A DNA stretch of 64,000 nucleotides from Acidobacteriota bacterium (GTDB lineage: Bacteria > Acidobacteriota > Thermoanaerobaculia > Multivoradales > UBA5704), in contig JBDTZG010000012.1 of NCBI GenBank assembly GCA_040005235.1, forward strand, positions 32,001 through 96,000, given 5' to 3'. Below, one piece after another: positions 1-64,000 of this stretch. Below the pieces are notes generated by a model that was not told the origin of the DNA, searched no databases, and saw only the letters and a list, made by a program, of their open reading frames with translations. Within the stretch, counting starts at the first letter, position 1, and every line of letters begins with the position of its first letter. Both the position numbers and the translations under genes were made by a program.

Positions 1-756
1 GACGACCGGGTGGTGGCGGAGAGCGGCGATCTGGCGATCCTGTTCGAGGATTCCGAGCTGCTCGTGCTCGACAAACCGGCGGGGCTCGCGGTCCATCCGG
101 GGGCCGGACGGGCGACCGGAACGCTCGCCCACTTTCTGCTCGGCCACGATGCTTCGATCGCCGGAGTCGGCGGACCCGGGCGACCGGGAATCGTCCACCG
201 GCTCGATCTCGGCACCAGCGGCGCAATGGTCATCGCCAAGACCCCCGAAGCGTACCGGGCGCTCTCCGAGGCTTTCGCCGGCCGGGCGATCGACAAGCGC
301 TACCTGGCGATCGTCCACGGCGAGCCGAAAATCGCGGCTGGAACGATCGACGCCCCGATCGGTCGACATCCGGCGAACCGGCAGGAGATGGCGGTCGTCC
401 CGCGCGGCCGGCAAGCCCGCACCGACTACCGGACGTTGGCCACGGCAGGGGGATTGGCGCTGCTCGCCTTCCATCTCCACACCGGACGGACGCACCAGAT
501 CCGCGTCCACGCCAAGCACCTGGGTCATCCGCTGGTGGGAGATCCGGTCTACGGCGAAGCGCGGTGGAAGACGTTGGAGAAGACGCGCCAGGCGGTGGTG
601 CGGGATTTCGCTCGGCCCGCGCTGCACGCCTGGCGGCTGGCATTCGACCACCCGAAAACCGGCGCGCTGCTTGTCTTCGAGGCGCCGGTACCGGAAGATC
701 TGCGCGCCCTTTGGCAGGCCGCCACGGGAATCTCTTGGCCCAAACTTCCTAGTTGA
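1..756 (+). CDS. rluD: RluA/RluD-family pseudouridine synthase, 5' truncated by the window
   Basis: Motifs DKPAGL.VHPG, RPGIVHRLD (catalytic Asp), TGRTHQIRVH and GDPVYG; the frame is open from position 1. Confidence 0.88.
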   Translation, partial: DDRVVAESGDLAILFEDSELLVLDKPAGLAVHPGAGRATGTLAHFLLGHDASIAGVGGPGRPGIVHRLDLGTSGAMVIAKTPEAYRALSEAFAGRAIDKRYLAIVHGEPKIAAGTIDAPIGRHPANRQEMAVVPRGRQARTDYRTLATAGGLALLAFHLHTGRTHQIRVHAKHLGHPLVGDPVYGEARWKTLEKTRQAVVRDFARPALHAWRLAFDHPKTGALLVFEAPVPEDLRALWQAATGISWPKLPS

Positions 757-1741
757 ACGTGATCTGACCGTTCTTCATCGTGAACGGCGACAGGTCGTCC
801 GGTCCGTTCGCGAGGTAGGTGAGGTTCGGGTCGATCCGCACCGCAACTTTTCGGCCGTGGGGTACCGACGCCTTGGTCGGGAGGGTGATTTCGATGAACT
901 TTCCCGCGACCGTGTTGAGCGAAGCGTCCGGGCTTGCGAACGTGACGATCAGCAGGCCGGGGGTCGAGCGATCGACGGTGAACGTCGAATGGCCGAAGCG
1001 CGCATCCATCCGCACCGAGGGTTTCGCCGCCTGGATCGCCGGATCCCAACGCAGGCCGACCTGGCCTTTGGTGAACGGCCGGGCCTCGATCGTCGAGACG
1101 CCGAGAGCCGCCGACCGGCCCGGGGCCAGTCGAGCCCCCGGCGCCCGCAGCTCGATCGACTCGCCTCGCGCCTCGATCCGCAGTTGGCCCGGCTTGACCA
1201 GGATCGAGATCGGCTGGCCGGCCTCGTCGACCAGGAACGTGTCGGCCGGATCGAGGTCGAGGGTAAAGGTGTCGCCCGGCTGCAGGTCCGCTGCGAGCCG
1301 CAGGTAGAGCACCGCGACGGGGCCGTCCAAGCGGTTGATCATCGCAGCGGGCGAAGCGAACGTGAGCATCGTTTCCAAAGGCTGAAGCGCGGCGCGATAG
1401 GTGACCGCGCCGCGCGGACCGAACACCAGGGCGCCGATCAGCGCCGCGAACGGCTGGTCCCCGGCGTTGCCGGTGAGGCCGCCCGCCGCCAGTGGGCTTT
1501 GCAAAATGCGCTGCGGACCGCGCCGGGGGCGGAAACAGACCTGGCCCTGCTTGATCGGACGGGCGGCGTAGGTGCGCACGACCACCGCGACGATTCCCCC
1601 GGGCTGCCCCACGGCATCGCTGACGCGCAGGGCGAGCTGGGTCTCTCCCCCGCCGCGGGCGAACGCCGGAGCGGCGAGGCTCGCCAAGCCGAGGGCGAGA
1701 CCTAAGTAGAGGAGACGAAATGATTTGCGCGCGGTAGGCAT
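749..1741 (-). CDS. Secreted protein with two tandem cohesin-like beta-sandwich repeats
   Basis: Signal peptide after ATG 1741; internal repeat (RPIKQGQVCF / RPFTKGQVGL). Confidence 0.6.
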   Translation of the reverse strand: MPTARKSFRLLYLGLALGLASLAAPAFARGGGETQLALRVSDAVGQPGGIVAVVVRTYAARPIKQGQVCFRPRRGPQRILQSPLAAGGLTGNAGDQPFAALIGALVFGPRGAVTYRAALQPLETMLTFASPAAMINRLDGPVAVLYLRLAADLQPGDTFTLDLDPADTFLVDEAGQPISILVKPGQLRIEARGESIELRAPGARLAPGRSAALGVSTIEARPFTKGQVGLRWDPAIQAAKPSVRMDARFGHSTFTVDRSTPGLLIVTFASPDASLNTVAGKFIEITLPTKASVPHGRKVAVRIDPNLTYLANGPDDLSPFTMKNGQITFN

Positions 1742-1834
1742 GACCCGATCCTCCGGGAGAAACGGCTGGAGCGCCAAAGGTAACGCTCTCCGGATTACAG
1801 GAATATGACAGGCGAGAAGTGCCGCGGGAACAAC

Positions 1835-2809
1835 CTAAACGGTGGCCACTGCGAGATCCGCAGGCTCTTCTTTGGGCTTCGCGGGTTCCGGGGCCAGGTA
1901 CTCGTCGATCATCGCGGCCAGACCCGACGCTCCCGACCGGGCGACCGCCTGCTCGACCAGAGTCCCAGCGAGCCCTTCGAGCTCGGCGATCACCCCGAGG
2001 TGCCCTTCGCGGCAGAGCGAGGCGAGGTCGTAGCGCGTCGCATCCGCCCAGCGCGAGGCGCGAAACAGCGCCTGGCCCGGTTCCGCCGGACGGCCGAGCC
2101 GGAGCCAGATCTCGGCGGCGACCCCCAGCAGGCCGGCAATCCGGCGGTTGTCGCGCAGCTGGATCGGCGGGCGCGGCAGCGGCCGGGGGAGAAACGGGGT
2201 GAAGCCGAAGCGTGCCAAGGCGCGGGAGAAATCGCGTTCGACCGGCGGCTCGCGGTGAAACAGCGCCTCGAACGCATCGTCGCGCGCCAGCCGCCGCCGT
2301 TCTACGGGAGTGAGCTGGGGGGCCACGCCGTGGACCCAGGCGGCCTCCGCCTCGCTCATCCGCTCGCCGACGATCGCCCAGATCTCCGGGTCGTCGGTGA
2401 GCCCGGCGAGCAGCGGAAACGCCACCCCCGCCCCTTCCGGCAGCCGATCGAGCAGCGACAGATCGCCCGCAAGCACGGCGGGCAGGGCATCGACCACCAG
2501 GGTCGCCCCCGGCGCCTCGGCCCGTTCGCCGGGCAAGAGGTGCAAAAGCACCGGAGTGCCGCGCGCCAGATGATCGCGGGCGAGAGCGTCGCGCGCCGTA
2601 GCGAGGAGCGGCGGCACCGGCGGCAGGTAGGCGACATCGTCGAGCGGTTGGCCGAGGAGAGGCGAAAAATCGACCCCCTCGCCCGAATCGCCCAGGCGCC
2701 CGCGAGAAAGGTCGAGCCAGGGTTCGTTCGCCCCCGGCCAGTCGCGAGGCGCGAAGCGCACCCAAAAGCGCGCCGGCTCGGGGCGGGTCGCCGCCCAGCG
2801 GAGGCTCAT
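1835..2809 (-). CDS. Hypothetical protein with a C-terminal PolX-type helix-hairpin-helix (HHH_8-like) region
   Basis: ATGA overlap with the ribE stop; C-terminus NRRIAGLLGVAAE...LFRASRW...DLASLCREGHL resembles the PolX N-terminal 8-kDa domain. Confidence 0.6.
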   Translation of the reverse strand: MSLRWAATRPEPARFWVRFAPRDWPGANEPWLDLSRGRLGDSGEGVDFSPLLGQPLDDVAYLPPVPPLLATARDALARDHLARGTPVLLHLLPGERAEAPGATLVVDALPAVLAGDLSLLDRLPEGAGVAFPLLAGLTDDPEIWAIVGERMSEAEAAWVHGVAPQLTPVERRRLARDDAFEALFHREPPVERDFSRALARFGFTPFLPRPLPRPPIQLRDNRRIAGLLGVAAEIWLRLGRPAEPGQALFRASRWADATRYDLASLCREGHLGVIAELEGLAGTLVEQAVARSGASGLAAMIDEYLAPEPAKPKEEPADLAVATV

Positions 2810-3489
2810 GCCCAGGCTCCCAGGGGTAAAACCGGCGCAACGGGAAGGTCCGGTCCAGCCCGCTCGGATCGGGCGGCCAGTGCGCGTTCGACGTATTTCG
2901 CCAGCACGTCGACCTCCAGGTGCACCCGATCGCCCGGCACCCGATCTTTGAGCGTCGTGACCGCGAGGGTATGCGGCACCAGCGCCACCTCGAATCGATC
3001 CCCGGCGAGCGCGGAGACCGTTAGGCTTACGCCGTCGACCGTAATCGAGCCTTTTTCGACCAGGTACCGCTCCAGAGCCTCGGGCAGCGAGAAAGCGAGA
3101 ATCCGAAACCCACCCTGCTCGCGCCGATCGATGACGGTCGCGGTCCCGTCGACGTGGCCCTGTACCCAATGGCCGCCCAGCGGATCGCCCACCCGCAAAG
3201 CCGGCTCCAGATTGACCTCCGCTCCGGAGCGAAGATCGCCCAGGGCGGTGCGCGCAAGCGTTTCGGGCGACAGCTCGAAGGCGGCGCGGAACATCGCGGG
3301 AGAGATCGGGGCGAGCGCCATGACGGTCAAACAGACGCCGGAGACCGCGACGCTCGCGCCGAGCGGCGGCGAGGGCAGGCGCGCGACGAGATCAGACGAA
3401 AGATCAACCGCCAAGCGGCGACCGTCGCCCGGCGTCGGCCGAGGATCGCCCGCGACGCGACCGGTTTCGAGGATCAGGCCGCTGAACAT
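2806..3489 (-). CDS. ribE: Riboflavin synthase (alpha chain)
   Basis: N-terminal MFSGLI; GASVAVSGVCLTV, VNLEPAL, GGHWVQGHVDG, KGSITVDGVSLTV. Confidence 0.95.
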   Translation of the reverse strand: MFSGLILETGRVAGDPRPTPGDGRRLAVDLSSDLVARLPSPPLGASVAVSGVCLTVMALAPISPAMFRAAFELSPETLARTALGDLRSGAEVNLEPALRVGDPLGGHWVQGHVDGTATVIDRREQGGFRILAFSLPEALERYLVEKGSITVDGVSLTVSALAGDRFEVALVPHTLAVTTLKDRVPGDRVHLEVDVLAKYVERALAARSERAGPDLPVAPVLPLGAWA

Positions 3490-3586
3490 CAGGCGGGGGC
3501 CTTCCCATCGAGATTGGCGCGCTTTGTAAGGTCTGCGATCTTCACAATCCCGATGGTACCAGAGGGTACCGCAACCGAAACGTTTT

Positions 3587-4732
3587 TCAGACCGCGCGCA
3601 GCAGCTCGTTCAAACATCCGGCGCGCAGGCCGGAAAGGATCACGTCCTCGCCCCGGCGTTTCCCTTCGATCCGCTCCAGCCGTGGCGCCTCGGCCAACCG
3701 GGCAAAACCCAGGCCCCCGAGGGGGCTCGGAGCCGAGGCTCCGCCGAGCAGCAGCGGCGCCGCGTCGACCTGCACGGCATCGTAGGTTCCGGCGGCGACG
3801 AAGCTCGCATGGACCTCGCCGCCCCCTTCGACCAGGACGCTTCGGACCCCGCGCTCGAACAGCGCTGCCAGCACCGCCACGGGCTCGACTTCGGCCAAGC
3901 GGACCACTTCGGCGCCGGCCGCGGCGAGCGCCGCGGATTTCTCCAAATCCCCGGATTCGGTGAAGATCGCCACCGGTCCCGGCACTTTGAGTATCTGCGC
4001 CGAGGGAGGCGTCCGCAGGCGCCGGTCGAGTACCACGCGGAGGATCGGCCCTTTCGCGCGCCCGAGCCGCCGGTCGAGCCGCGGGTCGTCGGCGAGCACG
4101 GTGCCCACCCCGATAAGGATCGCGTCGTGCTCCTCGCGCAGCAGGAGGGATGCCTTGCGCGCCTCGGGCGACGAGATCCACCGGCTCTCCCCCGCGACGG
4201 TCGCAATCTTGCCGTCGAGGCTCATCGCCCATTTGAGCGTCACGGAAGGCCGGCCGAGCACCTGGGAGACGAAAAACGGCAGGTTGATCCGCACGGCGTC
4301 CTCGGCGAGAGCACCGGCTTCGACTTCGATTCCCGCCTCCCGCAGCCGGGCGAAGCCCTGACCCGCCACTTTAAGGTTCGGATCGCCGACGCAGACGATC
4401 ACCCGGGAGATGCCCGCCGCGATCACCGCGTCGGCGCACGGAGGGGTGCGGCCGAAGTGGGAGCACGGTTCGAGCGTGACGTAGAGGGTGCCCCCCCGCG
4501 CGGCGCCCGGCGAAGCGGCGGCCGCGGCGCGCAACGCCTCCACCTCGGCGTGCGGGCCGCCGACCTCGCGGTGCCACCCTTCCCCCAGGACTTGGCCGTC
4601 GCGCACCAGGACGGCGCCGACTCTAGGGTTCGGCGCCGTGCGGTAGCGCCCGAGCCCCGCCAGGCGCAACGCGCGCCGCAAATGCCGCAGGTCGAGGGAG
4701 CCGATCGAGCCACTGGGATTGTCGGGGGGCAA
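3587..4732 (-). CDS. ribD: Bifunctional deaminase/reductase RibD
   Basis: PNPRVGAV, HAEV, TLEPCSHFGRTPPC, SLDGKIA, VLVEGG. Confidence 0.95.
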   Translation of the reverse strand: MPPDNPSGSIGSLDLRHLRRALRLAGLGRYRTAPNPRVGAVLVRDGQVLGEGWHREVGGPHAEVEALRAAAAASPGAARGGTLYVTLEPCSHFGRTPPCADAVIAAGISRVIVCVGDPNLKVAGQGFARLREAGIEVEAGALAEDAVRINLPFFVSQVLGRPSVTLKWAMSLDGKIATVAGESRWISSPEARKASLLLREEHDAILIGVGTVLADDPRLDRRLGRAKGPILRVVLDRRLRTPPSAQILKVPGPVAIFTESGDLEKSAALAAAGAEVVRLAEVEPVAVLAALFERGVRSVLVEGGGEVHASFVAAGTYDAVQVDAAPLLLGGASAPSPLGGLGFARLAEAPRLERIEGKRRGEDVILSGLRAGCLNELLRAV

Positions 4733-4742
4733 AGAGCGACCC

Positions 4743-5720
4743 TCAGCCGAGCAGAGCGTTGGCGAACGCGCGCGGCTCGAAGTCGATCAGGTCGTCCGCC
4801 TTTTCGCCCACCCCGAGGAACAGCACCGGAAGCTTGAGCTCGCGCGCGATCGCGACCGCCATTCCCCCCTTGGCCGTGCCGTCGAGCTTCGCGAGCAGGA
4901 CGCCGTCGACCGGCACGACCTGGGCGAACGTCCGCGCCTGGACCAGCGCGTTCTGGCCGGTCGTGGCGTCGAGCACTAGGATCGTCTCGCGCGGCCAGCC
5001 GGCGGCCTCGCGGTCGATGATCCGGTTGATCTTGGACAGCTCGGCCATCAGGTGATCCTTGGTGTGCAACCGACCGGCGGTGTCGACGATCAGCCGGGTC
5101 ACCCCCCGGGCGCGCGCCGCCTGGATTGCGTCGTAGACCACGGCGGCCGGATCGGCGCCGGTCGCCTGGCGGATCACGTCCACCCCCAGCCGCTCGCCCC
5201 AGAGCGCCAGCTGCTCTATCGCCGCAGCCCGGAACGTATCGGCCGCCGCGAGCAGAACACGCTCCCCCTGGTCCTTCGAGCGCCGCGCGAGCTTGGCGAT
5301 CGAGGTGGTCTTGCCGACGCCGTTCACCCCCACCACCAGAGTCACCCGCGGCCCGTCGCCGATCGGTTTCTTCTTCGGTGCCTGTTCGAGCAGCCGGGCG
5401 ACCTCTTCGGCCAGCCGGGAACGGAGAGCCTGCGGGTCGGTCGTGTCGGTGGTCTTGCGGAGCATCTCGACCAGCTCCAGCGAGGTTTCGACCCCGAGGT
5501 CGGCGGAAATCAGCGCCTCTTCGAGGTAATCGAGCGTCGTGGCGTCGAGCACCGCGCGGCCGGCGACGGCGGCGCCCACCCGTTCGATGATCTCGGTGTG
5601 GGTCATCAACAGCCCGCGCTTCAGCTTGGTCCAGAATCCCGCCCTCTTCGCGGCGTCGGGATCGGGAACCTGGGCTTCGGGCGCGAGCGCAAGGTCGATC
5701 GGAGGTTTCGTTTCCATCAT
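4743..5720 (-). CDS. ftsY: SRP receptor FtsY
   Basis: [39 protein letters not shown]; start placed at ATG 5720 (or 5717). Confidence 0.95.
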
Positions 5721-5787
5721 CCGCGGGATGATATCCCGCTCTGCTATCGTCCATCTCCGCCCCAACCCTACCGAGGAGAAGCTCGCC

Positions 5788-6846
5788 ATGTCCCTTACCC
5801 GCTTCGCGCCGCTCCTGCTCCTGGTGCTCGCCCCCGCCGCGGGCCGGCCGGAAGCGCCTACCGCCGCCGCGCCGGCTCCTCCGCCGCCGGCGGCCCTCCG
5901 AACGCTTGAGGCAACCCCGATCGCCCTTCCGGGCGGGACGGCCGGCATCGGCTTCGACGATCTCCAATTCGCCCCGGGCCTCGGCAAGCTCCTCGCTCCG
6001 GCGGGTGGAACCGGCAACCTGGCATTGATCGACCCTGCGACCCACGCCATCACAACCATCGGCGGGTTCCAGCCCGCGACAGGCTCTTCCGGTGGCCACG
6101 ACGCAGGGACTACCTCGGCCGAAGAGGGCCGGGGCTACCTGTTCGCCATCGACCGCGGCGCCAAGCGGCTCGACGTGATCGACCCCGCGGCCGGCAAGAT
6201 CGTCGCCGGAGCCGACCTCGCGGGGAGCCCCGACTACGTCCGCTACGTCGCCGCGACGAACGAGGTCTGGGTGACCGAGCCCGACGGCGAGCGGATCGAA
6301 GTCTTTGCCCTCTCGAAGTCAAAGCCGCCGATCCCGGAGCACGTGGCCTTCGTCGCCGTCCCCGGCGGCCCGGAAGCCCTACAGATCGACCCCGCCCGCG
6401 GACGGGGCTACAGCAACCTGTGGAAGGAAAAAACCGTCGCGATCGATTTGGTGAAGCGCGCCGTCGTCGCTACCTGGGACAACGGCTGCACGGGAGCCCG
6501 GGGCCTGGCGTTCGACACCCGGCGCGGGTTCCTCTTCGTCGGCTGCGCCGAAGGAGGCGCGAGCGTCCTCGACCTCAACCACGACGCCAAGCGCCTCGAT
6601 CACGCGGAATCCGGAGCCGGAGTCGACATCATCGCCTTCGACGCCGGCCTCTCGCACCTCTACGTCCCCGGCGGAAAAGCCGCGACGATGACCGTTTTCT
6701 CGGTCGGCGATGACGGCCGCCTCACCCCCGTCGCGACCGCCAAGACGGCCGCCAAAGCGCATTGCGTCGCGGTCGACGACCGGCACCAGGCGTATGTCTG
6801 CGACCCGACGGGGGGCCGGTTGTTGATGTACCGGGATGGTGGGTAG
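5788..6846 (+). CDS. Secreted YncE-like beta-propeller protein
   Basis: GAGGAG RBS, signal peptide, repeated propeller blades (..IDP.., GLAFD, IAFDA). Confidence 0.75.
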   Translation: MSLTRFAPLLLLVLAPAAGRPEAPTAAAPAPPPPAALRTLEATPIALPGGTAGIGFDDLQFAPGLGKLLAPAGGTGNLALIDPATHAITTIGGFQPATGSSGGHDAGTTSAEEGRGYLFAIDRGAKRLDVIDPAAGKIVAGADLAGSPDYVRYVAATNEVWVTEPDGERIEVFALSKSKPPIPEHVAFVAVPGGPEALQIDPARGRGYSNLWKEKTVAIDLVKRAVVATWDNGCTGARGLAFDTRRGFLFVGCAEGGASVLDLNHDAKRLDHAESGAGVDIIAFDAGLSHLYVPGGKAATMTVFSVGDDGRLTPVATAKTAAKAHCVAVDDRHQAYVCDPTGGRLLMYRDGG

Positions 6847-6905
6847 ACCCGATGATCTAGAACGGTCCGCCCTTTGCCGCCCCTTCCAGGGCGATTAGCC
6901 GCTCC

Positions 6906-9866
6906 ATGCATTACCTCGACTTCACGCTCGATTTCGTTCCCGATGGCAAGGGCGGCGCCTCCGTGAAAGTCGCGGATTCGCCGGCCGGGCAAGGAAGTCT
7001 CGAACCCTTCGACCCTCCACCGGTCGAGGAAGATCTCGCCGTCGTGACCCGGGCGGCAGCTGCGCGTCTCGATGCCGAACGGTCGGGGGTCGCGAGATCC
7101 GATCTCGGCGGCCTCGAAGAGCTGTCTGCGGCAGCTCTTCGCTCCCTCGGAGCACAGCTTTTCGAACGCCTCTTTCGTGGCTCCGTGCGCCGGCTCTTCG
7201 ACCTCAGTCTCGGTCGCCTACGCCCGGACGATGGACTACGGATCAAGATCCAGCTCGACCTGCACGAGCAAGCGCTCGCTCCTCTACACACGCTGCCGTG
7301 GGAATTGCTCTTTGAAGGACAGAGCAACCACCGTTTGGGTCTCGACCAACGGTTCTCGATCGTCCGCTTCGTTCCTCAGCGGCGGATGCTCGATCGACGA
7401 GAGCTGCCTCGCCCTCTGCGCATTCTGCTGGCCGGCGCCGAGCCTCGTTCCGCGAGGATTCTTTCCCTCGACGACGAAATCGAACGGGTCCGTAAAGCGG
7501 TAGAGCAACCGGGCAAGATCGAGGTCGAGCCGCTGATCCATACGACGCCCGAGTCGCTGCGCCGGGCGCTCACGGACGGAAAGGAGTTTCACGTCCTCCA
7601 CTTCATGGGCCACGGCGATTTCGATTCCGATTCCGGCGAGGGCGAGATTCATTTGGAAGATGGCAGGCGCGGTACCTCGAAAGTGCCTGGCCGCACGCTC
7701 GCCGACCAGTTGCGCGATCGGACCTCCCTCCGGTTGGTTTTCCTGAACGCCTGCCGTACCGCCCGATCCGCCGCGCCCAATCCTTTCAGCGGAGTGGCCG
7801 CCGCCTTGGTCCAAGCGGGGGTGCCGGCGGTGATCGCGATGCAGTTTCCGATCACCGACAGCGCAGCGATCGTTTTCAGCGAAACGGTGTACCGACGCCT
7901 CGCGGCCGGCGAGCCGATCGATGCCGCGGTGACCGAAGGGCGACACGCGATGGCCGCACGGTTCCCGCGGCAGCTCTCTTGGGGCACGCCGGTCCTGTTT
8001 CTTCACGTGTCGGATGGGCGCCTGTTCGTCCCGGTGCTGAGACCTCCCGATCCTAAGCGTGCTCCTTCCTCGCCTGCTCCTCTGCGTCCCCTCCATCAGC
8101 TCCCCGCTCCACCCGCCGACTTCGTTGGCCGCGAGGCGGAGCTCGCAGAATTGCGTGGCGCGATGTCGAAAGGCGCCCCGATCTGTTCTGTTCAAGGGAT
8201 GGGGGGAGTAGGCAAGACCGCCTTGGCGCTCAAGGTGGCGCACGAGTTTCGCGATGACTTTCCGGACGGTCAGATCTACCTCGACCTTCAAGGCATGAGC
8301 GCCAGGCCCCTCACCCCGGCCGAGGGGGCGGCGCATGTGATCCGCTCGTTCCATCCGGAAGCGCCTCTCCCCGCGGACTCTCGGCTCGCCGCCCTTTATC
8401 GCGAAGTGCTCCACGATAAACGTGTTCTTCTCTTGATGGACAACGCGGCAGATCGAGGACAGGTCGAGCCTTTACTTCCGCCCGACACGTGCGCTCTTCT
8501 CGTCACCTCGCGCCAACGCTTTTCTCTTCCTGGACTGTTTCGCCGGGATCTGGATCAGCTTCCGCCGGACGATGCCTGCGCGCTCCTCCGGAAGATTTCT
8601 CCCCGGATTGGCGACCAGGCCGCCAGCATCGCGCGCAATTGCGGCTACCTGCCGTTTGCCCTCCGCGTCGCGGCGAGCACCCTCGCCGAGCGCACGGACC
8701 TCTCCGTCGCCGACTATGTTCAGCGACTGGAGAAAGAAGGACAAAGGGCCAAGCTCGGGGAAGCCGCGCTTGGCCTTAGCTACAAGCTGCTTCCCGAGAT
8801 CCTACAAACGCGCTTCCGTGCTCTCGCCGTCTTCCCGGCGACCTTCGATGCGGCGGCGGTCGCCGCCGTCTGGAGTCTGCAAGGGAACGACGACGAAACG
8901 GACGAATCTCTCGGCGAACTGGTGCGCCGCAGCCTTCTCGCCGGAGAAGATAGGCGCTACCGGTTGCATGACCTGGCGCACGCGTTTCTCCGAGCGAATC
9001 TCCCCTCTGTTGAGGAGGAAGCGGCCAAGTCGTGGCACGCGAACCACTTTCTCGCAGTCCTCGCCGCCGCGAACGAGCGATACCTGGAGGGCAACGACGG
9101 CATTCTGATAGGGCTCTCGTCGTTCGACCGGGAACGGATCCACATCCTCGCGGGCCAAGCGTGGGCATCCGCTCGAACGGAAGTCTCCGAAGAAGCCGCC
9201 CGCGCCGCCGGTCGATTCCCTTCTGCCGGCGTTCATCTCTTGAAGTTGCGCCTTGCCCCGCAAGAGCAGATCGCCTGGGTGGAAAAAGGCCTCGCCGCGG
9301 CTCGGCGGCTCGGCGATCGGTCGCTCGAAGGAGGGCACCTGGGAGGCCTGGGGATCGCTCATGCCGCCTTGGGCGAAACCCAACGAGCGATCGAATGCTT
9401 CGAGCAGTATCTGGCGATCTCTCGCGAGACCGGCGATCGGCGGGGCGAGGGGAACGCCCTCGGAAATCTGGGCAACACCTACGCCGACCTCGGCGAGACC
9501 CGACGTGCCATCGAGCTATACGCCCAAGATCTCGCCATCCGACGCGAGCTGGGCGACCGCCGCGGCGAAGGCAATGCCCTCGGTAATCTTGGTACCGCCC
9601 ACGCCGACCTCGGAGAGACCCGAAAGGCGATTGAGCTCTACGAGCAGCGCCTCGAAATCGCCCGCGAAATCGGCGATCGAAGAGGAGGCGCGAACGCCTC
9701 GTGGAATCTAGGCGCCGCCTACGAGAAACTCGGAGAGATCGCCCGGGCGATCGACTTCCTGCAGGCCTGTGTCGATTTCGAGCGGGAAGTCGGCCACCCG
9801 GATGCCGAGCAGGACGCGGCGCATGTCGAGGAGCTTCGGGCGCTGGCGGAAGAGAACAAGGCTTAG
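6906..9866 (+). CDS. CHAT (caspase-like) protease + NB-ARC STAND NTPase + TPR protein
   Basis: HFMGHG and FLNAC catalytic dyad; Walker A GMGGVGKT, Walker B LLLMDNA, GYLPFAL, YRLHDL; 40-aa TPRs (GDRRGEGNALGNLG). Confidence 0.9.
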   Translation: MHYLDFTLDFVPDGKGGASVKVADSPAGQGSLEPFDPPPVEEDLAVVTRAAAARLDAERSGVARSDLGGLEELSAAALRSLGAQLFERLFRGSVRRLFDLSLGRLRPDDGLRIKIQLDLHEQALAPLHTLPWELLFEGQSNHRLGLDQRFSIVRFVPQRRMLDRRELPRPLRILLAGAEPRSARILSLDDEIERVRKAVEQPGKIEVEPLIHTTPESLRRALTDGKEFHVLHFMGHGDFDSDSGEGEIHLEDGRRGTSKVPGRTLADQLRDRTSLRLVFLNACRTARSAAPNPFSGVAAALVQAGVPAVIAMQFPITDSAAIVFSETVYRRLAAGEPIDAAVTEGRHAMAARFPRQLSWGTPVLFLHVSDGRLFVPVLRPPDPKRAPSSPAPLRPLHQLPAPPADFVGREAELAELRGAMSKGAPICSVQGMGGVGKTALALKVAHEFRDDFPDGQIYLDLQGMSARPLTPAEGAAHVIRSFHPEAPLPADSRLAALYREVLHDKRVLLLMDNAADRGQVEPLLPPDTCALLVTSRQRFSLPGLFRRDLDQLPPDDACALLRKISPRIGDQAASIARNCGYLPFALRVAASTLAERTDLSVADYVQRLEKEGQRAKLGEAALGLSYKLLPEILQTRFRALAVFPATFDAAAVAAVWSLQGNDDETDESLGELVRRSLLAGEDRRYRLHDLAHAFLRANLPSVEEEAAKSWHANHFLAVLAAANERYLEGNDGILIGLSSFDRERIHILAGQAWASARTEVSEEAARAAGRFPSAGVHLLKLRLAPQEQIAWVEKGLAAARRLGDRSLEGGHLGGLGIAHAALGETQRAIECFEQYLAISRETGDRRGEGNALGNLGNTYADLGETRRAIELYAQDLAIRRELGDRRGEGNALGNLGTAHADLGETRKAIELYEQRLEIAREIGDRRGGANASWNLGAAYEKLGEIARAIDFLQACVDFEREVGHPDAEQDAAHVEELRALAEENKA

Positions 9867-9937
9867 TTCCGTCCTAGCCGTAGCATGATAGCCGTGCAGT
9901 CGTACTAGCGTGTCACTGAATACCGAGCGAGGCATTT

Positions 9938-10267
9938 ATGATTCGAGTCCCTACCCACCGCGAACCCACCCATCCGGGAGAGATGCTGCTGGAGGAGTTC
10001 CTCAAACCCATGTCCTTGTCGCAACGCGACTTGGCCGATGGAATTCACGTACCCTATCAGCGCGTCAACGAGCTGGTGAACAAGAGGCGGGGGGTGACGC
10101 CGAGCACGGCACTTCGCCTTTCTAAGTTCTTCGGCACGTCGGCAGACTTCTGGATGAACCTGCAGCTGCGCTGGGATCTCTATCGAGCAAACCTCGACGA
10201 GGCCGTGGAGTTGAAGTTGATCCAGAGAATCAAGCCGAGCGGCGAAGCGGTAACCGCGAGCCGTTAG
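9938..10267 (+). CDS. higA: HigA-family antitoxin (HTH), no adjacent toxin
   Basis: PTHPGEMLLEEFL...ALRLSKFFGTSADFWMNLQ. Confidence 0.9.
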   Translation: MIRVPTHREPTHPGEMLLEEFLKPMSLSQRDLADGIHVPYQRVNELVNKRRGVTPSTALRLSKFFGTSADFWMNLQLRWDLYRANLDEAVELKLIQRIKPSGEAVTASR

Positions 10268-10395
10268 TTGCCCCCCCCCGAATAGCCTAGATCACTGGTG
10301 AGCTGGACCACTACTGTTCTGGCCAAGATCACCACCAGATCACTGGTGACCTGGAGGGTCTCCGTCGCGACGATTCCGGCTGTTCAAGTGAATTT

Positions 10396-10435
10396 CGCCG
10401 CCTCGGTGCCGAGCTGGTGCTCGGCGGTCCCGGGG
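10396..10435. repeat. REP-like palindromic element, family A, copy 1
   Basis: cgccgcctcggtGCCGAGCtggtGCTCGGCggtcccgggg; 39/40 identical to 11056-11095. Confidence 0.85.
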
Positions 10436-10522
10436 AAAGGCGCTTGGCCTCGGCGCTTGCGAGTGCGGCCGGGGGTTCCAGGATTCTCCAGTGTTACGCT
10501 CTGCGCTGTTCCTGGAGGAATC

Positions 10523-10991
10523 ATGGACGCGCCAGTTCCTGGAAAGCGGTTCCGGGTGGCTCTCTCGTTTCCCGGCAAGCATCGCGATTTCGTCCGGCAG
10601 GACTCCGACTCGGACCTGATCGCCGTTTTCCTCTGCGCCGAGTATGAGAAGAAGGATTGGTGCCATCTGAAGTGGCGCGCGGTCCGCTCGCCCACGGCTG
10701 CCACGCGGGCCGGCAGCAGGAGGCGTGCGATGAGGTCTACACGAACCGCATCCAGCGAGGTAAGGAAGCCTTCAGCACGAAGAAGCTAGGAGCGATCAGC
10801 GCCGATCTGGGCGCCGTGGCCTGCTTCTTCGATCCTCCCTGGAACCGTTGTTTCTGGCCGATATCGCCTTGATGCGGGTGCGGTTGTTCCGGGACCCCGT
10901 GGCGTTGGGGGAGGCGCGGCGGTTGATCGATGCGCATGGCTATGGGCGGCGGCGGGAGGAGCTGGCGGACTTGACGGCGGAGTTGGGGTAG
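10523..10991 (+). pseudogene. Internally deleted TIR-NTPase-TPR gene relic
   Basis: GGAGGA RBS + ATG; TIR pieces RFRVALSFPG and LIAVFLCAEYEKKDWCHLKW; then AHGCHAGRQQEACDEVY and LADIALMRVRLFRD...GYGRRREELADL in two other frames. Confidence 0.75.
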
Positions 10992-11013
10992 AGGCTCGGC
11001 GGCTGGGGCTTCT

Positions 11014-11094
11014 CCCGGGACCGCCGAGCACCAGCTCGGCTGTTTTTGACGTTTGCGCCGCTTCGGTGCCGAGCTGGTGCTCGGCGGTCCCGGG
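11014..11094. repeat. Inverted REP doublet (REPIN-like), family A, copies 2 and 3
   Basis: Perfect 27-bp inverted repeat, 11014-11040 and 11068-11094, with a 27-nt spacer. Confidence 0.9.
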
Positions 11095-11347
11095 GTGGGC
11101 TTTGTGTAAGGCGGGAACCAACGTCGAGATGTCCGTGCAGGAAAGCCTGAGGGTCGTCCGCCTCGGCGGAGCCAATGGCGTGATGGCAGCCGATCTGGCG
11201 GCGGCGCAAGCGCTCAGCGAGTCCCGCTGGGCGAATGCGGCCGCCGACACGGTGGCGTGACCGTCGAAAGCGGCTTTCCGCCGCTGGATTCGGGCGTCTG
11301 GCACGGAATCCGGGATGCAGAAGGAAAAACGCGCGATTCCTTGATCT

Positions 11348-11550
11348 AGAGCGGCTATCCGAGGCCGCTAGCCGCTCGCAGCCGCCGCAACGTCGCTCTT
11401 CGCGAGCGATAGCTGCTTTCGAGGAGCAATGCCAGCTATTCCGTTCTCGATAGCGGGGTTCCACGGGTGATGGCGGAATCCAGAGCCGGATAGCCGGTCT
11501 CGAAGACCGCAGAGCCGCCATCGACGGCCGATAGCGGCTCTACGGCGCCG
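11348..11550. repeat. Degenerate tandem array, about 10 units of 20-21 nt
   Basis: Units start a(t/g)agc-like at 11348, 11409, 11450, 11490, 11511 and 11531 and often end in gccg. Confidence 0.5.
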
Positions 11551-11692
11551 TTCGGCGTCGTTCCCCGGCGGATTTTCGCGGAATCCGCCGGATGAACGAT
11601 TGCCGCGTAGGAAAGTGAAGCTACAACCACCACTTACGGGATCACCCGCGCGCAGGCTCCTAGGGAGAGGTTTCAGCTCCTCGCGCCGCCTC

Positions 11693-12502
11693 CTACCCGC
11701 GGTTCTTTTCGTAGATCAACTTCAACCCCACCAGAGTGAGCATGGGATCCACCTTCTGGATATACCGCGAGCCGGAGGCGATCATTTCGGCTTGGCCTCC
11801 GGTGGCGACTACGTTCTTCAAGCCGGGGAATTCGGCGACGAGGCGCTCGAGGATTCCGTCGACGAGGCCTACGTAGCCGTAGTAGATGCCGGCTTGCATG
11901 GCGTTTACGGTATTGCGGCCGACCAGTTGATCGGGCTTTTTGACGTCGACGCGGTAGAGGCGCGAGGCGTGGGCGAATAGGGCTTCGGCGGAGATGGTGA
12001 TGCCGGGGCAGATGATGCCTCCAACGTATTCGCCTTTGGCGTTCACCACGTCAAACGTGGTGGCGGTGCCGAAATCGACCACGACGACCGGGGCTCCGTA
12101 CAGTTCTCTTGCGGCGACCGAGTTGACGATCCGGTCGGCACCCACTTCGGCGGGGTTGTCGTAGCGGATCGGCATGCCGGTTTTGACCCCCGGCTCGATG
12201 AACAGGGGGCGCTTGCCGAAGTAGCGCTCGGCGAGTTGGTCCAAGGTGAAATGGAGCGGCGGCACGACCGAGGAGATGACCACCGCTTCCGAAGCCGTGG
12301 GGTCGATGCCCGCGCGCTCGAACAGCGGCAAGAGGAGGGCGCCGTATTCGTCGGCGGTGCGCTCGGCGTCGGTGGAAAGGCGAAAGCTTTCGATCAGCTC
12401 GTCGCCGCGGTAGACGCCGAAAACGGTATTGGTGTTGCCGACGTCGACCAGGACCAGCAGGCCGTCGGTCACGGGGGTCGTGGCTTTTCGCGCGCGGATC
12501 AT
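11693..12502 (-). CDS. coaX: Type III pantothenate kinase
   Basis: DVGNTN, SSVVP, GADR, VVDFGTATTFD, GGIICPG, VATGG. Confidence 0.95.
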   Translation of the reverse strand: MIRARKATTPVTDGLLVLVDVGNTNTVFGVYRGDELIESFRLSTDAERTADEYGALLLPLFERAGIDPTASEAVVISSVVPPLHFTLDQLAERYFGKRPLFIEPGVKTGMPIRYDNPAEVGADRIVNSVAARELYGAPVVVVDFGTATTFDVVNAKGEYVGGIICPGITISAEALFAHASRLYRVDVKKPDQLVGRNTVNAMQAGIYYGYVGLVDGILERLVAEFPGLKNVVATGGQAEMIASGSRYIQKVDPMLTLVGLKLIYEKNRG

Positions 12503-13326
12503 GCGATCACCTCTCCGGCCGAGATCGTGATTTCTTCGAGCGTTCCGGGAACGGCCGCGCCGGGCGGCGACGTCGCCAGGCGCAGGCCCCCGTTGGCGTC
12601 GAAGCCGAGGAACGTTCCGGAGACGGTCCGGTCGCCCATCCGGCAGACCAGCCGATCGCCGACTTGGTGGACCGACAAAGCGCGATAGGCGTCCGCCGCG
12701 TAGGCGGTGTCGCCCAGATGCTTCAGCTCCTCTTCGATCGCGCAGGCGAGGCTTGTCGCCAGCTCCGAAAGCGAGGCGTGCCCCCCTTCGATTTCGAGCG
12801 AGGTCGCGGCGGCGATCGGCAGATCTTCCGGCCGGTGCGAATGGTTGACGCCGAATCCGAGCATCACGATTGCCCCCTCGTCCGTTCGGTGCGCCGCTTC
12901 GATCAGCAGGCCGCCGATCTTACGGCCGGCGATCATGACGTCGTTCGGCCACTTGAGTCGCGGCGCCTGGTCTTCCTCGGGGCTTCCGCCGGCGGGGAGA
13001 AGCGGCGCGAGCCCGCGGCAGATCGCCACCCCGGCGAGCAGCGGAAGGGTCGCCAAGTGCGCCGGATTGGCGACCCAGGTCAGCATCGTCGCATAGATCC
13101 CCAAACCGCCCGGGCTTGCCCACTGCCGTTTCTCGCGCCCGCGCCCCGCGGACTGGGTCCACGCGAAGAGGTAGGCGCGCGGCAGATTCTGGCGCTCGTC
13201 TTCATACTCGGCGGCGATCATCCGCGCCAGGCGGTTCGTCGAGTCGGTGTCGGCGACGATGATGAGGTTCTCGTCGCCGCACGGGTGCCAGCGCGTCAGC
13301 TCGGCGGCGAATGTCGGAAAATCCAC
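12499..13326 (-). CDS. birA: Biotin--[acetyl-CoA-carboxylase] ligase
   Basis: DSTN, QSAGRGR, LKWPND, KIGGLL; no N-terminal HTH. Confidence 0.9.
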   Translation of the reverse strand: MDFPTFAAELTRWHPCGDENLIIVADTDSTNRLARMIAAEYEDERQNLPRAYLFAWTQSAGRGREKRQWASPGGLGIYATMLTWVANPAHLATLPLLAGVAICRGLAPLLPAGGSPEEDQAPRLKWPNDVMIAGRKIGGLLIEAAHRTDEGAIVMLGFGVNHSHRPEDLPIAAATSLEIEGGHASLSELATSLACAIEEELKHLGDTAYAADAYRALSVHQVGDRLVCRMGDRTVSGTFLGFDANGGLRLATSPPGAAVPGTLEEITISAGEVIA

Positions 13327-13346
13327 GATGAGCTCCGGCTCTTTCC

Positions 13347-16097
13347 TCAGCCCGCCAGGCTCGAACGGAGGCTCGACCGGCGGTCTTCCATTTGGGCGAG
13401 CGCGGCTCGGCGTTTCTCCACCACCGGGGCCGGGGCCTTGGCGAGGAAGCTCTCGTCGGCGAGCTGGGCATGGGTCCGCTCGATCTCAAGGTCGAGCTTT
13501 TCGATTTCCTTTTCGAGCTTCGCCCGCTCGGCCGCCTCGTCGCCGCCTTTCTTGGCGCCGAGGATCTTGATTCCGATCCCCGCCACCAGGTCCTCCGGTC
13601 CGCCGTCGGACGTCGACCAGGCGCGCGAGCTGACTTCCAGGGATTCGAGCCGGCAGAGGGCGGCGAACAGCCCCTGCTGCTCGGCGACGAATGCTTCGAG
13701 CACGGGCGATGCGGTCCACAAGCCCACTTTCCGCTCGCGGCCGGTCTCGGCGAGCACGGCGCGGACGCGGGTGACCGCTTCGAACATCGCATCCATCTGC
13801 GCCTCGACCGATTCATCGCGCCAGACAGGGTTCGCCTGCGGATAGGGGGCCAGGCAGATCGTCGAGGGATGGATCTCCGCGCGGCCGGGCAGGCGCTGCC
13901 AGACCTCTTCGGTGAGGAACGGCATCACCGGATGGAGCATGCGGAGAGCCTGGTCGAGCACGGTGAGGAGAACGTCGCCGATCCGCGGCCGGAGCTTGCG
14001 GTCGGCGTCCGAGCCGAGCAGCGCGGGCTTGGCCAGCTCGATGTACCAGTCGCACAGCTCTCCCCAGAAGAAGTGGTAGAGCCGGTTGCACGCCTCGTCG
14101 AAGCGGAAGGTCTCGAACTTCTCGTGGACCTCGGCCGCGGTGGCCGAGAGGCGCGAGAGAATCCAGCGCTCCGGCGCGGCGAGGTCGGCCACGGCAAGAT
14201 CTTCGGGCCGCACCCTGACGCGCGCCCCTTCCGGAATGCGGGCGAGCGCGAAGCGGGTGGCGTTCCAGATCTTGTTGCCGAACGCCCGGTAACCGGCGAT
14301 CTGGTCGGGGTTGAGCGGGATGTCGCGGCCGGGGCTGTCGAGCGAGGCGAGCGTGAAGCGCACCGCATCCGCGCCGTACTCATCGATCAGGTCCACGGGG
14401 TCGAGCACGTTCCCCTTGGTCTTGGACATCTTGACGCCTTCGGCGTCGCGCACCAGGCCGGTGAGGTGGACGGCGGCAAACGGCGATTCCCCGGTGAGAT
14501 GCAGGCCGGCCATCACCATCCGCGCGACCCAGAAGAACAGGATGTCGTGGCCGGTGATCAAGACGGAGGTGGGATAAAACGTCTTCAAATCCGCCGTCTG
14601 CTCCGGCCAGCCGAGGGTTGAAAACGGCCAGAGCGCGGAGGAGAACCAGGTGTCGAGAACGTCCGGGTCTTGGCTCAGCTCCGCGGCGCTCGCCACCCCT
14701 GCCAGACGCACCGCCTCTTCCTCGTCGTGCGCCACGATCGTCTTGCCGTCGCCGGTGTACCAGGCGGGAATCTGATGGCCCCACCAGAGCTGGCGAGAGA
14801 TGCACCAGGGCCGGATGTTCGTCAGCCAGTGCTCCCACGTTTTGCCCCAGGTATCAGGGATCAGCCGCAACCGGCCGTCCTCGACCGCCGCGAGCGCCTG
14901 GGCCGCCATGCCGGACACGTCGCAGAACCATTGGGTGGAGACGAGCGGCTCGATCGCCTCGCCGCCCCGTTGGCTGTGGCCGACGTTGTGGACGTGATCC
15001 TCCACCTTCACCAGATGACCCGCGGCGCGCAACTGCTCGACCACCTTGATCCGCGCCTCTTCGCGGGTGAGCCCGGCGAAATCGGGCCCGGCCTCAGGCG
15101 TCATCCGGCCGGACTTGTCGATCACCGAGATGCCGGGCAGGTTGTGGCGCTTGGCGACCTCCAAGTCGTTCGGGTCGTGAAACGGCGTGATCTTCACGAG
15201 ACCCGTGCCGAATTCGCGATCGACCATCTCGTCGGGCACGAACGGCAGGCGCCGGCCGAGCAGCGGCAGGATCGCCGCCTTCCCCACGAGATGGGCGTAG
15301 CGCTCGTCTTCGGGGTGGAACGCCACGGCCGTGTCGCCGAGCATCGTCTCGGGCCGGGTGGTGGCGACGACGATCCGCTCGCCGGTGCCCTCCGGGTCTC
15401 CGGGCTCCCCTTCGATCAGGTATGAGATGTGGTAGAGCTTGCCCTGTACCGTCTTGGTCTCGACTTCGAGATCGGAAACGGCGGTTTCGAGCACCGGCGA
15501 CCAGTTGACCATGTACTCGCCGCGGGTGATCAGCCCTTCGCGGTAGAGCCGGACGAACGCCTCGCGCACCGCCCGATTGAGCCCTTCGTCCAGCGTGAAG
15601 CGCTCGCGCGTCCAATCGCAGGAGGCGCCCATCAGGTCGAGCTGTTGGCGGATGTTGCCGTGGTATTCCTTCTTCCACTCCCAGGTCCGTTCGAGGAACG
15701 CCTCGCGGCCGAGCGCCTTCCTCGACGTGCCTTCCTTCTCGACCTGCCGCTCGACCATCAACTGCGTGGCGATCCCAGCGTGGTCGGTGCCGGGGAGCCA
15801 GAGCGCGTTTTCGCCGCGCATCCGATGCCAGCGGACCAGGAGGTCCTGAAGGGTCGATTGGAGCGCGTGGCCGATGTGCAGTTTGCCCGTCACGTTCGGC
15901 GGCGGGATCATGATGCAGAAGCTCGGCCGGCCGGGAACCGGGACGACTTCAAAAATCCCCGCCTCCGCCCAACGGCGCTGCCAGACCTGCTCGTAGGTCG
16001 AAGGTTCGAAGCGCTTGTCCATCTCGGACTGGAGCGAGCTTCCCCCGGCTTCGGGCGCGGGATCGGAGGCTTCTGGGGTCGGTTCGGTCGGGCTCAT
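13347..16097 (-). CDS. valS: Valyl-tRNA synthetase
   Basis: PPPNVTGKLHIGH, DHAGIATQ, WCISRQLWWGH, KMSKTKGN, C-terminal coiled coil. Confidence 0.98.
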   Translation of the reverse strand: MSPTEPTPEASDPAPEAGGSSLQSEMDKRFEPSTYEQVWQRRWAEAGIFEVVPVPGRPSFCIMIPPPNVTGKLHIGHALQSTLQDLLVRWHRMRGENALWLPGTDHAGIATQLMVERQVEKEGTSRKALGREAFLERTWEWKKEYHGNIRQQLDLMGASCDWTRERFTLDEGLNRAVREAFVRLYREGLITRGEYMVNWSPVLETAVSDLEVETKTVQGKLYHISYLIEGEPGDPEGTGERIVVATTRPETMLGDTAVAFHPEDERYAHLVGKAAILPLLGRRLPFVPDEMVDREFGTGLVKITPFHDPNDLEVAKRHNLPGISVIDKSGRMTPEAGPDFAGLTREEARIKVVEQLRAAGHLVKVEDHVHNVGHSQRGGEAIEPLVSTQWFCDVSGMAAQALAAVEDGRLRLIPDTWGKTWEHWLTNIRPWCISRQLWWGHQIPAWYTGDGKTIVAHDEEEAVRLAGVASAAELSQDPDVLDTWFSSALWPFSTLGWPEQTADLKTFYPTSVLITGHDILFFWVARMVMAGLHLTGESPFAAVHLTGLVRDAEGVKMSKTKGNVLDPVDLIDEYGADAVRFTLASLDSPGRDIPLNPDQIAGYRAFGNKIWNATRFALARIPEGARVRVRPEDLAVADLAAPERWILSRLSATAAEVHEKFETFRFDEACNRLYHFFWGELCDWYIELAKPALLGSDADRKLRPRIGDVLLTVLDQALRMLHPVMPFLTEEVWQRLPGRAEIHPSTICLAPYPQANPVWRDESVEAQMDAMFEAVTRVRAVLAETGRERKVGLWTASPVLEAFVAEQQGLFAALCRLESLEVSSRAWSTSDGGPEDLVAGIGIKILGAKKGGDEAAERAKLEKEIEKLDLEIERTHAQLADESFLAKAPAPVVEKRRAALAQMEDRRSSLRSSLAG

Positions 16098-16130
16098 GAT
16101 CTCGGTCTCTTCGCTGCCATAGGCGTCTCA

Positions 16131-16159
16131 GTAGGGGCGGGGGGAAACCCCGCCCCTAC
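16131..16159. repeat. GTAG-family REP hairpin
   Basis: GTAGGGGCGGGG-ggaaa-CCCCGCCCCTAC, a perfect 12-bp stem. Confidence 0.8.
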
Positions 16160-16185
16160 ACATTTGGGCCGAGGTTTCTTCAGGT

Positions 16186-17373
16186 TCAGGCGTCGACCGC
16201 GGCTTCGAGCTCGCGGATCCGGTCGCGGATCACGACTTCGGCGAGATCGGGGATGACTTCCCAGGCGACGTCCCGGACCGGACGGTCGCCGATCAGCTCG
16301 ATCACCCGGCGGGCGATCGCGTCGATGTCGGCGTCGGTCAACGCATAGTCGGCGGCGGAACCCGCCGGTGCCGAGGCGATTGATGCCGAGGCGGCCGATG
16401 CGGACGCCGCGGCCGGCGGGGCCGCTGCAGCCGGCGCTGGGGCTACGGGTGCTGGAGCCGCCGCGGCGGGCGCTGCGGGAAAGATCGTCGGCGTCCAGGG
16501 AGCTTCCTGGATCGGCTCGAACGCCGGTTCGGCGATCGAGAGGGCGGCGGGCAGATCGTCGGCGGAAAGATCGAACAGCGGCTCGGGCTCGACGCGCAGG
16601 CCGAGATCGGCCTCGGAGAGCGGCGGCAGAGACGCGCCCTCCTCTTCCACCTCGAAGGTCGACCAGACCGGCTCGGCGGGCGGCAGATAGGCGGGCTCGA
16701 CCCCTACCGGAGGATCGTCGGCGAACGTGAAGGCGGGCTCGGCGGGCGGCGCGGGAGGAGGAGGCGCGAACGCCGGGAACGGATCGGCCGCCGGAGCGGG
16801 CGAGAACGCGAAGCCGCCGAACGGGTCGTTGGCAGGGGCTGCCGGGGGCGTCGAAAACGTTGAGAACGTCGGGGCTGGCGGGGCCATCGGAGCCATCGGC
16901 GCCATCGGAGCCGCGGCGAGCGGCGCAGCCGGAGCGAGCCCGGGGAACGGATCGTCGGCGAAGCTCGGCGGGGCGGGCGGCAGGGCGGCGGGCGGCAGCG
17001 AGGAGGGCGAGCCGGAGGCGAGCAGGTCGTCGACGATCTGCAACAGCTCTTGGGAGTCGAACGGCTTCTTCAGGTGGCGATCCGCGCCGCAGGCCCGCGC
17101 TTCTGCTTCGTCAAAGGGCTCGAACGTGCCGACCAGCAGGAGCACGGGCCGATCCCGGCGGAGCGCTTTGGCGCGGCGGGCGACCTCGTAGCCGTTCGCC
17201 CCCGGCATGTGGACGTCGGCGATGACCACGTCCGGATCGACCGAGTCGAGCAACGCGATCGCTTCGTCGCCGTTGCCGACCGCCCGAACTTCGTAGTCAC
17301 CGTCCATGAAGGTCAGCTCGATCACCTTCTGGATCGTCACGCTGTCGTCGGCCAGCAGGATGCGTCGGCTCAT
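16186..17373 (-). CDS. RomR-like response regulator (REC, Pro/Ala-rich linker, helical C-terminal domain)
   Basis: ILLADDSVTIQKVI...ADVHMP receiver domain; C-terminal VAWEVIPDLAEVVIRD. Confidence 0.8.
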   Translation of the reverse strand: MSRRILLADDSVTIQKVIELTFMDGDYEVRAVGNGDEAIALLDSVDPDVVIADVHMPGANGYEVARRAKALRRDRPVLLLVGTFEPFDEAEARACGADRHLKKPFDSQELLQIVDDLLASGSPSSLPPAALPPAPPSFADDPFPGLAPAAPLAAAPMAPMAPMAPPAPTFSTFSTPPAAPANDPFGGFAFSPAPAADPFPAFAPPPPAPPAEPAFTFADDPPVGVEPAYLPPAEPVWSTFEVEEEGASLPPLSEADLGLRVEPEPLFDLSADDLPAALSIAEPAFEPIQEAPWTPTIFPAAPAAAAPAPVAPAPAAAAPPAAASASAASASIASAPAGSAADYALTDADIDAIARRVIELIGDRPVRDVAWEVIPDLAEVVIRDRIRELEAAVDA

Positions 17374-17419
17374 TGGGTTCGTTCTCCGGTCTGCTTAAAC
17401 TTAAAGCGGCCCCTTAGCT

Positions 17420-17821
17420 TCAGGCCGCCTCTAAACGTTGCTTCAAGTAGTCCACGATGTCTCGGGTCGCCGTACCGGGCAGGAAGATCGCATCCACGCC
17501 CGCGAGTTTGAGCTTCGGAATGTCCGCCGCCGGGATGATCCCCCCGGCGAAGACCAGCACGTCCGCGGCCCCCTGGTCGCGCAACAAGCGCGTCACCTCG
17601 GGCAGCAGGCTGTTGTGCGCACCCGACAGGATCGACAGGCCGACGGCGTCGACGTCCTCCTGCACGGCGGCGGCGGCGATCTGCTCCGGCGTCTGGCGCA
17701 GCCCGGTGTAGATCACCTCGTATCCGGCGTCGCGCAAGGCCCGCGCCACCACTTTCGCTCCCCGATCGTGGCCGTCCAAACCCGGCTTCGCGATCAGCAC
17801 CCGCACCCGTCGATTCGTCAT
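17420..17821 (-). CDS. B12-binding subunit of an acyl-CoA (methylmalonyl-CoA-type) mutase
   Basis: [27 protein letters not shown]. Confidence 0.9.
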
Positions 17822-18006
17822 AAGTCCCAAGTTTATCAGACGCCTACCCGTTTGGGCGTGGGACACGGTGCCTATCGCTCTGTTAGAATAAGTTCCCCCG
17901 GCCGTGAGGCCGAGAGTCCATTCGCGGGATCCCCATCGATCTCAGCTCAGGCCGCTCAGGCCAAATTTCAGGTCCCTCGGCGGACCAGAAATCGGGACAT
18001 TTTCTA

Positions 18007-20031
18007 ATGAAATACCTTCGCCTTCGTGCCCTTGGTGTACGCCGCTCTCTTCTCACCCTTCTCTGTCTCGCAGCTTCTTTCACCCCGGCGCTCCGCGCCC
18101 AGCAGCCAAGCCTGCCTGCCAACAAGAGCGGCTTCCCGATCTCGATTCCCGGCCAGCTCGTGAACAATGGCAACGGCAACGGCGTGTTCAGCCAGCCGGT
18201 GGCTGCGGACCTCGGCCTCTCGCCGGGATTCAAATCGATCGTCTTCGGCCTACGCAACGGCAGGCTCTACGTGATCTACCGCAATCCGGCCAACGGCGTC
18301 TGGGGAGTGGCGCCCGGCTTTCCAGTGCAGTTGCCGAGCCACATCGCGGCGAGCCCGACGGTCGGCGACGTCACCGGCGACGGGGTCGCCGAGATCGCGG
18401 TCGGCTACGGCTCGACGCTACAGGGCGCGCCACCGAACCCCGCGCCCGGAGGGTTCCGGGTCTACCGCAACAACGGCACGCTGCTCTGGCAGAAGATCAC
18501 CGAAGATCGGGTGGAGGGCGTGGACGGCCAGCCCGACCCGGTGGTCGGCTCGGCGGCGATCGGCGACGTCGATGGCGACGGCGATCCCGACGTAGTGTTC
18601 GGCGGGTTCGATTACAACCTCTACCTGGTCGACGGTCCGACCGGCAACAACCTTGCCGGCTGGCCGAAGTTCATGCGCGACACGGTGTTCTCGTCGCCCG
18701 TTCTCCACGACATCGACGGCGACGGCAAGAAAGACGTGATCTTGGGCGTCGACGCCCATCAGGAAGGCTCGCCGTTCTTCACCCCGAACGGCGGCTGCCT
18801 GCGCGTCTTCCGCTACGACGCCACCGGCACCGGCTTATCGAGCATGACCATGTTGGGCTCGCCGATCAGCGAAATCCCGGGCTTTCCCAAGTGCGTCGAC
18901 CAGGTGATCGTAAGCTCCCCCGCGGTGGGCGACATCGACGGCGACGGCCGTCCGGAGATCATCCACGGCACGGGCTCGTTTTATGCCGGCCGCCAGCAAA
19001 AGATCTACGGCTGGCACTGCGACGGCTCGCCGGTCTGGGGTAGCGTCGCCAACCCGGGCCTCGCGGTGACCGGCCAGGTGATCACCGATCCGGCGCTTGC
19101 CGACATCACCGGCGACGGCATTCTCGACGTCCTCTTCACCACCGACAACACCTCGCCGGCCACGACGTTCCTACTTCACGCCGTCCGCGCGAACGGCACC
19201 GACATCTTCCCGCCGGTGGCGCCGAAGAGCTTTTTCGGCAATACCCCGAACGCGGGCGACCCGATCGTCGCCGACGTTCTCGGCGACACGGCGCTCGAAA
19301 TCCTGGTGCCGGTCAATACCGAGGTCGCGGCGTTCACCACCGCGGGCGTGCAACTCACCGAGACGACGCCGCACCCGAATCCGGTCGTCAAGCCGAGCTT
19401 CTATACCGCCAACACCGTCTCCGGCGTGGCGGTCACCGATCTCGAAACCAACGGCGCGGGCGCTCAGTCCGAGGTGGTCGTGGTCTCCGCAACGCCGTTC
19501 TCAACCCAGAGCGATACCCAGGTCAACGTCTGGACCCCGATCAACCGGGTCGGCGCCATGCCCTGGCCGATGTTCCACCAAAATCCGCTGCGCACCGGGG
19601 TGGTCCCGGGAACGGGACCTTGCGCGGTTCACGGCGTGTGCAACATCTCCAACGTCGCCCGTCAGTTCTTCACCCTCTCCCCTTGCCGGATCCTCGACAC
19701 GCGCAACGCCAACGGACCCTACGGCGGGCCGGCCCTCACCTCGGGTGCCCTGCGCGACTTCTCGGTCTTCGGCGTCTGCGGCATTCCGATCACCGCGCGC
19801 GCGATCTCGACCAACGTCACCGTGGTCGCGCCCACCAGCAGCGGCTTCGTCCGCTTCTCACCCGGCTGCGAAGTCCCGGTCCCCGCGGTGGTCAATTTCT
19901 CGCCCAATCAGGTCCGCGGCAACAACGCGGTTCTGTCGATCAGCGACACGGGCGTCCTCACCGGCAACTCCTTCGTCGGCGGCAACGGCACGGTCCACGT
20001 GATCGTGGACGTGAACGGGTATTACCAGTAG
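18007..20031 (+). CDS. Secreted FG-GAP/VCBS repeat protein
   Basis: Signal peptide; repeated SP.(V)GDIDGDG; C-terminal FFTLSPCRILDTR...VIVDVNGYY module. Confidence 0.85.
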   Translation: MKYLRLRALGVRRSLLTLLCLAASFTPALRAQQPSLPANKSGFPISIPGQLVNNGNGNGVFSQPVAADLGLSPGFKSIVFGLRNGRLYVIYRNPANGVWGVAPGFPVQLPSHIAASPTVGDVTGDGVAEIAVGYGSTLQGAPPNPAPGGFRVYRNNGTLLWQKITEDRVEGVDGQPDPVVGSAAIGDVDGDGDPDVVFGGFDYNLYLVDGPTGNNLAGWPKFMRDTVFSSPVLHDIDGDGKKDVILGVDAHQEGSPFFTPNGGCLRVFRYDATGTGLSSMTMLGSPISEIPGFPKCVDQVIVSSPAVGDIDGDGRPEIIHGTGSFYAGRQQKIYGWHCDGSPVWGSVANPGLAVTGQVITDPALADITGDGILDVLFTTDNTSPATTFLLHAVRANGTDIFPPVAPKSFFGNTPNAGDPIVADVLGDTALEILVPVNTEVAAFTTAGVQLTETTPHPNPVVKPSFYTANTVSGVAVTDLETNGAGAQSEVVVVSATPFSTQSDTQVNVWTPINRVGAMPWPMFHQNPLRTGVVPGTGPCAVHGVCNISNVARQFFTLSPCRILDTRNANGPYGGPALTSGALRDFSVFGVCGIPITARAISTNVTVVAPTSSGFVRFSPGCEVPVPAVVNFSPNQVRGNNAVLSISDTGVLTGNSFVGGNGTVHVIVDVNGYYQ

Positions 20032-20034
20032 GGG

Positions 20035-20718
20035 CTAGGCACGCCGGGCGAGCGCGAGCAGCTGATAGCCGAGCAGCGTCGGCATCAGCCGCGTGAGCCC
20101 GACGAGCAGCCCTTCGGCCGGGGTGAGCAGCCAGCCCGGCCAACCCGGGAGCGCGAGGCGGAGCGGCAGGGTCGAAACCGCCCGCCTCTCGACCCGGAAT
20201 CCCGCCGCTGCCAACCGGCGTTCGAGGGTTCGGCGGGTCAGAAACACCCGATGGGTCCGGTCGAGAATTCCGCGCTCCGCGTAGTCGAAGCGACCGAACA
20301 ACAGCGCCAGGCGGACGGTCAGGTTCGCGATGTTCGGCACCGAGACCAGCAGCGGTGCCCCGGAGGGCAGCGCAGCCGCAAGCTGGGCGAGCGTACGATC
20401 CGGATCGACCAGGTGTTCGAGCACGTCGGCGGCGAGCGCGGCGTCGAAGCTGCGGGGCAGTCGGTCGAGGGTTTCGAGATCGACGATCGCCCCTCCGGCG
20501 AAACGCTCCGCGAGCGGTGCCAAACCTTCCAAGCTCCCTTCGAGCCCGACCCAATGGAGATCGGCGCGCCCGGCCAGCCGCGCCACCTGGCCGGTGCCCG
20601 GTCCCAGCTCCAGCAGGCGAACCCCTATGGGCAGCTCGCGCACCCAGGCCGCGAGTTGCCGGTGACTGGAGCCGTGGAAATCCTTGAGCACGTAGCTCCC
20701 GGGAGCCGGCGTGATCAT
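20035..20718 (-). CDS. Class I SAM-dependent methyltransferase
   Basis: LLELGPGTG, DVLEHLVDP, SVPN, GILDRTH. Confidence 0.85.
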   Translation of the reverse strand: MITPAPGSYVLKDFHGSSHRQLAAWVRELPIGVRLLELGPGTGQVARLAGRADLHWVGLEGSLEGLAPLAERFAGGAIVDLETLDRLPRSFDAALAADVLEHLVDPDRTLAQLAAALPSGAPLLVSVPNIANLTVRLALLFGRFDYAERGILDRTHRVFLTRRTLERRLAAAGFRVERRAVSTLPLRLALPGWPGWLLTPAEGLLVGLTRLMPTLLGYQLLALARRA

Positions 20719-21614
20719 TCGGCCTCTCCGGGCTGCGCGGGAGCCGGGGTCAATTCGATCGCCTCGGCGGCCGCCAGCAGGGGATAGCGAAGGATCTTCT
20801 TCTTGTGCAGCTTGTAGCGCACGAGCACGCCCAGGATCGAAAAACCGTACTGGACGCTCTTCCAGAAACCGATCTGGGACGCCTCGTCGAAATAGCGCGT
20901 GGCGATCGGGATCTCGCGAATCCGCAATCTGCGCCAGACCCCTTGGGCGATGATCTCGGTGTCGAACACGAAGTTGTCCGAGTTCGCTTCGAGGGCGACC
21001 CCTTCGAGGTAGCGCCGGCTATAGGCCCGCAGGCCGGAGTGGTATTCCGACAGGAAAACGTAAAACGTGGCGTTCGCGAGCGCGGTGAGCCCCAGGTTTG
21101 CCAGGTACTTCCACTTCGGCATTCCCCCTTCGAGCGGCCGGCCGCCGAGCATTCGACTGCCGAACACGGCGTCGCATTCGCCCGAGATCAATGGCCCGAC
21201 CAGCTGGGGGATCGCCTTGGGATCGTACTGATGGTCGGGATGGACCATCACCACGATGTCCGCCCCGCGCGCGAGCGCCTCGCGGTAGCAGGTCTTCTGG
21301 TTGCCGCCATAGCCCCGATTCTGCGGATGGACGACCGTATGAATCCCCAACTCGCGGGCGATCGCCACGGTCCGGTCCCGGCTGCCGTCGTCAACCAGCA
21401 CGACGTCATCCACCCAACGTAACGGCAGATCGGAAAACGTCCGCTCGAGCGTCGTCTCCGCGTTGTAGGCGGGCATGACGACGCAGATCTTCTGCAGACG
21501 GGGCGCACCAGTCGCGGTTTCCACGGCAGCGAAGTCTAGGGGGCTCCGCGGCAGGAATCCAGCTTGAACGGCGATTCCGCCGCCGTCCGTCCCCCTCTCT
21601 TCCCCACCCATCAC
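20715..21614 (-). CDS. GT2 glycosyltransferase (DPM1-like)
   Basis: VVMPAYNA, LVDDGSRD, GYGGNQKTCY, FVFDTE; start uncertain. Confidence 0.9.
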   Translation of the reverse strand: MMGGEERGTDGGGIAVQAGFLPRSPLDFAAVETATGAPRLQKICVVMPAYNAETTLERTFSDLPLRWVDDVVLVDDGSRDRTVAIARELGIHTVVHPQNRGYGGNQKTCYREALARGADIVVMVHPDHQYDPKAIPQLVGPLISGECDAVFGSRMLGGRPLEGGMPKWKYLANLGLTALANATFYVFLSEYHSGLRAYSRRYLEGVALEANSDNFVFDTEIIAQGVWRRLRIREIPIATRYFDEASQIGFWKSVQYGFSILGVLVRYKLHKKKILRYPLLAAAEAIELTPAPAQPGEAE

Positions 21615-21653
21615 GTTCTACGGATATACTCCGGTCCCTTTTCGAGGTTCTTG

Positions 21654-22007
21654 ATGCCTTCCGTAGAGACTGCCGAAGCCCGACCCATGCCTATTCCGGC
21701 CTCCCGCTCGCTGGAGAACGCGATTGAGGATGCCGAGCGGTTCGGTCGATTGGAGGCCGAGGCATTCGAAGCCGGGCTGCGCGAGATCGAGCAGCGGGAA
21801 CGCGAGAACCTGATGGGAAAGACGGCGCTCGCCTCGGATCAGTTCGGTCCCGGGGTCCAAGACGACCTCCCGGTGGCGACTAGTACGGAAGTGCTTCGTC
21901 TCCGCCGTGAGATCGACCGGCTCGCCGATTTTCACCGGACGCTCCTCCATTCGCGATCTTGGCGCCTGCTCCAGGCGCTCAAGCGTCCGATCGGACGGGC
22001 CTGGTAG
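21654..22007 (+). CDS. Small coiled-coil protein with a C-terminal SRSWRL amphipathic motif
   Basis: ORF in an apparent operon with a GT; ends LLHSRSWRLLQALKRPIGRAW; alternative start 21687. Confidence 0.55.
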   Translation: MPSVETAEARPMPIPASRSLENAIEDAERFGRLEAEAFEAGLREIEQRERENLMGKTALASDQFGPGVQDDLPVATSTEVLRLRREIDRLADFHRTLLHSRSWRLLQALKRPIGRAW

Positions 22008-22029
22008 GGGATCGGGGCGCAAAGGAACG

Positions 22030-22332
22030 ATGCCGAACGACCGGGACGCTTTGGAGTCCGCGCTACGGATCGCCCGCCTCGAAGCGCGGGTGGCCACGCT
22101 CGAAGAGGCGTTGCTGCGCCGCTCCAGGGAGTTGCGCGAGCTGCAGCGTCATCTGCCGAGCTGGGAGCTTTTGAACCTGTCGCGCCTGGCCGGCGGGCTG
22201 CCTCCGGTTCCCCACGGACGCTACGACCTCGAAGTCTGGCGCGAGACGACCGCACTTTCCCACGCGAGCGTAGAAGAGACGCTGCTCGACCTTTGGCAGA
22301 GCCTGACCCCTACAGTCGCCGCCTCCCGATGA
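22030..22332 (+). CDS. Small coiled-coil hypothetical protein
   Basis: AAGGA RBS; its stop overlaps the next start (ATGA). Confidence 0.6.
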   Translation: MPNDRDALESALRIARLEARVATLEEALLRRSRELRELQRHLPSWELLNLSRLAGGLPPVPHGRYDLEVWRETTALSHASVEETLLDLWQSLTPTVAASR

Positions 22333-24215
22333 CCGATTTTGCCTCGACATCGCCTCCCGGCGCCCCGTCGCGGAAGGCCACGCTGCTGGTTCTCGCCTGG
22401 AATCGTTGGGATCTCACCGAGCGCTGCCTCGCCACCCTGCTTACGACCGACCTTAGAAACACCGAGGTTCTGGTGGTCGACAACGGTTCGACCGATGAGA
22501 CGCCGGAGCGGCTGGCCGAAATCAGCGGGATCCGCGTGCTGCGGCTGCCTAAAAACCTCGGCTTCGTGCGCGGCAACAACGCCGGAATCGCCGCCGTCGA
22601 TCCGGCCAACGACATCGTCTTGTTGAACAACGACCTGATTTTTACTCAGGACGACTGGCTGACCCGCCTGCGCGCGGCCGCCGTGTCGGACCCGAAGATC
22701 GGCGTCGTCGGCGCCCGGCTGCGGCTGCCGGACGGCAGGTTGCTCCATGCCGGAACTTACATCCTGCCCGACACCATGTGGGGCCAGCAGATCGGATCGC
22801 TCGAACAGGACCTCGGCCAGTACACGGCGGAGGTCCGCGAGGTCGAGGGGATCGTCTTTGCCTGCGCCTATATCAAGCGCGAGCTGATGGCGCAGATCGG
22901 CGGCCTGGCGCTCGATTTCGAGTCGTATTTCGAGGACACCGACTACTGCTTGCGGGCGCGGGACGCGGGCTTTAAGACCGTCGTCTGCGGCGGCGTCACT
23001 CTGATCCATGACGAGCACGGCTCGACCCAAAACGACCCCGATTCGCTCGGCCGCCTGTTCCAGACCAGCCGCGCGACGTTCCGGGCGAAATGGGGATCGG
23101 ATCTGGCGGACCGCTACGGGCATCGCCTGCTCTGGCAGTCGATCATGAACTTCCCCACCGGCTACGCGATGAGCTGCCGCGAGATCCTGCGCGCGCTCGA
23201 TGCCGAGGGGGTGGAGGTCGCCTACCGCTACGTCTACGGGCCGCGCACGGTATTTCCGCCCAACGAGCCGGAGGACAGCGAGGACTACCGGCTGAACGTG
23301 CTGCGCTCGCGGCGCGTCTCGTGGCGCCCGAAAGCCTCGGTGGTCTACGGCCAGGCCGACGTCTTTGGCAGCAACCGCGGCCGGATCAAGATTGGCTACA
23401 CGATGCTCGAAGTCGACGGCTTCCCCCGCGACTGGGTGCGCGCGGCGCAGAAGATGGCCGAGGTCTGGGTGCCGAGCGAGTTCAACCGGCAGGGATTTCT
23501 CGACTCGGGTCTCACCCGGCCGATCCAGATCGTCCCTCTCGGCGTCGACACCCATTATTTCCATCCCGGGCTCCACTCCTTCCCCAACCCGCATGGGGAA
23601 TACGTCTTCTTCTCCGCATTCGAGTGGGGGGAGCGCAAAGAGCCCGGTCTGCTGCTCAAGATCTTCAACGACGAGTTCGGCTGCGACGAGCCGGTGCGTC
23701 TGGTCTGCAAGGTGATCAATCGCGATCCCGGCTTGAAGCTCAAGGAGGAGATCCGCGCCCTGCGCCTGCGCGATCAGGGGGGCCGGATCTCGTTCCTGTT
23801 CAACCAGGAGTTCCCCCACTATCAGCTCGGTTCGCTCTACCGGTCAATGGACTGTTTCGTCTCGGTGTCGCGCGGCGAGGGGTGGAACATGCCGCTGATG
23901 GAGGCGATGGCCTGCGGCCTTCCCGCGATCGCCACCGATTGGGGCGCTCATCGCGAGTTCGTCCACGAGGGGAACGCCTATCCGCTGCGCGTTCGCGGCA
24001 CCATCCCCGCGATCGCAAAGTGCCCCTATTACACGGGTTTCCGTTGGGCCGATCCGGACCCCGACCACCTGCGCCACCTGATGCGCTGGGTGTTCGAGCA
24101 CCGCGACGAGGCGCGGGCCAAAGGCGCCCAAGCCGCCCGCGAGGTCGCCGAACGTTGGACCTGGCGGCACACCGCGCAGAAGATCGTCGCGCGGTTGACG
24201 GCATTGGGCGCCTGA
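22329..24215 (+). CDS. Bifunctional GT2 + GT4 glycosyltransferase
   Basis: VVDNGSTD, LLNND, YFEDTDYC (GT2); RGEGWNMPLMEAMACGLP (GT4 EX7E). Confidence 0.9.
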   Translation: MTDFASTSPPGAPSRKATLLVLAWNRWDLTERCLATLLTTDLRNTEVLVVDNGSTDETPERLAEISGIRVLRLPKNLGFVRGNNAGIAAVDPANDIVLLNNDLIFTQDDWLTRLRAAAVSDPKIGVVGARLRLPDGRLLHAGTYILPDTMWGQQIGSLEQDLGQYTAEVREVEGIVFACAYIKRELMAQIGGLALDFESYFEDTDYCLRARDAGFKTVVCGGVTLIHDEHGSTQNDPDSLGRLFQTSRATFRAKWGSDLADRYGHRLLWQSIMNFPTGYAMSCREILRALDAEGVEVAYRYVYGPRTVFPPNEPEDSEDYRLNVLRSRRVSWRPKASVVYGQADVFGSNRGRIKIGYTMLEVDGFPRDWVRAAQKMAEVWVPSEFNRQGFLDSGLTRPIQIVPLGVDTHYFHPGLHSFPNPHGEYVFFSAFEWGERKEPGLLLKIFNDEFGCDEPVRLVCKVINRDPGLKLKEEIRALRLRDQGGRISFLFNQEFPHYQLGSLYRSMDCFVSVSRGEGWNMPLMEAMACGLPAIATDWGAHREFVHEGNAYPLRVRGTIPAIAKCPYYTGFRWADPDPDHLRHLMRWVFEHRDEARAKGAQAAREVAERWTWRHTAQKIVARLTALGA

Positions 24216-24225
24216 GAACGTCGCC

Positions 24226-25368
24226 CTAGTCGATCGCCTCGCCCTTCTCCACCTTGGCGATCAGGTTCTCCAGGTTCTTCTTCGCCGCGTCGTCGGGCGC
24301 GGTCGTGAACGCGGCTTTCAAATGCCGCAGGGCGTCGTCTTTCTTGCCCGCGGCCGCGCTCGCTCGGCCGAGGCTCACCTCGGTCGGCCAGACCCCGGGG
24401 AAGCGCTTGCCGTTGGTCTCCAAGACCTTGATGCCGAGGGCGGTCTTCTTTGCCGCCAGGAACTGTCGGCCGGCGTTGTGAATCTCGAAGGCGCCCGCGG
24501 ACGGGTGGCTGATCGCCAGATCGAGCGTCTTGGCCGATTCCGCGGTCTGGCCATTGGCTTCCTGGAGCGCGGCGAGGGTGGAGAGAGTGGTGAAATTGGC
24601 CTGACCGCCGAACGAACCGGCTACCGCGGCCTGTGCCCAGGCGAGGCCCTCGGGCAGGTTGACCAGATGCGCGAGGCAGAAGTTCGCCGCCGCATCCCAG
24701 TTCTGCCAGGAGAAGCCTTGGGAGTTCTGCAGCTCGCGGCGGATGTTTTCGACGTAGAGCTGGTCGGCGTTCGGCACGTCGATCTTCAAGGGGAGGGCGA
24801 GGTTTTCCCACTCCAGCTCGACCGTCGCGGTGGCCGGCTGGCGATCGACGAACTCGTAGGTCAGAAACTCGCGATAGGCGCTCTCGACCGGTTTGGCGGT
24901 CACCCGCAAAGCGTCTTGCTTGGCGTCATAGAAAAAGCTGCCCCACGCGGTCGAGTTGTGGGAAAAGACCACCGTCCATTCCTCTTTGCCCGGAATGAAA
25001 TGCAAGCCGTAGGTGCCGGCCGGGAGCGGCTTGCCTTGCACCACCACGTCCTGATCGACCGAAAACGTGGTGTTCTGGTTCGAGCCGCCCCGCCAGGGGC
25101 ACTGGTCGCCGCAGGTGCCGAACCCCAGGTTCGCCAGTCCATACGGGACCAGGTCACCCCAGATCTTGCCTTTGCGGTCGGTGCCGTCCGGCGCGTGGAC
25201 GTTCGGGCTGTTGTAGGTGATCTCGACGTTGACCCGGCCGATCTGCTGCGACACTTCGGAGTGCTGGTTGTCGCCGCTCGGAGGAAGGGTGAGGCCCTGG
25301 GAGACGGAGGGGGAAGCAAGTGCGAGGAGAGTGAGGAGTGTGAGGCAGGGTCTCAAAGAACGCTTCAT
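24226..25368 (-). CDS. DUF2911-domain secreted protein with a helical (TPR-like) C-terminus
   Basis: VSQQIG..VEITYNSP, IWGDLVPYG, PWRGGSN, LPAGTYGLH, QDALRV. Confidence 0.85.
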   Translation of the reverse strand: MKRSLRPCLTLLTLLALASPSVSQGLTLPPSGDNQHSEVSQQIGRVNVEITYNSPNVHAPDGTDRKGKIWGDLVPYGLANLGFGTCGDQCPWRGGSNQNTTFSVDQDVVVQGKPLPAGTYGLHFIPGKEEWTVVFSHNSTAWGSFFYDAKQDALRVTAKPVESAYREFLTYEFVDRQPATATVELEWENLALPLKIDVPNADQLYVENIRRELQNSQGFSWQNWDAAANFCLAHLVNLPEGLAWAQAAVAGSFGGQANFTTLSTLAALQEANGQTAESAKTLDLAISHPSAGAFEIHNAGRQFLAAKKTALGIKVLETNGKRFPGVWPTEVSLGRASAAAGKKDDALRHLKAAFTTAPDDAAKKNLENLIAKVEKGEAID

Positions 25369-25422
25369 CAGTGTTTCCTCCCGGTGGGCGTGGATGTCCT
25401 CTCGATGGACTTGGAAGACAGC

Positions 25423-25448
25423 TACGCAACGGCTCGGCGAAGGTTTGC
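25423..25448 (-). promoter_or_regulatory. Candidate ECF sigma promoter for the DUF2911 gene
   Basis: Minus strand GCAAAC-N16-CGTA. Confidence 0.4.
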
Positions 25449-25474
25449 CCGGTTTCGTTTACGATGCCTGCATC

Positions 25475-26587
25475 ATGCGCCGCTTAACGCCGCTCTTCCT
25501 GCTGGTTCTGGTCCTTCCGCTCGCCCCCGGGGCCGCCCGAGCCCAGGCGCCGACGTTCGACGCCCAGGCCGCCGCGCGCTTCGCCGATCTGGCGCTCGCC
25601 TGCGTCGGCAAGGAATATCCCAACAAGATCGCCCACGTGATGACCGGCGATGCCGACGCCAAGCCGCCGCACCTGCTCACCCCCGCGTTCTTCGGCTGCT
25701 ACGACTGGCACTCCGCCGTCCACGGCCATTGGCTGCTCGCCCGGCTCGCGCGGACCTATCCGGAAGCGCCGTTCGCGGCACCGGCCCGCGCGGCCCTCGC
25801 CGCGAGCCTTACCCCGGAAAAGATCACCGCCGAGGTGGCCTATTTAGACGGCCCGGGCCGAGTCTCGTTCGAGCGTCCCTACGGCCTCGCCTGGCTGCTC
25901 CAGCTCGGCGCCGAGCTGCGCGGCTGGGACGACCCGCAAGCCAAATCCTGGTCCGCCGCGCTCGCGCCGCTCGAACGGGCGGCGGCGAAACGGATCTCCG
26001 ACTGGCTGCCGAAGCTCTCGCGGCCGATCCGGATCGGCGAGCACGACCAGACCGCGTTCTCGTTCGGGCTGATCCTCGATTGGGCGCGCGCCGCCAAGGA
26101 CGCCGATCTCGAAAGGTTGGTCCTCGAACGCAGCCAGGCGTACTACCTCGCCGACCGCACCTGCCCGCTGTCGTATGAACCGTCGGGCCAGGACTTTCTC
26201 TCCCCCTGCCTCGCCGAGGCCGACCTGATGCGGCGCATCCTGCCGGCCGAGCGTTTCGCCGCCTGGCTCGGCGACTTCCTGCCGCAGATCCCCAAGGCGA
26301 TCGAAGCCCCCGGCTCGCCCTCGTGGCTGGAGCCCGCGATCGTCACCGATCCGACCGACCCCAAGCTCGCGCATCTGGACGGCTTGAACCTCTCGCGCGC
26401 CTGGATGCTCGAAGGGATCGTCGCCAGCCTGCCCGCCACCGATCCCCGCCTGCCGGAGCTGCGCGCCACCGCCCTGCGCCATCGCAAGGCGGGGCTCGCC
26501 GCGGTGACCGGGGAGCACTACGAGGGAGGGCACTGGCTCGGCAGCTTCGCCACCTACTTGGCGACCGGCCGGGGGCTCGAACGGTAG
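25475..26587 (+). CDS. DUF2891 family secreted protein
   Basis: EYPNK, PAFFGCYDWHSAVHGHW, FERPYGLAWLL, AHLDGLNLSRAW, YEGGHWLGSFA. Confidence 0.9.
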   Translation: MRRLTPLFLLVLVLPLAPGAARAQAPTFDAQAAARFADLALACVGKEYPNKIAHVMTGDADAKPPHLLTPAFFGCYDWHSAVHGHWLLARLARTYPEAPFAAPARAALAASLTPEKITAEVAYLDGPGRVSFERPYGLAWLLQLGAELRGWDDPQAKSWSAALAPLERAAAKRISDWLPKLSRPIRIGEHDQTAFSFGLILDWARAAKDADLERLVLERSQAYYLADRTCPLSYEPSGQDFLSPCLAEADLMRRILPAERFAAWLGDFLPQIPKAIEAPGSPSWLEPAIVTDPTDPKLAHLDGLNLSRAWMLEGIVASLPATDPRLPELRATALRHRKAGLAAVTGEHYEGGHWLGSFATYLATGRGLER

Positions 26588-26628
26588 GGGCGATTCTGGA
26601 GGCACAGGAGCTGGATCGGCGCGGCGAC

Positions 26629-27399
26629 CTACAGCATCTCGGCTTTCCGCGCCCGCCGCAGCACTTCGCCGCCCAGCTTGCCGTAGGCGGCGGCGCCGGT
26701 CGACCAGGACTCGTAGTCGAAGATGCTCCGGCCATAGCCAGGCGCCTCGGCGAGGCGGACGTTGATCGGGATCTCGGTCTTGAGCACCTTGCTGCCGTAC
26801 TTCTTGCGCAGATCGGCCACCAGCTCCTCGGTCAGCTTGGTCCGGTGGTCGACCATGGTGAGCAGAATGCCGAGCAGTTGCGTCTTGCCCACCCGGTCCT
26901 TGTTCAGCTCCAACAGCTCGAAGAAACCGCCCAGCGCATCGGCGTCCAGGTGGTGCGGCGCGAGCGGCACGAGGTAGGCGTCGGAGGCGGCGAGCCCGTT
27001 GACCGTCAAAACCGACAGACCCGGCGGGCAGTCGATGACCACCGCGTCGAACCGGCGGCGAACGGACGCAAGAGCCTTCTTGAGCAGTTTCTCCGGCTCC
27101 TGCTTCCGGGCGACCGCGAGGTCCATACCGGCCAAGGCGAGCGCGCCGGGGATCAGCGAGACCCCTTCGATGCTCGACTCCCGAATCGCCTCGGCCGCCT
27201 CGACCTTGCCCAACAGCAGATCGGCGGTCGAAGGCTCGGCGTCGGCCCGGCCCACCCCGAGCGAATAGCTCGCCGACCCCTGCGGATCCAGGTCGACGAC
27301 CAGGGTCTTCAAGCCCCCGCGGGCGAAAGCCGCCGTCAGGTTCACCGCCGTCGTGGTCTTGCCCACTCCTCCTTTGACGTTCACCAGAGCCAGATTCAT
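26629..27399 (-). CDS. Orphan ParA/Soj-family ATPase
   Basis: KGGVGKTT deviant Walker A, DLDPQG, IDCPP; GAGGAG RBS; no parB nearby. Confidence 0.9.
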   Translation of the reverse strand: MNLALVNVKGGVGKTTTAVNLTAAFARGGLKTLVVDLDPQGSASYSLGVGRADAEPSTADLLLGKVEAAEAIRESSIEGVSLIPGALALAGMDLAVARKQEPEKLLKKALASVRRRFDAVVIDCPPGLSVLTVNGLAASDAYLVPLAPHHLDADALGGFFELLELNKDRVGKTQLLGILLTMVDHRTKLTEELVADLRKKYGSKVLKTEIPINVRLAEAPGYGRSIFDYESWSTGAAAYGKLGGEVLRRARKAEML

Positions 27400-27555
27400 C
27401 GCGTCCTCCTCGTTTGCAACGATTCTACGCAAGTCTATCCGTCGGGAGTGCGGAGCGCGAACGGAACGAGGAAATGCGAAAAAACCCGGCCGACCGGCAT
27501 CCGTACGGAAGCCGATCGACCGGGTTGCGGGGAGGCCCCCCGAGAGGGGCGAAAA

Positions 27556-28125
27556 TCAGTTCGGCATCAGCACCGCGTCGACGACGTGGATGACGCCATT
27601 ACTCTGGAAGACGTCGGCGGTAGTGACGGTCGCGGAGTTGCCCTTCTCGTCCCAGATCTTGACCGCTTTGCCGTCGAGCTTCGCGATCAGCTTGCCGCCG
27701 GCCACCGTGTCGAGCGTCGCCTTGCCGCCACCCGCCTTGATCTTCGCCATCAAGGAGGCCGCGTCCCATTTGCCCGCGACGACGTGGTAAGTGAGGATCT
27801 TGACCAGGGTCGCCTTGTTCTCGGGCTTGAGCAGATTTTCGACCGTTCCGGCCGGCAGCGCGGCGAACGCGGCGTTGGTGGGCGCAAAGACCGTGAACGG
27901 CCCCGGACCCTTGAGCGTATCGACCAGTCCGGCGGCCTTGACCGCGGCGACCAGGGTCGTATGGTCCTTCGAGTTGACGGCGTTGTCGATGATGTCCTTG
28001 GTCGGATACATCTCCGCACCACCAACCATCTTGGTTCCCATCTCATGGTTCGGAGCCGCGATGACGGTCGACGCGACCAGGGCGGCCGCCAAACCCATCC
28101 AGATTTTCACATTCTTGGAACGCAT
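27556..28125 (-). CDS. Secreted fasciclin (FAS1) domain protein
   Basis: TLVAAVKAAGL, GPFTVFAPTNAAF, ILTYHVV, NGVIHVVDAVL. Confidence 0.93.
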   Translation of the reverse strand: MRSKNVKIWMGLAAALVASTVIAAPNHEMGTKMVGGAEMYPTKDIIDNAVNSKDHTTLVAAVKAAGLVDTLKGPGPFTVFAPTNAAFAALPAGTVENLLKPENKATLVKILTYHVVAGKWDAASLMAKIKAGGGKATLDTVAGGKLIAKLDGKAVKIWDEKGNSATVTTADVFQSNGVIHVVDAVLMPN

Positions 28126-28200
28126 GTGGGAATTCCTCTCAATTGGCATTCGGTCTCAGGAGAGCTCATGCAGGCCTCTTTTGGCGCCTGCAAACACTCC

Positions 28201-28226
28201 TACGCGGACAGGAGCATTCCGGATGA
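28201..28226 (-). promoter_or_regulatory. Candidate ECF (SigK/RpoE-type) promoter for the fasciclin gene
   Basis: Minus strand TCATCC-N16-CGTA. Confidence 0.45.
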
Positions 28227-28248
28227 GATCGGCGGCGAGGCCGCTTCC

Positions 28249-28467
28249 TTACGCCGAAGCGATCGCCCAGAGGAACATCACGATCCCCGCCGCGACCAGG
28301 AAGCCGCCGGGGAACATGAAGACGATGAAGGCGAGCGGGTGCGCGGAGCTTAAGGTGAGCGCCTGGATCGCGAGTCCGGGGGCGATCAGCAGCGCCGCCC
28401 GGCGCAGGCGCTTGTCGGTCGGTCGATCGCTGGCCTGGGGGTCCGCGCCGGCTTCCAAGGCGGTCAT
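28249..28467 (-). CDS. Small 2-TM membrane protein coupled to the NapC-like gene
   Basis: ATGA overlap with the napC-like stop; two hydrophobic segments. Confidence 0.6.
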   Translation of the reverse strand: MTALEAGADPQASDRPTDKRLRRAALLIAPGLAIQALTLSSAHPLAFIVFMFPGGFLVAAGIVMFLWAIASA

Positions 28468-29078
28468 GGCTTGGGCTCCTTCCACAGGGCGTGCTTGGCG
28501 ATGTTGGCCGCGTCGTGAACGTCGCTGTGGCATTCGATGCAGGAAGTCTTCTCGGCCGCGAGGTCTTCCAGCTGGTCGTCGTGCCCTTCGCTCTCGACGT
28601 AGCCGCGCGATCCGGCATGGCAATGCAGGCACTCGCGATTCTGGAACGGCTCGTACAGCGCGATCTTCGCGGGCATCGTGCCGAGATAGTTGATATACAG
28701 ATGGCGCAGGCCGCGGATCTTCGACTTGAATCCGCCGAACATGGCGTAGTTCGTATGGCAGGTGTAACACGCCTGGTCGCGCGGGATGCGCCGGTTCTGG
28801 AAGTGCGCCGCCGGCACGAAGTCGGCGCTGTCGATGTGAAGGCTCTTGCCGTACGGCTCCATCACGTGGCAGGAAAGGCAGAACTCGGTCGATTTCGACC
28901 GCTCGAGGTGCGCTTCGAGCGCGAAGACGGTGCCCAGCACGGGCAGCAGGAAAAACGCCAGGAACGCCAGAACCTTGCCGCCGCGAACGGCGGTGAGATT
29001 CGGACGAACGGCGACGACGGCGATCAATGCGATCGCAAAGACGATCAGCGAGACGACGGCCAAGGCCATGCCGGACAT
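28464..29078 (-). CDS. NapC/NirT-family membrane tetraheme cytochrome c (CymA/ImoA-like)
   Basis: N-terminal TM helices; CLSCH, CYTCH, CLHCH, CIECH; STEFCLSCHVM. Confidence 0.85.
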   Translation of the reverse strand: MSGMALAVVSLIVFAIALIAVVAVRPNLTAVRGGKVLAFLAFFLLPVLGTVFALEAHLERSKSTEFCLSCHVMEPYGKSLHIDSADFVPAAHFQNRRIPRDQACYTCHTNYAMFGGFKSKIRGLRHLYINYLGTMPAKIALYEPFQNRECLHCHAGSRGYVESEGHDDQLEDLAAEKTSCIECHSDVHDAANIAKHALWKEPKP

Positions 29079-29109
29079 GCGGCGATTCCCTCCCGTTTCA
29101 AGCGAAGCT

Positions 29110-29451
29110 TCACTTGGCCTTCTGAGCTACCAGCCAATCCAAAACCGCTTGGATCTCCTCGTCGGTTCCCTTGAATTCCTTCGTGTGCTTCTTGCCTTTT
29201 TCTCCACCCGGCTCCAGCTTGCGCAGAAATTTGATCAGTTTCGGCGCATCCGCCGCCTTGACCTTGCCGGTGAGATCGGGCGCCTTCATCTTGTCGCTGG
29301 TTTGGGTGATTCCGGCCGCCGAAATTGAATGACAAAGGTTGCATTTCTGGGCGAGGAAAATCGCCTTGCCATCCAAAGCAGCTCCGGCCGCCGAAACGAA
29401 GGTCAAGGCGAGGCCCACGGTGAAAGCCGCCAGTAGTCGTCGATTTTGCAT
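29110..29451 (-). CDS. Periplasmic monoheme cytochrome c
   Basis: Signal peptide; one CNLCH; distal His candidate in KKHTK. Confidence 0.85.
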   Translation of the reverse strand: MQNRRLLAAFTVGLALTFVSAAGAALDGKAIFLAQKCNLCHSISAAGITQTSDKMKAPDLTGKVKAADAPKLIKFLRKLEPGGEKGKKHTKEFKGTDEEIQAVLDWLVAQKAK

Positions 29452-29566
29452 TGAGGTCTTCTCCTGTCAGTAACGACCGGAGTGTAACGCCGCGGTCCAC
29501 GCGTAGGGACCCAGAGCGGCGGTTGTTCAAGAAGTCTACCCCACGGCGCGCGGCTACCCTTTTGTC

Positions 29567-29584
29567 CCTACCCTGGAGGGTAGG
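29567..29584. promoter_or_regulatory. Palindromic operator candidate between the divergent cytochrome operons
   Basis: CCTACCCT-gg-AGGGTAGG, with extra CTACCC half-sites at about 29536 and 29554. Confidence 0.5.
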
Positions 29585-29709
29585 AGCGAGGCCACCTCGC
29601 AAGAGTGCGACTTTCTCCCCTCGATCTGAAGAATGAACCTCGTCGTACTTTCTCGATCCAGCTTCACCAGAGAGAGCCGGTCCTTTACGTCCGGTCGGAG
29701 GGGCTCCGC

Positions 29710-30696
29710 ATGAATCTCAGACTTCGAGTCGCGTTCATCACCCTGGTCGCCGCCCTATGGCTCGGCGGTGCCGCCGGTGCTCTGGGCTTCGCCCTGATCC
29801 CGGGACACTCCCCCGAGACCCCCGCCCCTCCGACCGCTCCGGCATCCACCGCCACCTCCGCGCCCGCCGTTCCGGTATCTTCCGGATACGCCGGCAGCGA
29901 GGCGTGCGTCGGCTGCCATGGCGACCAGGCCGATCATCTGGCCAATACCCCGCACGGCCGCGCGGGATTCGCCAAGCTCTCGTCGCTCGGCTGCGAGACC
30001 TGCCACGGGCCGGGCAACGCCCACGCGGAAACGCCGGACGATCCCGCCCTGTATCCCAAGCTTGAGAACCTGACGGCGGCCAAGGCCTCCGCCGTCTGCC
30101 AGGGCTGCCACTCGGGGGGCAAGCAGTTCTTCTGGCACAACGGCCGCCACGAGGCGCGCGGCCTGTCGTGCATCACCTGCCACAGCGTCCATTCTCCCAA
30201 GTCGGAGCATGCGCAGCTCAAGCAGGAGTCGGTCACCGAGCAGTGCTTCTCCTGCCACAAGGACGTGCGCGCCGACACCTGGAAGACCTCGCACCATCCG
30301 ATCCGCGAGGGCAAGATCTCCTGCGCCGACTGCCACAACCCGCACGGCACGCAGACCCCGAAGATGATCGAAGCGGCCTCGGTCAACGAGCAGTGCTACA
30401 GCTGCCACACCGAAAAGCGCGGTCCGTTTCTTTGGGAGCACCCGCCGGTCCGCGAGAACTGCCTGAACTGCCATTCGCCGCACGGATCCAACCACCTGAA
30501 GCTGCAGAAGACCTCGGTGCCGTTCCTCTGCCAGCAGTGCCACGCCAACACGCGGCATCCCGGCACGCTCTACGACGCCACCACGCTGGCCGACGGCGCG
30601 CGGGCGAGCAACCGAATCTTCAATCGTGCCTGTCTCGACTGCCACGCCTCGATCCATGGCAGCAACCATCCGTCGAGCCCGTACCTTGGCCATTGA
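29710..30696 (+). CDS. DmsE/MtrA/MtoA-family decaheme cytochrome c
   Basis: Ten CxxCH motifs; CHNPHG, EKRGPFLWEHPPVRENC. Confidence 0.93.
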   Translation: MNLRLRVAFITLVAALWLGGAAGALGFALIPGHSPETPAPPTAPASTATSAPAVPVSSGYAGSEACVGCHGDQADHLANTPHGRAGFAKLSSLGCETCHGPGNAHAETPDDPALYPKLENLTAAKASAVCQGCHSGGKQFFWHNGRHEARGLSCITCHSVHSPKSEHAQLKQESVTEQCFSCHKDVRADTWKTSHHPIREGKISCADCHNPHGTQTPKMIEAASVNEQCYSCHTEKRGPFLWEHPPVRENCLNCHSPHGSNHLKLQKTSVPFLCQQCHANTRHPGTLYDATTLADGARASNRIFNRACLDCHASIHGSNHPSSPYLGH

Positions 30697-30721
30697 TCCG
30701 CATGCAACCCGGAGCGAGAAG

Positions 30722-33013
30722 ATGAGAACTCAAAAAACCGTCTCCCTTCCGATCCTGACGCTGGTGCTTCTGCTGGCGCCGCTCGGCTCCTCGTTCGCCG
30801 CCGACCCCGCTGCGGTCGCGAGCGGAGGCTCGGGCCAAGGACCGTTCACCTTCCACCTCGACCCCGTGGCGATCGAGTGGCTTTCCCTCGATCAGGACAC
30901 GAGCTCCTCGAAGTTCCAGGAGTACCGGGACCTCGACAACGGATTCCGCATCCCGCTGCTCAAGCTCTGGGGCGCGAGCGCGGACGGCAACCGTACGCTC
31001 GACTTTTCGGCCCAGAACGTCTGGCGCGACGACGCCCGGCTCGAGCTCGACTACGCCCAGGCCGGCAAGTACGGCCTTAGCCTGTCGTACGACAAGATTC
31101 CCCACCGCTTCGGCAACGACGCGAGCTTCCTCTGGACCCGCACGGGCGCCGGACGGTTCGAGATCGACGACGCGGTCCAGCGGGCGAACCAGGCGGCGAT
31201 CACCGCTCAGTTCGCGGCGAACAAGGCTCTGGTCGCCTTCCCCTTTCTGAACAATCTGATCTCGCCGCAGATCGCGGCGGCCAAGAAGATCGACATCTCG
31301 CTCGAACGCGAACGGACCCGGCTCGACTTCGACCTCGGTACGCTCAAGGGTCTCTCTTGGGACGTCTCGCTGTTCAACGAGAAACGGACCGGCTTGCGCC
31401 CGTACGGCGCCTCGTTCGGCTTCAGCAACGCGACCGAGATCGTCGAGCCGATCGACTACGACACCTCCGAGGTGACGGCGCGCGGCGAATGGGCCGGCAA
31501 GAACGGCGGCCTGGTGTTCGGCTTCCGCTCCTCGCGGTTTGAAAACTCGATCAAGAGCGTCACTTGGGACAACCCGTTCCGCGCCACCGACTCGACCGAT
31601 CCAGGCGCCTATTCCGCCCCCGGCAGCGGTTCGATCAACGGCCCGGCGACCGGCAGGAACGCGCTCGCGCCGGACAACAAGGCGGGCAGCTTCTTCCTCG
31701 ATGGTCGCTGGCGTTTCCCTTCCGGCTGGTGGACCAACGCGAGCGCGAGCAAGACCCGCATGAAGCAGGACGAGGCGCTGCTCGCCTACACCACGAACAC
31801 GGCGATCAACACCCGCGGCGGCGCGCCGTTCGACGCCTCCCTGAGGTCGAATCTGCCGCAGCAGACGGCGGACCGGACGGCCGACGTCACCACCTTCTCG
31901 GCCAACGCCGGGGCTAAGTTCGCCCACAACCTGGGTCTAACGTTCCGGCTGCGTTCTTACGACTACAAGGACGACAGCGACCGGGTGACGATTCCCGGCT
32001 ATGCCCGCTTCGACGCGGCGTGGATCGCCACCGCCCGGATCACCGTTCCGCCGCAGTTCACCCGCACCGATTTCGGCTCCGAGCTGACCTGGGACGTCGT
32101 CCCCTCGACCAGCCTTGGCCTCTCCTGGAACCGCCAGAGCTGGGACCGCAAGCGGCGCGAGGTGGAAAAGACCGACGAGGACGTGTTCAAGCTGACCGCC
32201 GATTCCCGGGCGTGGAAGAACGTTACGCTGCGCGGGGCGGTAGAGCACGGCGACAAGTCGATCGGAAACTACGACGTCGAAGCCGCGGAAGACAGCTTCA
32301 TCGTCTCGGCCGGAGCCACCAACCAGCCCAGTCTGCGGAAGTACGACGAGGCCGCCCGCACCTATGACTCCTGGCGCCTCGGCGCCGATTTCGTGGCGGG
32401 TGACGCCTGGACGTTCACTCTCGCCACCACCGGCCGGAAGGACGACTACGACAAGAGCCTGCTCGGCCTGATCTCGGACGACACGCAGCACCTCGATTTC
32501 GAGCTCGCCTACACTCCGAGCGAGAAGCGGGACGTCTATCTGTTCGGCGACCGCTCGAACCGCAAAACCTTCCAGAAATCGCGCCAGTCGGGGGCGCTCC
32601 CCTCGACCAGCACGCTCGACAACTGGCAGGTCAAGTTCGACGAGATCAACGACGTCTGGGGCCTCGGCTGGAACCAGAAGTACTCCGAAAAGTGGAAGAG
32701 CGCCGTCGAAGGTCGCTGGTCGAAGTCCAACGGCAAAGCCGACATCTTCAGCCCGCCGGGCGGCACGCCGGACATCGCCTTCGGGTTCGACAACTACGAG
32801 GACATCGAGCTGCTGTCGATCTCCGGCAAGCTCGACTTCACCCTCAACTCCCACGTCGGCCTCGGCTTTTGGTACCAGTACGAGGACTACACGATCGACA
32901 GCTTCATCCGCCAGGGCCTCCAGAACTACCTGCCCGGCACGTTGCTCCTGAACGCCAACAACGGCGACTACAACGCGAACCTGTTCGCGGGGTATGTGCG
33001 GTTGAGTTTGTAG
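30722..33013 (+). CDS. MtrB/PioB-family outer-membrane beta-barrel
   Basis: Directly follows the decaheme gene; signal peptide; SKFQEYRD, EPIDYDT, LAPDNKA; ends in an alternating beta-strand. Confidence 0.88.
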   Translation: MRTQKTVSLPILTLVLLLAPLGSSFAADPAAVASGGSGQGPFTFHLDPVAIEWLSLDQDTSSSKFQEYRDLDNGFRIPLLKLWGASADGNRTLDFSAQNVWRDDARLELDYAQAGKYGLSLSYDKIPHRFGNDASFLWTRTGAGRFEIDDAVQRANQAAITAQFAANKALVAFPFLNNLISPQIAAAKKIDISLERERTRLDFDLGTLKGLSWDVSLFNEKRTGLRPYGASFGFSNATEIVEPIDYDTSEVTARGEWAGKNGGLVFGFRSSRFENSIKSVTWDNPFRATDSTDPGAYSAPGSGSINGPATGRNALAPDNKAGSFFLDGRWRFPSGWWTNASASKTRMKQDEALLAYTTNTAINTRGGAPFDASLRSNLPQQTADRTADVTTFSANAGAKFAHNLGLTFRLRSYDYKDDSDRVTIPGYARFDAAWIATARITVPPQFTRTDFGSELTWDVVPSTSLGLSWNRQSWDRKRREVEKTDEDVFKLTADSRAWKNVTLRGAVEHGDKSIGNYDVEAAEDSFIVSAGATNQPSLRKYDEAARTYDSWRLGADFVAGDAWTFTLATTGRKDDYDKSLLGLISDDTQHLDFELAYTPSEKRDVYLFGDRSNRKTFQKSRQSGALPSTSTLDNWQVKFDEINDVWGLGWNQKYSEKWKSAVEGRWSKSNGKADIFSPPGGTPDIAFGFDNYEDIELLSISGKLDFTLNSHVGLGFWYQYEDYTIDSFIRQGLQNYLPGTLLLNANNGDYNANLFAGYVRLSL

Positions 33014-33039
33014 GCTTTTCCCCTTCCCGCCAGAGCCCA

Positions 33040-33067
33040 CCGGGGCGGAGCGATCCGCCCCGGTTTT
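33040..33067 (+). terminator. Rho-independent terminator after the mtrB-like gene
   Basis: CCGGGGCGGA-gcga-TCCGCCCCGG followed by TTTT. Confidence 0.8.
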
Positions 33068-33112
33068 CGTTTGCGGGGAAAATGCGGCCCGACCCGGAAG
33101 GCCGTTGGAGCC

Positions 33113-33162
33113 ATCTTCGCCACCGCGGGTGCGGAGCTGGTGCTCGGCGGTCCCAGGGAAAA
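33113..33162. repeat. REP family A, degenerate copy 4
   Basis: ggtgcggagctggtgctcggcggtcccagggaaaa. Confidence 0.75.
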
Positions 33163-33165
33163 ACT

Positions 33166-34416
33166 TTAGCAGAGCGCGGGGCGCAAGGAGAGCGCGTCGA
33201 CGATCTCCTCGACGTTCAGCTCCGGCACGAACAGCTCGGGCGCCAGGCGCTCGAGGTGAGCTTCGACCAGCGGCAACCCTCCGGGCAGGTCGGGCAGCGT
33301 CTCGCGCGCCTCGGCGCTTGCGGCGTAGCGGAAGTAGGGACAGCCCTCGGGGGTGTTTTCGCGCAGGAGGCGATCGACCAGACCGCCGGTGGCGGGGTTG
33401 ACCCGGCCGACCACTCCTTCGAGGAAGATCATTGCCGTCGGCCCTTCTTCGGCGAATCGGGCGGCTTCTTTCCCCGCTTCCTCCGCCAGACGGCGGGCGG
33501 CGAGCGGATATTTCGGCGCGAACGGCCGGTCGACCGGACCGGCGAGCTGGCGCGCGATCCGCTGCCGCAGATCTTCGAAAGTCCAGCGCTCCGTCCCCTC
33601 GAAGCCGAGCAGGTTGAAGCGGTCTCGGGCGCCCACTCGCACCTTGCCGTGCTCGGAGCGGACGCTGGTCGGCGAGTTGAAATAGTCGCGGCCGGTGAGC
33701 GGATCGGCCACGGGGGGAAAGAAGCCGAACAGCCGGCCGTCGAGATCGCGCCCGCCGTGGGCTGCGCGCTCCGCGACCTCGGACTCGACCCGGGCGGCAA
33801 AGCCGGGATCGCCGAGCCAGGCAGAGGGCTCTGCGGCGACGGGGGTGAGCACTGCGATCGAGGCCATCGAGGCGTTCCACCTCGCGAGCGTCCGGCGTGC
33901 CACCGTTTCTTCGAGGTCGAGTACCCGGCCTCCCCGATGTGCGGCGAGCAACTCGCGCCACTCGTCGAGCCGGGCGAGATCGACCGCCGGGTGGGCCGCG
34001 AGGCGAACCGCAGCGAGCGCGGACTCGTTTTCGTCCCCTACGGTTCCGGCGAGGGCGGCGAAGAAAAGCTCGGACGCGACCGGGCAGCCGGCCCGCGCGT
34101 CGTCCGCTTTGAGCGCGTAGGGAAGCCAACGCTCGCGCAGCTCCGCGATCGCGTCGCGCCGGGCCGCTCGGCGGTCGGGCGCGAGGCGGATCGCGCGGCG
34201 GATCGCGGCCAGCTCGTCGTCCGAGCGGTGATAGAGAGCGCTGTACTCCTCGACCGACTGGCCGGCGTCGATCACCAGCCGGACGTGCGGCTCGACCCCC
34301 GACGCCGCGAGCCGGGAGGCGAGGTACCCCGCCTGGGTCAGATTGAGGCCGGCGTCCTCCCGCAAATGGATCGCCTGGCCGCGGGCTTCGACGACGAGCA
34401 GCGCGCGCCGGGTCAC
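33166..34416 (-). CDS. Unknown 416-aa protein, possibly with a Rossmann/HUP-like N-terminus
   Basis: GTG start overlaps the upstream stop (GTGA); long globular-looking ORF with no recognised family. Confidence 0.7.
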   Translation of the reverse strand: MTRRALLVVEARGQAIHLREDAGLNLTQAGYLASRLAASGVEPHVRLVIDAGQSVEEYSALYHRSDDELAAIRRAIRLAPDRRAARRDAIAELRERWLPYALKADDARAGCPVASELFFAALAGTVGDENESALAAVRLAAHPAVDLARLDEWRELLAAHRGGRVLDLEETVARRTLARWNASMASIAVLTPVAAEPSAWLGDPGFAARVESEVAERAAHGGRDLDGRLFGFFPPVADPLTGRDYFNSPTSVRSEHGKVRVGARDRFNLLGFEGTERWTFEDLRQRIARQLAGPVDRPFAPKYPLAARRLAEEAGKEAARFAEEGPTAMIFLEGVVGRVNPATGGLVDRLLRENTPEGCPYFRYAASAEARETLPDLPGGLPLVEAHLERLAPELFVPELNVEEIVDALSLRPALC

Positions 34417-35021
34417 GGAGTTTGCGCCCGCTCCGGGTCCAGCTCGGGCGCTTCGACCATCCGGATCAGCCGCTCGCCTTCGATTTCGATTTCGCCTTCC
34501 AGGCGGAAATAACGGCAGGGCCGGCCGGCGGCTTCGTCGTAGTAGGGCGAGAACAGATCGACGAAGGCGGTGTCTTCGAACGCCCGAAGATGGTGGAGGT
34601 TGCCATCGCGCGGCTTGAGGATGTCGCAGCGATCGGCGGCTCCCACCGTCCGCTCCGGGCGGGCTCTCGCGAGGCCGGGAGAGTTGGGAACCCAATCGTA
34701 AGAGCGGATCTCCAGGCAGCCGGCGAGCACTCGCAGCATCACCGTCATCTCGGGATGATCATGGAGCGGCAACTCGCGGCCGGCCGGGACGAGGAAGAGG
34801 GTCGCGTGAAGGTCGGGGCGCTCGAACAGCGGTCGCTCGATCCACCGCGCGGTGCGGTCGAGGGCCGCAAGATCGACTTCCAGATCGGCGCAGGTTAGGG
34901 ATTCGAGCGCTGCCGCGAGGGCCGACAGATCGGGCGCGCGGGCCGACCCGAGCGTTCCGAGCATTCCGGTGGAAAACTCTCGCTCCGAAAGGTCGGCCAG
35001 GCGGCACAGCTTGGCATGCAT
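34413..35021 (-). CDS. PCO/ADO-family thiol dioxygenase (cupin)
   Basis: LPLHDHPEMT..RVLAG..IRSYDW, LKPRDGNLH, AFVDLFSPYY, GRPCRYF. Confidence 0.85.
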   Translation of the reverse strand: MHAKLCRLADLSEREFSTGMLGTLGSARAPDLSALAAALESLTCADLEVDLAALDRTARWIERPLFERPDLHATLFLVPAGRELPLHDHPEMTVMLRVLAGCLEIRSYDWVPNSPGLARARPERTVGAADRCDILKPRDGNLHHLRAFEDTAFVDLFSPYYDEAAGRPCRYFRLEGEIEIEGERLIRMVEAPELDPERAQTP

Positions 35022-35068
35022 GACGAATAGAATATCGCTGAAACCTGCCGACCACCGAGCCGATCGCC

Positions 35069-36289
35069 ATGGACGTCCTTGTGCTTCTCCCCGACGCCTT
35101 CGATCGAGCCTCGTTTTCCGCCGTGCCGGGGCACCGCTTCCGATTCGTCGAGACCGAGCGCGCGATTGACCATTGGCGGCCGACCGGGTTCGATCCTCTC
35201 GCCTATCTCGATCGGGCTCGCGCCGCGGCGCGCGAGGGGCCGGTCGATGCGGTCGTTTCGACCCACGATTTGGGCGACTACCTCGCGGCGCTCCTGGCTC
35301 GCGAGCTGGGGCTGCCGGGACCGTCGCCCGAGGCGGTGTTCCTCGGCCTGCACAAGTACTACGGCCGGCGGGCGGAGCGGCAGGCCGGGTTCGCCTCGCT
35401 TCGGTGCGAGGCGCTCAATCTCGAAGAGCCCTGCCCGCGGGCGTTCGGGTATCCCTGTTTCCTGAAGGCGCCGTTCTTGAAGCTCGGACTGCTTGGGTTT
35501 AGGCTCGACGGACCGGAGGATCTGGCGCGCGCTTGGGGCATCGCGCAGCGGGAGCTGCCCGCCTGGTGCCGCCAGTACCTACCGCTGTTCCAAGCCAACG
35601 TCGATCTAGATCGCTACCCTCTCGCCGGGCGCGAGATCATGCTGCTCGAAGAGCTCAAGGACGGGCCGCAGGTGACCGTCGAAGGCTGGATGCACGAGGG
35701 CCGGTTTCACCTCTGGGCGATCACCGACACCAACGTCTTTCCCGGCTCGCGGGCGATCGACAATTTCTCCCTCCCCTCCCGCCTGCCGGCGGCGGCCCAG
35801 GCGAGTTTGGCGGAGGCCGCGGAGCGCGCGGTCCGGTCGATCGGCTTCGACGGCGGGTTCGCGAACGTCGAGCTCTGGTGGCAGGACGGAAAGGCGGTTC
35901 CGATCGAGGTGAACGCCCGGGCGGCGGCGAGCTTTTCGATCCTGTACGAACGGTGCCTTCAGACGTCGCACTGGGCGGCGATCGTCGAAGTGGCGGGCGG
36001 TGGTATGCCTTCGGCGCTTCCCCGGCCCGACGGCACGGTCGGCGGCCAGTTCAACCTGATCACGTTCGCCGAAGGGCGCGTGGGCGACCTGCTGGATCTC
36101 GGCGCCGCCCGCGAGGTGGCGGGAATTTCGCTCGACCGTTCGGCCGACGAGGTCGTCCGGCCGGTGAGCGAGTTCGGCGTCGTCCTCGCCCAGGTCGAGC
36201 TGTTCGGCGGAAGCTACGAGGAGATCCACGCCGAGGCGACCCGGATTCGGCGCCGGCTGTTGAAGCGGCCGGAGAATTCGCCGGGGTGA
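35069..36289 (+). CDS. ATP-grasp domain enzyme
   Basis: ARELGLPGP, HKYYGR, YPCFLKAP, LLEELKDGPQVTVEG, NVELW, IEVNAR. Confidence 0.85.
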   Translation: MDVLVLLPDAFDRASFSAVPGHRFRFVETERAIDHWRPTGFDPLAYLDRARAAAREGPVDAVVSTHDLGDYLAALLARELGLPGPSPEAVFLGLHKYYGRRAERQAGFASLRCEALNLEEPCPRAFGYPCFLKAPFLKLGLLGFRLDGPEDLARAWGIAQRELPAWCRQYLPLFQANVDLDRYPLAGREIMLLEELKDGPQVTVEGWMHEGRFHLWAITDTNVFPGSRAIDNFSLPSRLPAAAQASLAEAAERAVRSIGFDGGFANVELWWQDGKAVPIEVNARAAASFSILYERCLQTSHWAAIVEVAGGGMPSALPRPDGTVGGQFNLITFAEGRVGDLLDLGAAREVAGISLDRSADEVVRPVSEFGVVLAQVELFGGSYEEIHAEATRIRRRLLKRPENSPG

Positions 36290-36353
36290 CCTTTCGGACT
36301 ACAATCCACAACTCGCGCTCGGTTCTATTTTGCACCGGGCGCCGGAGGTTCCT

Positions 36354-39248
36354 ATGAACGGTCGCCGTCGCTCCTTGCTCGCTCTCCTCGTTCTGATCGG
36401 CGCTCTTCAGCTCGCCACCCCTGCCGCGCACGGCATCGATCATGCCGTCCAGGTGGGTCCCGGCACCACCTTCTCGCCGCAGTTCTTGGACATCACGGCC
36501 GGCGACACCGTGACCTGGACGAGCGCAGGGGGTTTCCACAATGTCGTCGCGGACAACGGGACCTTCCGCTGTTCGAACGGCTGCGATGGCGAGGGGGGCG
36601 ACGGCAGTCCCTCCGCCGCCGGCTGGAGCTTCACCCGGACCTACCCCGCCAACGGCATCTACGGCTATCACTGCGAGGTCCATGGATCACCCGGCAGCGG
36701 CATGTACGGGACGGTTACGGTGCATGGCGTGACTCCTCCGGGAACGATCCAGTTCGCTTCCACCGCTTTCACGGTCGGCGAAGAGGAGCCCTCGGTCTAT
36801 TTCACGATTTCGCGAACCGGCGGCAGCGACGGCGAGGTCTCGGTCGTGATCAACACCAGCAATGGGACGGCCACAGCCGGACAGGATTACACGCCTTTGA
36901 ACAACGTCATGCTGGTCTGGGGCCCCGGCGAAAGCGGGATCAAAACCTTTGGGATACCGATCACCGACGACATACTGAACGAGCCGACCGAGACATTTTT
37001 TCTCAGCCTCTCCGATCCCCAAGGCGGCACCACCATCAGCAATCCGTCCACCGCCACCGTGACGATTCACGACAACGACGCGCCGGCTTCGCCCGGCACC
37101 ATCGCTTTTACGGGAAGCTCGTTCTCCGGGCCGGAAGGCGGGGACGCCACCATTTCGATCTCTCGCACCGGCGGCACCACCGGGCCGGTCTCGGTTTCGT
37201 ACGCGACGAGCAACGGCACCGCCGTCGCCGGTTCGGACTACACCGCGGCGGCGGGCACGGTGAGCTTTGCCGACGGTCAAGGGGGACCGAGGACCATCCC
37301 GATCTCCTTGCTCGCCGACGACGCGTTCGAAGGGAGCGAAAACTTCACAGTCGCCCTCTCAGGCCCGACCGGCGGCGCCTCTCTGGGCAGCCCGACGAAC
37401 GCGAGCGTGACGATCTTGGACGACGACTCTCCCCCGCCCACGGGCGACACCTTTACGGATGCCGAAGTCGCCTGTGACGCCGCGCGCCTCACCGGCCTCC
37501 TCGCGCGGACCACGGCGACGCCGAGGGCGGCGGCCAAGCTCACGAACCTCAATGTCTCGTTCACCGGGACGGGGGATTTCGCCGGCATCGCCACCGAAGG
37601 CACCGGCCCGCAGACGGTTGAAAAGGCGCTCGCGTTTTCGTCCAATCCGGAGGAGACCACCTTCCTCCGGAACCCCGTGCGGCCGCAGCTCTTCTCGGTG
37701 AGCCTGACCCGCAACGACCTCAACTCCGACCTGGTCGCCGCCGCTACCGATCCGGAGGCGATTCGCCTGGCGATCAATCCGACGCTCGACGTGCATCCCC
37801 CGGTCGGAAACCTACTCGCGATCGACAGCGTTTCGGGCGCTGCCGGAAAGATCGCCGACGCCAAGCCGGGCCGCGGCCTCGCGCCGCTTCTGGCGCCTTG
37901 CCATCGGCGCTTCTCCGATCGCGACGTCCACCTGTTCCGGGTACTCGCGAAGATGGCGCGAGCCGAGCTGTCGGGAGCGCCGAGGACCGAGATCGCGATC
38001 TATCGCGGAACGGAGACCGACAGCTACCGCCTGGATGCTTTCCCCTACAAAGCCAACGGCGCGAGCCTGGGCCGGCTCTCGGCGACGCTCGACGCGACGT
38101 TTACCGCCGCGGGTGCGCTCGATCAAGGGACGCTACGCATTCTGCCCCGCTGCACGGAGGGCCAGACGAGCGATTGCACGGACGTGGTGGGAGCCGCCGC
38201 TCTCGCGCTTTACCGGCCGGAGACCTCGGGAACGCCGTCCACGACTTTCGTGCGCCTCGAAAGCGGCGTCGCCGAGTTCGAATGGGACAACCTGCTCCAA
38301 GGCACCACCTGGGAAAAGCCACTGGCCGGCGTGTTTTTCCCGGCGCTTCGAGCTTCGGCCGCGCTCACCCCCACCGAAACCCTGTGCGATGAGAACCGGC
38401 TCGCCGGACTGCTCGCCAAGTCGACCGCGCTGGCCGCGCGCAACGCGAAGACTTCGAATCTCGCGGTTTCGTTCACCGCAACCGGCGATTTCGCCGGTAT
38501 CGCGACCTCGGGCAACGGTCCTGGCACGCCGGAGGCGGCGCTCGCGTTCTCCTCGAATCCGGAAGAGACGACGCTGCTGCGCAACCCGGCCCGGCCGCAG
38601 CTCTTCTCGGTGAGCGTGACCCGGAACGATCTCAACTCCGACCTCGTGGCCTCCGGCAACGCCGACGAGCTGCGCCTCTCGATCATCCCGACGCTCGACG
38701 CCAACCCGCACGCCGGCAACCTGCTCTCGATCGACAACTTGGCGGCTCCTGCCGGCCGGCCGGCCGATGCCAAGCCGGGGCGCGGCCTCGCTCCCCTGCT
38801 GAACCCTTGCCACGACGATTTCAGCGAAGCGGACGTCCACGTCTTCCGAGTGCTCGAAAAAGTCGTGCGCGGCGAATACGCGGGGGGCAAAAGTGTCGAG
38901 ATCGCGATCTATCGCGGCGAGGCTTCCGACACCTACCGGATCGACGCGGTGCCGATCGGCGCCGACGGCCTCGGTCGCGGTCGGCTTTCGGCGCTGCTCG
39001 AGCTCCTTTTCACCCCCGCGGGCGACCTCGCGACCGGACGCCTCACCCTCCTTCCCCGTTGCGCCGCGGGAGAGACCACCGGTTGCACGGACGTGGTCGG
39101 AACGACGGCTCTCGCCCTGTTCAAACCGGTCCTACCGGGGGCGTTTCCACCGCCGACAACCTATCGGGTTTCGACCGCAGGACCGGCGAGCGTGACGATC
39201 GATTTCGCGGATCTGCTCGCCGGTACGTCCTGGCGGCGACCGTTGTAG
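36354..39248 (+). CDS. Secreted cupredoxin + two Calx-beta domains + duplicated unknown domain
   Basis: HNVV...YHCEVHGSPGSGM type-1 Cu ligands; NGTATAGQDY / NGTAVAGSDY Calx-beta; two homologous ~290-aa C-terminal repeats. Confidence 0.85.
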   Translation: MNGRRRSLLALLVLIGALQLATPAAHGIDHAVQVGPGTTFSPQFLDITAGDTVTWTSAGGFHNVVADNGTFRCSNGCDGEGGDGSPSAAGWSFTRTYPANGIYGYHCEVHGSPGSGMYGTVTVHGVTPPGTIQFASTAFTVGEEEPSVYFTISRTGGSDGEVSVVINTSNGTATAGQDYTPLNNVMLVWGPGESGIKTFGIPITDDILNEPTETFFLSLSDPQGGTTISNPSTATVTIHDNDAPASPGTIAFTGSSFSGPEGGDATISISRTGGTTGPVSVSYATSNGTAVAGSDYTAAAGTVSFADGQGGPRTIPISLLADDAFEGSENFTVALSGPTGGASLGSPTNASVTILDDDSPPPTGDTFTDAEVACDAARLTGLLARTTATPRAAAKLTNLNVSFTGTGDFAGIATEGTGPQTVEKALAFSSNPEETTFLRNPVRPQLFSVSLTRNDLNSDLVAAATDPEAIRLAINPTLDVHPPVGNLLAIDSVSGAAGKIADAKPGRGLAPLLAPCHRRFSDRDVHLFRVLAKMARAELSGAPRTEIAIYRGTETDSYRLDAFPYKANGASLGRLSATLDATFTAAGALDQGTLRILPRCTEGQTSDCTDVVGAAALALYRPETSGTPSTTFVRLESGVAEFEWDNLLQGTTWEKPLAGVFFPALRASAALTPTETLCDENRLAGLLAKSTALAARNAKTSNLAVSFTATGDFAGIATSGNGPGTPEAALAFSSNPEETTLLRNPARPQLFSVSVTRNDLNSDLVASGNADELRLSIIPTLDANPHAGNLLSIDNLAAPAGRPADAKPGRGLAPLLNPCHDDFSEADVHVFRVLEKVVRGEYAGGKSVEIAIYRGEASDTYRIDAVPIGADGLGRGRLSALLELLFTPAGDLATGRLTLLPRCAAGETTGCTDVVGTTALALFKPVLPGAFPPPTTYRVSTAGPASVTIDFADLLAGTSWRRPL

Positions 39249-39273
39249 TCGAGGAGCAACGATTCCAGAAACG

Positions 39274-41091
39274 CTACACCCGCCGCAGCACCACGACCGC
39301 CGCGAGCACCAACAGCGCGGCGAGCAGCAAGCCTCCTGCTCCTGAGAGGGCCGGAACGTCGGTGACCGGAACCGGAACTCCGGTGATCGTAAGGCTCGCG
39401 GGCGTTCCGGCACCCAGAGCGTCGCTGACGATGAGAGTCACCCGGTACTCCCCCGGGAGGTCGGGCACCAGGCTCGCCTGAACGCTTGTGGCGTTCGCGA
39501 GAGCCGCCGCGCTGCCGACCGGTCTGGCGATCAACGACCACTGATAAGAGAGCGCGTCGTTTTCGGGATCGGTGCTGCCGGTACCCAAGAGCAGCACCGG
39601 CGTGCCGATTCGGACGATCGTAGCGCTCGCCTGCGCCACCGCCGTCGGAGCGGCGTTGCCGATCACGGTGACCGGATCGACCGGGCTCGCCAGGCCGTCT
39701 TCATCAGTCACCACCAGCTGGGCGACGTAGGTTCCCGGGACATCGGCAACGAAGCTCGGCGTGGCAGTTGTCGCGGCTTTCAAGAGGGCCGCGCTCCCCG
39801 CCGGCCGGGTGGTCAAACTCCACGCGAAGCCGAGGTTCGCTCCGGCGGTCACGTCGTCGTTCGAGGCGCCGCCGTCGAGATTCACCGCGCTTCCCGGCCG
39901 AACCGTCTGGTCGGCCCCGGCCACGGCAATGGGAGGTTGGGACAGGCCGAGGCGGAAGATCTCGCTGGTCCTCAGATAGCTTGCGCCGTCGAAGCCGCCG
40001 GCCACGAGCACCTCGCCGCTCGGCAGCAGCGCCGCCGCCTGGGCCACTCGGACTACCGCCATCGAAGGAACGGTGCGCCATGCATTCGTCGCGGGATGAT
40101 AAATCTCGGCGCTCGCGTTGACAGTCGTCCCGCTTCCCACCTGCGCCCCGCCCACGACGAGCACGTCGCCGTTAGGCAGCAGGGTCGCCGTGTGGCGGCC
40201 GCGATGAAACGCCATGGGGGCGGCGGCCGACCAGGAACCGGCCAGAGGGTCGTAGATCTCCGCCGAGTCGCGGTTGGCGGTGTCGGCTCCCGCGGAATGG
40301 CCGCCGGTCACCAGCACCCGGCCGTCCGGCAGGCGCGTCGCGGTATGGAAACTCCGGGCGGCGGCGAGCGGGCCGGTTAGCGCAAAGGTGCCGGTCGCCG
40401 GGTCGTACAGCTCGCAGCGCGATTCGACCGTGAGGCCGATCCGCTGCCCCCCTCCGACGACGAGAACCTGGCCGGCGTTCGGCCCGGTGCTGAGCAGGGT
40501 CAGGCTATGGCCGGCGCGCAACGCGACCATCGAGCCGGTCGGGCTCCAGGTCGAGGTAGCCGGATCGAACAGCTCCGCCGAGCCGTAGGTCGGACCGTCC
40601 GCGCCGCCGTTGTAACCGCCGGAAAAGAGCACTTTCCCGCTCGGCAGCAAGATCATCGCCCCGGCGAAGCGATCGAGCGATGGATGGTTCGCCGTCAGCG
40701 ACCAGGAATGCGTGGCCTCGGTAAAAAGTTCGGAAATCTTGGCTCCGCCGTCGTACTGCTCGCCGGCCACCAGGATCTTGCCGTTGACCAACTTCACCGC
40801 CTGGAACTGATAGCGGTGCGAATTCATCATTGCGGCCGTCTCGCTGAAAGTTTGGCCGGCGAGCGAAAAGATATCCGCGCGGTTCGTATATCCGGGAACC
40901 GGGATGACCCCACCCGGGGCGAGCAGGTCTCCCGAAGGGAGAGGAACGAGCGCGAAATAGCCGCGCCCGACCGACAGGTCCGGCCCCGGCAGCCACTGCT
41001 CGATCGCCGCCGCGGGAAGCGCCGTCGTGACAAGAAAGATCGCCGCCAACCAAGCCAACCGCCTACGATCGCGCAAGAAGCCTGGGCGCAT
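39274..41091 (-). CDS. Kelch-repeat + PKD-like surface protein with an IPTL-CTERM-type tail
   Basis: HTATRLPDGRVLVTGG...AEIYDP repeats; PIAVAGADQ; C-terminal VPALS, TM helix, RR. Confidence 0.85.
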   Translation of the reverse strand: MRPGFLRDRRRLAWLAAIFLVTTALPAAAIEQWLPGPDLSVGRGYFALVPLPSGDLLAPGGVIPVPGYTNRADIFSLAGQTFSETAAMMNSHRYQFQAVKLVNGKILVAGEQYDGGAKISELFTEATHSWSLTANHPSLDRFAGAMILLPSGKVLFSGGYNGGADGPTYGSAELFDPATSTWSPTGSMVALRAGHSLTLLSTGPNAGQVLVVGGGQRIGLTVESRCELYDPATGTFALTGPLAAARSFHTATRLPDGRVLVTGGHSAGADTANRDSAEIYDPLAGSWSAAAPMAFHRGRHTATLLPNGDVLVVGGAQVGSGTTVNASAEIYHPATNAWRTVPSMAVVRVAQAAALLPSGEVLVAGGFDGASYLRTSEIFRLGLSQPPIAVAGADQTVRPGSAVNLDGGASNDDVTAGANLGFAWSLTTRPAGSAALLKAATTATPSFVADVPGTYVAQLVVTDEDGLASPVDPVTVIGNAAPTAVAQASATIVRIGTPVLLLGTGSTDPENDALSYQWSLIARPVGSAAALANATSVQASLVPDLPGEYRVTLIVSDALGAGTPASLTITGVPVPVTDVPALSGAGGLLLAALLVLAAVVVLRRV

Positions 41092-41345
41092 GATCAACCT
41101 CCCGAATTCGCCTGCGATGAGCCCGGCGGCATGGACATCGAGCCGGGCAGAAAAAGCTGTCGGGAGAGAAGACCCAGAGGCGCTACGTAGGTGTTAGCGT
41201 GACTTCGGAAAGAAAAGGGTACCGCAGCGATGGCCTACCCCGCAACGATGCTTCGGTTGCGACGTTTCACCCGCGGTTGAAACGCCCCCCCCCGGCCTGT
41301 CCTAACATCCCCCATCACAACAACTCCCAGGAGAGAGGAATCCCC

Positions 41346-41654
41346 ATGCTCACCCTCAGCATCCGCTACCAGATCGACCCCAACAAGCTGCGCGATTTCG
41401 AGACCTACGCCAAAAGCATCGCCGAGCCGATCCGCCGCTCGGGCGGCGACCTGATTGGCTACTTCCTGCCGACCCGCTTCGCCGGTCGCACCAACGAGGC
41501 GCTCGCCCTGATCGATTTTCCGGACCTAGCGGCTTACGAGCGCTATCGCGAGGCTCTCGGCAAAGACCCCGAAAACATGGCGAGCATCGCGCAGGTCGAG
41601 AGCAGCTGCTGCATTCTTTGCGAGGACCGGGGAATCATGCAGCGGGTTTCTTGA
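41346..41654 (+). CDS. NIPSNAP-family protein
   Basis: GAGGA RBS; IRYQIDP...GYFLP...DLAAYERYR. Confidence 0.8.
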   Translation: MLTLSIRYQIDPNKLRDFETYAKSIAEPIRRSGGDLIGYFLPTRFAGRTNEALALIDFPDLAAYERYREALGKDPENMASIAQVESSCCILCEDRGIMQRVS

Positions 41655-41719
41655 CGACACCCCCGCCGGCTACGTTTCAAACCGATGGCAAACCGACACC
41701 TCGGATAGCATGCGCCGCC

Positions 41720-42664
41720 ATGCCCGCTCTGGCCGATGCCCCCTACCGCCCCGCCTCCAAGCGCCGGGCAATCGCCGAGGCACTGTTCGCCGTCGTCGTC
41801 TGGGGCGCCACATTCGTAGCGACCAAGCGGGCTTTGGCGGATGCTTCTCCGGCGTTCGTGGTGGCGATTCGGTCGGGGCTTGGGGCTCTCGTGCTCGCGG
41901 GGGTCGCGGCCTGGCGCGGCGAGATGGCTCGGGTTCCGTTACGCCTGCTCGGCAGGCTCGCGTTTCTTGGGTTTCTTGGCATCGGCTTCCACCAATGGCT
42001 CCAGGCGCAGGCTTTGATGACGTCGGACGCTTCGACCGCCGCGTGGCTGGTGACGGTGTCGCCGATCTTTACCGCGTTGCTCAGCCGGACGATGCTCGGC
42101 GAGCGGTTGGGGTGGGTTGGACTCGCGGGAATCGGAGTCGCCGCGTTCGGCGTGCTCTGGGTGGTGGCGCGCGGCGACCTGGGCCATCTCGCACAGAGCG
42201 GCTTCGGCACGATGGGCGATTTTCTGATGCTGTTCTCCGCCCTCAACTGGTCGATCTACACGGTTTTCTCGCGCCGAGTGCTCAAGGCGCAGCCCGCCGG
42301 GCGTACGACGTTTTACGTCCTCGCGTTCGGTTGCCTGTTCTCCGCGCTCTGGTGGGTCGCGGCACCCGGCGGGTCGCTCGGCGCTTCGATCGCGAAGATC
42401 GGCCCCGGGGCCTGGATCGCGATCGCGTTTCTCGGCATTCTGGGCTCGGCGTTGGCACCGCTCGCCTGGAACGACGCGCTCGAAACCATTCCCGCCGCGC
42501 GCCTTTCGGTGTTTCTCTATTTGGAGCCGCCGATCACCACCGCGCTCGCGGTCGCGATCGGTCAGGAAGCGTGGCGCTGGGCGACGCTGTGGGGCGGGTT
42601 GTTGATCGTTCTGGGGGTGGTGATGGTGAATCTGCGGACGCGAAAGCCTTCATCCGAGGAGTAG
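41720..42664 (+). CDS. DMT/EamA-family transporter
   Basis: About 10 TM helices; WGATFVATK, SPIFTALL, FLYLEP. Confidence 0.9.
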   Translation: MPALADAPYRPASKRRAIAEALFAVVVWGATFVATKRALADASPAFVVAIRSGLGALVLAGVAAWRGEMARVPLRLLGRLAFLGFLGIGFHQWLQAQALMTSDASTAAWLVTVSPIFTALLSRTMLGERLGWVGLAGIGVAAFGVLWVVARGDLGHLAQSGFGTMGDFLMLFSALNWSIYTVFSRRVLKAQPAGRTTFYVLAFGCLFSALWWVAAPGGSLGASIAKIGPGAWIAIAFLGILGSALAPLAWNDALETIPAARLSVFLYLEPPITTALAVAIGQEAWRWATLWGGLLIVLGVVMVNLRTRKPSSEE

Positions 42665-42671
42665 GGGCGCC

Positions 42672-43178
42672 CTACTCCAGCTCAAACAACGGATCGCCGC
42701 CTTCGACGGCTTGGCCGGTCTGGACGTAGATCGCTTTGATCGTGCCGTCGGCTTCGGCGAGGATCTCGTTCTGCATCTTCATCGCTTCGAGGACGATGAT
42801 GCCTTGGCCGGCGACCACTTGGGCTCCGGTCTCGGCGAGGATTGCCACCACCCGGCCCGGCATGTAGGCCGCGACCTTCCGGTGGCGGCGGCGGGCGTCG
42901 GAGCCGCCGGTGGTCGCCGCGAGGTGGGCGAGCGGATCGGCGATATCCACCTCCCAGGAAGCGGACGCGCCGGAGACGCGCAGGGTCTCTTCGCCGCTCG
43001 CGCGGACCACGACCTCGCGCTGTACCCCGTCGAACCGCAGGCTGTAGGCGCCCCGTCCGAGGACCGAGGCGTCGACGCGGTGGACGACCTCGCCGATCGT
43101 CACCTCGTACCCTCCGTCGCCGTCGCGGCGCACCCGTGCCCGCTCTTCCCGCTCACCCAGCTTGACCCAGAGGTCCAT
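42672..43178 (-). CDS. Biotin carboxyl carrier subunit
   Basis: MPGRVV and EAMKMQNEI biotinylation motif. Confidence 0.9.
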   Translation of the reverse strand: MDLWVKLGEREERARVRRDGDGGYEVTIGEVVHRVDASVLGRGAYSLRFDGVQREVVVRASGEETLRVSGASASWEVDIADPLAHLAATTGGSDARRRHRKVAAYMPGRVVAILAETGAQVVAGQGIIVLEAMKMQNEILAEADGTIKAIYVQTGQAVEGGDPLFELE

Positions 43179-43180
43179 CG

Positions 43181-44731
43181 TCAACCCTTCCGGCCGCCGC
43201 CCGGGCGCAGGGCGTCACGCCGGCCGGCCGCGCGCCAGAGCGTCCGGCGACCGGTCGAGCGCGGCACGGCGGTCGCGCGCTGGGCGCGCTCGAAATGGTG
43301 GATCGCGGCGGCCACGAGCGGCAGATCGCCCGATTCTTCGACGCCCAGTCCGTGCAATTCGCCGCTCGCGAGCTTGCGGTCGAGCATGCCGATGTTCATA
43401 TTGCCGGAGCGGAAATCGGGATCGGCGAGCAGCGCGCGGAACAGCGGCGCGGTCGTGCGAATCCCTTCGATCCGCAGCTCCGTGAGCGCCCGGGAGAGCC
43501 GGGCGAGCGCGCGCGGTCGGTTTTCCGCCCAGACGATCAGCTTCGCGAGCATCGGATCGTAGTGGATCGAGACCTCCGCCCCTTCGTAGACCCCGGCGTC
43601 GTTGCGGATGCCCGGTCCTTCGGGCCAGCGGAGGAGGTGGATTTTGCCGGGCGAGGGCTTGAATTTCTGGAACGGGTCCTCGGCGTAGAGCCGGACCTCG
43701 ATCGCGTGGCCACGCGGCTGGACGTCGTCGAATTCGGGGCCGAGCGGCTCCCCCTCTGCCACTCGGATCTGGGTGTAGACGAGATCGAGGCCGGTTACCA
43801 GCTCGGTCACCGGGTGCTCCACCTGAAGCCGGGTGTTCATCTCCAGGAAGTAGAAGTTTAGGTCGGCGTCGAGCAGGAACTCGCAGGTTCCGGCGTTCGC
43901 GTACCCCACCGCCGAAGCGGCGCGCACGGCCGCCTCGCCCATCCGGCGGCGCAGGTCGGGCGAGACCACCGGCGAGGGCGCCTCTTCGACCACCTTCTGG
44001 TGCCGGCGCTGGAGCGAGCATTCGCGCTCGCCGAGCGAGACCACCCGGCCGTGGAGGTCGCCCATCACCTGGATTTCGACGTGGCGCGGATCGACGATGA
44101 ATTTTTCGATGTAGACCGCGCCGTCGCCGAAGCTGGCCAACGCCTCGGCGCTCGCGCCGCGAAACGCCGCCGCGATCTCGGGCTCTGAATCGACCCGGCG
44201 CATCCCCTTGCCGCCGCCGCCCGCCGAGGCCTTGATCATCACCGGATAGCCGATCGAGGCGGCAAACGCCGCGGCCCCTTCGGCATCGGCGATCGGATCG
44301 CGCCCGCCGGGGACGACCGGCACGCCGGCATCGATCATCCGGCGCCGGCTTTCGACCTTCGAGCCCATCGCGTCCATCGCCTCGGGCGAGGGGCCGATGA
44401 AGACCACCCCCGCCTCGCGGCACATGCGGGCGAATTCGGCGCGCTCCGAGAGAAAGCCGTAGCCGGGATGGATCGCGTCCGCGCCGATCCGCTTCGCGAG
44501 ATCGACGATCTCCTGCCCTTTCAGATAGCTCTCGCGCGAGGGGGCCGGGCCGATCGGATACGCCTCGTCGGCGAGCAGAACGGGAAGGCTCTTCCTATCC
44601 GGCTCGGAGTAGATGACGGCGGAGCGAATGCCCATTTCGCGCAGGGTGCGCAGCACGCGCACCGCGATTTCGCCGCGATTGGCGATCAGCACTTTCTTCA
44701 ACTTACGGGCGATGGGCGGAGGAGTAGGCAA
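43181..44731 (-). CDS. accC: Biotin carboxylase subunit of an acyl-CoA carboxylase
   Basis: ANRGEIA, HPGYGFLSE, GGGGKGMR, RECSLQRRHQK, EMNTRLQVEHPVTE. Confidence 0.92.
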   Translation of the reverse strand: MPTPPPIARKLKKVLIANRGEIAVRVLRTLREMGIRSAVIYSEPDRKSLPVLLADEAYPIGPAPSRESYLKGQEIVDLAKRIGADAIHPGYGFLSERAEFARMCREAGVVFIGPSPEAMDAMGSKVESRRRMIDAGVPVVPGGRDPIADAEGAAAFAASIGYPVMIKASAGGGGKGMRRVDSEPEIAAAFRGASAEALASFGDGAVYIEKFIVDPRHVEIQVMGDLHGRVVSLGERECSLQRRHQKVVEEAPSPVVSPDLRRRMGEAAVRAASAVGYANAGTCEFLLDADLNFYFLEMNTRLQVEHPVTELVTGLDLVYTQIRVAEGEPLGPEFDDVQPRGHAIEVRLYAEDPFQKFKPSPGKIHLLRWPEGPGIRNDAGVYEGAEVSIHYDPMLAKLIVWAENRPRALARLSRALTELRIEGIRTTAPLFRALLADPDFRSGNMNIGMLDRKLASGELHGLGVEESGDLPLVAAAIHHFERAQRATAVPRSTGRRTLWRAAGRRDALRPGGGRKG

Positions 44732-44751
44732 GGTGGCATATCCTACCTGGA

Positions 44752-45513
44752 ATGCCTGTTCCTTCGCCCGTTCGGCTGGCGGTCTGGTCCGGTCCCCGGA
44801 ACATCTCGACTGCGATGATGCGCTCGTTCGAGAGCCGTTCCGACAGCCACGTCACCGACGAGCCGCTCTACAGCCACTACCTGAAATCGACCGGCCTCCC
44901 CCATCCCGGCCGGGACGAGGTCATCGCCCACCACGAGAGCGACTGGCGGAAGGTTGTCGCGTGGCTCACCGGGCCGGTGCCGGGAGGCAAGGCGCTCTGG
45001 TACCAGAAGCACATGGCCCATCACCTGCTGCCGGAGATCGACCGAGGCGATCTCCCGGGTACTAAGGACGGCGACTGGCTCTCGCAGCTCGAAAACTGCT
45101 TCCTGATTCGCGAGCCGCGGGCGATGCTCGCCTCGCTCGCCAAGGTCATTCCGAATCCGACGATCGAAGACACCGGCCTGCCCCAACAGGTGGAGCTGTT
45201 CGAGCGGATCCGCGCCCGGCGCGGCGCGGCGCCTCCGGTGGTCGACGCAAGGGACGTGCTGGTCGATCCGCGCCGAACGTTGAGCGCGCTCTGCGAGCGG
45301 GTGGGAATCGAATTCGAGGACTCGATGCTCGCCTGGCCCCCGGGCCGGCGGGCGACCGACGGGATCTGGGCCGAGCACTGGTATGCGGAGGTCGAACGCT
45401 CGACCGGTTTCGCCCCCTACCGGCCGAAAGGCAACGATCTGCCCGAAAGGCTTGCGCCGCTCGCGAAACAGTGCGGAGAGCTGTACGACCGGTTGGCCGA
45501 TCATCGGCTGTAG
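44752..45513 (+). CDS. Sulfotransferase-like P-loop protein (BCAT-associated type)
   Basis: WSGPRNISTAMMRSF, DEPLY, QKHMAHH, DGIWAEHWY. Confidence 0.8.
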   Translation: MPVPSPVRLAVWSGPRNISTAMMRSFESRSDSHVTDEPLYSHYLKSTGLPHPGRDEVIAHHESDWRKVVAWLTGPVPGGKALWYQKHMAHHLLPEIDRGDLPGTKDGDWLSQLENCFLIREPRAMLASLAKVIPNPTIEDTGLPQQVELFERIRARRGAAPPVVDARDVLVDPRRTLSALCERVGIEFEDSMLAWPPGRRATDGIWAEHWYAEVERSTGFAPYRPKGNDLPERLAPLAKQCGELYDRLADHRL

Positions 45514-45587
45514 GGTCCGCACGGGCTTTCCGTCCTCTGGAGGGGGCGGTCCGGCCCCGCCGATCCTGATTTCGCCCCGCACGAAAT

Positions 45588-45605
45588 GTTGGCCGCAACC
45601 TTGCA
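45588..45605 (+). promoter_or_regulatory. Sigma54 (-24/-12) promoter
   Basis: gTTGGCcgcaaccTTGCA with GG-N10-GC spacing; nearly identical copy at 47842. Confidence 0.75.
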
Positions 45606-45678
45606 AATGGGGAGAGCATGAGACAATTCCTTGCCCGCATTGGAGCGAGGTTCGATGAGCTCTGAGGAGAGTATCGCC

Positions 45679-46170
45679 ATGAGTTTGATCCACTGTTTTT
45701 CCTCGCGCCGTTGCGCGTTCCTTGCGATCGGATTCGCCGCAGTCGCGGGCTTCGCGCTCGCAGCACCGGCCGCCGTCAAGGCCGACGAAGTCTCCCGGGT
45801 CATCGCCATTCAGGTCTACGCCCAGGCCAACGGCGAGGACGACTCCACCCTCTATGGCGTCGCCCCGGAAAACGAGCCGGTCGATGTCTCCGCCGGCCAG
45901 CGGCTGCGTCTCACCCTGGTGGGAACCGGACTGGTCGACGGCACGGGGGAGGAGATCGAAATCCCGGCATCCTTCAATGTAGCGGCCGGCCCGAGCGTCG
46001 ACATCATCGGCCGCGGCAGTAACTGGGTCGACGTGTCCATCCGGCGCAACGCGAGCGGAGTCGCCGGGCAAATCGGCTATCGGGTGGGCGACGACTACGA
46101 AATGCGCGGCGAAATCCGCACCGGCTGGATCGTCCTTCAGGTGGAAGAAGAGGAAGAGGAAGAGGAATAG
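45679..46170 (+). CDS. Secreted protein, paralog 1 (shared beta domain only, poly-Glu end)
   Basis: GAGGAG RBS; signal peptide; VIAIQVYA..YGVAPENE..RLRLTL. Confidence 0.75.
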   Translation: MSLIHCFSSRRCAFLAIGFAAVAGFALAAPAAVKADEVSRVIAIQVYAQANGEDDSTLYGVAPENEPVDVSAGQRLRLTLVGTGLVDGTGEEIEIPASFNVAAGPSVDIIGRGSNWVDVSIRRNASGVAGQIGYRVGDDYEMRGEIRTGWIVLQVEEEEEEEE

Positions 46171-46176
46171 AACGCC

Positions 46177-47085
46177 ATGAAAATCAATCGAAGCTCTACC
46201 TTGCGCCCCGGCGCATTCCCCGCGGTCTCGGCGGTCTTTCTCGCCGCGATCACCGCGGTCGCCGCGCTCGCTTTCGCGATCCCGGCAGCCGCCACGAAAG
46301 TCATCGCGATCCAGGTCTACGCCGACCCGGCGGGTTCCGGCGGCGAGGCGCGCTACGGCGTTGCGCCCGAGAACGAAGCCGTGCCGGTCACTGCCGGTGA
46401 GCGCCTGCGCCTCACCCTGATCGGCAGCGCGCTGATCGACGGTATTGGCAAAGAGGTTCGGATCAACGCGTCGTTCAGCGTCGCGGCCGGTGACGTTCAA
46501 ATCGTCGGCCGTGGCGAGGATTGGGTCGACGTGGTGGTCGGTCGCGGGGAAAATGGCGGCGCCGGGCAGATCGGTTACCGCGTGACCGACGACTACGAGA
46601 TGCGCGGAGGGTTCTCCAACGGCCGGATCACCCTCCAGATCCAGCGCGGCTCAGGCCATGGCGGGGGTGAAGATCACGGGGGAAGGGGCGATCACAATGG
46701 CGGCGGTAATTCGAGCCGGCATGAGAAGGCGACCACCGTCACCCGCGCGCTGATCGAGGGAATCTCGAACAGCAACTTCGACGAAGATCGCGACAGCGAA
46801 TGGGTCGACGAGGTCTACGAAGGGGGCTACGACGGCGTCGTCTCGGTCGCCGGCGATCTCGCCCGCCAGGCTTCGCGACACGGCTCGCAGGACGCGGAGG
46901 CGACCGTCCGCCGGCTCTACCGCTTCCTACTCCGGCGCAGCTCCGACAAGATCGATTCGGATGAAGGCTTTTGGACCAACGTCACGGCGATGCGCAAGGC
47001 CGGGCTGGAAAACGTGGTCCAGACGATCGTCGAGTCCGACGAGTTCAGCCGGGCGTTCCGGCTCGACGACTTCGACGCGCGCTAG
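46177..47085 (+). CDS. Secreted protein, paralog 2 (beta domain + DUF4214-like helical domain)
   Basis: Same N-terminal domain; Gly/His linker; TVRRLYRFLLRR...IVESDEF. Confidence 0.78.
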   Translation: MKINRSSTLRPGAFPAVSAVFLAAITAVAALAFAIPAAATKVIAIQVYADPAGSGGEARYGVAPENEAVPVTAGERLRLTLIGSALIDGIGKEVRINASFSVAAGDVQIVGRGEDWVDVVVGRGENGGAGQIGYRVTDDYEMRGGFSNGRITLQIQRGSGHGGGEDHGGRGDHNGGGNSSRHEKATTVTRALIEGISNSNFDEDRDSEWVDEVYEGGYDGVVSVAGDLARQASRHGSQDAEATVRRLYRFLLRRSSDKIDSDEGFWTNVTAMRKAGLENVVQTIVESDEFSRAFRLDDFDAR

Positions 47086-47725
47086 CCTCGTCCGCCTTGC
47101 GCTTGGCCGAAGCCGCCCAGGAGCAGATCGGGCAGGCGGCCAGGTCGTGGTAGAGCGCCGGGCACTTCTCGCGGCCGAAATAGATGATCTGAAGGTGGAC
47201 TCTTCCCCAGCTTTCTTTGGGGAAGAGTGCCTTCAGGTCCGCTTCGGTCTTCCCGACGTTCGATCCATCCGAAAGACCCCAGCGCGCGGCCAGCCGGTGG
47301 ATGTGGGTATCGACCGCGAACGCCGGCAGGCCGAACGCCTGATCCATCACCACCGACGCTGTTTTGTGCCCGACACCGGGCAACGCCTCAAGCTCCTCAA
47401 ACGTCCGCGGCACGACCCCGCCGTGGCGCTCGACCAGCAGCTCTGAGAGGCGCTTCAGGTTCTTCGCCTTGGTGGGCGCGAGACCGATGCGCCGGATCAG
47501 GTGTTGGATCTCTTCAACCGGCAGCGCCGCCATCGCGGCGGAGGTAGGCGCCCGGGCGAACAGCTCGGGCGTCACGGTGTTCACCAGCTTGTCGGTGGTT
47601 TGCGCCGAGAGGACGACCGCTACCAACAGGGTGAACGGATCGACGTGATCGAGCGGAATCGCCATCTCGGGGTAAAGATCGTCGAGGATCGCTTGGATGC
47701 GGTCGGCCTTCTCGCGGCGGGTCAT
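47045..47725 (-). CDS. nth: Endonuclease III
   Basis: LVAVVLSAQTTD, LPGVGHKTA HhH, VDTHIHR, C-terminal Cys cluster. Confidence 0.93.
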   Translation of the reverse strand: MTRREKADRIQAILDDLYPEMAIPLDHVDPFTLLVAVVLSAQTTDKLVNTVTPELFARAPTSAAMAALPVEEIQHLIRRIGLAPTKAKNLKRLSELLVERHGGVVPRTFEELEALPGVGHKTASVVMDQAFGLPAFAVDTHIHRLAARWGLSDGSNVGKTEADLKALFPKESWGRVHLQIIYFGREKCPALYHDLAACPICSWAASAKRKADEASARRSRRAGTPG

Positions 47726-47841
47726 GAGGGGGTGGATTCTCCGTCGAAGCGCCCGCTGCAATCAAGACCGGACTTGTCACCTGGAGAGGACGAATCGGAA
47801 CTTTTTTCCGCCTTTAGCCTTTCGCTACCCGGGGAAGTAGG

Positions 47842-47859
47842 GTTGGCCGCGACCTTGCA
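47842..47859 (+). promoter_or_regulatory. Sigma54 (-24/-12) promoter
   Basis: gTTGGCcgcgaccTTGCA, 17/18 identical to 45588-45605. Confidence 0.75.
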
Positions 47860-47917
47860 CTATGTCCTAAGCGTTCAGTGACCCGCTCGAGTTTGACCCG
47901 TAAACGAGGAGATTTCC

Positions 47918-48865
47918 ATGACCATCGAATCCAGTACCCTTAAGACCCGCCTTTTCTCGGTTGCCGCTCTGGCTTTCGCCCTCGCGGTGCCCGTTGCCGG
48001 ACAGGGAGCCAGAGAGCGCTCTTGGGATCGTGACCATTCCCGCTCGGTCGAAACCGGAGCCACCAAAGTCATCGCCATCCAGGTCTGGGCCGATCCGTTC
48101 GGCAACGGCCGGGAACAGCGTTTCGGCGTCGCCCCCGACAACGAAGCGGTGCAGGTTTGGCCGGGAGAACGGCTGCGCCTCACGCTGGTCGGAACCGGTC
48201 TGTTCAACAGTGAAGGAGAAGAGGTTCCGGTCGCCGCGACGTTCAACATCGAGGCCGGCCGAGATATATCGATCCTCCGCGCGGCCAACAATTGGGTCGA
48301 GGTTGCGATCGACGGCGACGCGCACGGCGTGGCCGGCCAGCTCGGTTTTCGGGTTCGCAGCGGCTACGACATGCGCGGCTCGCTCACCAATGGCCGCATC
48401 ACCCTGGAGGCCCGACGCGGCGCCCACGATATCGACCACGGGGATCGCAACGAACGCCCGGACGTGGGAACCTCGACCCGGCGCGAGAAGTCGCGACTCG
48501 TCACCCGTGCGCTGATCGAAGGGATCTTGGATGCGAAGTTCGATCCGGTCCGCGATGGCGATCGGGTCGAAGAGATCTATAACGGCGGCTACCGCGAAGT
48601 GCAGCAATTCGCCGATGATCTCGCCCGTTCGGTCGAGCGGCGCCGCATACGCCTCGATTCGGAGGAGACGGTTCGCCGCCTGTACGTGGTGCTGCTCAAG
48701 CGGACCAACGACCAGATCCGCGCGGATCGCGGCTTCTTCTCAAACGTCGAGGCGATGCGCCGCCACGGTCTGCGCTCGGTAGTGCGGACGATTGTCAACT
48801 CGGTCGAGTTCCGCCGCGTCTTCGATCTGAACGATTTCGACCGGCAGCGCCGCGAACGCCGCTAG
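47918..48865 (+). CDS. Secreted protein, paralog 3 (beta domain + DUF4214-like helical domain)
   Basis: GAGGAG RBS; KVIAIQVWAD..FGVAPDNEAV..RLRLTL; TVRRLYVVLLKR...IVNSVEF. Confidence 0.78.
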   Translation: MTIESSTLKTRLFSVAALAFALAVPVAGQGARERSWDRDHSRSVETGATKVIAIQVWADPFGNGREQRFGVAPDNEAVQVWPGERLRLTLVGTGLFNSEGEEVPVAATFNIEAGRDISILRAANNWVEVAIDGDAHGVAGQLGFRVRSGYDMRGSLTNGRITLEARRGAHDIDHGDRNERPDVGTSTRREKSRLVTRALIEGILDAKFDPVRDGDRVEEIYNGGYREVQQFADDLARSVERRRIRLDSEETVRRLYVVLLKRTNDQIRADRGFFSNVEAMRRHGLRSVVRTIVNSVEFRRVFDLNDFDRQRRERR

Positions 48866-48889
48866 ATTCCTCGCAGGGATTCGTGAACC

Positions 48890-48914
48890 GGTGAGGGCGC
48901 GCTGCGCCCTCACC
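48890..48914. terminator. Hairpin between convergent genes
   Basis: GGTGAGGGCGC-gct-GCGCCCTCACC; no U-tract. Confidence 0.5.
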
Positions 48915-48919
48915 CACCC

Positions 48920-49864
48920 TCACCAACTGCTCGAAGAACCTCCCCCGCCGAAGCTGCCGCCGCCTCCCGAGAAGCTGTCCGACGACGAATCGGACCCCCA
49001 GGACGAGCCGCCGCTCGACGAGCTTGAGCTTCCGGAGTTCCAACTCCATCCCCGGCTTCCCCGGGAGCCGCGCAGCATTCCGGCCGGCGCCTTCTTCACC
49101 CGGCCGGTCAAGCGGAGCCAGAGGCGGATCAGCGGAAATCCGATCAGCCACGTCAGCAGGACCCCGACCGCCACCGGACCCGAGGTCGCCAAGGCGCCCA
49201 GGATCGCGACGAACGGTGTGACGATCGCGTAGATCCCCCAACAGGCGCAGCCCGGCGTCTTGAGTCCGAGCCCGCCGAATACGCCCATGATCCCCAGCAG
49301 CATCCCGCCGACGATCAGCTGCCCGGCCAGACCCAGGGAAGGCGAAGCCGCGGGCGGCGGATCGGGAGGCGCCTGGCCGCGCAGCTGGGCGCCGATCGCG
49401 TCCACCCCGTTTTTGATGCCGCCGGCATAGTCGCCGGAGCGAAACGCCGGGCGGACCAGGTCGTCTTGAATCCGCCGGGTGCGGATGTCGGTGAGCGTCG
49501 GCTCCAGGCCGTACCCCACTTCGATGCGCATCTTGCGGTCGTCGCGCGCCACCAGGAACAGCACGCCGTCGTCCCGTTTGGCGTCGCCCAGCTTCCAGGT
49601 TTCGGCCACCCGATGAGAGAAATCCTCGATCGGCTCGCCGTCCAGGCCCGCCACGGTCAGCACCGCCACCTGCGCCTTCGTGTCTTTTTCCAATGCGGCG
49701 AGCTTGCCTTCGAGCGCGGTGCGCGCCTCGGGCGAAAGAAGCGCCGCTTCGTCGACCACGCGGCCGGAGAGAAACGGCACCGGGCGCACGTCCGCCCCGG
49801 CCGAATAAGAAACGAACAGCGCGAACGCTAGAGCCAGAGGGAGCGGGAGCGAGGGCCGACGCAT
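48920..49864 (-). CDS. TPM-domain protein (YgcG-like)
   Basis: GRVVDEA, DDGVLFLVA, RIEVGYGLE, GGGGSFGGGGSS..W tail. Confidence 0.9.
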   Translation of the reverse strand: MRRPSLPLPLALAFALFVSYSAGADVRPVPFLSGRVVDEAALLSPEARTALEGKLAALEKDTKAQVAVLTVAGLDGEPIEDFSHRVAETWKLGDAKRDDGVLFLVARDDRKMRIEVGYGLEPTLTDIRTRRIQDDLVRPAFRSGDYAGGIKNGVDAIGAQLRGQAPPDPPPAASPSLGLAGQLIVGGMLLGIMGVFGGLGLKTPGCACWGIYAIVTPFVAILGALATSGPVAVGVLLTWLIGFPLIRLWLRLTGRVKKAPAGMLRGSRGSRGWSWNSGSSSSSSGGSSWGSDSSSDSFSGGGGSFGGGGSSSSW

Positions 49865-50553
49865 CACGTCTCCTTGAGGCGCAGATCGTCCGGCAGCTCG
49901 TTGACCGCGGCCGACACGGGCGCCATGTCGGAGGTCGAATCCGCCGCCGAATCGATCGTCAAGCCGGCCGCGCGCAGGACTTCCCCCACCTCGGCCACTC
50001 CGGCGGCGAGCGCGGCGGCCGGGCGCTCGCTTTTGAGCCGGCCGGCGATTCCGGCGGCGACGCCGTCCCACGCGGCGGTGGAAACCCGGCCGCGCAGTCC
50101 GACGTCCGGCAGCACCAGCACACGCCGCTCGAACAACGAAACGAAAAGCAGCAGCCCCTGGCGGCTCGCGGTCGCGGCGAGATCCTCAGCAAGAAACGCC
50201 GATTCCGCGCGGCGGCGCACCTGCTCGTCGATCCGGTCCTCCCCCACCAAAGCGCGGGTGAAAGGCGGCAGCCGCGACGCGAGCCACCCGAGGGCGGCCC
50301 CGACGGCCGGCGGCAGGGCGATCCAGAGCACAGGGTCGAGACCCCAAAGGCCGAGCGCGCGATGGAGCGCGGCGGCGAGTAGTCCGCCGCCCAGGGCGCC
50401 GAACGCCGCGCCTTTCCAGTCGGCATTGGCGTACCGGTCGCTTCGCGCCACGATGAACGGCACGATCTCGGCCGCCGTCCGGCGTTCGAGGTCGGCGACC
50501 GCGAGACGGAGCGCTTCGCGCTCGGAGGGTGGAAATCGATCTTCGAAGCTCAT
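49864..50553 (-). CDS. TPM-domain membrane protein
   Basis: ERRTAAEIVP, GLLLFVSLFERRV, NELPD; TGATG coupling to the next gene. Confidence 0.8.
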   Translation of the reverse strand: MSFEDRFPPSEREALRLAVADLERRTAAEIVPFIVARSDRYANADWKGAAFGALGGGLLAAALHRALGLWGLDPVLWIALPPAVGAALGWLASRLPPFTRALVGEDRIDEQVRRRAESAFLAEDLAATASRQGLLLFVSLFERRVLVLPDVGLRGRVSTAAWDGVAAGIAGRLKSERPAAALAAGVAEVGEVLRAAGLTIDSAADSTSDMAPVSAAVNELPDDLRLKET

Positions 50554-50569
50554 GAGGAGGGGTCGGATG

Positions 50570-51001
50570 CTACTCCCATCCACCCCCCGGTGCCCGGTTT
50601 TTCTTGGTCTGCCCGCGTCGCTTCTTCTCGTCCACCCGCCGTACCTTGGCCGCCCGCGACGGACGGGTCTTCACCCGCGGCGTCTCTTCCGCGAGCGCGC
50701 CGCCGATCAGCTCGGCGAAACGGGCGATCGCCGCCTCCCGGTTCTGCCCCTGCGTCCGGTGGCGTTGGGACATGACGTGGAACACCCCGTCGCGGGTGAT
50801 CCGAGTCGCCAACCGCTCGCGCAGCCGCTCCTTCTGCTCGGGGGTCAAAACCGCGGAGGCCTCCACGTCGAAGCGGAGCAGCACGCGCGTCTCGACCTTG
50901 TTGACGTTCTGGCCGCCCGGCCCGCCGGAGCGCGCGGTCGCAAACGCCAGCTCGGTCTCCGGAATCTCCAGCCGGTCATCGATTCGAATCATCGTCGCCA
51001 T
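50570..51001 (-). CDS. arfB: Ribosome rescue peptidyl-tRNA hydrolase ArfB
   Basis: RSGGPGGQNVNKV, RTQ..NRE, basic tail TRPSRAAKVRRVDEKKRR. Confidence 0.93.
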   Translation of the reverse strand: MATMIRIDDRLEIPETELAFATARSGGPGGQNVNKVETRVLLRFDVEASAVLTPEQKERLRERLATRITRDGVFHVMSQRHRTQGQNREAAIARFAELIGGALAEETPRVKTRPSRAAKVRRVDEKKRRGQTKKNRAPGGGWE

Positions 51002-51040
51002 GGCTCTCAAGTCTCTCTGCGATAGGCTCGCTACCCGCCA

Positions 51041-52354
51041 ATGGTAGACGCGTCCCGAAGGTCCGGCCAAATTTCGCTGCGAATCCTTGCGCGCACCGCG
51101 GCATTCGTCCTGGCTGTCACCGCTCTCGCGGCGTGCGGCCGCCCCGCGGACACCGCGGACTCCACCCTTCCCAACCACCGCCTGCGCCTTCCGCGCGGCG
51201 GAGACCGGAGCCCGAGCGCCGCGTCGTTTTCGATTTCCGGGCCGGTCGCCGGGGTGGCGCTTGAGGAGGTGCTCCGCCTCCCCTCCATTCCGATCTACTT
51301 CGTATCGCCACCCGGCGACGACCGCCTGTTCATCGTTCAGAGGAATGGCGCGATCCGCATCCTCAAGAACGGCAGCCTGCTGCCCGGCAACTTCCTCGAT
51401 TTGACCGAGAAGATCACGGAAGAAGGCGAAGGGGGCCTGTTGTCGATGGCGTTTCATCCCCGCTACGCCGAAAACGGTCTGTTCTTCGTCAACTACACCG
51501 ACACCGAGGGCGACACGGTGATCGCCCGCTACCACCGCTCAGGCGAAGACCCGGACCTCGCCGATTCGGGCTCCGCCACCCGGCTGCTCTGGATCGACCA
51601 GCCGTACAGCAACCACAACGGCGGCCAGCTCCAGTTCGGTCCCGACGGTTACCTCTACATCGGCATGGGCGACGGCGGCTCGGCCGGCGATCCGAGCTGC
51701 AACGCCCAGCGCCGGGTGAACCTGCTCGGCAAGATGCTGCGGATCGACGTCGATCACCCCACCGGCAACCGGCCCTATGCGATTCCGCCCGACAATCCGT
51801 TCCTTGGGCCGAACCCGCTTCCCGACGAAGCCTGGGCGATCGGTCTGCGTAACCCCTGGCGCTTCAGCTTCGACCGGGCGACCGGCGATCTCTGGATCGG
51901 CGACGTCGGCCAGAACCGAATGGAAGAGATCGACTTCCAGGCCAAGGCCACGCCCTCCGGCCGCAATTACGGCTGGAAGCCGATGGAGGGCACGCTCTGC
52001 TTCGCGGACGACAAGTGCGAAGCCGACACTCCCTCCTGCAACGCCAAGGAGCTCACTCTACCGGTGCTCGAATACCCCCACGAGGACGGCAACTGCTCGG
52101 TGACCGGCGGCTATGTCTATCGCGGCCGGCGGATTCCCAGCCTGGTCGGCAGCTACCTGTTCGGCGACTATTGCTCCGGTCGGGTCTGGGCGGCAAAGAT
52201 CGGAAAGAGCGGCTTCGATGTGCAGCAGCTCTCCGACCTCGCCATGAGCGTCGTGACTTTCGGCGAAGATCGCGACGGGGAGATCTGGCTGGGAACGTTC
52301 GAAGGAAAGGTGTTGAGATTGGTCGCCAAGGACTCGAAAGGCGGAGGAAAATGA
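51041..52354 (+). CDS. PQQ-dependent sugar dehydrogenase family (GSDH) lipoprotein
   Basis: LAACG lipobox; GLLSMAFHP, NHNGGQLQFGPDGYLY, GLRNPWRFSFD. Confidence 0.88.
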   Translation: MVDASRRSGQISLRILARTAAFVLAVTALAACGRPADTADSTLPNHRLRLPRGGDRSPSAASFSISGPVAGVALEEVLRLPSIPIYFVSPPGDDRLFIVQRNGAIRILKNGSLLPGNFLDLTEKITEEGEGGLLSMAFHPRYAENGLFFVNYTDTEGDTVIARYHRSGEDPDLADSGSATRLLWIDQPYSNHNGGQLQFGPDGYLYIGMGDGGSAGDPSCNAQRRVNLLGKMLRIDVDHPTGNRPYAIPPDNPFLGPNPLPDEAWAIGLRNPWRFSFDRATGDLWIGDVGQNRMEEIDFQAKATPSGRNYGWKPMEGTLCFADDKCEADTPSCNAKELTLPVLEYPHEDGNCSVTGGYVYRGRRIPSLVGSYLFGDYCSGRVWAAKIGKSGFDVQQLSDLAMSVVTFGEDRDGEIWLGTFEGKVLRLVAKDSKGGGK

Positions 52355-53382
52355 AGAGCCTCTTTCGCCGGTGGCTCGGCGGTTCGGACCCCGAACCCGC
52401 GGGACCGCTTTCCCCCGATGGCCAGCTCGCGAGCGACCTCTGGGTCGATCGGCCGGATGCCCTTACGCGCCTTGAAGGAATGCACGCGAGCGGCACGGTC
52501 GCCGACGACGAGGCGGCGCAGCTGGAACAGTTCATCCGCCGCGGCTATTTGACGTTTTCTCTCGGCGACCTCACCGCCCCGGCCGCCGCGATCGGCCAGG
52601 ACGTCGACCGGGCCTGGCGCGAACGACCCGCCGACCTGGCGTACGCCTGGAGCGGCCCGCTGCGCAGCTTCGCCGAGGCGGACTTGGGCCGCGACCGCCG
52701 GCCGTCCTATCGCATCGCCGACCTCCATTCGCACTCGGCCGCGGCGCTCGATCTCTACCTTCATCCCGCCATTTTCCGGCGCGTCGAGCTGGCGCTCGGT
52801 CGCCCCGCCGTCGCCACCCAATCGCTTTATTTCGAATGGGGAAGCCAGCAGGCGCTCCACCGCGATCCGGTGTTCGTTCAGACCCAGCCACCGAGCCATC
52901 TGATCGCCGCCTGGATCGCTCTGGAAGACATCCATCCGGACAGCGGCCCGCTGGTCTACATGCCCGGTTCGCACCGGCTCCCCTACTACCAGTTCGCGCC
53001 GGGAGAGTTTCTGTTCGACCAGAGCCGCTACGGCCCAGCTGAGACGCAAGCGATGGCCGAGCACGACCGCCGCCAATGCGCCGCCGCGGGGCTTGAACCC
53101 GAAACCCTTGTCTGCCCGAAGGGGGAAGTCCTGCTCTGGCACTCGTCGCTGCTCCACGGCGGCTCCGCGGTCGCCGATCCGGACCGGACCCGCAAAAGCT
53201 TCGTCGTCCACTTCTCCAGCGCTGACCGCTACAAGCTGCGCCGTCAGGGAATCGTCGAATTTTTGAACGACGGCGATCAGCGCGTGGAACGCCACCGGAT
53301 TTTGGAGACAGAAGAGATTCTCGAACGCCCGGGAGCGCGTGGTTTCGCGAGCCCGATGGTTGGGTACGAACCGCCGCGGTAG
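52351..53382 (+). CDS. PhyH-family Fe(II)/2OG dioxygenase
   Basis: ATGA overlap; LHRD, AWIALED, PGSH, WHSSLLHGG, TRKS. Confidence 0.85.
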   Translation: MKSLFRRWLGGSDPEPAGPLSPDGQLASDLWVDRPDALTRLEGMHASGTVADDEAAQLEQFIRRGYLTFSLGDLTAPAAAIGQDVDRAWRERPADLAYAWSGPLRSFAEADLGRDRRPSYRIADLHSHSAAALDLYLHPAIFRRVELALGRPAVATQSLYFEWGSQQALHRDPVFVQTQPPSHLIAAWIALEDIHPDSGPLVYMPGSHRLPYYQFAPGEFLFDQSRYGPAETQAMAEHDRRQCAAAGLEPETLVCPKGEVLLWHSSLLHGGSAVADPDRTRKSFVVHFSSADRYKLRRQGIVEFLNDGDQRVERHRILETEEILERPGARGFASPMVGYEPPR

Positions 53383-53389
53383 GGCGCCC

Positions 53390-53977
53390 CTACCCCAGCC
53401 GCCCCAGTTTCCCCAACTTCGCCGCCGCCCGCAGCACGCCGCAGACGCTCTTGGCGTCGTGCATCTCGCCCGAAAGCGCCTGTTCGATCGCTTCTCCAAG
53501 CGGCAGGCGCTCGACGTGGAGCACCTCGTCGGCTTCGAGGGTCTGGCGGGTCTGGGTCAAATCGGTCGCGAGGTAGAGCCAGACCTTCTCGTCGGCAAAG
53601 CCCGGGGTGGCCCAGATCCAGCCGAGCGGTTCGAGGCGGCCGGCGGTGTGGCCCGTCTCTTCTTCCAGCTCGCGCGCCGCGCAGATCTCCGGCGCTTCGG
53701 TTCCTTCCGCCGTTCTATCGAGTTTGCCGGCCGGGATTTCGAGCAGCCAGCCTCCCGTCGCCCAGCGCGCCTGGCGGACCAGGAGGACGTCGCCCTCGGC
53801 GGTGACCGGCACGATCGCCGCGGCGCCCACGTGGTAGACCCGTTCGAGATCGACCTCGACGCCGTTGGGCATCCGGACGGTGTCGATTTTCAAATGCACC
53901 GTCCGGCCGGTGAAGATCTCGCGGCTCGCGAGCAGGATGATCGGCCCGAGGGTCGGTTTCCCTTCGCCTTCGCTCAC
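53390..53977 (-). CDS. NUDIX hydrolase (ADP-ribose pyrophosphatase-like)
   Basis: EIPAGKLD...ARELEEETG Nudix box; DAKS. Confidence 0.9.
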   Translation of the reverse strand: MSEGEGKPTLGPIILLASREIFTGRTVHLKIDTVRMPNGVEVDLERVYHVGAAAIVPVTAEGDVLLVRQARWATGGWLLEIPAGKLDRTAEGTEAPEICAARELEEETGHTAGRLEPLGWIWATPGFADEKVWLYLATDLTQTRQTLEADEVLHVERLPLGEAIEQALSGEMHDAKSVCGVLRAAAKLGKLGRLG

Positions 53978-54807
53978 TGACCTTCCCCGGGGACCTGGGG
54001 CATCATCTCGCGCTCTTTGTAGCCGGCCGGCACCTCGAACGAGACGGGCGCCTTGGCGAAACTGTCGAGCGCCGTCACCTCCATCGAGCTCTGAGTCTTT
54101 TGTGTCCGGCCGCCCTGCGACGTCGTGGTGACGGTGATCGACTTGAGCGGCACGCCCTTGAGCTTTTCGGTTTCGGCGGCGATCAGGCGGTCAAGGTCGG
54201 CGTTGCCGGTCTTCGGCTTGCCGGTCCGCAGCCACAGGCCGAACGATTTGTCGAGCAGGCGGTCGGTGACCCAGAATTCCTCTTCGGTCAGCACGTCGTT
54301 CGCCTTGCCCATCCCGAAGACTCGGACCTTCATCTGGTAGGCGGTGCGGAACTTGAGGTGGCGGGTCGGCTGGCCGAGCATCGTCGGCCCCGCCTCGTCG
54401 AGCAGCGTCTCGACCTTGGGGCTGGAGATTTCGATCTTGAGCAGCGGCCCCATGCCGCCCATCACGGCGCCGATGGAGCCGAGCATCGCATCGAGGTCCA
54501 TCTCGCCGTACGTTTTCTCCTCCGGATCGACCAGCAGGATCGTCCGGCCGCCGTCGCGGGTCAGCATGTAGGTGCCCGCCCCGGCGATCGGGTTCGCGCT
54601 CTCTTTGAAATCGACCCGGCCCTTGTCGCCGTCGGCCCAGGCTTCGACCACGGTCTTCTGCGGTCCGCGCGACGATTCGATCGTGGTCGTCGATTGAAAG
54701 TGAAAGCCGGCCCGGGCGGCGACCGGGGCCAGGAGGGAGGTCAAAAGCAGGGCCGCGGCCGGAAGGCGGCGGGAGATTCGAATCGATCGGTCGGTGGTCA
54801 TGGGCAT
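53974..54807 (-). CDS. Secreted DUF4412-like protein
   Basis: GAGGAG RBS; signal peptide; GVPLKS...FEVPAGYKE. Confidence 0.65.
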   Translation of the reverse strand: MPMTTDRSIRISRRLPAAALLLTSLLAPVAARAGFHFQSTTTIESSRGPQKTVVEAWADGDKGRVDFKESANPIAGAGTYMLTRDGGRTILLVDPEEKTYGEMDLDAMLGSIGAVMGGMGPLLKIEISSPKVETLLDEAGPTMLGQPTRHLKFRTAYQMKVRVFGMGKANDVLTEEEFWVTDRLLDKSFGLWLRTGKPKTGNADLDRLIAAETEKLKGVPLKSITVTTTSQGGRTQKTQSSMEVTALDSFAKAPVSFEVPAGYKEREMMPQVPGEGQ

Positions 54808-54930
54808 GTCTCCTCGGAAGTGGGACCGGGGCGCGATGATCCCAGAGCGGGAGGCGCGAGGCAAGGACGGGGCTGGGAATAGACTTGGACGTCGGCGCCT
54901 TCTGAATGCGCCACGAAAGAGACTCATCCC

Positions 54931-56211
54931 GTGCATCCCCCCGCCTCCCCTCCACCGAAACCCAAGCCGCCCACGGAGCCCTCTTCCGAGCGCCTGCGCG
55001 AAGCGCTCCGCCTGCTCGCAGCGGAGGCCGAAGCGCGGATCGCCCGCCATCCGGGCGGCCACCTGGTCGCGGGGCGCGGCGACAGCCTCGCGGTCGCTCT
55101 GCGCATTCCCTCCGACCTGCGCGACGGCCGGCTGGAGCCGGCAATCCGGGCCGCCGACGAGGCGCTCGACGACGCGCTCGGCGATCTCGTGCGCGAACGG
55201 AGCGTCTTCCGGCCGGGCCGGGCGTTCTGCCTGCGCTGCAGCTCGCCCGATTGCGTCCACGCCGCGGCGCCCGAGCCGCGCCAGGTGTTCGCCGGCTATG
55301 GTCCGACGGGGTTGCCCCGTTATCTCGATTTCGGCCAATTGCTCCTAGAGCGGCGCGATCCGCGGGTCGAGACGCTGTTCAAGGACACTCCCGGCCTGGT
55401 GGCGCTCACCCTCGGCGAAGCGGACCTCTGCGCCGCGCTCGCCGCGCCGTTCCAGAAGCGGGAGGACGGCTTCCGCTTGCTCGGCCAAGTGGCCGCCGGC
55501 TGGTTCCGGGTCCGCGCGGATTCCGGCGTCGCGGTACCGTTCGCGATCGCGTTCCAAATCCTGTCGGTGCGGGCGAAGAGAGGCCGCCGCAGCCTGGTCC
55601 TGAACGTCCTCGGCACGGCGCCCGGCGGCGGGCCGCTCGAAGCGCTTTACGATCGGCTGGGCAACATCCCCTGGCTCGACGCCGTCCGCTGGGCTCAGAC
55701 CGCGTTGGCGAGCGTCGAGCGGAGCTTGGACGCCCCGCCGCAGGCCCGCCGGCCGGGGAGCAAACCCGGCGCGGGCAATGCCGCGGGAAAAAGCGCGGGA
55801 AACGGATCGGCCCCCGCGCGCGCCTTGGAGCTGGCGCCGCGCCGCCTTCAAGGGATCTTGGACGGCCTCGCGCATCGGCTGGAAAAAGACCGCCGCGGCC
55901 AGGACCGGCGAACCCAGCACGCCGAGATCCGCCGCGCGGAAGGAGATCGCCCGACCGGCATGGCGCTCGCCGATCTCGCCCGCGCGTCGGCACACGAGGT
56001 GCTGGCCGACGTCCAACGCGACACTCTGGTCGTCCTGGGCGAAAAAGGCCGCGCCCACGTTTTCAACCGAGAAGGGCGTCACGTCACGTCGATCCGCTTT
56101 ACCCAAGTGGCCCTGGACAAGCGCCGCGCCCGCGGGCTCTGGCGCCCGGCGCGTCCCGACGAAATCGCCGCGCTGCTCACGGCGGTCAAGACCGCGGGAA
56201 TGTCACCCTAG
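54931..56211 (+). CDS. Hypothetical protein with a CxxC-x4-CxH metal-binding motif
   Basis: FCLRCSSPDCVH; long ORF; start uncertain. Confidence 0.7.
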   Translation: MHPPASPPPKPKPPTEPSSERLREALRLLAAEAEARIARHPGGHLVAGRGDSLAVALRIPSDLRDGRLEPAIRAADEALDDALGDLVRERSVFRPGRAFCLRCSSPDCVHAAAPEPRQVFAGYGPTGLPRYLDFGQLLLERRDPRVETLFKDTPGLVALTLGEADLCAALAAPFQKREDGFRLLGQVAAGWFRVRADSGVAVPFAIAFQILSVRAKRGRRSLVLNVLGTAPGGGPLEALYDRLGNIPWLDAVRWAQTALASVERSLDAPPQARRPGSKPGAGNAAGKSAGNGSAPARALELAPRRLQGILDGLAHRLEKDRRGQDRRTQHAEIRRAEGDRPTGMALADLARASAHEVLADVQRDTLVVLGEKGRAHVFNREGRHVTSIRFTQVALDKRRARGLWRPARPDEIAALLTAVKTAGMSP

Positions 56212-56225
56212 GGGCCGGGCCGGCC

Positions 56226-56573
56226 CTACACCAGGACGCTCTCGATCCAACTCTCCAGGCGGGTCTGACCCAGACCTTCGACGTCGATAAATTCGAGCCC
56301 CATGCCGCGCGGGCGGAACCAGCGCCGGACCCAACGAACGACGGCGCGGGCATGGACCGGCTCTCCCCGCTCGTCCGCCTCGACGAAGAAATCGAGATCG
56401 ACCAGCGCCCCCTTGGGCAGCGGCCGGCGGGTCTCCAAGAACAGACCGCCGATCGACAGATCGCGGGCGATGCCGTCCAGATACTCCCGGGTCGCCCGTT
56501 CCACCTGGACGCCGGAGTACAAAACTCTTACTCCGCCCGCGACGCGGCGGTATTTTCTGCGGTCTCTGCCCAT
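56226..56573 (-). CDS. Single-domain PilZ protein
   Basis: DRRKYRR (RxxxR) and DLSIGG motifs; GMGLEF. Confidence 0.85.
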   Translation of the reverse strand: MGRDRRKYRRVAGGVRVLYSGVQVERATREYLDGIARDLSIGGLFLETRRPLPKGALVDLDFFVEADERGEPVHARAVVRWVRRWFRPRGMGLEFIDVEGLGQTRLESWIESVLV

Positions 56574-56673
56574 TCTTAAGCTCGGTTAGTTCTTCGGATG
56601 GCCTCAGGCAAGGATAGTCGAAATCGAATCCGCCGAGAGCCGGCCGTTCGGGTTTCGACTACCATCTCCCCGC

Positions 56674-57396
56674 ATGACATCCGATCAACTCATCCTCGGC
56701 CTCACTTGGTTCGTGGTCTTCCTGTTTTCGACCACGCTGCACGAGGCGGGCCATGCTCTCGCCGCGTACTGGATGGGCGATCCCACGGCGTACCACGGCG
56801 GCCAGGTGAGCTTGAACCCGTGGCCGCACATCCGCCGCGCTCCGTTCGGCATGGTGGTGGCCCCACTGGCCTCGCTGCTCCTTTCCAAGGGTCAGTCGCT
56901 GATCGGCTGGGCCTCCGCTCCGTACGATCCCCACTGGGCCGCGAGCCACCACCGCCGCGCCGCGGTCATGGCAGCCGCCGGACCCGCGGCGAACCTGGTG
57001 CTCGTACTGCTGTCCGGCGCCGCGATCCGGATCGGTTACCTCCAGGGGATTTTCGCCGTGCCCGATCAGGTGACGTACGACCGGCTGACCGAAGCCGCCG
57101 TTCAAGGGAGCCTGGCCGGGGCGTTCGCCGTGCCTCTGTCCATTTTTTTCACCCTCAACATCCTGCTGTTCGTGTTCAACCTTCTTCCGCTTCCGCCGCT
57201 CGACGGCAGCGCTCTTCCGCCGCTGTTCATGTCGGACAAGATGGCGGAAACTTACCTCGATTTTCTTCACCAGCCCCAGCTCGCGCTCGTCGGCATGATG
57301 GTCGCGTGGCAGATCTTCAGTCCGCTTTTTACCCCGATCATCCGCTTCGCGATCAACCACCTCTATCCGGGCGTCATCTACACCTTTCCCGCCTGA
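56674..57396 (+). CDS. Site-2 protease (M50)
   Basis: HEAGH, AGPAAN, FNLLPLPPLDG. Confidence 0.92.
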   Translation: MTSDQLILGLTWFVVFLFSTTLHEAGHALAAYWMGDPTAYHGGQVSLNPWPHIRRAPFGMVVAPLASLLLSKGQSLIGWASAPYDPHWAASHHRRAAVMAAAGPAANLVLVLLSGAAIRIGYLQGIFAVPDQVTYDRLTEAAVQGSLAGAFAVPLSIFFTLNILLFVFNLLPLPPLDGSALPPLFMSDKMAETYLDFLHQPQLALVGMMVAWQIFSPLFTPIIRFAINHLYPGVIYTFPA

Positions 57397-57405
57397 AGGC
57401 CGCCG

Positions 57406-58479
57406 ATGCTCAAGAAACTCGCCCTGACGTTCGTCGCCCTCGCGATCTCACTGCTCGCCGCCGAGCTGATGCTGCGCCTGGTCGGCGCCGCCCCCAAGAT
57501 CTACCCGATCGAACGCGGCCGGTTCCGCCTGGCGAGGAATCCCAAGATCGGCTACGAGCCCGCGCCGGTCAATTACCGCGGCGACGGATCGAAACCCGGC
57601 ACCCCCGCGAAGAACCCAGCGAACCCGCCACTCCCTCCCAACACCGAAGGGCAACTGGCGTTTTACGACTACCTCGGCGCCAGCAACCGGCTCGGCTTTC
57701 GCGACGTCGACCACGAAGTGGCCAAGCCTCCCGGCGTCTATCGGATCGTGGTGATCGGCGACAGCATCGCGGCAGGCCTGAAGGTCGATCGCTTCGAGGA
57801 CACCTTCCCGTCGATCCTCGGCGAAGAGCTGCGAGCGAAAGGCGTGAAGGCCGAAGTGATCAGCCTAGCGGTCTCCGGCTATAACACCCAACAAGAGGTC
57901 GAGACGCTGCGCGAAAAGGGCCTCCAATACCAACCCGATCTCGTGCTGCTCTCATACTCCCTTTCCTCCCGAGAGCACATCGACGGCGACATCTACAAGA
58001 CCCTGCTCGAAGAAGAGCAGCACCAGGGCGGAGTCTCGAGCGCCCGCACCAATCCCTACCTGGTCAACAGCGCCCTCTACCGCTTCTTCCGCTATCGGGT
58101 CTTCCCGCCCCACCACGGCCCGCCCGACCCCAAACGGGTCGAACAGTTCCTCGCCGACGTCTCCACCGACCGCGTGGCCGAATACTTCGGAGTCCTCGAC
58201 GACCTCGCCCAAAAGAACGGCTTTCAGGTCCTGGTCGCCGTCTTCCCCCGCTTCACCAAAAACTTCCACGCCTACCCCCTCGGCGAGCAGCACGCCTACG
58301 CCAAGCGACTCGCCGACCAGCACCACTTCTACTACCTCGACCTGATCGACCCCTTCCAAGCCTGCCGCGATGCCTCCCCCGACCCGATCGAGGAGGACAA
58401 CTTCCACCCGAACGCCCGAGGGCACCGGTGCGCGGCGGAGGCTTTGGCGGGGAAGGTTTTGGGGGAGGTTCGGCGGTAG
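57406..58479 (+). CDS. Membrane-anchored SGNH/GDSL hydrolase
   Basis: NRLGFRD, IGDS, VSGYN, DNFHPN. Confidence 0.85.
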   Translation: MLKKLALTFVALAISLLAAELMLRLVGAAPKIYPIERGRFRLARNPKIGYEPAPVNYRGDGSKPGTPAKNPANPPLPPNTEGQLAFYDYLGASNRLGFRDVDHEVAKPPGVYRIVVIGDSIAAGLKVDRFEDTFPSILGEELRAKGVKAEVISLAVSGYNTQQEVETLREKGLQYQPDLVLLSYSLSSREHIDGDIYKTLLEEEQHQGGVSSARTNPYLVNSALYRFFRYRVFPPHHGPPDPKRVEQFLADVSTDRVAEYFGVLDDLAQKNGFQVLVAVFPRFTKNFHAYPLGEQHAYAKRLADQHHFYYLDLIDPFQACRDASPDPIEEDNFHPNARGHRCAAEALAGKVLGEVRR

Positions 58480-58689
58480 GGGGCGGGGCGCTCGGCGCAC
58501 TTTCCCGCAGCACTCCCTCCCCGGCCCCTCCCACCGCCCCCATCCCAACCCCCCCCAGCTCCAACCCACCCCCTCCCCGGGGGAATGGGCGCTGCGTTCG
58601 GCGGGGGTGGTGGGCCGGAAGGGTCGAGTTTGTGGAGCTTGGGTGGCGGGGATTGCGGCTGCGGGCGGGCGGTGTCTGGCTTTGCAGGT

Positions 58690-58983
58690 GGCTTCTGCGG
58701 ATTCGCGGAAGGCACCTGCAAATTCCCGGAGGGCATCTGCAAATTCCCGGAGGGCATCTGCAAATTCGCGGAGGACTTCTGCAAAATCGCGGAGGGCTTC
58801 CGCGGATTCGCGGGAGGCTTCTGCGGAACGGCGGATTGAATCCTCCGTAGTGCGGACCGTAAATCTCGATCGGGGTAAGGCTTCTGCGAATTGGCGGACG
58901 GTCTCCGCGAAATGGCGGATGGCTTCCTGGAATCGGAGGACCGGGGTTTCCGAACGACGGACGGCCTACTCTAATCGCGGGAA
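58690..58983. repeat. 21-nt tandem array, about 14 units, progressively degenerate
   Basis: ggcatctgcaaattcccggag-like units in exact 21-nt register from 58690. Confidence 0.85.
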
Positions 58984-59364
58984 GGCTTGGGATAAGACCG
59001 ACCCCCTCGTAGCCCACCTTCCAACCGTGAGATTCGAGCCGCGGCCGCCCGGTTCTTTCAAGCGTCCTGGCCAACTTCGACACCAAGAATCGCCCCGGAT
59101 CTCCTCGCGCTCCCTGGGTCAGCTCGGCACGAACCACGGAGGACAGCACGAGCCGCGGCGCGATCGGTACCGGGCAGTTTTGTTTGTCGGCGGCGATCAT
59201 CGATCGTGAGGCTGAGCACTCCGTTTTGGAGCGCCGAGGCCGGCGGCGCCGGAAGGCCCTGTTGCATTTTCGTGGTGTAGGACGGCGCGGCGGCATCGTG
59301 CGGCAGGACGCGGATCGGCGAATGAGAATCTCCAACCTTGACATAGGGCCTTGTCGTCAAACCC

Positions 59365-59378
59365 ATTACCGCGGTAAT
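59365..59378. promoter_or_regulatory. Palindromic autoregulatory operator of the vapBC pair
   Basis: ATTACCGCGGTAAT, 8 nt before the ATG, overlapping a likely -10. Confidence 0.6.
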
Positions 59379-59386
59379 CTGACCTC

Positions 59387-59647
59387 ATGACGATCGCGAC
59401 ATCGAAGGTGACGGCGCAAGGGCAAATCTCGGTACCTGCCGAGGTTCGGCGCAGGCTCGGTATCGGCCCGGGATCGGTCCTCGAATGGGACCAGGAAGGC
59501 GAAAAGATCCTCATTCGCCGGGCGGGACTCTACTCTTCCGAAGATCTACACCAGGCGTTGTTCGACACGCCGCCCAGGACCCGCAGCCTTGAGGAGCTGA
59601 AGGAAGGGATTCGCTCCTCGATCAAGAAACGTCATGCGCGCGGTTGA
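59387..59647 (+). CDS. vapB: AbrB/MazE-family antitoxin
   Basis: SKVTAQGQISVPAEVRRRLGI. Confidence 0.88.
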   Translation: MTIATSKVTAQGQISVPAEVRRRLGIGPGSVLEWDQEGEKILIRRAGLYSSEDLHQALFDTPPRTRSLEELKEGIRSSIKKRHARG

Positions 59648-60014
59648 TACCAACCTGTTGGTGCGGCTCATGGCGCGCGACGACGAGCGCCAAACCGCCG
59701 CGGCCGAGGTTTTCGTCACGGGCGGCGCTTGGGTGTCGCACCTCGTGCTCGTCGAGGCGATGTGGGTTCTCGGTTCCGTCTACGAACACCCTCCGGCCAA
59801 GATTGCAAAGGCTGTCGAGATTCTTCTCGCGCATCGCGATTTGGCGCTTCAGGAGCCGGAGGTCGTGGCGGCGGCCCTGGTTCGCTTCCAGCAACGGCCG
59901 AAACTCGGCTTTTCGGATTGCCTGATCCTTGAAGTCGCGCGGCGGGCAGGGCATCTCCCGCTCGGTACTTTCGATCGTGATCTCGCCAAGCAGGCAGGAA
60001 CGACGAAGCTTTGA
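59634..60014 (+). CDS. vapC: PIN-domain toxin
   Basis: VDTNLLVR, VEAMWVL, FSDCLI, TFDR. Confidence 0.9.
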   Translation: MRAVDTNLLVRLMARDDERQTAAAEVFVTGGAWVSHLVLVEAMWVLGSVYEHPPAKIAKAVEILLAHRDLALQEPEVVAAALVRFQQRPKLGFSDCLILEVARRAGHLPLGTFDRDLAKQAGTTKL

Positions 60015-60082
60015 CGGCCGCGATTGCGGCAAATGAGATCCCCTTCGCGCCGCGGTCCAATTCGGTCCTCTCGGACGATCTT

Positions 60083-60126
60083 CGCCGCTTCGGTGCCGAG
60101 CTGGTGCTCGGCGTTCCCAGGGAAAA
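60083..60126. repeat. REP family A, copy 5
   Basis: cgccgcttcggtgccgagctggtgctcggcgttcccagggaaaa. Confidence 0.85.
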
Positions 60127-60155
60127 GCAGCACCTCCGGCTATCATTCCGGTTCC

Positions 60156-60953
60156 ATGAGCGCCCCACTCCCCCGCCGCTTCGAGCGGTATGTCGCGATC
60201 GGCGATAGCTCGACGGAAGGGTTGGACGATCCGGACGGGCGAGGCGGGTATCGCGGTTGGGCGAATCGTTTGGCGGAGCGGGTGGCGGCGGTACAGGGGT
60301 CGCTGCTCTATGCCAATCTGGGGATTCGAGGGCGGCGGACGGGGCAGATTTTGGACGGGCAGCTCGATCGGGCGGCGGCGATGCGGCCGGATCTGGTGAC
60401 TTTGTTTTCCGGCACGAACGACGTGATCGCCCGGCGGTTCGATCCAGACGCGGTCGCGCGCGATGTAGAGACGATGCAGCGGAGGCTGATCGAGGGCGGG
60501 GCGACGTTGCTGACGTTCACGCTGCCGGATCTCGGGCCGGTGTTGCCGCTCGCCCGGCGGCTGGCGCCCCGAGTTCTGGCGCTCAATGCGGCGCTGCGCG
60601 AGGTCTCGGCGCGGACGGGGGCCATCCTGGTCGATTTCGCGGCGCATCCGGTGGCTTCCGACTCTCGCCTTTGGAGCGATGACCGCCTGCATGCCAATTC
60701 GCTCGGCCATGAGCGGATCGCCGCGGCACTTGCCCATGCTTTGGGGTTGCCGGGGACGGATGCGTCGTGGGCGGAGCCGCTGCCGGTTCGCCGTCCCTCA
60801 ACGCTCGGCGAACGGTTTGCCGCCGAAATCGACTGGGGGCGCCGCCACCTTCTTCCTTGGGCCTGGCGGCATCTTTGGGGGCGATCTTCCGGCGACGGGC
60901 GGACGGCGAAACGGCCGGAGTTGTCGCCGGTGGTTGCCTTGGCTCAGGAATGA
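60156..60953 (+). CDS. SGNH/GDSL hydrolase
   Basis: YVAIGDSSTEG, YANLGIRG, GTND, DRLHAN. Confidence 0.9.
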   Translation: MSAPLPRRFERYVAIGDSSTEGLDDPDGRGGYRGWANRLAERVAAVQGSLLYANLGIRGRRTGQILDGQLDRAAAMRPDLVTLFSGTNDVIARRFDPDAVARDVETMQRRLIEGGATLLTFTLPDLGPVLPLARRLAPRVLALNAALREVSARTGAILVDFAAHPVASDSRLWSDDRLHANSLGHERIAAALAHALGLPGTDASWAEPLPVRRPSTLGERFAAEIDWGRRHLLPWAWRHLWGRSSGDGRTAKRPELSPVVALAQE

Positions 60954-61150
60954 CTTCTGGCGGGTAGGTAAAGCCTACTCCCGCGGCGGCGGGTTGGTTC
61001 ACGGCGGGACCTCCCAGGGGCTGGAGTAAAAAGTCGGAGAAAAGATTCTATCGACCCGGGGAGTTGGACGGCCGCCCCCTCCCGGTTCCCGTGCGGATGT
61101 GCGCGGTCCGAAAGAGGGCGGTATTCGATTTTTGAAAAGTTCGATCGCTT

Positions 61151-61999
61151 TCAGTGAACGGCCATCGGTAACAGCTCGAGAACGGGAGAGGTCGGCAGCG
61201 GGAAAGCAGCGAAAGCTTCGCGGGCCGCGGGCAAAGCGCGAAGACCGCCCGGCAGCGACGTGGGCGAGCCCTGGATCAGCAGCCCGACCTGTTTCATCTC
61301 GCCGAGCAGGTTGCCCCAGACACCCGGGCCGGCTGGGTCCCAGCGCAGCCGCTCGTAGGCCGAGTGGGACAGGTGGCCGTAGCGGGCGTTGGGATCGAAG
61401 CTGACCCCGAGCGGGCAGGGTTCCAGTCGCGGCTGGATCCAGGTCATCTCGTGGAACGCTTCGAGCGGGTTCAAGACCATGTCCTTCATCGCGGCGAAGA
61501 AGCGGTGCAGCTCACGCAGCTGCCCTTCGTTGGACAGGCCGAAGACGGGCCACTCGGTGGGCCGCTTTTCGAGCAGCTCCCGCATCCGGCGGGTGCCGCC
61601 CAGCTCGTCGTACGGATCGCTCGCCTCGATCAGCACGTCGCGGAACCGGGTATCGACGGCCGCCAAGCCCACGGCGCAGCACATCTGGAAGTCGTGCGCC
61701 GTGACCGCATTCATGCCACCCGAGGGCCAGAGCCGGCGCACGGCCGCGAATTTCTCGTCGCAGATCGGATCGTCCACCTCGACCACCGGCCCCGAGAAAT
61801 CGTCGAACCGCGTCCGCGTGATCATCTCGTGCAGCACCATGATCTCGTAGCGGCTCAAAGGCAGCCCGTCGCCCATGAGTTTCGCCCGGAGATCCCCCAG
61901 CTCCTCGAAGCTCCGCCGCCCCGCCGCCAACTCCCAGCACTCCTGATGGTACTTCTGATTCAAAAGCAGGTAACCCAATGCACCCCAGAGTCCTTTCAT
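61151..61999 (-). CDS. Hypothetical protein
   Basis: GGAGG RBS before ATG 61999; high-GC coding pattern. Confidence 0.65.
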   Translation of the reverse strand: MKGLWGALGYLLLNQKYHQECWELAAGRRSFEELGDLRAKLMGDGLPLSRYEIMVLHEMITRTRFDDFSGPVVEVDDPICDEKFAAVRRLWPSGGMNAVTAHDFQMCCAVGLAAVDTRFRDVLIEASDPYDELGGTRRMRELLEKRPTEWPVFGLSNEGQLRELHRFFAAMKDMVLNPLEAFHEMTWIQPRLEPCPLGVSFDPNARYGHLSHSAYERLRWDPAGPGVWGNLLGEMKQVGLLIQGSPTSLPGGLRALPAAREAFAAFPLPTSPVLELLPMAVH

Positions 62000-62106
62000 G
62001 ACGACCTCCAAAAGATCCCGGTCAGCTCGATCGCCGTCGGTTCTATCTGGAGAGACGGGGGTGGATGGAATTTTCCGGGGGAAAAGGGAAAGAAGTCGAA
62101 AAGAGG

Positions 62107-64000
62107 TCACTTCTTTCTGCAAGAAGCTTCCGACGCGACCGCCTCATTCCAAATCGTCCACGGCGTGTAGAAGTCATCCACGATCAGCCCGCGTCGAGAG
62201 ACCACATCATTCAGATATGGGAGAGCTAGATCGCAGCGTTTCTGGCCGAGGTAAACGCGGGCCAAGGATAGGGAATTCTGAGGGTCATCGCGCTCTTTTC
62301 TGGCTTCAGTGATCACCTTGATTGCCTCCTCAAAATTCCCGCGACGCCAAGCGAGCTCACCTTTCAACTGTAGGTCGAAACTTCGGCTCAGCGAAGTTGT
62401 GTACTTCCCTGCAAGCTGGCTGACGATTTTGGAAAATCTAACGGCGAGAGGAATGTCGTTGACCGAGTATGCGATCAAAGCCGCATTGCGAAACAATTTG
62501 AGATTGGTCGGGATCTTTTCTTGCTCTAATATCGGCTGGAGAGCAAGTGATGCCTGGCGAAAATCTCCGGCGATAGCGAAGCACTTTGCAAATAGAATCT
62601 TGCGGATCGCCTCATTTCGGTCGAAGCCTTCCTGGAAGTCAAGACTTGATGATTTGACTAAAACTTCCTTCGCCTCGTCGACCTTGAATCGAAACATTAG
62701 TGCCTGTGCCCAAAGGAGCTGGCCATTGCTCTCGTCCTCGGAGTCATTATGCTGCGTGGCCAATGACCTAAATTCATTTTCGCCCGTTGCTTCGTCACCT
62801 GCCGCGATCGCAACCGGTCCTGCAACCCAAGGGAGGTATTTATGTGCAGGGAAGCGGCGGCGAAATTTCCCCACTTCTACCTTGGCATCCGGGTACCGCC
62901 CCGCCGCCGAAAGTGTCAACGCTAGCTCCCCTGCTCCAACAGGGTCGTCGATGTTCCCCAGTTCCCTCGCGGCCGGGAGGCCTTGGTCTGGCTGTGCAAG
63001 ATTTCTATAGAGTCCGACAATCTCTTGCAATATTCTTTCGTCTTTACCGAGTTTCTCAACCTTCTCAAAATTATCTAATGCGCCCTTGTAGTCCATGAGC
63101 TGAATCGCCAATCGACCCTTAACTTCAAGGCAGCTGGGAAGTGAAAACTCCCCGCAAAGGGAGTCCGCTTCCTTCGCGATCGTCAGAGCTGCACTGTACC
63201 GTCCAAGGCCTGACTGATACGATATTAATTTCAAGTAGACTGTTGCGTTCTTCGGATCAATCTTCTTCGCTTCATTCAACTCATTGATCGCCGCTTGCAG
63301 ATGGCCTTCTTTATGCAAGACAGCTGCTTTATCTAGATGCTCTAGTGCCTCCCTTCGGCGCAGTTCGCGAGCGACATACATCCCTACGGCAAAAATGAAC
63401 ACCGCACCAGCCACTATAAAGGCTTGGCGCATTCTCTTTCTCCGAAGCGGGCGCTCCCCCAGAAACCGCCGCAGCTCCTTCTCCATCCCCGCCTCGTCCC
63501 CCCGCTTCTCCAGATCACGATCCAATACCCGCTCGAGCGCAGCGACGAAGGACCCGGGCAGATCCTTCCGCAGCTCCTTCAACCAACGCCGCTTCCTTCC
63601 TTGATGGGCAGCCTTTAACTCGTCGAACGAGTTTCCCGTAATGGGAAACTCACCGGTCACCAAATGGAACAGCAAAACCCCAAGGGCATACAGGTCGGAA
63701 GCCGGAGAAGGCAGTTTTCCCTCGAACAGCTCTGGAGCGAGATAGAGGGGAGTTCCTGAAAGCGAAGGTTCCTCTGTATGGAGGACTGTCGCGTCACGGC
63801 CCACTCCGAAGTCGGTGAGGACGATCCGGCCGTCATTCTCGCGCACTACGTTCTGCGCTTTGACGTCGCGATGGACGATCCCCTGCGCGTGAACTGCCGC
63901 GAGGGCGCGGCAGAGGGCAATACCGATCTCGGCGGCTTCTCTGGGATCGAAGAGGCCTTTCTCTTGGAGGATCTCTGCGAGGTTCTTACCCTCCAGGAAC
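62107..64000 (-). CDS. Ser/Thr kinase, TM helix and TPR ectodomain (5' truncated by the window)
   Basis: HRDVKAQN, LTDFG, GTPLYLAPE, SDLYALG; TM FIVAGAVFIFAVGMYVA; helical repeats. Confidence 0.9.
   Translation of the reverse strand, partial: FLEGKNLAEILQEKGLFDPREAAEIGIALCRALAAVHAQGIVHRDVKAQNVVRENDGRIVLTDFGVGRDATVLHTEEPSLSGTPLYLAPELFEGKLPSPASDLYALGVLLFHLVTGEFPITGNSFDELKAAHQGRKRRWLKELRKDLPGSFVAALERVLDRDLEKRGDEAGMEKELRRFLGERPLRRKRMRQAFIVAGAVFIFAVGMYVARELRRREALEHLDKAAVLHKEGHLQAAINELNEAKKIDPKNATVYLKLISYQSGLGRYSAALTIAKEADSLCGEFSLPSCLEVKGRLAIQLMDYKGALDNFEKVEKLGKDERILQEIVGLYRNLAQPDQGLPAARELGNIDDPVGAGELALTLSAAGRYPDAKVEVGKFRRRFPAHKYLPWVAGPVAIAAGDEATGENEFRSLATQHNDSEDESNGQLLWAQALMFRFKVDEAKEVLVKSSSLDFQEGFDRNEAIRKILFAKCFAIAGDFRQASLALQPILEQEKIPTNLKLFRNAALIAYSVNDIPLAVRFSKIVSQLAGKYTTSLSRSFDLQLKGELAWRRGNFEEAIKVITEARKERDDPQNSLSLARVYLGQKRCDLALPYLNDVVSRRGLIVDDFYTPWTIWNEAVASEASCRKK

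Follow-up and report, generated by a model that had tools for sequence, protein, structure and literature searches.

A stretch of 64,000 nucleotides from the genome of an Acidobacteriota bacterium (the window) harbors three adjacent genes that form a real, tightly conserved module: a thiol dioxygenase of the PCO/ADO type, a 416-aa protein (X416) and an ATP-grasp ligase (Table 1). PCO/ADO enzymes are oxygen sensors of plants and animals. Full-text literature searches found neither a characterised bacterial member of this family nor a pathway context for one; they also found no bacterial system of this composition, in line with an earlier note on this DNA. That the dioxygenase is always encoded with two partners of ligase type provides a directly testable hypothesis on its native substrate. 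We give about an even chance to the reading that the genes form an NRPS-independent cassette, which would build a small amide or peptide of cysteine, whose free-amine cysteine it would oxidise to the sulfinate. The product is most likely an oxidised cysteine-containing small molecule that has not yet been described, and widespread soil Acidobacteriota may, as the cassette suggests, make a new small metabolite with a sulfinate group.

Table 1. Features of the three-gene locus and its left flank (positions in the window).
Feature	Position	Strand	Remark
Intrinsic-terminator-like hairpin	33039..33064	+	11-bp stem, 9 G-C pairs, T-rich tail
REP-like dispersed repeat copy	33100..33165 (approximate boundaries)		Between terminator and X416 stop
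X416 (416-aa protein)	33166..34416	-	GTG start overlaps dioxygenase stop
PCO/ADO-type cupin thiol dioxygenase, 202 aa	34413..35021	-	PF07847 match
Divergent intergenic region, 47 bp	35022..35068		Between two ATG starts
ATP-grasp ligase, 406 aa, L-amino-acid-ligase structural type	35069..36289	+	Fold match

Of 29 related loci, 26 have the ATP-grasp, dioxygenase and X416 genes next to one another; in the remaining three the sequence begins inside the X416 gene, so that the upstream DNA is missing. Counted by genome, the trio lies side by side in 26 of the 27 recovered Thermoanaerobaculia/Acidobacteriota genomes, the 27th ending at a contig end. Linkage is kept down to 36% X416 identity and survives inversion of the ATP-grasp gene, which is divergent in 8 of the 26 loci and lies upstream on the same strand in 18, giving an operon with the order ATP-grasp, dioxygenase, X416. 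Across a sample of 151 genomes of the class, X416, strong PCO_ADO matches (E <= 1e-20) and ATP-grasp orthologues (E <= 1e-209) all occur in the identical 11 genomes, at adjoining coordinates. The co-localisation in other genomes on which the earlier note had made its reading depend is therefore present. The module genes were not found in a genome of the same genus (G205, 98% complete) or in two of the same family (G117 and G149). All module-bearing organisms are known solely as metagenome-assembled genomes.

Within the module, genes are 0-38 nt apart or overlap, and 20 of 24 loci allow a 4-nt stop/start overlap of dioxygenase and X416. Nine cluster members, on separate contigs, carry a natural fusion of the two proteins (610-611 aa) that combines a PCO_ADO domain (residues 59-170) with X416 (residues 189-589). 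In the window, the X416 GTG (34416-34414) overlaps the dioxygenase TGA (34415-34413) as GTGA (reading ...CAA ACT CCG TGA). The longest form of the minus-strand ORF ending at 33166 would start from a TTG at 34695 and encode 509 aa; since the orthologues are 398-430 aa long and align from residue 1, the GTG is taken as the correct start. The overlap, the divergent ATP-grasp gene at a distance of 47 bp (ATG at 35069, against 35021 for the dioxygenase) and the repeat and terminator on the left had all been described in the earlier note, and each is confirmed. The hairpin lies directly 3' of the MtrB/PioB stop and bounds the module on the left without belonging to it. The label of REP copy is fair for the region at about 33100-33165, which has 56 matches in its own genome including itself, that is, 55 others (E <= 0.01); many of these matches are inverted pairs lying close together.

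A control region shared by the divergent genes, also proposed earlier, fits the 8 divergent loci and not the 18 in which the three genes are co-directional. The intergenic region contains a -10-like TAGAAT (35028-35033) that is conserved in 6 of the 8 divergent loci (TACAAT in L028). It lies 35 nt ahead of the ATP-grasp ATG, and its reverse complement lies 7 nt ahead of the dioxygenase ATG, so that the dioxygenase transcript may be leaderless. A two-hexamer sigma-70 scan returned 0 sites, with no full match, and Rfam gave no family on the window and six further loci.

The dioxygenase gene is the single PF07847 (PCO_ADO) gene of the genome and matches this family with 99 bits (E 3.1e-28, cut-off 27). 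The best sequence matches in the PDB are plant PCO2 (7cxz, E 5.1e-18) and human ADO (7rei, E 3.1e-14). Residues H87, H89 and H143, which we take to be the iron ligands from what is known of PCO/ADO structures, are invariant in 18 orthologues and align with the LHNHP and GGNMH segments of PCO2. Also invariant among the orthologues is D155...P159-x-Y161...R167-x-C169-x-Y171, which aligns with PCO2 and PCO5; this D...PY...RxCxY motif is presumably of functional importance in N-terminal-Cys and cysteamine dioxygenases. Judged by sequence, the enzyme retains the full PCO/ADO signature, and its earlier assignment to this type is borne out. It is like PCO1-5 and ADO in its HMM family, in the three histidines and in the C-terminal D...PY...GRxCxY motif. 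It differs from them in being bacterial and shorter (202 aa vs. 243-274 aa), in being always encoded beside two ligase-like enzymes and sometimes fused to one, and in lacking linkage to N-degron machinery. The genome also contains two haem-copper oxidase genes, which makes O2 relevant to this organism.

The ATP-grasp protein is only borderline at the level of Pfam: it scores 27.1 bits for ATP-grasp_4, where the cut-off is 27, and stays below the cut-off of ATPgrasp_N (25.6 against 27). Sequence-level matches in the PDB are weak (4dim, E 2.3e-11; 3vot, E 0.0098 by profile). The structural model (pLDDT 89.5) has its closest fold in BL00235 (3vot, E 2.4e-23, TM 0.77), followed at about E 1e-20 by 3vmm, 4wd3 and 3wo1; these matches include BacD/YwfE and RizA. 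K133, E194/E195, E268 and E280-x-N282-x-R284 are invariant in 16 orthologues (52-94% identity), and we assume that they serve in ATP/Mg binding and catalysis. The predicted structure is thus a three-domain ATP-grasp fold, closest to that of the dipeptide-forming L-amino-acid ligases. The module enzyme resembles BL00235, BacD/YwfE and RizA in fold, and its putative catalytic motifs are conserved; sequence identity to these ligases is only 12-17%, and the orthologue group of the module enzyme is limited to the module.

X416 belongs to a tiny family, with 25 matches among 1.84 billion proteins. It has no Pfam or NCBIfam match (PF10079, the BshC family, included), and searching the PDB sequences with its profile brought up no match at E <= 10. 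BshC is the enzyme that adds the cysteine in bacillithiol synthesis. The alignment of 26 sequences has 51 invariant columns. The model of the protein (pLDDT 90.6, pTM 0.91) predicts a core of Rossmann type into which large helical modules are inserted, an architecture shared with BshC and perhaps, more distantly, with MshC and the class I aminoacyl-tRNA synthetases (aaRS). Among 48,161 chains, the top structural match is BshC (4wbd, Z 11.6, 291 residues aligned, rmsd 5.5 A), followed by class I LysRS (Z 8.6-9.3) and by ArgRS, CysRS, MetRS and MshC (Z 6.5-7.6); the last four align more than 210 residues and the class I aaRS as a whole 210-258, and values of Z < 8 can reflect a common arrangement. 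Foldseek against the PDB yields matches only at E >= 5.6e-3, and BshC is clear solely by the exhaustive aligner. The ESM Atlas was uninformative on this family: the best feature score of X416 is 0.79, and the Atlas model of a distant relative (P0045) has a pLDDT of 0.38. The invariant motifs E10-x-R12-G13, D50-x-G-x-S54-x-E56-E57-Y58 and G334...N340..T343-G344 sit directly past strands 3-10, 41-48 and 327-335 of the model, on the edge where the active site of a Rossmann-type sheet usually lies.

X416 represents a new, very small family with a predicted fold closest to the catalytic domains of BshC and class I aaRS, to neither of which it has any detectable similarity in sequence. The relation to BshC is moderate and one of fold only: X416 is about 125-175 residues shorter, hhalign of its alignment against a 17-sequence BshC alignment gives a probability of 0.6%, and the BshC invariants G94-Q95-Q96 (GQQ) have no counterpart in the X416 alignment. 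HIGH and KMSKS are the signature motifs of class I aaRS, and, unlike in these enzymes, both are absent from the X416 alignment; the loop past strand 1 reads E-A-R-G-Q-A-I-H-L-R-E, and the family as a whole keeps just its E, R and G. The family is acidic (median pI 5.6), which gives tRNA binding no support. A distant relative is encoded between MetRS and CysRS genes (locus L057). At a second locus (L058) the ORF upstream of the gene is an unrelated one of 90 aa, and the sequence ends inside the gene; the CysRS link, which comes from one locus, is a lead only. The earlier description of X416 as an unknown coupled protein stands for the coupling, seen in the gene overlap and the fusion, and gives way to a BshC/class I aaRS-like fold assignment for the rest. 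The ligase activity of BshC itself has, according to PMC4360819, never been reconstituted, so that a BshC-like fold is no proof of ligase activity in X416. The mechanism of BshC is unsolved, and X416, as a tractable relative in fold that is in some cases naturally fused to its partner enzyme, could illuminate both.

For the proposed cassette, we infer substrates, order of steps and product as follows. ATP-grasp and X416 would be two ATP-dependent amide-bond formers, one of which would join cysteine via its carboxyl group. Cysteine joined in this way keeps both its alpha-amine and its thiol free, a chemical shape like that of bacillithiol, cysteamine or an N-terminal Cys. With O2, the Fe(II) dioxygenase of PCO/ADO type may then convert the thiol into a sulfinate. 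What results would be a di- or tripeptide of small size with a 3-sulfinoalanyl (or hypotaurine-like) group, or else a pseudopeptide. Against this reading count the lack of a conserved exporter or resistance gene near the module, the borderline Pfam scores of the ATP-grasp protein, the moderate relation of X416 to BshC and the preference of characterised PCO/ADO enzymes for protein N-termini. The dioxygenase and X416 probably act in consecutive steps, as suggested by their translational coupling and by the fusion in one lineage. They possibly form a complex; a complex prediction, run without controls, scored 0.00 and counts neither for nor against this. A pathway to a sulfinate-containing amide or peptide had been the first of two options in the earlier note, and it is the one that fits best with the co-localisation, the L-amino-acid-ligase fold and the lack of a conserved neighbour, its product being a proposal. 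There is a precedent for such an arrangement: clusters that pair a non-haem-iron sulfur-tailoring enzyme with an ATP-grasp enzyme are described as making thiohistidine dipeptides (PMC13674229). These 2-thiohistidine clusters (sulfoxide synthase plus ATP-grasp) follow the same small-cassette logic, leading to a modified sulfur-amino-acid dipeptide. However, their iron enzyme is of another family, and, as they are described there, they form a C-S bond on histidine, in contrast to the thiol dioxygenation expected here, and they appear to have no BshC-fold partner (PMC13674229).

Alternatively, the cassette could process an existing low-molecular-weight aminothiol instead of building a new peptide: the dioxygenase would use O2 to oxidise bacillithiol (Cys-GlcN-malate) or cysteamine, and X416 and ATP-grasp would make, re-ligate or derivatise the thiol or sulfinate. 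Bacillithiol carries a free amine and a thiol, as do ADO/PCO substrates, and BshC is the best structural match of X416. The genome itself contains a canonical bshC with a bshB-like gene downstream, and bshC (PF10079) is present in 11 of 11 module-bearing genomes. However, bshC is common anyway: of 61 genomes sampled from the phylum, 43 have it (a count that includes the unpublished G024 and G049), so its presence does not discriminate. There is also no linkage between the module and the bsh genes, as the latter are on a different contig. Two ATP-dependent ligases are also hard to fit into a purely oxidative or turnover route, and we consider aminothiol processing unlikely.

The cassette might instead modify N-termini. 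Here the cysteine would be oxidised on proteins or on a peptide encoded elsewhere, after which a ligase would add a residue, either as a tRNA-independent analogue of ATE1/Bpt that feeds ClpS or in a RiPP-like maturation. The characterised PCO/ADO enzymes act mainly on protein N-termini, where all well-studied members oxidise Cys, and the nearest relatives of the module dioxygenase outside its own clade are plant PCOs (38-44% identity). There are also ATP-grasp ligases, PGM1 for example, that acylate the N-termini of peptides. ClpS and Aat are encoded in the genome, and no Bpt/ATE-type transferase (ATE_C) was found in this 100%-complete genome, which leaves that role open. Against this, ClpS and Aat lie on other contigs than the module, which is not linked to any protease, regulator or candidate substrate, and the closest folds of the ATP-grasp protein are free-amino-acid ligases. 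The patchy spread of the module (11 of 151 genomes, missing in a genome of the same genus) is typical of accessory metabolism rather than core proteolysis. No other gene family near the module is common to both clades (no precursor peptide, regulator or protease). The 584 flanking ORFs of 20-79 aa include no family that both clades have or that is conserved next to the module, and no precursor gene beside the ATP-grasp gene, as expected of a RiPP/graspetide cluster, was found; the largest small-ORF families (<= 10 loci) fall inside a neighbouring cytochrome gene. N-terminus modification is thus improbable.

The narrower version of this idea, an analogue of the Cys N-degron route, had been the second option of the earlier note and has no positive support. 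In the Cys/Arg N-degron pathway (MetAP, PCO/ADO, ATE1, N-recognin) the dioxygenase is of the same family, and a neighbouring ligase could in principle replace ATE1. The aminoacyl-tRNA transferases of that pathway have a GNAT-like fold, whereas the ligases here are of ATP-grasp and aaRS fold; moreover, a search of the genome for an ATE/Bpt homologue found none, and neither ClpS and Aat nor any substrate or protease is linked to the module.

A different alternative is that the cupin performs an oxygenation other than thiol to sulfinate, as do some cysteine-dioxygenase-like cupins in natural-product pathways, in which case the product would not be a sulfinate. Thiol-dioxygenase-related cupins can catalyse other reactions (a review of sulfonamide and sulfamate biosynthesis, PMC9113183, bears on this), and in length the module enzyme falls 40-90 residues short of human ADO and the plant PCOs. 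It nevertheless has every signature residue of N-terminal-Cys/cysteamine dioxygenases, each of them invariant, and its Pfam score is far over the cut-off; a different chemistry is improbable. Least probable of all, with hardly any weight, is a bacterial O2-gated N-terminal-Cys tagging in which ATP-grasp or X416 replaces the tRNA-dependent ATE1/Bpt step and feeds ClpS-type recognition, although, if this is true, a Cys N-degron oxygen sensor would be known from a prokaryote for the first time.

The small-metabolite cassette that we favor comprises the three genes only. A secreted six-CXXCH cytochrome of about 900 aa is encoded convergent to X416 in 11 loci and has no homologue in the window, and the MtrAB genes of the window recur only in L001 and L005; because of this limited recurrence, neither is counted as part of the module.

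The dioxygenase, ATP-grasp and X416 (416-aa protein) genes form a real three-gene module. A pattern scan in which each species is represented by one genome returns 29 loci encoding an X416 relative, and tblastn with the window proteins as queries places the dioxygenase and ATP-grasp genes directly beside X416 in 26 of them. The remaining loci (L009, L013, L026) start inside X416, with the upstream DNA missing; two are second halves of genomes already counted via L029 and L028, and the trio is therefore adjacent in 26 of 27 genomes, bearing out the co-localisation expected by the earlier note. The divergent ATP-grasp gene, from which that note deduced a likely shared control region, is a feature of only part of the family: eight loci, including the window, have this layout, whereas in 18 the ATP-grasp gene heads a co-directional ATP-grasp, dioxygenase, X416 operon whose genes are spaced 0-38 nt apart. 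With two layouts and X416 identity falling to 36%, the trio has survived both inversion of the ATP-grasp gene and sequence divergence. Of 151 genomes sampled evenly from the class, 11 carry X416; the same 11 contain strong PCO_ADO matches (E <= 1e-20) and ATP-grasp orthologues (E <= 1e-209) at adjoining coordinates. The module was not found in G205, a 98% complete genome of the same genus, nor in two genomes of the same family, and its distribution is thus patchy. Neither the ORFs of 80 aa or more nor the 584 flanking ORFs of 20-79 aa, clustered separately, contain a further family common to both clades.

At the source locus (see table), the dioxygenase ORF ends in CCG TGA and the GTG of X416 shares the four bases GTGA with this stop, as the earlier note had read. 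The 416-aa form is preferred over a 509-aa TTG-initiated form, since its residue 1 is where the alignment with the orthologues (398-430 aa) begins. Among the 24 loci with both genes whole, 20 have a start codon allowing this 4-nt overlap; the exceptions are L003 (+31 nt), L004 (+25 nt), L018 (-14 or +4) and L014, where the scanned range contains no start codon. In P0031, an X416-related protein of 611 aa, PCO_ADO (residues 59-170, E 1.5e-27) is joined to X416 (residues 189-589). The 90% cluster of P0031 comprises nine proteins of 610-611 aa on separate contigs, which excludes a single assembly error. From the overlap and the fusion we infer that the dioxygenase and X416 catalyse successive steps and may form a complex.

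Coordinates of the module and of the other features discussed (window positions unless a genome or locus is named)
Feature	Position	Strand	Basis or remark
Dioxygenase ORF, 202 aa	34413-35021	-	ORF call
X416 ORF, 416 aa from GTG	stop end 33166; GTG 34416-34414	-	sequence read
ATP-grasp ORF, 406 aa	35069-36289	+	ORF call
Hairpin, 11-bp stem and T tail, 3' of MtrB/PioB gene	33039-33064		sequence
Dispersed REP-like repeat	~33100-33165		matches across G000 (source genome)
MtrA-like decahaem cytochrome (363 aa; Paired_CXXCH, E 3e-35), then MtrB/PioB porin (PF11854, E 6e-81)	29605-33013	+	family matches
Secreted protein, 972 aa: cupredoxin domain and two Calx-beta domains	36330-39248	+	downstream of module
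Canonical bshC (PF10079, E 1.4e-53)	G000:C82, L030:1225-2994		LmbE/BshB-like deacetylase reading frame directly next
MetRS (with B3_4 domain), distant X416, CysRS, methyltransferase, metallo-beta-lactamase-fold genes	L057:4525-11122	one strand	

The start codons at 35021 and 35069 leave the 47-bp divergent gap described earlier, which holds a TAGAAT hexamer (35028-35033) conserved in six of the eight loci of divergent layout. The hexamer lies 35 nt ahead of the ATP-grasp ATG and, on the other strand, 7 nt ahead of the dioxygenase ATG, a position that makes a putative shared bidirectional -10 element and a leaderless dioxygenase transcript possible. A consensus scan finds no full promoter, and an Rfam search of the window and six loci finds no element. 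The left boundary is as previously drawn, with the terminator hairpin behind the MtrB/PioB gene and a REP copy. The REP-like element (~35-65 bp) matches 55 further places in the source genome, often as close inverted pairs (e.g., G000:C94:5252-5287 with 5312-5343), and three more copies are found on the window's own contig.

The dioxygenase is best filed as a predicted member of the PCO/ADO (plant cysteine oxidase/cysteamine dioxygenase) family, scoring 99 bits against PF07847 (cut-off 27) and matching plant PCO2 (7cxz, E 5.1e-18), PCO4/5 and human ADO in the PDB. H87, H89 and H143, together with the D155...P159-x-Y161...R167-x-C169-x-Y171 motif, are invariant in 18 orthologues and align with the corresponding PCO residues; we take them to be the iron ligands and the substrate or cross-link residues. 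Beyond its own clade, the nearest matches in a word-indexed, non-exhaustive search are plant PCOs (38-44% identity). Two haem-copper oxidase genes in the source genome (6.2 Mb in 140 contigs, rated 100% complete) make an O2-dependent enzyme plausible in this host. Twenty class-sample genomes of family f4 have no X416 but do have a second, weaker PCO_ADO-like cupin (about 27-35 bits, E 1.6e-8 to 8.7e-6; e.g., G115:C124:64068-64466; G191, among the 20, is flagged unpublished), some copies lying within open frames of 660-738 aa.

X416 matches no Pfam or NCBIfam family. An exhaustive search of 1.84 billion representative proteins with its profile gives 25 matches at E <= 0.001 and 13 at E <= 1e-30, which points to a very small family; the source names of homologues are Thermoanaerobaculia or Acidobacteriota. 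The structural comparison proposed for this ORF starts from a confident model (pLDDT 90.6, pTM 0.91) and, run exhaustively, ranks BshC (4wbd) first of 48,161 chains (Z 11.6, 291 residues aligned, rmsd 5.5), with just three chains at Z >= 8. Class I LysRS reaches Z 8.6-9.3, and ArgRS, CysRS, MetRS and MshC 6.5-7.6 with >210 residues aligned. At the sequence level there is no likeness to BshC: hhalign against 17 Acidobacteriota BshC proteins gives a probability of 0.6%, and X416 has neither the GQQ motif of BshC nor the HIGH and KMSKS motifs of aaRS. As modeled, X416 is a "BshC-fold" protein and not a BshC. Its invariant motifs (E10-x-R12-G13; D50-x-G-x-S54-x-E56-E57-Y58; G334...N340..T343-G344) sit behind strands 3-10, 41-48, and 327-335 of the model; Rossmann-type enzymes bind nucleotide and substrate behind such strands. 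BshC, which X416 resembles by fold only, is presumed to add cysteine in the synthesis of bacillithiol. Reconstitution of BshC activity has never been achieved, and its open active site led to the suggestion that a further partner is required (PMC4360819).

A distant, low-GC X416 group (P0045, P0052-54, P0047) is homologous over 301 columns (hhalign probability 99.2%, E 1.5e-19). In locus L057 (37% GC, one long contig) its gene lies between MetRS and CysRS genes on the same strand, 53 nt ahead of the latter; no PCO_ADO or ATP-grasp gene is found within 7 kb, and the upstream neighbor is not repeated in the short locus L058. The CysRS adjacency, seen in one locus, is a further pointer to cysteine beside the dioxygenase partner and the BshC fold. 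NurA and TrmB-family genes also lie nearby on this low-GC metagenome contig, and since these presumably indicate an archaeal origin, the contig is possibly archaeal.

The ATP-grasp protein is barely detected by sequence models. Its 16 orthologues (52-94% identity) keep K133, E194/E195, E268 and E280-x-N282-x-R284 invariant, and its AlphaFold model (pLDDT 89.5) finds its nearest structures among the L-amino-acid ligases: BL00235 (3vot, E 2.4e-23, TM 0.77), BacD/YwfE and RizA. This likeness favors, but does not prove, free amino acids or small amines as substrates.

The module thus encodes three conserved enzymes: two are predicted to be ligase-like, and to one of these the third, a predicted free-amine-thiol dioxygenase, is coupled or fused. 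In the proposed pathway, one ligase would attach cysteine by its carboxyl group, either to an amino acid, if the ATP-grasp enzyme does this, or, if X416 does, to another amine. The attached cysteine would keep its free amine and thiol, the substrate shape common to N-terminal Cys, cysteamine and bacillithiol; the dioxygenase would turn the thiol into a sulfinate and the other ligase would extend the molecule, yielding a small 3-sulfinoalanyl or hypotaurine-like peptide or pseudopeptide. Clusters combining an iron sulfoxide synthase with an ATP-grasp enzyme make thiohistidine dipeptides and are a precedent for this logic (PMC13674229). Small cassettes of ligase and tailoring enzyme are a known kind; the novelty lies in how the enzymes are combined, in the bacterial setting of a PCO/ADO enzyme and in the X416 family. 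A full-text literature search covering main texts returned no account of a PCO/ADO pathway in bacteria, nor of any pathway with this composition, agreeing with the earlier note, which knew of no such system.

It is rather unlikely that the module instead processes bacillithiol or cysteamine. The bshC gene is present in every one of the 11 module genomes and, in the source genome, is followed by a bshB-like gene, which makes this genome a probable producer of bacillithiol or of a derivative. The bshC gene is, however, widespread in the phylum (43 of 61 genomes, including the unpublished G024 and G049) and is not linked to the module. An N-degron or peptide-maturation role is harder still to credit: ClpS and Aat are present in the source genome, though on other contigs, but no ATE/Bpt was found there and no substrate, protease or precursor is linked to the module. 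A different oxygenation chemistry is unlikely because the dioxygenase signature residues are invariant.

Upstream of the module, the MtrA-like and MtrB/PioB genes of this Thermoanaerobaculia genome resemble a conduit for extracellular electron transfer. Their ORFs as listed share 71 nt, so the true MtrB start probably lies further downstream. On the other side, the gene for the 972-aa protein begins 40 nt past the ATP-grasp stop and is conserved only in the closest relative, L001. The protein contains a ~300-aa internal duplication without known family, residues ~375-667 matching the second half at 60% identity in the L001 orthologue. All three flanking genes are conserved with the module only in the closest relatives. 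In 11 loci (L008, L012, L014, L018, L019, L021-L025, L027) a ~900-aa secreted protein with six CXXCH motifs and an MtrC/MtrF-like domain is encoded convergently to X416 (e.g., L012:7200-9932, minus strand); the window MtrAB, at the equivalent position, is not homologous to it. The recurrence of extracellular-electron-transfer cytochromes near X416 may reflect coincidence or a loose functional link.
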